A DNA stretch of 32,000 nt from Promethearchaeota archaeon (lineage in GTDB: Archaea; Asgardarchaeota; Lokiarchaeia; Sigyniarchaeales; SOKP01): positions 120,001 through 152,000 of the forward strand of contig JAUWGH010000002.1 in assembly GCA_030606485.1 (NCBI GenBank), written 5' to 3'. The notes beneath the pieces were generated by a model. That model was not told the DNA's origin and did not search any database. It saw only the letters and a list, made by a program, of their open reading frames with translations. Every line of letters starts with the position of its first letter. Within the stretch, counting starts at the first letter, position 1. A program made the translations under genes and the position numbers. Positions 1 through 32,000 of this stretch are shown piece by piece.

Positions 1-426
1 ATTGGAACCAATCAAAATCTAGATGAGAAATCGCTTAGATTATTATACAACTCTTTAAATGATGATTACGCTGATTTGAGGTTAAAAGCTTTAGAAATCT
101 TAGCCGCAAATGAAAAACATCATTCAATTAAATATGTTTACATACTTATATCTTTATTAGATAATCAAAATCCTGTCATAAAAGAGAATGCATCAAAAAT
201 TTTGAAGATGCTTATAAAAGAAGAAAGCATTTTAATTGAAATTTTAACTAATTCAAAATTAAAATTAAATAAATTTCACATAAGGAATTTGATAGTTCTG
301 TTTTCAGATTCTGTTTTCAAATTGCACAAATTGAAAGAAGCAATAGGTAAATCGGATTTGTCAGACGAAATTAAGGTGATGTTTTTTTCGGAGATTGATA
401 CTATAATTAAAATAATAAGTAAATAA
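1..426 (+). CDS. HEAT-repeat protein, C-terminal part (5' end outside window)
   Basis: Frame is open from base 1 (IGTNQNLDEKSLRLLYNSLNDDYADLRLKALEILAA...). Two HEAT-like units: LLYNSLNDDYADLRLKALEIL and LISLLDNQNPVIKENASKIL. Confidence 0.7.
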   Translation: MGTNQNLDEKSLRLLYNSLNDDYADLRLKALEILAANEKHHSIKYVYILISLLDNQNPVIKENASKILKMLIKEESILIEILTNSKLKLNKFHIRNLIVLFSDSVFKLHKLKEAIGKSDLSDEIKVMFFSEIDTIIKIISK

Positions 427-436
427 GAAATATTTT

Positions 437-2356
437 CTACTTTTGTTTTTTTGTGATATCTACAGTGAAGGTTGTAATTCCTCCTTCAATTTGCGTTCCA
501 ATCAATGGATATCCTGAATTGTGAATTATATGAAGCATTGGTTTATTCTCCAAGAGTATTGACCCAGAAAATGAATTATATCGCAATTCACGTGCAATAG
601 TTGCTAAATAATGTAATAAAAATTTCGAAATGCCCAATCCTCGCCATTCTTTACGCACAGTAAAAGCTAATTCACTATTTGAGGGCATATTCGTCTTGAA
701 AAACCCACCAATTCCCACGATTTTTGTATTTCCATTATTTTCATATATTGCAACCATGATCATATCCGTTGAATAGTCAATATTAACAAATGGTTGAATT
801 TTCTTATGTCGAAAATCTACTATAGGCGAAAAGAAACGATAATATCGATCTTGTTTATCTAAGGAATAGTAAAGGTCTTGTAACATTCTTTCATCAGTTG
901 GCTTTATAGGCCGAATTTCTAATGAAACGTTATTTGATAAGATTAATCGAGTCTCATATTTTTCAGGATATAGACTAATTCTCCCATCAACAGAAATAGG
1001 TAATATTTGATCTGAATACACATAATGCCAATTTTTAGCATGTTCTAATAATTCTTCTCGGAAATCCGGATGCGCTATATTAATCATCTGAAGAACTCTT
1101 TCTCTTATACTTTTTCCATATAAATATGCTATTCCCCATTCAGTTATAACGTAATGAACATCTCCACGTGTAATAACAACTCCTGTCCCTGTTGCTAAAT
1201 AAGGAACTATTCTTGAAACTACTTTTCCATCTGATAGAACAGCTATTGAAGGCAAGACTATAATTGGTTTTCCTTCTTTACATCTTCCCGCTCCTCTAAT
1301 AAAATCTACTTGCCCTCCTATGCCACTATAAAAATTATGTCCAAGAGAATCGGCATTAACTTGCCCTGTTAAATCAACAGTGAGTGCTGCATTTATTGCA
1401 ACTTGCTTCCTATTTTGGGCAATAATGAATGGATCATTAACATAATCAGATGGGTAAAATTCAACACTTGGGTTATCATCAACAAAGTCATAAAGTCTGC
1501 GTGAACCCATTACAAAAGAAACTATAATTTTATCTTTATGAATTGTTTTCTTTTTACAAGTAACAATACCTTTTTCAACTAAATCAACCATACCATCTGA
1601 GAAAACCTCACTATGAACTCCAAGATCTTTTTTATCATCTAAATATCTCGTAAATGCATTAGGAATCTGACCAATACCCATTTGTAGAGTTGACTCATTT
1701 TCAATTAATGAAGCTACAAATTTACCAATCTTATTCGCAACCTCATTTGGAGGTTCATAATTGAATTCAATTATATTATGATCAGATAAAATAAATGCAT
1801 CAATATCATCCATATGAATAAATGAATTACCCAATGTTCTCGGCATATTGGGATTGATTTCGGCTACGACAAAATTAGCTTCTTCCGTGATTGGTTTTAC
1901 AATATCGACATTAATTCCGTAACTACAGAATCCAAATTTGTCTGGAGTGCTAATTTGGATAAGAGAAGTATCCAAATGCATGCGTCCTTGCTTAAAAAGA
2001 CGAGGAATTTCAGATAAAAGCATTGGAGTATAATCTGCTAATCCTGCTTGGATTGCTTTTCTAAGGCTTGCTCCAATAAAAAAAGCGTTATGTCTAAAGA
2101 GATCTTCTATTCCACTAGCGGTTTCATAATAATTAAGATCACTAAGGCTTAAAAAATGTAATATCTCAACATCTGGAAGCGTTGGTCCGAGTTCTATTAA
2201 TTTTTTAACTAGGTCAACGGGTTCAGAGCAACCAGAATCAATGAAAATTCTATCTCCTGGTTTTATAAATTTTGTGATAGCCTTCTCGATAGAAACTTGT
2301 TTTTTGGAATAATTTTTTAACCATTTAGGATTTTTATTAGTAAATTTTTTAGACAC
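437..2356 (-). CDS. Acetyl-CoA hydrolase/4-hydroxybutyrate CoA-transferase fused to a C-terminal GNAT acetyltransferase domain
   Basis: Family I CoA-transferase motifs (LQMGIG, GVHSEVFSDG, YSGIGGQVDFIRGA, DVHYVITEWG), then GNAT segment (IRPIKPTDE...ELAFTVRKEWRGLGISKFLL). Confidence 0.9.
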   Translation of the reverse strand: MSKKFTNKNPKWLKNYSKKQVSIEKAITKFIKPGDRIFIDSGCSEPVDLVKKLIELGPTLPDVEILHFLSLSDLNYYETASGIEDLFRHNAFFIGASLRKAIQAGLADYTPMLLSEIPRLFKQGRMHLDTSLIQISTPDKFGFCSYGINVDIVKPITEEANFVVAEINPNMPRTLGNSFIHMDDIDAFILSDHNIIEFNYEPPNEVANKIGKFVASLIENESTLQMGIGQIPNAFTRYLDDKKDLGVHSEVFSDGMVDLVEKGIVTCKKKTIHKDKIIVSFVMGSRRLYDFVDDNPSVEFYPSDYVNDPFIIAQNRKQVAINAALTVDLTGQVNADSLGHNFYSGIGGQVDFIRGAGRCKEGKPIIVLPSIAVLSDGKVVSRIVPYLATGTGVVITRGDVHYVITEWGIAYLYGKSIRERVLQMINIAHPDFREELLEHAKNWHYVYSDQILPISVDGRISLYPEKYETRLILSNNVSLEIRPIKPTDERMLQDLYYSLDKQDRYYRFFSPIVDFRHKKIQPFVNIDYSTDMIMVAIYENNGNTKIVGIGGFFKTNMPSNSELAFTVRKEWRGLGISKFLLHYLATIARELRYNSFSGSILLENKPMLHIIHNSGYPLIGTQIEGGITTFTVDITKKQK

Positions 2357-2446
2357 ATGATTACTAAAGAAGATTCCTTCTAAAATTTTATTTAATTTTT
2401 AAAAAGAGAGATATGATTTGGTACATAACCTTTTATCCATCTCTAT

Positions 2447-4612
2447 TTATTTTTTTATACACTGTCCATTTTTAATTTCAAAATTCTCACATTTAGAACA
2501 AAAGCCATAACCGTCTATTTTCTCCTTTAATCCATAATTCCAACAGAGAGGACATAAATAATAATCAAAATACTTACCGTTTTTTGATGTTTTTATTCTA
2601 AATACATTACAACCACATTTTTGACAGTTAGCATTCTTTAGAATGGAAATAGTCCCTCTTTGAGGTAAAGCAAAAGTAGTTTTACAATCTTCTGACTTAC
2701 AAGCCAGAAATCTTGTTTTCTTTTTTGTTCTTATGACAACCATCGGTGCTTTTTTGCATACTGAACATAGAGATTTTGTTTCTTGCCGTATATTTGCTTG
2801 AATTGAAATTTGTAAATCTTCGAACTTTTTTAAAAAAATAGGCTTTCTTTTCCTGAACTTATCGAATAAATTTAAAAATTCTAGCTTTATTTTTTCTGAT
2901 ACGAATTTCCAATCGATTTTGCCCTCCTTTATTTGTTCTAAATAATTTTCTACATAAGCAGTAAAACTTGGCTGCAAAAATTCTAACCACACATCTTTTA
3001 AGTTATCAATTAAAACATATCCTAATTCAGTTAATCGAACAGATTTTTTATCTCTTTCAATATATTTTCGATCTATCAATAGTTGAATCATACCTGGTCT
3101 CGTGCTTTTTGTCCCGATTTTTTGTGACTCCATTAATTTTATTAATGAATTATCAGTATATCTCGGAGGGTGTTTTGTCTCCCGATCCTCAAGTTCGATT
3201 GATTTTATATCTAAATTATTATGTTTGTCTGGTAGTTTTAAAGGTGGATTATACTTCTGCATTAAAAATGGAGCAATTTCATATGGTCCTTTTTCTATTA
3301 GTACATCATTTTTTAAGACAAAAACTTCATTTCCTACGGAAAAGATACACTTAGTTTTAATTGCTTTTCCAGGGCTAGAAAAAAGTGATAAATAATATCT
3401 TGCTAATAGGTCGTATACTTTAGAATGGAGTTGGGAAGGAAAGATTTTATCTGTTAAATCTACACTTTTTATCGTAGTGATTGGAGGGTGGTCTTGTGCA
3501 TCTTTTTTACCTTGGTTGGGAACAGTTTTATTTTTATTTATTAAGAATCGAGAGAAATCTCCGTAATCTGCATGTGTAAGAAATTGACTAATATTTTCTG
3601 TATGGTTAAAACTTTCCTTATATTTGTCCGTATCCGTTCTTGGATAGGTAATTAACTGATTAAGATAAAGATCTTCCATGATCTTCAATGCATATATGGC
3701 TGTAACATTTGAGTGTTTAATAATAAGTTGCAAGGCTTTAGAAGTATTTAGAGGTGTGGGAGGATATTTCAAAACGGTTCTAGAATTTTTATTTTTTATG
3801 TATCCATTTCTTTCATTCCGAATTTTGTTAAAAACAGTTTCTGCAGTTTTTTTATCTTGAATGGGATTTTTAAGATTCGGGCAAACATATTTGAAACCAT
3901 TATTCTCTACGATTGCATTAATTACCCAAAACGGTTTTGGTATAAAGTTTCTAATTTGAGTCTCTCTTAAAAATATTAGATATAAAAGACATGTTTGAAC
4001 TCTGCCAATAGAAACGAATTGCACATTAGCTTTCTTTATCAAAGACTTCAATGTTAAAGAAACTTCTCTTGTGGCTGAAAAACCAATAATTGCATCGATA
4101 ATAGCCCGTGCCTCACCTGCATAAGCCCAACTCCATTTAGGTTGTATCTGATTGTTATAAGCCCTGATAATATCCTGTTTTTGAAGCGAACTAAGCCATA
4201 ATTGACTTATCTTAGTAATGTTTTTAGAATTTTTTACAACTGAATATGCGTCAACTAAGCCTATATTACAACCCTCGACATCCGCATCGGTACCTATGAT
4301 ACAAGAATTAATATTCAATTTTTTAGAAATGAATGCTAATAAACGGATGTAGTTATTTGCATATGTAGAGGGGAATTTAAAAATTGAGTCGGAATTTGTT
4401 AAAATATCACGGGGATCACTCTTAGTCCAACTCTTATACTTGTCGGTATTACGGTATTCTTTAATATGACCGCGTAGAGGAACTACATAAATATTTTTAT
4501 CTTTAATATAATAATAGGATAATTTATTAAATGATAATTTATCAGGTATGCCTATTGCATTTGCAATAGCTTCTGCTGCCTTTCTTTTTTCACAAATTAT
4601 TAATTCATTCAA
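2447..4612 (-). CDS. topA: DNA topoisomerase, type IA (archaeal TopA/Topo III type) with C-terminal Zn-ribbons
   Basis: Toprim (LIICEK, GTDADVEG), SIGRVQT, active-site ITYPRTD, QDHPPI, IGTKSTR, and several C-terminal CxxC pairs. Confidence 0.95.
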   Translation of the reverse strand: MNELIICEKRKAAEAIANAIGIPDKLSFNKLSYYYIKDKNIYVVPLRGHIKEYRNTDKYKSWTKSDPRDILTNSDSIFKFPSTYANNYIRLLAFISKKLNINSCIIGTDADVEGCNIGLVDAYSVVKNSKNITKISQLWLSSLQKQDIIRAYNNQIQPKWSWAYAGEARAIIDAIIGFSATREVSLTLKSLIKKANVQFVSIGRVQTCLLYLIFLRETQIRNFIPKPFWVINAIVENNGFKYVCPNLKNPIQDKKTAETVFNKIRNERNGYIKNKNSRTVLKYPPTPLNTSKALQLIIKHSNVTAIYALKIMEDLYLNQLITYPRTDTDKYKESFNHTENISQFLTHADYGDFSRFLINKNKTVPNQGKKDAQDHPPITTIKSVDLTDKIFPSQLHSKVYDLLARYYLSLFSSPGKAIKTKCIFSVGNEVFVLKNDVLIEKGPYEIAPFLMQKYNPPLKLPDKHNNLDIKSIELEDRETKHPPRYTDNSLIKLMESQKIGTKSTRPGMIQLLIDRKYIERDKKSVRLTELGYVLIDNLKDVWLEFLQPSFTAYVENYLEQIKEGKIDWKFVSEKIKLEFLNLFDKFRKRKPIFLKKFEDLQISIQANIRQETKSLCSVCKKAPMVVIRTKKKTRFLACKSEDCKTTFALPQRGTISILKNANCQKCGCNVFRIKTSKNGKYFDYYLCPLCWNYGLKEKIDGYGFCSKCENFEIKNGQCIKK

Positions 4613-4855
4613 TATCTTTACTATGAAAGTGAGACAATTTGTTTTTTATTAAAAATCTAAATAATTGTTTGATTTAAGTAAATATCTTATTTAGTATTTT
4701 ACTGAATTTTTATTATATTTTACGAGAGGTTGTATATAAATAAAAAATTTTACGTTAAATCATCATAATTAATTATTATGAAGATATAATTGCAATATTT
4801 AAGAAATATCATCAAACACGCAAGATTTAAAATCTTAAGTATATTAGTGTAAATC

Positions 4856-6154
4856 ATGGAGATTATTAGTGCTATTCTTATTTTTATTATTTTTATTATC
4901 ATTCTTATTTCATATAGCAAAGAGAAATTGGATTTTGTAAGTATTTCATTATTAGGAATGATCTTATGTATAGTTATTGTAAGCTTAAGCACTCCAGTTA
5001 CATTTGAAGAATTTATGGATTACATTGAATTTAAAGCGCTTATTGTTATTTTAAGTATGCAAATAATTTCTCAAATTTTACAAGAGTCGAATGTATTAGA
5101 ATATGTAGCAATTAGGATGTTTCGACTGTCAAGGGGTAATCAGAGGTTATTTTTATATATAATTTGTTTGACTGGCGCTATATTAGCTGCAGTAATCTCT
5201 GATGTTGTTGTTGCATTAATCTTAGTTCCCATAATAATAAGGATATGTAATTTTTTAAAAATAAAAGCGGGAACTTATTTACTTGCTTTAACAATTGTTA
5301 TTAATATTGGAAGTATTCTTACACCATTTTCTTCCGGAGAAAATATTATTATAGCCCAACATTTTCAACTTGATACTATATATTTTGTTACTTACTACTG
5401 GCCCATCGCATTAATATCACTTTTCCTAACAATTCTTTTTATTGATATTCTAATATTAAGAAAAGAACCAAAAATGGAATTCGAGCAAAGTCAATTAATA
5501 ATGGAAATTTTAGATCCATCCATGGTAATAACTAATAAGAAATTATTCACATTCAATGGAATAGTTTTTCTATTAACAATAATATCTTTTGTTGTATTTC
5601 CAGAAATATATGTTGTAGCATTAATTGCAGCTATGATCATGGTTCTTGTAAATAATAAACGCGGAGAACGTCCTTTAAAAGAAATTTTAAAAGAAATTAA
5701 TTGGGAAATTATATTCTTTCTTATTGCACTATTTGTAGTGATTGGATGTTTGCAAATTGTTGGAATTTTTGATTTGTTTCAATTGGGCGCATTACAAAAT
5801 TTTAATATATATATCATAAGTTTAATAATTTTATTGATGGTAAGTTTATTGTCAGGAATTTTAGCAAACACTCCAACAATGTTAGTATTTTTACCAATTA
5901 TTGATAGTTTGATTGGAGATTATAATTTTTCACCAGTTCCCCTTATTTTTGCTTTGTTAGTTGCTGTAAATTTGGGCGGTAATATCCTACCTCAAGGTGC
6001 TATGTGTGATGTTTTTACTCTTAAAATGGCTCAAGAAAATAAAGTAGAAAATTTTACATTTAAAAGATTATTAAAAAATGGTGCAATTTTTGCAGGGATT
6101 CATATTTTAATTGCATCAATATACTTAATTTTTCTATGTTTATTTTATGGATGA
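4856..6154 (+). CDS. ArsB/NhaD (SLC13/CitMHS-like) ion transporter
   Basis: About 11-12 hydrophobic segments; INIGSILTPFSSGENIII and LSGILANTP...NLGGNILPQG repeats typical of the family. Confidence 0.85.
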   Translation: MEIISAILIFIIFIIILISYSKEKLDFVSISLLGMILCIVIVSLSTPVTFEEFMDYIEFKALIVILSMQIISQILQESNVLEYVAIRMFRLSRGNQRLFLYIICLTGAILAAVISDVVVALILVPIIIRICNFLKIKAGTYLLALTIVINIGSILTPFSSGENIIIAQHFQLDTIYFVTYYWPIALISLFLTILFIDILILRKEPKMEFEQSQLIMEILDPSMVITNKKLFTFNGIVFLLTIISFVVFPEIYVVALIAAMIMVLVNNKRGERPLKEILKEINWEIIFFLIALFVVIGCLQIVGIFDLFQLGALQNFNIYIISLIILLMVSLLSGILANTPTMLVFLPIIDSLIGDYNFSPVPLIFALLVAVNLGGNILPQGAMCDVFTLKMAQENKVENFTFKRLLKNGAIFAGIHILIASIYLIFLCLFYG

Positions 6155-6226
6155 GATTTTTTTATAAGTTTAACATAACTTTTTATTATTTAAAATTAAA
6201 AATTATTTAAAATATTTTTTTCAAGG

Positions 6227-6739
6227 TTGACATTTATGAATAAAATAGGATTTTGCTCAGGAATTTTAAGTATTATTATTAGTTTCCTTCAATCTATTCC
6301 TTTAGGAATTTACTTCGACTCTGGAATTTCTTCTTATACGTCAATTTCACTAAGTATGTTCAGTAATAACAATGTTGATTTTTTTATCTGGGGAACTATC
6401 GATCAATCAACATTAGTGGTTCAATCATGGTTAGAAGTTAATTTAATCAGTTTCTTCATGTTAAATCTTTTTATGATAATTACCGGAATTATAACTATAG
6501 TGGGAAGTACAATAGAAAGAATGTCGGGTAAGGCAATAATGTCCCTTAATTCATTATTAATACTTATTGTAATCATTTATATCTCTATCTTTATACCGCT
6601 AAATAGTATTGAACTAATTGGTATTACAATAGATTTTATGGGTTTATTCACCTCTCTTGGAAATGGTTATTATATATTAATAATTAATATTATACTCGCT
6701 TTAGTTGCCATACGCAGTCATCCCCTTGAGACCGAATAA
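6227..6739 (+). CDS. Uncharacterised 4-TM membrane protein (paralog of the next gene)
   Basis: Hydrophobic pattern; shares KxGFxxGxLSII, NNVxxFxWG and GxGYY motifs with 6784..7263. Start may be the ATG three codons in. Confidence 0.7.
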   Translation: MTFMNKIGFCSGILSIIISFLQSIPLGIYFDSGISSYTSISLSMFSNNNVDFFIWGTIDQSTLVVQSWLEVNLISFFMLNLFMIITGIITIVGSTIERMSGKAIMSLNSLLILIVIIYISIFIPLNSIELIGITIDFMGLFTSLGNGYYILIINIILALVAIRSHPLETE

Positions 6740-6783
6740 ATATAAAGTAATCCAAAAGTAGAATATGTTGGAGAAAATTTAAA

Positions 6784-7263
6784 ATGAAATTAAGAAAAAC
6801 TGGATTTGCAGCTGGATTCCTTTCAATAATATTAGCGTTTATTGCAGGGGTTCCATTTAGTTTTTCAAATGAGACAGCTAATTCTATCTTAAATTTTTCA
6901 ATTTTGATTATTAATAATGTAGAATACTTTTCTTGGGGCTATATTTCTAATAATATTGGATATACATCACTCGGATTTAATTCGATTGAAAACCTCATAG
7001 CAATATCTATTTGGTTGCTGTTTGCTTTACCTGGATTGTTTGGAATAATGGCATCTTCCCCTAAATCAATTCCTGAACATTCAAAAAAATTATTTAAGCT
7101 TAATGTTTTATTTATATTTTTAATCTTGTTTATTTATACTTTAAATTGGATATTAATCATATTTACTAGCTCATCTTCTGCATTTTTTGGATTTGGATAC
7201 TATTTTCTATATATAATCCTTGTTCTAAATATAATTTCGATAAGTATTTTGAAAAAGTCATAA
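6784..7263 (+). CDS. Uncharacterised 4-TM membrane protein (paralog of the previous gene)
   Basis: KTGFAAGFLSII / NNVEYFSWG / GFGYY align with the upstream gene. Confidence 0.7.
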   Translation: MKLRKTGFAAGFLSIILAFIAGVPFSFSNETANSILNFSILIINNVEYFSWGYISNNIGYTSLGFNSIENLIAISIWLLFALPGLFGIMASSPKSIPEHSKKLFKLNVLFIFLILFIYTLNWILIIFTSSSSAFFGFGYYFLYIILVLNIISISILKKS

Positions 7264-7322
7264 AAAAACCTTTTCTAAATTAACTCATTTTCTTGAAAAT
7301 TTTTAAAAAAAGAAATACGTTA

Positions 7323-7685
7323 TTATAAAGATTTATAATCTGTGAAAGCTGCTCGAGCTAATCCAACATAATTATCCGAAATCTTGTAATAATTTATATT
7401 ATTTGTAGATTTTCTAATTAAAAAATTTGAATCTATTTTCTTTCTTAATGAAGTCATCATAGTACTTAATGTTACCACGCCAATATAACCAAATCGTTTT
7501 GCAAACCGAACCAATTCATTCTCTGAATGCCAATTACCGTCTAACATAATTTCTATAAGCTTATTTTTTCTGGCATCTTTAATTCTTTGAATACGACTTA
7601 ATAACATTGTGTAATTAGGTTTATAATATATATCCTCAATTTTAGATAAATCATCAATTTTATCCATTTTCCTTTTCAAAACCAC
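7323..7685 (-). CDS. Winged-helix domain protein, probable DNA-binding regulator
   Basis: KLIEIMLDGNWHSENELVRFAK...TLSTMMTSLRKK...LIRKSTNNINYYKIS fits a wHTH helix-helix-helix-wing pattern. Confidence 0.6.
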   Translation of the reverse strand: MVLKRKMDKIDDLSKIEDIYYKPNYTMLLSRIQRIKDARKNKLIEIMLDGNWHSENELVRFAKRFGYIGVVTLSTMMTSLRKKIDSNFLIRKSTNNINYYKISDNYVGLARAAFTDYKSL

Positions 7686-7788
7686 TATTATAGAATTAAA
7701 ATTAAATATAAATAAATGATAAAAAAATTAAAAATAACATAATATTCAGATAACACAAATTGTATCATATAATTGAAGTGCGTAAAAA

Positions 7789-8370
7789 ATGCATGAAAAT
7801 GTTGAAATAATAAAATCTATTATTAGATTAAAAGATTATATTGAAAATGAAGAAGATTTTAAACATTTGTTTGAAATTCAACTTGCTCCACCAGGTTTAA
7901 AAAATTTCAGACCTAGATTTAATTTTGATAAAGGTGGGACTCTATTAGTTGGTGATTTAGTTCTTAATATTGAAGAAGAACAATATTTGGAAAGCCATCC
8001 ATTTCCCGAATGGGTTGTGCAATTAATATCAAAAGAGGGACCAATTGGATCAGCCTATTTAATTGTTCCCAATTTACCCAATCGATTTATCTCTAGATTA
8101 AACACAATGAATTATGAAAAGAGAATTGCAAAAATTGATGAAGTAATTAAGAACTTAACAACTGATGATTTAATTGCATTTGAATATCAAATTGGCGTCA
8201 GTATAAAAGTAAATGCTAATGTCCCTCACACTTTCATATCTAAAATTGATCTAAAAAAAAATGAAAAACCCCCTTATCTTCAAGTATATGAACCCAACCT
8301 CAGAATATTTAATGAAGTGCTGAAATTTAAAACGCCCTATTATAAATTACCATTTAAGATAAAAATTTAA
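7789..8370 (+). CDS. Hypothetical protein
   Basis: 193-aa ORF with coding-like composition filling the gap; no family recognised. Confidence 0.6.
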   Translation: MHENVEIIKSIIRLKDYIENEEDFKHLFEIQLAPPGLKNFRPRFNFDKGGTLLVGDLVLNIEEEQYLESHPFPEWVVQLISKEGPIGSAYLIVPNLPNRFISRLNTMNYEKRIAKIDEVIKNLTTDDLIAFEYQIGVSIKVNANVPHTFISKIDLKKNEKPPYLQVYEPNLRIFNEVLKFKTPYYKLPFKIKI

Positions 8371-8378
8371 TTAAGGTG

Positions 8379-9506
8379 CTACAATAAATTTTCCGGAATG
8401 CCATTATTGTAATATTGCTCCCGTGTAACCCAATTTGCTGAAAATTCAGGAATCATTCCTAATATTGAACCACCAATCCAAACCGAAAACATGCGTTCTT
8501 TAGGAGCAATTATTTTAACAATTTGTATTTTCTTTTTCTTTTTAGCTAAAAGTAATTCTAATTCTTTATAGAGTCTAGACTTAAAATTAGGAAACATTGA
8601 TGAACCCCCGGAAAGAAAAATATTGTTTAATAATTTTGGTCTAATATCTATATCACAATCTTCTATACATTCTAAAATAGCTTCATGTAATGGAGTAACT
8701 TCTAAATTATAAAGTGATGGATTAAAGATTAATTCAGGGATTAAAAATCTAAGACTATCAATCTCTAAGATTTCACCATCTGGTAATGAAAACGGTTTTC
8801 TATATTCTTCATAACGTTTCATATCTTCCTTAAAATCCAATGAAACAAAGCATGCTTTTTCTTTGATAACTCGGATAATTTGTTTCTTAACAGATGAATC
8901 AGCAGTAAATCCTGCTTGTTTCAATTGGTGTTCCATAAATTCAGTAATCAAATTGCCCCCTAGGTCTAATATTTTAATAGCATGTGATAACTGAAAACCT
9001 TCATAAACTGGGACAATTCGAGTGCTGCTATCTCCAATCTCAATAATTAAACCCGTTTGAAACCCGCCAGAATAAAGCGTCAGAAGTGAATCTAAAACTG
9101 GATAAAAACTAGCACAATTAAATTCTTCTAAAAAGATATCAAATACTTTTCTTTTATCTTGTTTTGGACTTAAAGGATGGACAGCATATAATACATTACT
9201 TACAATCGGATCAACACGTAGATTATAAAATATATATTCAAGAATTTTTTTATAATAATTCCAATCTTGAATTCTACCATTTTGTATTGGGTGAAAGAGC
9301 TTATACAACCCCATTGCATCTTGAATTTCATTACCTATGCAAAGGTCACTAATTTTTTCTCCATATGTAAGATCTACATTTTGATATTTTGGTACTCCAA
9401 CCAAAGTAAAAAAAACACTATTCGGATGATCTTCACCGGCAAAACCAATTTTTGTTGAAAATTGTCCTATGTCCATGATTAATGTTACGTTTCCCATTAT
9501 TGTCAC
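8379..9506 (-). CDS. Actin-related protein (Asgard actin/ARP family, divergent)
   Basis: Collinear with actin over 375 aa: DIGQFSTKIGFAGEDHPNSVF, LTLYSGGFQTGLIIEIGDSSTRIVPVYEG, KEKACFVSLDF, SLPDG, FLSGGSSMFP, APKERMFSVWIGGSILG. Alternative start ATG at 9497. Confidence 0.95.
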   Translation of the reverse strand: MTIMGNVTLIMDIGQFSTKIGFAGEDHPNSVFFTLVGVPKYQNVDLTYGEKISDLCIGNEIQDAMGLYKLFHPIQNGRIQDWNYYKKILEYIFYNLRVDPIVSNVLYAVHPLSPKQDKRKVFDIFLEEFNCASFYPVLDSLLTLYSGGFQTGLIIEIGDSSTRIVPVYEGFQLSHAIKILDLGGNLITEFMEHQLKQAGFTADSSVKKQIIRVIKEKACFVSLDFKEDMKRYEEYRKPFSLPDGEILEIDSLRFLIPELIFNPSLYNLEVTPLHEAILECIEDCDIDIRPKLLNNIFLSGGSSMFPNFKSRLYKELELLLAKKKKKIQIVKIIAPKERMFSVWIGGSILGMIPEFSANWVTREQYYNNGIPENLL

Positions 9507-9560
9507 TTACTCTTTTAATTATTTAAATTAATTGAAGCACATATCTAATTTGTCCTTTTT

Positions 9561-10307
9561 TTAACCCAATAATATCCTTAATGGTACATATGTAGTTTCG
9601 GGAATATAAGCCTCCCCATACCTTGAATTTATTTCATTACCTCTTAATATAGCGGTATCTTCTGCCCAATCTAAAACGCGAGAGAGTACTTCTTTTTGTG
9701 ATATATAAACTTGATTAAATATTTCTTTTTTCTTTTCCCAATATTCTTCAATATCTACGATAATAAAAACTGAACTTTCAATATATTGAAATTTGCAGGA
9801 AGGACTCTCATAATAATAAACACCATTTGGCATCCAAGATCGTTCATGTCCTCCATATGCTTTGCCAGTACAACAGTGATATATTGCCTCCCGAGAAATA
9901 AAGGACAAATTTCGGTGCACTCGATGAAAATCAGTGTGATGAGGTATTAGGATTAAATGAGGCTTATAATCTCGAATCAAATTTGTAATATGAGATATTT
10001 TCGAACGATTTATTTCTAAAGAAGTATATTCTAACTCTATAAATTCACATCTTAAAATTTCTGATAATTTTTTCAATTCATTTTCTCTTTCAGTTGAGAT
10101 GGTATCTTCTTGTTCTTTCTTAGCATAACCTCCTAATCCAGAAGTAGCAACAACAACACAAATTTCAGAGCCCATTTCCAAGTATTTTAGGAGTGTTCCT
10201 CCGCAACTTACTATCTCATCATCCGGATGTCCGGCAAAAACCATAATTCGCTTAGGAACAACAATTGGAACTTCATCTTCACAGATAATAAAACGCTTTT
10301 CTGGCAT
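9561..10307 (-). CDS. PIG-L/LmbE family (BshB1-like) deacetylase
   Basis: AGHPDDEIVSCGGTL motif, TSGLGG, RENELKK, PHHTDFHRVH, C-terminal YGEAY. Confidence 0.85.
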   Translation of the reverse strand: MPEKRFIICEDEVPIVVPKRIMVFAGHPDDEIVSCGGTLLKYLEMGSEICVVVATSGLGGYAKKEQEDTISTERENELKKLSEILRCEFIELEYTSLEINRSKISHITNLIRDYKPHLILIPHHTDFHRVHRNLSFISREAIYHCCTGKAYGGHERSWMPNGVYYYESPSCKFQYIESSVFIIVDIEEYWEKKKEIFNQVYISQKEVLSRVLDWAEDTAILRGNEINSRYGEAYIPETTYVPLRILLG

Positions 10308-10483
10308 ATAATATAATTTTCTTGACGTAATATTAAAAATTTATTAAAAGAAACACTCTCAGATTAATAAAATAATAGTTAAAAACTTAATTGGAAGAAA
10401 ATTTTTGAATTGCAACAACTTCTTAAATTCAAGTTAAAGTATCTATTATAAGATTATCTCATTATAAAATTAAATAATAAGTA

Positions 10484-11164
10484 TTAATCTCCGCGCATAA
10501 TCTTTTTTAAACGATTTAATTCATCTAACATTTCATCTCTTAAAGTACTTAAACTTCCACCCGCTTGAGATGCTACAGCTGGAGCAGGTGTAGCTGGGGT
10601 TATTCCAAGAGATGGTGCTGCAGGGGGTCCGGCACGTTTTACAAATGAGGGGGCTGAAACTACTGCACCAGACTTAGCAGGTGGTCCTGCTTTTCCTGGA
10701 GCTGGCGGTAATTTTGGTGGGGGAGGTAAATTTTTTGAAGGCGGTCCTGATTTAGCAGGTGGTCCAGCTTTTGTAGGCGGTCCAGCTTTTGTAGGTGGTC
10801 CAGCTTTTCTAGGTGGGCCTGGTCTTTTTGGCGGTCCTGATATAAGTGCAGATGGTGTTGCTGCAGCTGCTGTAGCGGAAGGAGTTTTTGCGCCACCTCC
10901 ACCCAATAAAGCGAATAAAGTAGTTGCGGCTTGAGTTTTTGCAATACCACCAGTTTCTATTTCCGGAGTTAGTTTTACTGAAGAAGAACTAACTGTTTTT
11001 CCTTTAACAACTTTTACTCCTTTAATATCATTCTCTGCTTTTTTCAAGGATTTACCAAAGTCATTTATTTGATCAACTGTATCTTGTAAAACTTCAGATA
11101 AATCACCTAAACTTTTTCGTAGATACTTGATAACCCGTGTAATTGTTTTCTCATCAGAAGGCAA
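10484..11164 (-). CDS. Proline-rich protein: N-terminal amphipathic helix/coiled coil, xGPPxK repeats, C-terminal WH2-like helix-LKKI
   Basis: TTG start with an upstream SD-like GAGTGA; architecture read directly from the translation. Function is inferred only. Confidence 0.75.
   Translation of the reverse strand: MPSDEKTITRVIKYLRKSLGDLSEVLQDTVDQINDFGKSLKKAENDIKGVKVVKGKTVSSSSVKLTPEIETGGIAKTQAATTLFALLGGGGAKTPSATAAAATPSALISGPPKRPGPPRKAGPPTKAGPPTKAGPPAKSGPPSKNLPPPPKLPPAPGKAGPPAKSGAVVSAPSFVKRAGPPAAPSLGITPATPAPAVASQAGGSLSTLRDEMLDELNRLKKIMRGD
10733..10840 (-). repeat. Six tandem imperfect 18-bp repeats encoding SGPPKR-PGPPRK-AGPPTK-AGPPTK-AGPPAK-SGPPSK
   Basis: Plus strand shows repeated ggtccagcttttgtagg units; 108 bp = 6 x 18. 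Confidence 0.9.
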
Positions 11165-11434
11165 AAATAATCACTCAAATTATAAAATAATAATCATTTA
11201 ATTTAATATTATATATGAAATGAAATTTTTTAAATTTATATGCTATTTATATTTTTTCGGCTTAAAAAATTAATTAAATGTATAAAATATCACAATATTA
11301 TAAGAATCTCTTTTTAAAAACTTATAAGGTTTTATTTAAACTAATTATCTGATTTTTAATTTTAATTTAATTAAATTATTTAAATTACGAAAGAATGACA
11401 CTTTAGGAAAATTAAAAAAAGAAAAATGATGGAA

Positions 11435-11710
11435 TTACGCCGATTGAAGCTGAAAGAGTATTGAAGCGTGAGGTATGAAAAATCTATCCTTAGATTTAAT
11501 TACAACTGTGTGGAAATACTCAGCTAGACCTAAAAACCCTCTTATAACAGATTCATCTTCTTCAAAGGTAAATCTTACACTCGCTATCGCTGATTTTCCA
11601 GAAAAACTAACGTCTTCATAAACCCGCTCATCAATTAATGGAATCTTGAGTTCGTTTACAATTTCATAAACACGTTTGATAAATAATTCTTTTTTAGGCA
11701 AGATTTTCAC
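11435..11710 (-). CDS. Small hypothetical protein (91 aa)
   Basis: Coding-like ORF in otherwise extremely AT-rich flanks; no family recognised. Confidence 0.65.
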   Translation of the reverse strand: MKILPKKELFIKRVYEIVNELKIPLIDERVYEDVSFSGKSAIASVRFTFEEDESVIRGFLGLAEYFHTVVIKSKDRFFIPHASILFQLQSA

Positions 11711-11941
11711 TGTAAATTTTAAATCTTAATTTTATAATTAATTTAAATTGATTATAATATAAATTATTTTATATTTATTATATTTATACGTTTTCCATTT
11801 TTAAGTTATGTCAATTAAAAAAAAATATTGAAATTAATTTAAATTTTATTTGGATTACTCAAGATCATAAAAGGAGTTAATTATTTCAAGATTCTTAAAT
11901 ATTAATTATTAAAGTGATTTTCAAAAAGACATTGGTAAATC

Positions 11942-12943
11942 TTATTCTTTTAAACCGTTTGCGACTTTTATTAAGAAATCACTAATAATCGTTGCTTGAC
12001 CCATAAAACTATGAGAATTAAGATACTTTCTTTCTGGCTTCTCTAAAAAAAGAACATTTTCTTTTGGCAAATTTAAGGCTTCTTTTATTTTTAAGGCTTC
12101 TTCAAAATCAATTTGTATGTCTTTTTTACAATGCACAAGATATACTCTATCTTTATTGGGAACGGGGTGTTTTTTATCAAAAAAATATCTTGGGGACATT
12201 TCTTTATTAATTTCTTTCAGTGGAAACTTTAAATTTTTAGTAATTTTTCTTTTTAATATTTTAAGAAAGATAGCGGTACAGGAGAATATTTTTCTTTTAT
12301 ATTTATCAAAAAGCTCTAATAAATCATAAGATGCTGCTAATCCTACAATTTTTTTAAGCCTTTTATCTTGATAGCCTTGGGATAAAGCCGCAATTGCACC
12401 CATTGAATGGCCCATCATAATTAATCGATCTTTATCAACCCCATCCATATTCTCTAAAAAATCAATTGCATTTTTAACATCAGACATGATTCCTACAAAA
12501 TCATTCGAATTAAAAGCCTTATTTTTTGATTCTCCGTGTCCTCTTGCGTCATAACATAAAACTGTACATCCATTTAAGGCTAAAGGAATAATAAAGTGAA
12601 AATTTTTCTCTTTTTGACCAGAATATCCATGATGAAATAAAATTCCAATCTGTTTTTCTTTTGGATCACTTCTTTTATCTCTAATAACTAAACCTTTGAG
12701 ATATTTACCCTGGATTTTTGAAGGAATTTCAACTTTTTGAATATTTACTAAAGAAGTAGAAATCCATTTGTGATATGGCCAACATAAATATTTGGAATAT
12801 ATTATTAGTAATGATAGAGTATTGATAATTAATACTGCCAAGAATAAAAACCCAAAAATGAAATTGATTAAAAATAAAAGGTAATTTGCATATATAGAGA
12901 CAGTTAGAATAAAAGATAATAATATTATTCGAAATTCAATCAT
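11942..12943 (-). CDS. Membrane-anchored alpha/beta hydrolase
   Basis: N-terminal TM segments, HHGYSG oxyanion motif, YDARGHGES, nucleophile GHSMG, candidate Asp (KKDIQI) and His (NSHSF). Confidence 0.88.
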   Translation of the reverse strand: MIEFRIILLSFILTVSIYANYLLFLINFIFGFLFLAVLIINTLSLLIIYSKYLCWPYHKWISTSLVNIQKVEIPSKIQGKYLKGLVIRDKRSDPKEKQIGILFHHGYSGQKEKNFHFIIPLALNGCTVLCYDARGHGESKNKAFNSNDFVGIMSDVKNAIDFLENMDGVDKDRLIMMGHSMGAIAALSQGYQDKRLKKIVGLAASYDLLELFDKYKRKIFSCTAIFLKILKRKITKNLKFPLKEINKEMSPRYFFDKKHPVPNKDRVYLVHCKKDIQIDFEEALKIKEALNLPKENVLFLEKPERKYLNSHSFMGQATIISDFLIKVANGLKE

Positions 12944-13154
12944 AATATGAAATTTTATAATAGGTGTCTCTTAAAAGTATTGATTTAAAGAGATTATTGG
13001 GAAAATTAAAAAAAATTCTAAAAAGCATTTTATAAAACTGTTTGAAACGAATTTTATTATCAAATTAATTGATGTTTATGCAAATAGAATAAAAATAGTC
13101 AATATTTAAGTACTTTTCATACCTAATATTATCTATCCTATCTTACAAGTAGAA

Positions 13155-13655
13155 TTAATCTAATTTTTCAATTAATTTGAGTTTGAATTTACAAAAAGGG
13201 CAATAAAAAATATAATACGCACTTGAACTTAACATCTCCATTTGAGAATTACAGCATTCAAGAATAAATTCCCCTTTTAAAGCCTTCATATCAAATTTGT
13301 AATAAAATTTAATTGTTTTATTGCATTTATAATCAATAAATATAAGTCTCTTACGAGAATCTTCTCCTTTTCTAGTAAATTTATGATTATTTAAACAAAT
13401 AAGATCAAATTTTAGATCTAGCCTATGTTTTTGCAATAGTAGTATTTGTTCTTTTTTCAATTTAGAAATTTTTTTTCTTTTTATCTTTTTTTTTTTTATT
13501 TCTTTTAATTTTTTTTCAAGTTTTTTACATGCCATTGGAGTATTTAAAATTTTAGATATTATTGTCACTGGAAAGCCTATTGATATTGAAATTTGTTCTA
13601 TTGTTAATCCTTGGCTTTTTAATCGAATTATATTATCTACTATTTCACTTGTCAT
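13155..13655 (-). CDS. Hypothetical protein with N-terminal HTH, Lys-rich linker and C-terminal Zn-ribbon-like Cys cluster
   Basis: IIRLKSQGLTIEQISISIGFPVTIISKIL (HTH), KKLEKKLKEIKKKKIKRKK, and CC...CPFC. Confidence 0.55.
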   Translation of the reverse strand: MTSEIVDNIIRLKSQGLTIEQISISIGFPVTIISKILNTPMACKKLEKKLKEIKKKKIKRKKISKLKKEQILLLQKHRLDLKFDLICLNNHKFTRKGEDSRKRLIFIDYKCNKTIKFYYKFDMKALKGEFILECCNSQMEMLSSSAYYIFYCPFCKFKLKLIEKLD

Positions 13656-13904
13656 TTTAGACTTCTATTAATTTTTTAAAATAGAATTTGTAATAAGGGA
13701 GTTAATATATATAAAAAAATTAAGTTGTTTCAATTGTGAATTCTAATATTATGGATCATTCTCCTAATTTGATTTTTTGAAAATAAAATTAAAAATTTAA
13801 GAGTTTTATGGTGCATTTCTATAAATAATATAATTAACCAATTTTTTTAAAATTTCAGTAATTTTTTAAATATTTAGAATTAACAAAATTAATTATTAAA
13901 AAAG

Positions 13905-14453
13905 ATGAGTAAAAGGCTTAAAATTTTAATAACTGGCCCTCCTAGATGTGGTAAAACAACTTTAGTTTCCCAAATCTCTATTGTTCTTAAAAAAATGAAT
14001 ATTAAAATTTTTGGTTTTATAACTACTGAGGTTAAAAAAGGTCAAAAACGGATAGGATTTAGAGCAATTGATATAAATTCAAAATATGAATGTTGGCTAT
14101 CTCGTAAAACAAATAAAAAAACTCAATATATGGTGGGCAGCTATAATGTATTTATAGATGAGTTTGAACAGTTTCTCGAAAAAAGTTTTGAGAACTTTTC
14201 AATTGACAATTCTAATAATCTAATAATAATAGATGAGATAGGAAAAATGGAATTATATTCCAAAAAGTTTATCTCCTTGATTTCTGAAATATTTAAATCC
14301 AATAATTCAATATTGGCAACAATAGGTCAAAAGTTAAGGCATCCAGTTAAAGAAATGTTGCTCCAAATGAAGAATATTAAAACATATAATTTAAATCGTA
14401 ATAATTTTAATGATATTAAATCTGACCTTATTCAAAACCTTTTAGAGCAATAA
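13905..14453 (+). CDS. NTPase (THEP1/NTPCR, NTPase_1 family)
   Basis: ITGPPRCGKTT, GFITTEV...RIGF, VGSYNV, IIIDEIGKMELYS. Confidence 0.92.
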   Translation: MSKRLKILITGPPRCGKTTLVSQISIVLKKMNIKIFGFITTEVKKGQKRIGFRAIDINSKYECWLSRKTNKKTQYMVGSYNVFIDEFEQFLEKSFENFSIDNSNNLIIIDEIGKMELYSKKFISLISEIFKSNNSILATIGQKLRHPVKEMLLQMKNIKTYNLNRNNFNDIKSDLIQNLLEQ

Positions 14454-14491
14454 AGAAATAGAAAAAAACAATTTTTAAAATAAAAAGAATT

Positions 14492-15223
14492 TTAAAGCAT
14501 GGAGACAGTGTTATTAGTTTCATCGAGATTGATTATACCTTTTACAGCTAGTTGTTTAATCGTCCGAACAGCCATGATCGGAGGTACATCAAGTTTTTTT
14601 TTCAAATCATCAAGCTTACAACTACCCTCTTGCATAATTGTTGCGACAATCTCTACTTCAGGGATCTCTTCGTCTGAATATTCCATTAGAAACGATACAA
14701 AGAAATTATCACTTTTAAGTTGGTTTAATTTATTATCTAGCTCTTCCAATTTTTCTTTGGAAAAAGTAGTTTTTAGTTCATTCTCCCTCTGTTCATTATC
14801 AAGTTTTATTTGATCCAACTTGGTTTTTTCAGATTCTTTTGTAGTAATTTTTTCATTCAAAGAATCTATTTTTGAAACAAGATTTTCTAATTCAAACTGT
14901 GGTTGTTTCAACTCATCAGTAGCTGTTTCAAGGTCTTTATTTAATTCAGTGATTTTTGTGGTTAATTCATCTCTTTTTGCTTTTTTTTCTATGATTTTTT
15001 TATCTAATTCTTCAGATTTGATTTTTAAACCGGTTATTTCAGAATTTTGTTTGTGAATTGTGTCTTCTAATTTTTCAATTTCTTTTTGTTCCGATTGCAT
15101 ATTTTTCCAAGTTAAACTTAAATGTTGGATAATTTCTTCATTGTTTTTCTGTAGAGATTGTTGATATGTATCAAAAGCTCCTTCAAATTGTTCAATTAAT
15201 GCCAATATTTCCTTTGAGCTCAT
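14492..15223 (-). CDS. Long coiled-coil protein with C-terminal winged helix (subunit B of a pair)
   Basis: About 170-aa E/K/L-rich heptad region, then EIVATIMQEGSCKLDDLKKKLDVPPIMAVRTIKQLAVKGIINLDETNNTV. Its ATG overlaps the upstream gene's stop (TAATG). Confidence 0.75.
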   Translation of the reverse strand: MSSKEILALIEQFEGAFDTYQQSLQKNNEEIIQHLSLTWKNMQSEQKEIEKLEDTIHKQNSEITGLKIKSEELDKKIIEKKAKRDELTTKITELNKDLETATDELKQPQFELENLVSKIDSLNEKITTKESEKTKLDQIKLDNEQRENELKTTFSKEKLEELDNKLNQLKSDNFFVSFLMEYSDEEIPEVEIVATIMQEGSCKLDDLKKKLDVPPIMAVRTIKQLAVKGIINLDETNNTVSML

Positions 15224-15999
15224 TAAAAACCAACCTCCTCTTTTAAGATAACTGTTCCAGCAGTCTCATCATATTTAATTGGTCCATTTAGCTCAACCAT
15301 TTTTCTTAGAATTTTTTTAATTTGTTCTTCTTTCATATCTACAGCTGCGCTTATCTTTTTTATTTCTAGAGTCGTGCCTTTTTGTAGGGTTTTAATAACT
15401 TGCATTTGTGAAGAGTGTATATAATTTTTGTTTATTAATAATTTCATGGCTTCCACTCTATTTCCAAAAGATTCAACAATTTTACTTTTTTTTTCAAAAT
15501 CGTTTCCAAGTTTAAGTTGAATTTCTATTAATTTAGCTTCAAATACTTCCTTTAATTTTGTTAATTCCCGAATTTTAGTTTCCAAATCTTTTAGACGCTC
15601 ACTCCGATTTTCAAATTCTTTTTTTGTTGTATTTATTTTCTCTAAAGTTTCTGTCAGTTCATTTCGTTTAGATTGAATTGTATCCAATAATTTTTGACGT
15701 ATTTTAGTTAATTCATTAATTTCCTCTTCAAAATTTGAAATATTTCGATTATTTTGAGAAATTTTGTTTTTTAATGAATTGATATTATCTGTATTGGATT
15801 CTATTGTTTTTAAATTAGAATTTTTTTCTTCTTCAAATTTTTCAATTAATTCTAAGATCCTTTTAGTGTGTTCTATTAATTTAGGCATTGAATCTTTATT
15901 CAATCCGTTAATTCCTTCAATTATTGATGAAATTTTCTTTAAAGAAGTTTTTACTTCAGTTATATAACTCATAATATAACTCATATAATCTACTTGCAA
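15223..15999 (-). CDS. Long coiled-coil protein with C-terminal winged helix (subunit A of a pair)
   Basis: Heptad region, then MQVIKTLQKGTTLEIKKISAAVDMKEEQIKKILRKMVELNGPIKYDETAGTV. True start may be one of the ATGs a few codons in. Confidence 0.75.
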   Translation of the reverse strand: MQVDYMSYIMSYITEVKTSLKKISSIIEGINGLNKDSMPKLIEHTKRILELIEKFEEEKNSNLKTIESNTDNINSLKNKISQNNRNISNFEEEINELTKIRQKLLDTIQSKRNELTETLEKINTTKKEFENRSERLKDLETKIRELTKLKEVFEAKLIEIQLKLGNDFEKKSKIVESFGNRVEAMKLLINKNYIHSSQMQVIKTLQKGTTLEIKKISAAVDMKEEQIKKILRKMVELNGPIKYDETAGTVILKEEVGF

Positions 16000-16102
16000 T
16001 ATTTAATTTTTTCTAAAAGATTTAAACTACATTAAAGCAATTTGGTAAAAATAATAAAAAAAATAGAAGGTAAAATTTTATTTATGTTTTCTTATTAAAC
16101 TT

Positions 16103-18229
16103 CTAAAATAATATTAACCCTGCTCCACCATTGAACATCATGAGTAAGCCCAGAAAAATCGATGCTGTTAGAGACATTACTACTAATAAAGTATTAATCG
16201 AAGGACCCGCTGTATCTTTAAATGGATCACCAACAGTGTCTCCGGTAATTGACGCTTTATGAATGTCTGTTCCTTTACCTCCTAAATTACCATCTTCAAT
16301 CCACTTTTTTGCATTATCCCAAGCGCCACCAGCGTTTGACATCATAATTGCAAAGACGAATCCGCTTAATATTGCCCCCACTAAGAAAGCCGCAAGTGCC
16401 GCAACACCAAACAAAATTCCGACAGTTAATGGTGTTGCAATTGATATAATACTTGGCAAAAAAAGTTCTTTTATTGAACCTTTAGTTGCAATATCAATAC
16501 ATTTATTGAAATCTGCGGCTTCTTCTCCTGTTAGAATTTTTGGATTAGATTCAAATTGCCTTCGAATTTCATCAACCATTTTAGCAGCATTCCTTTGAAC
16601 AGCTAGAATCAATAGAGCGGAGAATAATGCTGGTATAACAACCCCAATAAAAGCACCAATTAAAACATTAATTTTAAGTAAGTCTATCACTTGAATAGTT
16701 CCAGGTTGTATATTATTAGCTTCAGAAGTAAATGAAAACATTAATGCAAACACTGTCAAATTTGCGGCTCCAATTGCAAACCCCTTTGTAATTGCTTTAG
16801 CTGTATTTCCAGCAGAATCCAAACGATCAGCCGTCCGTATAACCTCATCTCCTAACCCTCCTTGTTCTGCTATAGCACGTGCATTATCTACAATAGGACC
16901 ATAAGCATCATTGGCTACAATTGTTCCTACGATTGCAAGCATTCCAACTGCAGCCATTGCTACTCCAAAAACTCCACCTAATAAATAAGCAACAGCCATT
17001 GCAATAATTATTCCTAAAGCAGCAGGTACTACACTCATGAGCCCGTAGGAGAAACCACTAAGAATAACGACAGCATGACCTTCTTTAGCAGCTTCTGCTA
17101 TTGATCTTGTTGGTTTTTTATCGTCTCTTGTGAAGTAATCACTCGTAAAACCAATTACTATTCCAGAAAAGAGTCCAATTATAGCTGCACCCCAATTTCT
17201 CCATAGCATTTCTGTTTCACTACTTGTTAATCCTATTGTCATAATTAAAGTAAATAATGCGGCCAATCCAGCAAAAATCAATGTTGATAAATAGGTACCA
17301 CTGTTTAAAGCTTTACCAGGTTCATCGGATCCTTTCAATTTTATTATATATATACCTATTAGCGATGCAATTAAACCTACACCACATAAGACCACTGGAA
17401 ATACAACATAGATAAATCGAGCTTCTGTTGATAAAGAAACATTAACAATCACAGCTAAAGATGCAGCTAACATCATTGCAGCAATAATTGAAGCAACATA
17501 GGAGTCAAAAAGGTCACTACCCATTCCTGCAATATCTCCAACGTTGTCTCCAACATTATCAGCGATTGTAGCTGGATTTCGGGGGTCGTCTTCTGGAAGA
17601 TCATATTCAGCTTTGCCCACTAAATCAGCGCCTACATCAGCCGTTTTTGTATAGATTCCTCCTCCACATTTCATAAATAATGCAACGCTACTTGCTCCAA
17701 AACTAAACCCTAAGACAATGTTAGGATCAGGAATAATCATAAACCAAATGGATAAACCGATTAAAGCAACACCTACTACTGCAAGTCCCATAACTGCTCC
17801 ACCAAAAAAAGCAATATTAAATCCTTCTTTAGTTCCTTTAGTACATCCTTGAGCTGCCCTAGTATTTGCTTTCACACCTACATACATTCCTAACCAGCCT
17901 GCGAACATTGAACCGACAGCCCCAGTTAAGTAAGCAATCATTTGTTCCCAATTTATTGCACCAGAAACAACTCTTGTATAGGTATCACTGGTTTCGAATG
18001 GAGACGGCAAAAATAATAAGGCAATTGCAAGACAAACTACAAAAATACCTAAAACTTTATATTGAACTTTTAGATAAGTTGTTGCTCCCTCCTCGATATA
18101 TCCCGCAACTTCTATCATTTTTTCATTGCCAGGATCCTCTTTAAATACCAAATATCGAAAATAGAGTGCCATCACTATAGAAATAATCCCCGCAATTAAA
18201 GCAACAAATATAGTTATTGGTACTGCCAT
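16103..18229 (-). CDS. hppA: Membrane-bound H+-translocating pyrophosphatase, K+-independent type
   Basis: GGGIYTKTADVGADLVGK, EDDPRNPATIADNVGDNVGD, DTVGDPFKDTAGPS; GNTAKA has Lys at the K+-dependence position. Confidence 0.95.
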   Translation of the reverse strand: MAVPITIFVALIAGIISIVMALYFRYLVFKEDPGNEKMIEVAGYIEEGATTYLKVQYKVLGIFVVCLAIALLFLPSPFETSDTYTRVVSGAINWEQMIAYLTGAVGSMFAGWLGMYVGVKANTRAAQGCTKGTKEGFNIAFFGGAVMGLAVVGVALIGLSIWFMIIPDPNIVLGFSFGASSVALFMKCGGGIYTKTADVGADLVGKAEYDLPEDDPRNPATIADNVGDNVGDIAGMGSDLFDSYVASIIAAMMLAASLAVIVNVSLSTEARFIYVVFPVVLCGVGLIASLIGIYIIKLKGSDEPGKALNSGTYLSTLIFAGLAALFTLIMTIGLTSSETEMLWRNWGAAIIGLFSGIVIGFTSDYFTRDDKKPTRSIAEAAKEGHAVVILSGFSYGLMSVVPAALGIIIAMAVAYLLGGVFGVAMAAVGMLAIVGTIVANDAYGPIVDNARAIAEQGGLGDEVIRTADRLDSAGNTAKAITKGFAIGAANLTVFALMFSFTSEANNIQPGTIQVIDLLKINVLIGAFIGVVIPALFSALLILAVQRNAAKMVDEIRRQFESNPKILTGEEAADFNKCIDIATKGSIKELFLPSIISIATPLTVGILFGVAALAAFLVGAILSGFVFAIMMSNAGGAWDNAKKWIEDGNLGGKGTDIHKASITGDTVGDPFKDTAGPSINTLLVVMSLTASIFLGLLMMFNGGAGLILF

Positions 18230-18367
18230 GTTTTTTCACGTTTTGATAATTTCTTATTTTTTTAATTAAATTTTATTTAAATTAATTCAGTTTAATAACA
18301 AATTAACTTTAAATCTTATCATTTAAAACAATTTAATTCGATTTCAGAGCTCATTATTCAAAATATT

Positions 18368-18571
18368 GTATTATCGTCAGATTATTATTTCCTATAAATC
18401 GAAATGGATATTCTACTATTCGTAAATTAGAAGAGAGTATTATGGTAATATTATGTTTTTTCTAAAATCGAAAAATGTATTATGTTATTCCAAAAATCGA
18501 AAGATCTTATAGTGGAATATCTAAATATTACCCTTTTCTATTTACCGAAAATTATATTACATCTTTCGATT
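18368..18571. repeat. Imperfect direct repeats ending in AAATCGAAA upstream of hppA, plus an 11-bp inverted repeat
   Basis: 18368-18404 vs 18437-18473 match at 27/37; 18449-18473 vs 18478-18502 match at 22/25; AATCGAAAGAT (18495-18505) is inverted at 18561-18571. Confidence 0.6.
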
Positions 18572-18749
18572 AATAGAAATAGATCATCTTAGCGTATTAC
18601 ATTTTGATTGAATTTTAGTGTAATATGCAGATATATATAAAAGTTCATGAAACAGTTCTTTCACGAAGAAACATATACTTCTACAGAACATCCTGGTATT
18701 ATTTGAATCAAGATCTATATTTGTTATATTGGATTCACTATTTTTCTTA

Positions 18750-19430
18750 TTAAATAATATTATAAGATGTTATCCAAAAATAGGTTAAAAATTCTACATT
18801 AAGATTTTTTATATTATCTCCAAGAATTGGAGCAAATTCATTTTTTTTAGGGAAATTTTTTACAATTTCATATTTTCTTCCATCTTCTAAAGCCCTTATT
18901 TGATATGTATTCCCTTCATTATCTATTCTTGATATAGGAGTACTACTATCTTTGGTATATAGGTTATCAATAAATATCACTAAGGCATCTGATTGAAGTT
19001 TCGAGTGAAAAATATTAAGAAATGTTTTTAACTTAGATTTTAAAATATGCGACCACCAGAAACCACTAAAACCAGCAGAAAATTTCCCCTTAATTTTACT
19101 TAAATAAAATGAATCATCTTGAATAAAGGAAACATTATTTGAAAAAAAAACTTTTTTTTTAGCAATTTTAAGAACTTCTTGATTAATATCAGTTGCAGTA
19201 ACTAAATTTGCAATTGATGCAATAGTTTTTGTCCAATAACCGGTTCCACAGGCAATTTCAAGAACATTATGTCCTTTAAGTAATTTTTTAAGAATAGAAT
19301 GAAGTAAGGCTATATCTTCCTGTCGTTCAGGTCGTTGATAAGTTTTCTCATATTCAATCGCACGATCTGCATAATATTGAATGAGTTTCTTATCTTGATT
19401 TTTTCTCACGAATCTTACCTTAAATGACAT
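18750..19430 (-). CDS. Class I SAM-dependent methyltransferase
   Basis: Motif I VLEIACGTGYWT, ATDINQEVL, GFWWSHI. Starts 3 bp after the upstream mttB-like stop. Confidence 0.9.
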   Translation of the reverse strand: MSFKVRFVRKNQDKKLIQYYADRAIEYEKTYQRPERQEDIALLHSILKKLLKGHNVLEIACGTGYWTKTIASIANLVTATDINQEVLKIAKKKVFFSNNVSFIQDDSFYLSKIKGKFSAGFSGFWWSHILKSKLKTFLNIFHSKLQSDALVIFIDNLYTKDSSTPISRIDNEGNTYQIRALEDGRKYEIVKNFPKKNEFAPILGDNIKNLNVEFLTYFWITSYNII

Positions 19431-19433
19431 AAT

Positions 19434-20861
19434 TTATTGCAAATATTTAGTAACTATTTTATTTAATTCTTTTGCAAGAATTTCATTGATTGGCTGTATT
19501 GGGGGCATATTTAATAATCTATCTGCCTCTTCACGCGCTCTTTTTCTTGCGGATTTGGAACCCAGTTTTCTCCATGAATCGCGGGTCTTTCTATCAATAA
19601 TTGAACTTGGAAAAAATAATTCTTTTCTGAAAAGTTTTAAAGTAGATGGGTGGGATAATAGTTCTTCTTGCTCTCTAAAATCTTTTAGGATATCTAAAGC
19701 AAAAGGAGATCCATAATCCTCAATGCCTTGAAGGAATCTTTTAACCATTCCAATAATTTCGTTATCAATTAAAAGTTTTTCAATACTTTGTGTTGATTCA
19801 AAATCAAGCATTCCGGGACCTGAAATCATATTAATTCCGGCTAACCCGGCTAGAAGTGCTCCCATTCCTGCTTCAAAACCAGCTTGAGCATCTGGAATTT
19901 TTGCATCACTTAGACTCATATAAGCGTGTGTTGGCATTTTTAAAAATTTTCCCATTTCTATGTCACCAATGTTTATCATCATAGTCTCTATAGCTCCCAT
20001 CGGTGTTGTACCATGTTTCATATCCATTACTGCCGGTGATCCACCCCATATTAATGGTGCTCCACGTTTTGCCAATTGAGCAATTACAACCCCAACAAGG
20101 GTTTCAGCACAATGTTGAGTAATTGACCCCAACAAGGTAATTGGAGCACTTGCACCAGCCAATGGCATTGAAACAAACTCAGATGGGATCATACTTTTAG
20201 CGGCATCAATTACTGATTGACTAGTGAGATCTGACCACTTTAAAGGTGGGCTAGGGCAAGCATCAAATATTGCTAATGGTTTTCTCGCTAAATCATCTTC
20301 AGATAAGCGGCAAGACAAAAGAATTTCCCGCATAATTGAAAAACTATCCTTGCGAAATGTTCCCGTTACAACAGGTTTATGACAATTAGAAAGTGATATA
20401 AATAGACGATGCCAATCTTGTGCATCTTTAGGAACATCTTGATAGATTAATGCAGTGCTTTGAGCTTCAATATATTTTAATTGCTCAACGATTTTTGAAA
20501 ATTTAATGAAATCATTCGAATTAGCTTCTCTAATTTCGCCTGTATTCTCATCTAAGATGAAAATTGCAGCGGATCCAGGATCAAAATGAACTTGATCATT
20601 TTTCAATGAAATATGTTCCTTACCCTCTCGGTCAAATAAGGTTATTTCATTTGGAACCGATTTTAAACATTTATCGACTAAGTCAGATGGGATGTAGAAG
20701 CGTTGTTCCTTATAATTAAGACCTTGTTGCGAAAACAAATCTATAGCTTCTTGATTTTCTATAAAAACTCCTTGAGTTTCCAGAATGATCTTAGCTTCAT
20801 TAAAAATTAATTTCTTGTGTTCATTATCTAATATTTGAATCTTGGGTTTAATTATTGGCAT
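19434..20861 (-). CDS. Trimethylamine methyltransferase family (MttB-like, non-pyrrolysine) corrinoid methyltransferase
   Basis: PLAGASAPITLLGS, DMKHGTTPMGAIE, LSDAKIPDAQAGFE, GINMISGPGMLD; no in-frame TAG. Confidence 0.9.
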   Translation of the reverse strand: MPIIKPKIQILDNEHKKLIFNEAKIILETQGVFIENQEAIDLFSQQGLNYKEQRFYIPSDLVDKCLKSVPNEITLFDREGKEHISLKNDQVHFDPGSAAIFILDENTGEIREANSNDFIKFSKIVEQLKYIEAQSTALIYQDVPKDAQDWHRLFISLSNCHKPVVTGTFRKDSFSIMREILLSCRLSEDDLARKPLAIFDACPSPPLKWSDLTSQSVIDAAKSMIPSEFVSMPLAGASAPITLLGSITQHCAETLVGVVIAQLAKRGAPLIWGGSPAVMDMKHGTTPMGAIETMMINIGDIEMGKFLKMPTHAYMSLSDAKIPDAQAGFEAGMGALLAGLAGINMISGPGMLDFESTQSIEKLLIDNEIIGMVKRFLQGIEDYGSPFALDILKDFREQEELLSHPSTLKLFRKELFFPSSIIDRKTRDSWRKLGSKSARKRAREEADRLLNMPPIQPINEILAKELNKIVTKYLQ

Positions 20862-20890
20862 TTTGTATTTTTTTCGATTAAATCATATAT

Positions 20891-21772
20891 TTATAATGAA
20901 TAAATAATTTTACGGATTTCTTTAATTGTTTGAGGCGATGTTCCACAACATCCACCAACTATTTTTACTCCTAAATTAATCATATCGTGAATATCTCGTG
21001 CAAAATCATTTGGTGGATATTCATAAAACGGTCTATAATTTTCATCAATTTTTGGTTGTCCTGCATTTGGTTTAGCTGAAAGTGGTTTTTTAGTTAATTT
21101 AACACTCTCTTCTATTAATCCAATCATTTCATTAGAATCAATTGTACAGTTTGATCCAATCACATCTACATTTTCCTGTTCCAAGATTTGAATACATTTT
21201 TTAAGGGAATCACCCATTATCGTAAAATATCCCCTTGGAGTCTTTTTATATGTCATTGAGGCGATTATCGGCTTTTTAGAGGCTTCTTTCACTGCCTTAA
21301 TTGCTGTTTTCATTTCTTCAATATCTGAAATTGTTTCAATATGCCAGAGATCAACTCCATTTTCTAGTATTTTTACTTGATTAGCAAAACTTGCCTGCCA
21401 TTGTTCAATAGTAATATTTCCTACAGGAGGTCTGAATTCACCGCTTGGTCCTATATCTCCTACAATTAAACTGTTTGGAGGACATATTTTCTTTATATTT
21501 TCAAGTGCTTTTTGATTAATTTCCTCTATTCGATCTTCAAGTTTATATTTTTTTAAATTTAATGAAGATGACCCAAAAGTGCATGTTTGGCACATATCTG
21601 ACCCGACATCATAGTATGATTTATGTATATCAGAAATAATATCAGGTTTCTCAATATTCAATAGATCAGGAATCTTACCAGGTTCGATTCCTCGTTTAAA
21701 TATTTCTGTACCCATAGCTCCATCAAATAAAATTATCTTGGAATCATCTTTTAACCAATCATGGAATAACAT
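20891..21772 (-). CDS. Homocysteine S-methyltransferase domain protein (stand-alone MetH N-terminal/BHMT-like)
   Basis: LFDGAMGTE, TCTFG, GDIGPSG, IETISD, GSNC, KPNAGQP, and Zn-binding GGCCGT. Confidence 0.92.
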   Translation of the reverse strand: MLFHDWLKDDSKIILFDGAMGTEIFKRGIEPGKIPDLLNIEKPDIISDIHKSYYDVGSDMCQTCTFGSSSLNLKKYKLEDRIEEINQKALENIKKICPPNSLIVGDIGPSGEFRPPVGNITIEQWQASFANQVKILENGVDLWHIETISDIEEMKTAIKAVKEASKKPIIASMTYKKTPRGYFTIMGDSLKKCIQILEQENVDVIGSNCTIDSNEMIGLIEESVKLTKKPLSAKPNAGQPKIDENYRPFYEYPPNDFARDIHDMINLGVKIVGGCCGTSPQTIKEIRKIIYSL

Positions 21773-21802
21773 TTTTAATAAACTTCCTCCAAAGTATAAA
21801 TT

Positions 21803-22450
21803 CTATATATGCAGGAGAGATTTAGCTAGTTCAACTGCTTCTACAGCATTTTCAGCATAACCATCTGCACCGCATTCTTCAACCCATTTACTCGTAACCG
21901 GAGCACCACCAAGGATTACCTTAAATTTATTGCTAATTCCCTTTTTTTTCAAGATTTCTATAACTTTTTTCTGTCCTAACATAGTAGTTGTTAACAGGGC
22001 TGATACTCCGATAATATCAACATTTTTTTCAATTGCTTCATCAATAATCTTTTCAGCGGGAACATCGGCACCCAAATCATAAACCTCAAAACCATACGCT
22101 CTTAACATTGTTGCAACAATTGTTTTCCCGATTGAGTGTATATCACCTTCAATAGTTGCTATTACCACTTTTCCTAATGTTTTTCGCTCTATGCCACCCT
22201 GTAGATGAGGTATGAGAAGATCCAAGCAATCTTGCATGATTTTTGCCCCTCTCATCAACTCTGGAAGGAAAAATTCACCCGCATCCCATAATTCTCCTAC
22301 ACGCCGAATTCCTGCTCCAAATCCTTCTTCAATAACATTAAGTATATTAAAATTTTCATCAATTGCTTTATTGGCTAATTCTCTGGCTTTATCTTCATTC
22401 AAATTAACGATTGCATCAGAAATTTCACCATATAAGTTTTCTTGAGACAT
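21803..22450 (-). CDS. Corrinoid (B12-binding) methyl-carrier protein, MttC/MtbC-like
   Basis: Cap domain FLPELM; cobalamin motif EGDIHSIGKTIV; GVSALLTTT; GGAPV. Confidence 0.93.
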   Translation of the reverse strand: MSQENLYGEISDAIVNLNEDKARELANKAIDENFNILNVIEEGFGAGIRRVGELWDAGEFFLPELMRGAKIMQDCLDLLIPHLQGGIERKTLGKVVIATIEGDIHSIGKTIVATMLRAYGFEVYDLGADVPAEKIIDEAIEKNVDIIGVSALLTTTMLGQKKVIEILKKKGISNKFKVILGGAPVTSKWVEECGADGYAENAVEAVELAKSLLHI

Positions 22451-22533
22451 ATTATTCTCTCTCCTATTCTAAAAAATTATCCAAATATATTAAAACAAAT
22501 AAACTAATTTATTATAGATTTTCTATTATTGGT

Positions 22534-22545
22534 TATTTAAAACTT
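22534..22545 (-). promoter_or_regulatory. Putative BRE/TATA promoter for the corrinoid-HcyMT-mttB-SAM-MT operon
   Basis: Minus-strand AAGTTTTAAATA about 85 bp upstream of the corrinoid gene start; SD-like GGAG near the ATG. Confidence 0.4.
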
Positions 22546-22592
22546 ACAAAAATAAAGATTACTTAGATAAATTGAAAAAATTTTTGATTATT

Positions 22593-24032
22593 TCAAGCCG
22601 ATGATGTAAGATTTCGTTGTGCTTTCTTAACTATCTCTTCCAATTCTTTAGTCACATCATCTGCAAGTAGCTCGGGTTTATGGGTTGCCAAGATTTCCTC
22701 TTTGCGTTTACGGCAGCGTTTTTCCATACTAGAAGCGCCTTTATTATTCCACGTATCGTAATATTCCCTGTCTAAGAGAGTCGGGAACCATAATTCATTT
22801 CTGAAATGTTCAACTGTATGTTGTTTATCAAGAAAAGAACCTTTGGGGCCAACTTTTTCAATAATATCAATAGCAAATGCCTCTTCTTCAAACGTTACTT
22901 CTCTATTAATACTTTCTACATATGATATGATTTCTGATTGCATAACAAGAAAATCTAAAGAACTTGCTTGATCCACACCACAGATCCCCATATGGCCAAA
23001 AATATCAGCTCCAGCTGCAGTTCCCAATGCCAGAGTTAAACCACACTCGAGACCAGCTTGGGCATCTGGTCGTTTAGAATCAGTTAGCCCTACATTAATA
23101 TAGACAGGCAAATTATAATACTTTCCCATCTGAGTCATTGCGACACTGAATATAGCCTGTTCAGGACCACTGAAAATTAATTGCGTGGTTTTCATATCAA
23201 AAGCATGGCATATCCCACCGTAGCATACCGGTATTCCTTCGCGTATGAGTTGAGTAATACATATTCCAGCTAAAATTTCAGCGTTTTCCTGAGCTAATGT
23301 TCCTGCAATTGTAGCAGGCGCAGATAATCCCATTTGAGCCATGGGTCCAATTGAAACCGGCATATTAAGTCGAGCAGTTTCAAATAGTAGGTCAATTCCG
23401 TTAAATGGAAAGGACAGAGGACTTACCGGTTCAAGTAAGGGATGAAACATTGGTAATTTCTGGGCTTTTTTCTCATCTCCTCTAAGGGCGATAATAATAT
23501 CTACTATAAATTTTGCTGAAGCTCTATCATGGAACCAAAATATAATCGGTTTAGTAGTATTTTTAATAGTTTCAAACGCCACTGCTACACATCGCCATTC
23601 CACTGGAAGTTCATGTGGGTCTGCCATGGCTCCCGGTATGGTAATTTTTTCTAAAGCATCGGCAAATTTAACAGCAGTTGTGACATCATTAAGAGACGAA
23701 TATCTTCGTTTATTATCAATATTATCAATCCATAGTGCTTGACCGCCTGAAGTGTTGTAATTACGTTTCCCAACACCAAATTCAGCCTTTTTCGAAAGGT
23801 TTCGTCCATAAAATGTGAAATTTTTTCCCGCTTTTGAAAGCAGCTCCATTACTAAATCATCTGAAATTCTTACTCGTTTATCTTTCATATCCACATTCGC
23901 CCCTCTCTCGGCGAAACGTGATAAAATCTCATCATGCGGGATAATTACACCAATCCTTTCAAGTATTTCAAGAGATGTTTGGTGTATTTTATTAATCTGC
24001 TGTTCTGTAAGCACTTTTGCGATCATAAACAA
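22593..24032 (-). CDS. Second MttB-like (non-pyrrolysine) corrinoid methyltransferase
   Basis: PMAQMGLSAPATIAG, FDMKT, GLTDSKRPDAQAGLE; no in-frame TAG. Likely start is the ATG at 24026. Confidence 0.9.
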   Translation of the reverse strand: MFMIAKVLTEQQINKIHQTSLEILERIGVIIPHDEILSRFAERGANVDMKDKRVRISDDLVMELLSKAGKNFTFYGRNLSKKAEFGVGKRNYNTSGGQALWIDNIDNKRRYSSLNDVTTAVKFADALEKITIPGAMADPHELPVEWRCVAVAFETIKNTTKPIIFWFHDRASAKFIVDIIIALRGDEKKAQKLPMFHPLLEPVSPLSFPFNGIDLLFETARLNMPVSIGPMAQMGLSAPATIAGTLAQENAEILAGICITQLIREGIPVCYGGICHAFDMKTTQLIFSGPEQAIFSVAMTQMGKYYNLPVYINVGLTDSKRPDAQAGLECGLTLALGTAAGADIFGHMGICGVDQASSLDFLVMQSEIISYVESINREVTFEEEAFAIDIIEKVGPKGSFLDKQHTVEHFRNELWFPTLLDREYYDTWNNKGASSMEKRCRKRKEEILATHKPELLADDVTKELEEIVKKAQRNLTSSA

Positions 24033-24053
24033 TTGAACAACTATATTTAACTT

Positions 24054-24068
24054 TATTTAAAACTTTTT
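24054..24068 (-). promoter_or_regulatory. Putative BRE/TATA promoter (near-leaderless) for the second mttB-like gene
   Basis: Minus-strand AAAAAGTTTTAAATA ending 28 bp upstream of the ATG at 24026. Confidence 0.5.
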
Positions 24069-24175
24069 ATGGAAATTTTATTAGGTTTCCTAATTGGAAT
24101 ATTTTAGGATAAAAATCAAGTTTATTTGAAAACTAAAAAAAAAAAAATAATTTGAGATAAAATAAACTGTTGTAA

Positions 24176-25618
24176 TTAAAAGCCGAATTCCTTCAATTGT
24201 TTTCTAATTTCAGATGTTTTTTCAGGTGTTAGAGGGTATTTTTTCCAAAATATAATTGTACAAATCAATAAAATAATGGCTGGAATCACACTCATATGTA
24301 GGCGAATCCCCAATTGTGCTGAAGCTGATTGAGTAGTTGCTCCTTCTACAAATCCAGTAAGTATATGAATAAATGCAAATATTGTAATTTGAGCTCCTCG
24401 AGAAAGCCGCGATAGGAAAGCTACAACACCTACAGTTGCACCCCTTACATCTGAACGAGTTAATACCACTCTTTCATCAAGCACGTCCGAAAAATAAATT
24501 GTAGTTAATACCCAAAGGTTTCCCATTGTGAAACCCAAAATAAGCATGTAAATCATCGAATCAATTACACCTATATAAAAAGTGGTCAAAATACACCCCA
24601 TAACTAGTAAAAACCCTCCAATCACTGCAGTTTGCTTATTATTTTCATTTTTTTTAGCGAACCAAGTCCAGAACGGAACCGATATCAGCGCTCCAGTAAG
24701 AAAGGTTGCGAATAGAAGGATCATATTAAGTTCTATAGGTAGATCACTCACCAAAACAAAATTCGCTGCATATGGAATAGAAGCTGTCAAAGAACCGGTA
24801 ATTATCATAAATCCAAAGAATAGTATGACATAATATACAAAGCTTTTTTGTTTTAAGGTGGACTTCAATGCTTCTATGAAACTTTGACGTTTTTTCTCGC
24901 TTACATAATAGCGGTCAATGAGTTCTTTGTTCTCTTTCATTCCAAATAGACATAATATTGAAACGGGTACAATCGTACCAATAATAATCCAAACCATTGC
25001 GATATAGGCGGCTTGATTGTTTATACCTCCAAAAAGTCCAAGTAATATTGGTGGGACGATATTAGCGACCGGTAATGCCATCATAGAAAGAGGAGTTCCC
25101 CAGCCTCTGGCCTTCCTACGTGCTGGACCAGTACGAAATTTGTCAGGAAAAAGAGCATCAACATTTACAAAACAAAGTGTTGTTAAAGAATCAAATAAGC
25201 AGGTTGTAAATATGATCCACCCAAAAAATGGCATTGGATTCGTTGCAGCATCACCAGCTGGTGGCATAAATACAAGGGCCAAGACAAAGTTGGCGGGTAA
25301 GATGCCTATAATTATCCAAATAAATCTTTTACCATACTTTCTTGTGAATCTAGTAACACGATCAGTGAGGTGTCCTATAAGTGGATCATTAATAGCATCC
25401 CATAATGTAAAGATGAGCATCGCCAAAAAGATTAATACCGTGTCTAAACCAACCACGACTTCATAAAAGAAAAAAATGTATGCATTAAAAACCCCATATG
25501 CTAACCCCATCCAAAAGCCAGCACTGCCATAGGAAATCGTATTGAGAGTTGATGGGATTTTATAGGCTCCTTCAGCAACAGGTTTCTCCTTTGCGTTATT
25601 TTTTTTCACTTCATTCAT
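24176..25618 (-). CDS. MFS transporter, GPH (MelB/glycoside-pentoside-hexuronide) family
   Basis: LWDAINDPLIGHLTDR...YGKRFIW signature, about 12 TMs, DVLDE...G, LGIRLHMSVIP. Confidence 0.9.
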   Translation of the reverse strand: MNEVKKNNAKEKPVAEGAYKIPSTLNTISYGSAGFWMGLAYGVFNAYIFFFYEVVVGLDTVLIFLAMLIFTLWDAINDPLIGHLTDRVTRFTRKYGKRFIWIIIGILPANFVLALVFMPPAGDAATNPMPFFGWIIFTTCLFDSLTTLCFVNVDALFPDKFRTGPARRKARGWGTPLSMMALPVANIVPPILLGLFGGINNQAAYIAMVWIIIGTIVPVSILCLFGMKENKELIDRYYVSEKKRQSFIEALKSTLKQKSFVYYVILFFGFMIITGSLTASIPYAANFVLVSDLPIELNMILLFATFLTGALISVPFWTWFAKKNENNKQTAVIGGFLLVMGCILTTFYIGVIDSMIYMLILGFTMGNLWVLTTIYFSDVLDERVVLTRSDVRGATVGVVAFLSRLSRGAQITIFAFIHILTGFVEGATTQSASAQLGIRLHMSVIPAIILLICTIIFWKKYPLTPEKTSEIRKQLKEFGF

Positions 25619-25692
25619 TTATAAAAAACTCCTTTATTTTTTAAAAAATTTTAAATGGAATTCAAATATTCAAATATATTTGATTGATCTTT

Positions 25693-25705
25693 TATTTAAA
25701 GCTTT
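25693..25705 (-). promoter_or_regulatory. Putative BRE/TATA promoter for the MFS gene
   Basis: Minus-strand AAAGCTTTAAATA about 75 bp upstream of the ATG; SD GGAG upstream of the start. Confidence 0.4.
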
Positions 25706-25842
25706 CTTGCTTAGAAAATTTGGAAATTATGATATTTTCCAAAAATAGTGCATTAAAAATATAGTATTATTGAATTCATAACACTAATTAGAAGTAGAAT
25801 AGTTATTTTTTTTCTTTTTTTTCCGTTTTTTTAAGTAGTTCC

Positions 25843-26127
25843 TTATATATCTTGTTTTTCTAGCCTTTCTAATGTTTCCTTAATTTTTTTCAATTCAACT
25901 TTTAAATCTTCGTCTTGTTTATCTTCTCCTTTTCTCCTACTTTTTAATTCTTCTTCATCGATTTTTTTTAAAAGAATATTATTTTTCAGTTCTTCTGAAA
26001 TTATTTTTTTAATTTCCTTTAAAAATTGATTACGAGGAAGCCCTTTTATTTCCATTATTCTTTCCCTTACTGCAGATCTAATAAATTCTGATTTCGACTG
26101 ATTAATTTTTTTAGCAAAAGCATCAAT
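25843..26127 (-). pseudogene. Ribbon-helix-helix (CopG/MetJ-like) protein with coiled-coil tail, 5'-truncated
   Basis: The frame extends upstream of the ORF-track ATG as IDAFAKKINQSKSEFIRSAVRERIME (RHH helices) and hits TAA at 26128-26130 with no start codon or beta-strand. Confidence 0.6.
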
Positions 26128-26128
26128 T

Positions 26129-26242
26129 TACGATATGATGGATTATATCGAGCGTGAAAAAATTCAAGCACCAGCTTTAACTGATGAAGAAATGGAAAAG
26201 GAATTAAAAACCGCTACAAAATATTTTGAAGACATAAAGTAG
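26129..26242 (+). pseudogene. Probable C-terminal fragment of an unknown gene (or a 35-aa ORF from ATG 26135)
   Basis: YDMMDYIEREKIQAPALTDEEMEKELKTATKYFEDIK* has coding-like composition but no room for a promoter or 5' portion. Confidence 0.4.
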
Positions 26243-26329
26243 TAATTTATAACTTAACAAAAAAAGTAAAATGAAGTTTTGCAGGTATCAGATAACATCT
26301 TCATACTATTCTATTATTTATTCAAATAG

Positions 26330-27277
26330 TTGAAAATAATCTCCGTGAAAAGCTTTTCAATTTCGAATTTAATTCCTGAATTTTTAATTTCTAAAGAAGT
26401 AGAAGAAGGAAATTCTAAATCAACGGTTAAAGCGTATGAATATGATCTAAAAAAGCTTATAGAGATTATTGGAGATTCTAACATAGAACTTTTAACGACG
26501 ACAAAAATTAGAATTTTTATAAAATTCTTAAAAGATAAAAATTATTCAAAAAAGGGTATTGCAAGAAAAATCGCTACGTTGCGTTCATTTTTAAAATTTT
26601 TAGTTAAAAATGAGTTTATATCAAAAAATCCGATGGATAAGATTTCGAGCCCTAAGATAAGAATGGAGGAGAGCCTTCCCAAATACTTAGAGCTTGACGA
26701 AATCGGAAAAATTCTTGAAATGATAAAAGATAAAAACATATTTAATTCAAAAAAAAGCCAAAGATTTTATCTTCTAGTAAGATTATTATACGCGACAATG
26801 GCTCGAGTGAGTGAAATTTCAAATATTAAAATAAAAGATGTAAATTTTCAAGAAGGTTTTATTCATCTTAGGGGAAAGGGTAATAAAGAAAGAATTGTTC
26901 CCGTTGATAAGAATTCCCTAATGGTTATTAAGAATTATTTGGAAAATCGATTTTCTTATTCTGAAGAAGACTACTTACTTGTTAACACTCGAAATTTAAA
27001 ACTTTCTCCTCGTGTCATTCAGGAAGATATAAAGGTTATAAAAGAAAAATGTGGCTTTTCTCAATCAAAACAAATTACTCCACATATTTTTCGCCATACT
27101 GGAGCCACCCATTTAAGAAGAGCTGGGATGGACATTAGTGAATTACAAGATATATTAGGACACTCAAGTTCAAATACAACCAGAATTTATGCAAAGAATG
27201 ATATCAGAAATTTAAAAAAGTCTTACGATGGAATGCATCCTCTAAGTTTAAAAAAAGACTTAAGAATCAACAATTAA
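26330..27277 (+). CDS. xerA: Site-specific tyrosine recombinase, XerA/XerC/D type
   Basis: N-terminal SAM-like domain (STVKAYEYDL, RKIATLRSFLKFL); catalytic R (TMARVSE), K (GKGNKER), HxxR (HIFRH), H (LGHSS), Y (TRIYA). Confidence 0.9.
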   Translation: MKIISVKSFSISNLIPEFLISKEVEEGNSKSTVKAYEYDLKKLIEIIGDSNIELLTTTKIRIFIKFLKDKNYSKKGIARKIATLRSFLKFLVKNEFISKNPMDKISSPKIRMEESLPKYLELDEIGKILEMIKDKNIFNSKKSQRFYLLVRLLYATMARVSEISNIKIKDVNFQEGFIHLRGKGNKERIVPVDKNSLMVIKNYLENRFSYSEEDYLLVNTRNLKLSPRVIQEDIKVIKEKCGFSQSKQITPHIFRHTGATHLRRAGMDISELQDILGHSSSNTTRIYAKNDIRNLKKSYDGMHPLSLKKDLRINN

Positions 27278-28477
27278 TTTTTTTTCTAAAATTTCTACCA
27301 AATATTCTTTCAATTTTTCTGCAGGAACGTCAAGTAAAGTTATTTTCAAATGTCTACCGCGAGATTCTTCATCAATCCTTATCGAATCTGCCAGTAAAAT
27401 TTTTAAAGTATTAAGTTGCCGAATATATTTTCTAAAAGACATTTTAACGTGAGGAACAATTTCATAAGTTTCACAAATGACTTTGTAATCTTCGTATGCA
27501 TCATCAATTGTTGTAAATGATTTTTGATTATTCAATAAAGCTCTTACAACGGCATACAAGGATAAAAGTTCTTGATCTTTTAATCGATCAATAATATCAG
27601 CTCTAAATTCAGGATATGCAACTTCTGCAGCAGCATTTCGAATAATTTCAGCAGAGGACTCATCTAATCCCTCTTTATCCAAGTATTGCCCACTCAATCT
27701 TAAGATTTCAATACCATGCCTCATATTTTTTGTATCTTCAACAATTTTCGCAATTAACTCGAGATTATCTTCATTCATAACGCCGTCTTTAAAAGCCAAA
27801 TCTACTCGATAATTTAAGATTTCTTTTGCATCATCGAGATTATATGGTTTTAATTTAATTTTTTTATTAATCCGGGATAATAACCTTTCTGATTCTATTC
27901 GAATCCAATCATGTTTTCGCGAAATTAACAATAATGACATTCTTACATTATGATGCCCGAAAGTTTCGGCAGTATCTAGTAAAGCCCATATATCATTTTT
28001 TGGAATTAAATGAATCTCATCTAAGATTAATAGAATATATCCATTATCATTTTTTACTTTAGTAATTATTTGTTTCATTGCCTCATCATCAGAAAAACCT
28101 CTTCCTGAGCCTTGACAATACTTTCCCAATAAAGTTCGAATAATTTTACTTTTTGTTCTAAAATTAACGCAATCAAAATGCTCAATGAATAAGTTAATAC
28201 CCTTTTCAATTGCTGTTTCTCGAAAATTTCTCCCAAAAAACTTTGCGGAAACGGTTTTCCCAACACCACCTTTACCAATTAATAAACAATTACTAGAAAA
28301 TCTTCCCTTTCCTTCAATTATACCCCTAAAATTGTGAATAAGCTCTTTGATTATATCATCTCGGCAGTATAATTTTTTCGGTACATAACTTAAATTAAGA
28401 GAACTAGAATTTCGAAATACAGATCTTTTACTTAATTCTTTTCGAAAATTTTCCTTATCCATATTTTTAGGGACCAA
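27260..28477 (-). CDS. cdc6: Orc1/Cdc6 family AAA+ replication initiator
   Basis: SLNLSYVPKKLYCRD, Walker A GKGGVGKT, Walker B LILDEIH, KPYN, GIEILRLSG, C-terminal wHTH ending in RGRH. ATG alternative at 28462. Confidence 0.93.
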   Translation of the reverse strand: MVPKNMDKENFRKELSKRSVFRNSSSLNLSYVPKKLYCRDDIIKELIHNFRGIIEGKGRFSSNCLLIGKGGVGKTVSAKFFGRNFRETAIEKGINLFIEHFDCVNFRTKSKIIRTLLGKYCQGSGRGFSDDEAMKQIITKVKNDNGYILLILDEIHLIPKNDIWALLDTAETFGHHNVRMSLLLISRKHDWIRIESERLLSRINKKIKLKPYNLDDAKEILNYRVDLAFKDGVMNEDNLELIAKIVEDTKNMRHGIEILRLSGQYLDKEGLDESSAEIIRNAAAEVAYPEFRADIIDRLKDQELLSLYAVVRALLNNQKSFTTIDDAYEDYKVICETYEIVPHVKMSFRKYIRQLNTLKILLADSIRIDEESRGRHLKITLLDVPAEKLKEYLVEILEKKLIVDS

Positions 28478-28709
28478 AAATGTATAGGACTATTGCTCAG
28501 TTTATCCTTAATAAATTAAAATTTGCTATTTGATAAATAATTTATCTATTATTTAAAGTTAAAACATCTAAAAAAATAAGAAATTATATGATCTTCGATA
28601 TCTTTTTTTAAACTTTTAAATTATTTAAATACATTTAATAAAATAGAAAGTACTAGAATTTAAAAAAATAAAACAATAAAATCGATTAATTTCCATTATT
28701 TTTTAAAAA

Positions 28710-29618
28710 ATGAAAGTAAGTTTAATCGGACTTAATAACTGTGGTAAAACAAGTATCTGCTCGGTTGCATTTGGTCAAAAAAATGCTGAAGATACTCAAT
28801 CCTTAAATCCTACAATATTTTATGAGGTTAGGCATTATCCATTTTTAGGATTTCAAATTGGAATCTTCGATTTTGGTGGTCAAGAAGATCATAGAAAGGA
28901 ATATTTAGAAAAACCTGAACCCTTTGCGGGAACAGATATTCTTATTCCAGTTGTTGATTTACACGACCCTAAGAATTTTGAAAATGCCAAAAAATATTTT
29001 AAAGAAATTTTAGATATTTTTAATCAAAGTAATAAAAAACCAAAGATTTTTTTACTCCTTCACAAATGTGATACAAAAAATTATCAGAAAGAGTTAATAG
29101 ACGCAAATATTAGACAAGCAAGAAATATCTTTTTAGATCTTTTCGTAGAATTTGATTTTAATTTCATATTTACAAGCATTTTTGAACAAAATGATTTGAG
29201 AAAAATATTTCGAGACATTTTACTCTCTTCCCATGCGAATTTAAAGATAAATATCCAAAAAATGGAAAAAGATCTTCAAGAAATTAAAACAAACATAATT
29301 ATTACGGATATATTAGGAAATATATTAATTCATAATGTTCAAAATGTAGGTAGTGGTTTTATTTTAAGGCAAGATTTACGAGATTTTCTAAATTCTTGTA
29401 ATAATATCCGAGAAAAAATATTTACTTCAGATTCTGCTAACTTTAAAGGTAAAAATGACGATGGAAAAGAAATTGAGATTTATATATTTAAATACATAAT
29501 TTCTGTAATCATAATGAAATCAAGAGACTTAGATGTGAATTCACATGATAAAGTTGCAATTTTATTAAATAATGTTAGATTATTAGCAGATTTAATAGTC
29601 AGTACAAATTTTAACTAA
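28710..29618 (+). CDS. Rag/Gtr-like small GTPase with C-terminal roadblock/longin-like domain
   Basis: G1 GLNNCGKTS, G2 PT, G3 DFGGQ, G4 HKCD, G5 TSIF (HKxD and TSI are Rag-like); about 130-aa C-terminal alpha/beta extension. Confidence 0.82.
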   Translation: MKVSLIGLNNCGKTSICSVAFGQKNAEDTQSLNPTIFYEVRHYPFLGFQIGIFDFGGQEDHRKEYLEKPEPFAGTDILIPVVDLHDPKNFENAKKYFKEILDIFNQSNKKPKIFLLLHKCDTKNYQKELIDANIRQARNIFLDLFVEFDFNFIFTSIFEQNDLRKIFRDILLSSHANLKINIQKMEKDLQEIKTNIIITDILGNILIHNVQNVGSGFILRQDLRDFLNSCNNIREKIFTSDSANFKGKNDDGKEIEIYIFKYIISVIIMKSRDLDVNSHDKVAILLNNVRLLADLIVSTNFN

Positions 29619-29697
29619 AATTAGACTTTAATTATTTTAATACTTTTTCTGAAGGAGATTAAGACATAACCATAGTATATTTAATTGTGAATATCAT

Positions 29698-29919
29698 TTA
29701 CTTATTCTTGTCTGATGATGAATACCAATCAAGCCAATCCTTTTTTCGACTTTTTTTCTTTTCATAATTGTCTGATTCATCAAAATTTGTTTCTCGAATC
29801 TTTTTCCACATTCGATCTAACTCAGTTCTTGTCACAGTTAGACCACAACTTAAACATACCACCATTTTTAATTTTGAATTCCATTCCATCATAGCCGCAC
29901 ATTCAGGACAACGTGCCAT
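29698..29919 (-). CDS. Small Zn-ribbon protein
   Basis: CPEC-x17-CLSC followed by a charged helical tail. Confidence 0.75.
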   Translation of the reverse strand: MARCPECAAMMEWNSKLKMVVCLSCGLTVTRTELDRMWKKIRETNFDESDNYEKKKSRKKDWLDWYSSSDKNK

Positions 29920-30258
29920 AATTACAACGCTCTAATTTTTAAATTCTTTTTTATAAATAAAAAATACTATTCCAAAAAAATTTTGCTATTTTTATTCGGT
30001 TTAATTTCCTAATAATGGAAGAAAATTATAAAATCAATTGATTAAAATATTATTTAACTGTAAATAATAAATTTTAATTTGCTGGTTTAAGAAATATTGA
30101 AGTATATTAGATTATTAATAATTTATATGAAAAAGGAAAAGGATACTATAGAGGATAAATAAGAATTCTGCAATAAAGTAATCTCGAAATGACAAATAAA
30201 TTATAGTTCTAAGTGAAAAAAACTGTTAAATAAGGATTTAAAAGATTATATTGATTTA

Positions 30259-31044
30259 GTGAATAAAGGGTCCAGTGGATTTTTAAAGAAAAAAGTTTCA
30301 TTAGTAACGGGCGGTGCTGGAGGGATAGGTATAGCAATTTGTAAAGAATTAGCTAATTTAGGGTCCATTGTTTATATTTGCGATATTAAGGAAGCAAAAA
30401 GTCTCGCAAATGAGATTAATGCTGGGTATTCTGATGTGCGAGCTATACCTATTAAAACTGATATATCTAATAAGTCTGAAGTTAAAAATATGTTTGAACA
30501 AATATTAAATGAACATGGGGGAGTAGATATATTAATAAATAACGCCGCTACATTTGGAGAGCCTCCTCTTAATTTTTTAGAAATTTCGTATGAGAATTTT
30601 AAAAAAATAATTAGTGTAGATTTAAGCGGAGCTATTTATTGCACTATTGCCGCGATACCGCATATGGTTAAAAAAGGTTGGGGAAAAATAATGTTCTCTG
30701 CTGCACCATTAACTTCTTCAGGGATTCCAGCGCCCTATTTAGCAGGAAAATCCGGGTTTATTGGATTAACTAAATATCTTTCTGAAAAATTAAGGAAATA
30801 TGGGATTGGAACGTTTGCGGTTGTGCTAAGGCATATTTATACGCCCATGATACAAAAAGTAATGGAAAGTAGAAATATTAATCTTAAAGATGCAAAAAAA
30901 AACTTAGATGAGAAATCACTTACAGGCAGAATGGCTACTACAGAAGAAATCGCCAAAATGTTCGCATACTTTGCTTTGCCAATTTCAGATCATATGAGCG
31001 GTCAAACTATTCTTGCAGATGGAGGAATCTCATATTTAAGATAA
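30259..31044 (+). CDS. Short-chain dehydrogenase/reductase (FabG-like)
   Basis: TGGAGGIG, NNAA, and catalytic YLAGK. Confidence 0.9.
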   Translation: MNKGSSGFLKKKVSLVTGGAGGIGIAICKELANLGSIVYICDIKEAKSLANEINAGYSDVRAIPIKTDISNKSEVKNMFEQILNEHGGVDILINNAATFGEPPLNFLEISYENFKKIISVDLSGAIYCTIAAIPHMVKKGWGKIMFSAAPLTSSGIPAPYLAGKSGFIGLTKYLSEKLRKYGIGTFAVVLRHIYTPMIQKVMESRNINLKDAKKNLDEKSLTGRMATTEEIAKMFAYFALPISDHMSGQTILADGGISYLR

Positions 31045-31057
31045 CAGGTGAAATACA

Positions 31058-31774
31058 ATGGAAAGTATTAGAGAATTAAAAGGAAAAAATTGTATATTTT
31101 TAGGCGCAAACGATTCATTTGGAAGGGAATTATGCAAAAATTTGGCTAAAGTTGGTCTTAATTTTGGTTTAATAGATTTTAACCACTTAAGTTCATTAGA
31201 TTTATCGAAAAACCTTAAAAATATAGGGGTTAAATCTATAAGTGCAACAGTTATTCCAAGAAAGACTACTAGTTTTGAAAAGGCAGTTGCTAAAATAATA
31301 GAATATTTAGGAGATGTAGATTTTCTTATTTGTGCTTATTATTTTGATGAGGATATTAGCTATGAAAATGATGAATTTCATATAGATAAATTAAGCATGG
31401 AAAAATGGGATGATAACCTCCTGAAATGGGTAGGGAGCTATTTTTTAATGATAAAATCAGTTTTACCTTACATGCTTGATAAAAAGAAAGGTAAAATTAT
31501 ATTTACAAATCTAACTTCAGGCTACACTGGTGAGGGAGAAGGCGAAGGGCAACTCACCAGAGCAAGTTCATTATATTTCTCTGCTTGCTCAAGTGCAATA
31601 ACTGGAATGATGACATCTATAGCGAGAGAAATCATTCCTCTTGGTATAAAAGTTAATGGTGTAGCTTTCAATCCTGCACTTAAAGGGGATGATAATAGAA
31701 TACTAAATGCTTTTATATTTTTACTCTCAGATATATCCTATTATACATGTGGGCAAATAATACGGCTATATTAA
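31058..31774 (+). CDS. Degenerate SDR-fold protein (probable pseudoenzyme)
   Basis: SDR layout (LGANDSFG, GKIIF, GIKVNGV, SYYTCGQII), but FSACS replaces YxxxK. Confidence 0.75.
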   Translation: MESIRELKGKNCIFLGANDSFGRELCKNLAKVGLNFGLIDFNHLSSLDLSKNLKNIGVKSISATVIPRKTTSFEKAVAKIIEYLGDVDFLICAYYFDEDISYENDEFHIDKLSMEKWDDNLLKWVGSYFLMIKSVLPYMLDKKKGKIIFTNLTSGYTGEGEGEGQLTRASSLYFSACSSAITGMMTSIAREIIPLGIKVNGVAFNPALKGDDNRILNAFIFLLSDISYYTCGQIIRLY

Positions 31775-31797
31775 AATAGAAAGTAGTAGTGAAAAAA

Positions 31798-32000
31798 ATG
31801 GATAAGGAATTAAAATCAGAAATCGTAAAAAAATGGGTTGGAGATTTACCATTTAGGCAGAAAGTAATAAAATTGTTTGAAAAAGTAAGAGATATACCTT
31901 TTGGGAGAGCGGGTTCAAGAGACCCTAAAGATGTTTATGAAAAAAATATAGGAACTTGTTCCGGAAAGAATTTATTATTAAGAGAATTGTATGATGAAAT
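31798..32000 (+). CDS. Transglutaminase-like domain protein, N-terminal part (runs off window)
   Basis: Open frame MDKELKSEIVKKW...VRDIPF...NIGTCSGKNLLLRELY; GTCxxK is the typical catalytic-Cys motif. Confidence 0.7.
   Translation, partial: MDKELKSEIVKKWVGDLPFRQKVIKLFEKVRDIPFGRAGSRDPKDVYEKNIGTCSGKNLLLRELYDE

Follow-up and report, generated by a model that had tools for sequence, protein, structure and literature searches.

The window, by which we mean the whole stretch of 32,000 nucleotides of Promethearchaeota archaeon DNA that was analysed, carries on its minus strand a row of neighbouring genes. The gene of main concern (10484..11164, minus strand) is a 226-residue ORF with a TTG start, whose product we designate PRP (Pro-rich tether protein, after the role proposed below); its homologs begin with MPSDEK at an ATG codon. 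As the earlier note had described, an actin-family ORF lies about 1 kb away on the same strand: the gap to this actin paralog, ARP (375 amino acids; 8379..9506, minus strand), is 978 bp. The interval also holds a gene absent from that note, encoding a PIG-L/LmbE-family deacetylase (9561..10307, minus strand; Pfam PF02585, E 7e-21). On its other side PRP is adjoined by small91 (11435..11710, minus strand), a conserved Asgard protein of 91 amino acids with 385 homologs.

ARP is a member of the actin family, its residues 8-369 aligning to positions 6-401 of the 410 in the Pfam Actin model (297 bits, E 1.7e-88), and its best PDB matches are actins, at ~290-300 bits. It is only 42-43% identical to the Lokiactin of its own genome, below the 70% or more taken to mark a canonical Lokiactin, and both catalytic residues are substituted (Q137 to D, H161 to R). 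These features identify it as a paralog and not as a canonical Lokiactin. Its barbed-end cleft is altered as well, with T148Q, K350P, T351E and M355N relative to Lokiactin. The genome encodes four actin-family genes, the best of which scores 445 bits and resides on contig C6; the Lokiactin of the genome is encoded at 228916-230055 of that contig.

PRP itself has a clearly segmented architecture. It begins with a 46-residue helix (residues 3-48; 11021..11158, minus strand), modelled by AF2 at a pLDDT of ~92, which contains many invariant residues in alignment A1 and which, from the heptad spacing of its hydrophobic residues, we presume to be a coiled-coil or oligomerisation base. A short motif, AKTxAAxTLFxLLxG (residues 75-89; 10898..10942, minus strand), is conserved in the same alignment and is retained by distant lineages in the version [DE]x[LV][FW]xx[LF]xxG; AF2 renders residues 75-87 as a helix of low confidence. 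The disordered, Pro-rich linker of ~115 residues is likewise punctuated by conserved short motifs. Six GPPxK(x) units (residues 110-144; 10733..10837, minus strand) are encoded by an 18-bp-period DNA repeat, to which Tandem Repeats Finder assigns 4.7 copies at 10733-10816; the number of units differs among PRP homologs, with corresponding indels in alignment A1. LPPPPKLPP (residues 146-154; 10703..10729, minus strand) follows, and its LPPxPKLPP form is invariant in the Loki-type family, with L146, P147, P148, P150, L152, P153 and P154 invariant in alignment A1. In a third linear motif, PSFVKRAGPP (residues 172-181; 10622..10651, minus strand), P172 and K176 are invariant, while F174, R177, P180 and P181 are each conserved in at least 90% of sequences.

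The protein terminates in the tail, or docking, helix (residues 204-226; 10487..10555, minus strand), with the consensus [ILV]SxLRxEM[LM]xE[LMI]xR[LI][KR]x[ILF][MFI]. AF2 predicts one continuous helix from residue 205 to 223, at a pLDDT of ~95, and the segment LRDEMLDELNRLKKI, residues 208-222, is encoded exactly at 10499-10543, where the earlier note had placed the end of a C-terminal helix. That note's remaining description, of an N-terminal amphipathic or coiled-coil helix, six xGPPxK units, LPPPPKLPP and an overall NPF-like shape, is likewise borne out, in that a coiled-coil base, a Pro-rich tract and a terminal amphipathic helix are all present. L208, M212, E215 and R218 show no variation anywhere in the phylum, and the conserved arc of the helix spans ~220 degrees and includes the charged residues E211, E215, R218 and K220. 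Because the mean frequency of the top residue is 0.94 in the tail against 0.58 in the linker, and because charged residues form part of the conserved arc, the tail would seem to serve for docking and to be more than a spacer. The 3.6-residue periodicity of its conservation continues through L219, K220, I222 and M223. Among 21 diverse tails, position 219 is L or I and position 220 is K or R; position 221, on the solvent face of the helix, may be K, E, A, R, S or G.

It is this predicted amphipathic C-terminal helix of ~20 residues that defines the PRP-type family. We collected 155 full-length homologs of PRP, every one from Asgard archaea, and this number, together with the finding that the tail is the best-conserved part, places the features of the protein far beyond chance. 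Neither Pfam nor NCBIfam has a family for PRP, and searches of these databases and of the ESM Atlas with PRP, its parts or the transmembrane variants described below returned nothing informative. A profile of the tail matches 257 of 301 Asgard genomes, mostly with one copy each, and 85 of the 90 that are of high quality; in the genome studied here, it finds PRP as a single copy. PRP is thus a genuine protein, belonging to a family that is undescribed and occurs in most Asgard archaea.

An exhaustive HMM search of 1.84 billion proteins yielded 83 cluster representatives with the tail. In other Asgard lineages the same helix is borne by proteins with one or many transmembrane helices, the genes for which always adjoin rpiA and other housekeeping genes. 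The motif also occurs inside Ras-like GTPase and zinc-ribbon proteins, in one to three copies, some of them in tandem; in the GTPase fusions it is internal. The fused forms were recovered by the exhaustive HMM search, a word-based search for longer proteins having found none.

The neighbours of PRP differ greatly in the breadth of their association with it. small91 adjoins PRP, in varying orientation, in eight families: f1 (the GTDB family to which the organism belongs), f2 (L055, at a distance of ~3 kb), f3, f4, f5, f14, f21 and f23. All families that have the cytosolic type (f1, f2, f3, f4, f5, f10, f14, f21 and f23) encode it, and it was not found in the transmembrane-type families f7 (0/28), f15, f16, f17, f18, f24 (0/21) and f29; an exception is genus g53, which has small91 together with a transmembrane-type protein. 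small91 is a wider conserved neighbour of PRP than is ARP. Conserved adjacency can be mere synteny, as the transmembrane-type genes beside rpiA illustrate. small91 has no Pfam family and, despite an AF2 model with a pLDDT of 90.3, fold searches (Foldseek against the PDB, VIA-align wide and the atlas) gave no clear match, the best Z being 4.4 and the TM-score matches uninformative. Two further candidates for small91-like proteins were discarded: a weak match in a 619-residue ORF, which is an FAD flavoprotein sharing by chance a common ELKIP(L/M) strand, and the 91-residue neighbours of the GTPase fusion P0244, which are different proteins.

The linkage of PRP to ARP, which the earlier note had proposed to trace across Asgard genomes, holds in 27 of 30 loci of f1 and is limited to that family. 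There the block small91-PRP-(PIG-L)-ARP persists across genera whose flanking regions differ; the PIG-L gene is inserted in 24 of the 30 loci, and in the other six PRP directly precedes ARP. Outside f1 the PRP gene is not adjacent to an actin gene. ARP orthologs were found only in f1 and f2, as judged from five outside genomes probed, and in f2 the distance to PRP is 44 kb and 71 kb in two genomes and ~273 kb in a third (G316). A 1.4-Mb genome with a single actin (G013) still encodes a PRP-type protein. The earlier note had suggested the neighbouring ARP as a possible target of PRP; given a tail that is phylum-wide, ARP orthologs that are so restricted and missing from most tail-bearing lineages, and the single-actin genome just mentioned, ARP cannot be an obligatory one. 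The PRP family is older than the ARP paralog, and the PRP-ARP block arose later and is specific to one lineage, the Lokiarchaeial family f1.

We propose that the window's PRP represents the cytosolic version of a tether that is pan-Asgard and usually present once per genome, with a docking tail that acts on a conserved partner, and place the probability of this explanation at roughly 0.55. The base would fix the protein in place, through oligomerisation, perhaps with small91, or through membrane insertion. The polyproline-II arm would provide a long flexible spacer bearing secondary ligand motifs, and the tail helix would dock into a groove on a partner protein of the cytosol, one that is conserved and shared by almost all Asgard archaea, burying ~220 degrees of the helix surface. 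The protein would, by these means, recruit or concentrate the partner at a site. A layout of this kind is familiar from ZipA, which the transmembrane-anchored versions resemble in possessing an N-terminal transmembrane helix, a charged helical segment, a long Pro-rich linker and a C-terminal partner-binding element; ZipA, however, ends in a globular FtsZ-binding domain and the PRP family in a helix of 20 residues, and the two are not homologous. On the strength of the modelled helix and its conservation, the tail probably grabs a conserved partner. There is a substantial chance, if one somewhat short of even, that this partner is something other than the candidates discussed below.

Lokiactin-type actin is a tentative candidate, suggested by analogy with arcadin-2 and ParR: the tail would be an all-helical ligand of the actin groove and not a WH2 element. 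The last 17 residues of arcadin-2, from Pyrobaculum, form a helix in the hydrophobic groove of crenactin (Kd 31 nM; PMC5173319). There, as in ParR-ParM, a helix at the extreme C-terminus is the sole contact and docks in a hydrophobic groove of the actin fold. The arcadin-2 gene also lies beside its actin (PMC5173319), as PRP lies beside an actin paralog in f1. The likeness is one of layout, with no claim of sequence similarity; arcadin-2, unlike the PRP family, has neither a long Pro-rich arm nor transmembrane-anchored versions, and binding of the tail to actin in Asgard archaea is putative.

Phyletic distribution gives some further encouragement to this proposal. All of the tail-bearing families that were sampled for actin have an actin at least 70% identical to Lokiactin, and the tail was not found in f19 (0/5), f22 (0/7) and f13 (0/1), where the sole actin shares 52-54% identity with Lokiactin and differs from it in cleft residues. 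From these genome comparisons, and from the retention of the block with ARP in f1, we lean towards actin as the partner. The number of independent lineages behind the link between tail and Lokiactin is perhaps one to three, and f8 and f11, represented by one genome each, have a near-canonical actin and no tail. Covariation in the cleft was also considered: the actins of f19, f22 and f13 differ at positions 145, 148, 350 and 351, and because they are only ~53% identical overall, these differences carry no specific signal.

Experimental data from a related organism bear on the same question. In the Lokiactin co-IP from L. ossiferum, the enriched proteins reported by the authors are limited to profilin, gelsolins and an ARF GTPase, and no row of their Supplemental Table 2 has the mass of the PRP ortholog (G316 contig C1, 729367-730239) for any of its three possible starts (10.1101/2025.11.30.690169). 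The table was searched by predicted mass because the positions of its gene identifiers are known only roughly, the ortholog falling at about GNAMCCOK_0062x by collinearity with Lokiactin. This negative is weak, in that the identifiers were mapped without certainty and a GPPK-rich protein gives few tryptic peptides. An actin role for PRP is possible; the fuller proposal, that the tail is an all-helical ligand of the Lokiactin groove and the family the first dedicated phylum-wide tether or assembly factor for Asgard actin, is slightly more speculative than Lokiactin as the partner.

The tail also invites comparison with those of ESCRT-III proteins. MIM1 is a C-terminal helix with the consensus (D/E)xxLxxRLxxL(K/R), and in the PRP tail M212, L216, L219 and K220 fit its register. 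As in IST1 and CHMP1-3, a Pro-rich stretch leads into an amphipathic helix that ends the protein, and the two ESCRT-III proteins of the genome end in LxxE[LI]xxLK[KE], with which the MxxELxxLKK of the tail agrees in hydrophobic register and terminal Lys. The tail could then be MIM1-like and LPPxPKLPP MIM2-like, with PRP bringing Vps4, through its MIT domain, or a different MIT protein to a site or membrane. The genome does encode a Vps4 with an MIT domain, as well as weaker MIT-like matches below the Pfam cut-off, one of them a 209-residue ORF on contig C10 with a C-terminal CxxC motif resembling a zinc ribbon; multivalent tails would fit a hexameric ATPase, and Leu-rich MIM1-like C-terminal helices have been reported on Asgard Vps2-class subunits (PMC7240154). 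However, the MIM1 arginine is replaced by the invariant glutamate E215, the first acidic position is R209, and PRP has no match to the Snf7 core, the two Snf7 proteins of the genome being encoded elsewhere. The tail HMM misses the ESCRT-III tails, all other matches in the genome having E>2, and the motif is internal in the GTPase fusions. No ESCRT gene lies near PRP in the more than 50 loci inspected. Nor does the phyletic pattern track Vps4, since f22 (with three ESCRT-III genes and Vps4) and f8 combine ESCRT-III and Vps4 with absence of the tail. An MIT domain, that in Vps4 for instance, is in our view an unlikely partner, and the wider recruitment scheme is equally doubtful.

A similarly low likelihood attaches to the idea that the tail is a short leucine-zipper segment, which would pair with itself, with the N-terminal helix (giving autoinhibition or looping) or with another coiled coil. 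Its hydrophobic residues are heptad-spaced, the N-terminal helix of PRP is itself coiled-coil-like, and the only matches of the tail profile to PDB sequences, none of them significant, come from the ends of GCN4 zippers, of the E[VI]ARLKKL[VI]G type. At 19 residues, however, the tail is short for a stable zipper, and the invariance of E215 and R218 across classes would be unusual for e/g positions. Pairing with its own N-terminus is disfavoured by the identical tail being found on proteins with unrelated N-terminal parts, namely a cytosolic helix, transmembrane anchors and a GTPase. Self-association, or association with another coiled coil, is accordingly not a partnership that we favour.

The earlier note had read the C-terminus as WH2-like and PRP as possibly a minimal nucleation or elongation factor acting on ARP or Lokiactin. 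Such a reading, in which the helix and LKK would occupy the barbed-end cleft of either in the manner of eukaryotic WH2 domains, we now regard as improbable. In its favour, the parts of PRP stand in NPF-like order, the gene belongs to a same-strand block with ARP in f1, and tandem tail motifs in some proteins resemble tandem-WH2 nucleators. PRP shares with WASP/WAVE, WIP and Ena/VASP proteins the succession of a helix for oligomerisation or complex formation, a proline-rich tract of basic character and a short amphipathic helix with Leu-Lys after it. A suitable actin surface would also exist, as Asgard gelsolins have WH2-like LKKT motifs (PMC9433394). Nevertheless, hmmscan found no WH2 domain (PF02205) in the whole of PRP at E<=1, nor in residues 180-226 or 60-226 at E<=10, so that the profile check put forward in the earlier note came out negative. 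As reportedly defined by Chereau et al. in 2005, WH2 consists of an amphipathic helix, a linker of ~5-8 residues and an extended LKK[TV]. In PRP, L216 and L219 are separated by only two residues, making the linker three residues too short, and the predicted helix runs unbroken through LKKI, where the 3.6-residue periodicity of conservation also argues for a helical rather than an extended conformation. The conservation of LKK in orthologs, another point raised in that note, is partial: it extends to L219 and K/R220 and fails at the variable, solvent-facing position 221, so that the second basic residue of LKK[TV] is not conserved. The cleft residues of ARP are unlike those of Lokiactin, most tail-bearing lineages are without ARP, and the Loki profilins tested were reported not to bind polyproline (PMC8410842). 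PRP further differs from the eukaryotic regulators in lacking an acidic Arp2/3-binding tail, EVH1 and EVH2. The hallmarks of Ena/VASP proteins are an EVH1 domain and an EVH2 region whose sites bind G- and F-actin; no Pfam domain occurs anywhere in PRP.

Least probable of all is that the tail, an amphipathic C-terminal helix whose second half is basic, binds membrane in the manner of MinD or FtsA and so sets a scaffold there, since it contains four acidic residues, two of them conserved, its 220-degree conserved arc is wider than a lipid-facing stripe, and the same helix terminates proteins already anchored by one to many transmembrane helices.

Considered as tethers with a docking tail, the PRP proteins are near-universal, usually single-copy and strongly conserved, and this combination marks the family out as a strong, so far unexplored candidate hub adaptor, to which the reuse of the docking helix on membrane anchors and Ras-like GTPases adds weight. 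To our knowledge, profilins and gelsolins are the only Asgard actin regulators demonstrated so far, and we know of no mechanism for the nucleation of Lokiactin filaments, their anchoring to membranes or their linkage to small GTPases. Should the tail prove to be a ligand of the Lokiactin groove, the family would take a cytosolic, oligomeric form in Loki/Odin-type lineages and a membrane-anchored one in other lineages, with a connection to Ras-like GTPases in some, and would represent a pre-eukaryotic way to couple actin to membranes and signalling.

The proline-rich gene (PRP) is a 226-residue open reading frame (ORF) on the minus strand at 10484-11164. Its product matches no Pfam or NCBIfam model, and its 155 full-length homologs, of 200 to 247 residues, all come from Asgard MAGs; it is a real gene and a member of an undescribed family. 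The earlier note described the ORF, its repeats, the LPPPPKLPP motif, the LRDEMLDELNRLKKI terminus and the neighbouring actin paralog accurately and in the right places. In an AlphaFold2 model based on a 30-sequence alignment, an N-terminal helix of 46 residues (3-48, pLDDT about 92) and a second helix at the C-terminus (residues 205-223, pLDDT about 95) flank a disordered middle. Six GPPxK units occupy residues 110-144, where the DNA repeats with an 18-bp period (10733-10816, 4.7 copies), followed by LPPPPKLPP at residues 146-154, while LRDEMLDELNRLKKI lies at residues 208-222 (10499-10543). In the same alignment the number of repeats in the linker differs between homologs and its top-residue frequency is 0.58, as against 0.94 for the almost invariant last 22 residues; the N-terminal helix, TVSxSS, AKTxAAxTLFxLLxG, LPPxPKLPP and PSFxKRxGPP are further conserved elements.

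Some features of the local DNA deserve mention. At the proline-rich repeat the G+C fraction climbs to 0.37, compared with about 0.25-0.30 in the surrounding DNA of the window, and long shadow ORFs in other frames overlie the repeat both here (10660-10950, minus strand, 96 residues) and in genome G316 (locus L207, 7381-8073, plus strand, 230 residues); these arise as a side effect of the G+C-rich GGNCCN repeat. Just downstream of the stop codon, a 16-bp tandem repeat (2.4 copies of AAATTATCTATTATA, 10436-10472) lies within the 176-bp spacer that leads to a PIG-L/LmbE deacetylase gene. Because the intergenic DNA following both PRP and small91, the 91-residue ORF at 11435-11710, is AT-rich and bears T-runs, PRP may have its own promoter.

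The C-terminal helix (the tail, residues 204-226) is the defining, portable element of the family. A profile built from 18 diverse tails finds matches in 257 of the 301 Asgard genomes searched, and in 85 of the 90 that are of high quality, mostly one per genome (exactly one in the window's own) and at the ORF C-terminus in the loci inspected. Residues L208, M212, E215 and R218 are invariant across the phylum. Conserved residues (L205, L208, R209, E211, M212, L213, E215, L216, R218, L219, K220, I222 and M223) span about 220 degrees of a helical wheel, positions 206, 207, 210, 214, 217, 221 and 224 being those that vary, a pattern that fits a helix buried in the groove of a partner. The tail, which had been described as WH2-like, is not a WH2 domain: the Pfam WH2 profile has no match to the tail alone even at E<=10, and the helix runs straight into LKK with the usual linker missing. 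The LKKT of WH2 domains is extended, whereas here the helical periodicity of conservation persists through LKKI; within LKK the leucine and the first basic residue (K/R) are conserved in orthologs, the second lysine (K221) being variable and solvent-facing.

The proteins that carry the tail differ by lineage. Among the GTDB families of Asgard archaea (f1 being the window's own), PRP-like cytosolic carriers with an N-terminal helix occur in f1, f2, f3, f4, f5, f10, f14, f21 and f23; carriers that combine a single transmembrane helix with a coiled-coil segment and a proline-rich linker in f7, f9, f15, f17 and f18; and multipass carriers of about 560 residues in f24. When 1.84 billion cluster representatives were searched exhaustively with an HMM, only 83 clusters proved to carry the tail. 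In P0244 (L224, 957-2006) and P0309, a Ras/Roc-type GTPase precedes a proline-rich stretch, one or two tail motifs and a zinc ribbon; P0306 is a GTPase with a terminal tail; P0249 and P0310 (L225, 8001-9092) have two tail motifs, a zinc ribbon and an unknown domain; and P0243 has three tandem N-terminal tail motifs. The zinc ribbon of the GTPase fusions (CxxC...CCxC, belonging to no Pfam family) is the same as that in P0249 and P0310. In P0243 (344 residues; L226, 8001-9035), an Asgard protein encoded beside a Rad51/RadA-like gene, the motifs are about 40 residues apart and precede an unknown helical domain. In the metagenomic P0282 (549 residues) a transmembrane helix precedes a complete Loki-type PRP, and a TIR domain (Pfam TIR_2, E 6e-18) lies at the C-terminus; this may be either a genuine fusion or a gene call joined in error.

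The small91 protein, with 385 homologs and no Pfam match, yields a confident AlphaFold2 model (pLDDT 90.3) for which structure comparison gave no clear relative. Its gene and the tail gene are neighbours in f1, f2 (in a single genome, at a distance of about 3 kb), f3, f4, f5, f14, f21 and f23, arranged divergently, convergently or in tandem. The small91 protein is present in every family with a cytosolic-type tail protein and was not found in the transmembrane-type families f7 (0/28), f15, f16, f17, f18, f24 (0/21) and f29, one f9 genus (g53) being the exception to this split. Since lineages without small91 also have the tail helix, we infer that it is the N-terminal region of PRP, rather than the tail, with which small91 cooperates. 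Each group of families may, however, amount to a single clade, so that few independent events would underlie the pattern, and adjacency can be passive, because transmembrane-type genes always adjoin those for rpiA, a PIN-ATPase and a tRNA splicing endonuclease. At L043-L058 (for example L043, 4119-5932), transmembrane-anchored tail genes lie directly beside ribose-5-phosphate isomerase A (rpiA) in 11/11 loci, most loci also having PIN-ATPase(-KH), tRNA splicing endonuclease and eIF-2B family genes nearby, a housekeeping synteny conserved across several Asgard families.

The actin paralog (ARP; 8379-9506, minus strand) begins 978 bp downstream of PRP on the same strand, with the PIG-L gene (9561-10307) between them. 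Within f1 the gene order small91, PRP, (PIG-L), ARP is well conserved: of 30 loci taken with flanks of 1.5 kb, 27 show ARP, 24 PIG-L and 26 small91, three longer contigs have the same order, and the block persists although its flanking genes differ between the window's genus and others and small91 has changed strand. In one f1 genome an 80-residue PIG-L remnant between PRP and ARP (L012, 1137-1376) suggests that PIG-L was lost where PRP directly precedes ARP. Beyond f1 the synteny fails, and adjacency is thus a family-level feature. Among the genomes probed, ARP orthologs were found only in f1 and f2, and those of f2 share 49-54% identity and are 44 kb and 71 kb distant from PRP; in G316 (f2; closed, 6,035,313 bp, presumably L. 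ossiferum) the likely ortholog, taken as the second-best actin-family match, is about 273 kb away. In f4, f5, f14 and f21 the tail gene has no actin gene within 8 kb, and no ARP ortholog was found in the probed genomes of f4, f5 and f14. Because linkage is gone outside f1, and because G013, a 1.4-Mb genome with a single actin, retains a tail protein, ARP is ruled out as the general target of the family. ARP shares 42-43% identity with the Lokiactin of its genome, from which it differs by Q137->D, H161->R and G158/V159->S/S and, in the barbed-end cleft, by R147F, T148Q, K350P, T351E and M355N; it retains actin length and a D-loop-sized segment. The sequence features given in the earlier note are confirmed, and its reading of a WH2-like regulator of ARP or Lokiactin is supported in part, losing the WH2 domain and ARP as general target.

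Lokiactin itself is the leading candidate partner of the tail, if a tentative one that we think rather unlikely to prove correct. The f1 block speaks for it, as does the precedent of arcadin-2 and ParR, in which an actin-fold protein accepts a terminal helix in its hydrophobic groove (PMC5173319). The phyletic pattern agrees: actin is at least 70% identical to Lokiactin in every tail-bearing family sampled, and the tail was not found in three families whose sole actin diverges, f19 (0/5), f22 (0/7) and f13 (0/1), among other tail-less families, having no tail match and an only actin 52-54% identical to Lokiactin. Few independent lineages carry this pattern, however, and in f8 and f11 (one genome each) a near-canonical actin occurs and the tail was not found. 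Published co-immunoprecipitation of L. ossiferum Lokiactin is reported to recover an ARF GTPase, gelsolins and a profilin (PMC13716822); its table holds no protein of the PRP ortholog's three possible masses (29.08, 26.80 and 26.43 kDa), a weak negative.

The MIT domain of Vps4 is a further candidate. Both ESCRT-III proteins of the genome terminate in LxxE[LI]xxLK, in the same register as the tail's MxxELxxLK, and helices resembling MIT-interacting motif 1 (MIM1) have been reported in Asgard archaea (PMC7240154). Against this, the tail profile fails to find the ends of those two ESCRT-III proteins, an invariant glutamate takes the MIM1 arginine position, f22 has ESCRT-III and Vps4 with no tail found, and no ESCRT gene lies near the tail gene in any locus inspected. 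Two ORFs of the window's genome have sub-threshold MIT matches, one of 209 residues with a C-terminal CxxC zinc-ribbon-like motif (contig C10, 346823-347449, minus strand; 22.8 bits, where the cut-off is 30) and the other a 344-residue coiled-coil protein (C7, 33206-34237, minus strand; 28.9 bits); each might serve, beside Vps4, as another receptor for helical motifs. That the tail helix is a plain zipper is also possible.

The small91 link, the phyletic comparison with Lokiactin and ESCRT, the helical-face analysis, the GTPase/zinc-ribbon and tandem-motif architectures and the co-immunoprecipitation check extend what had been noted of this gene. On the best-supported reading, PRP is a modular tether that uses its invariant tail helix to dock a conserved putative partner, one that we infer to be common to nearly all Asgard archaea.
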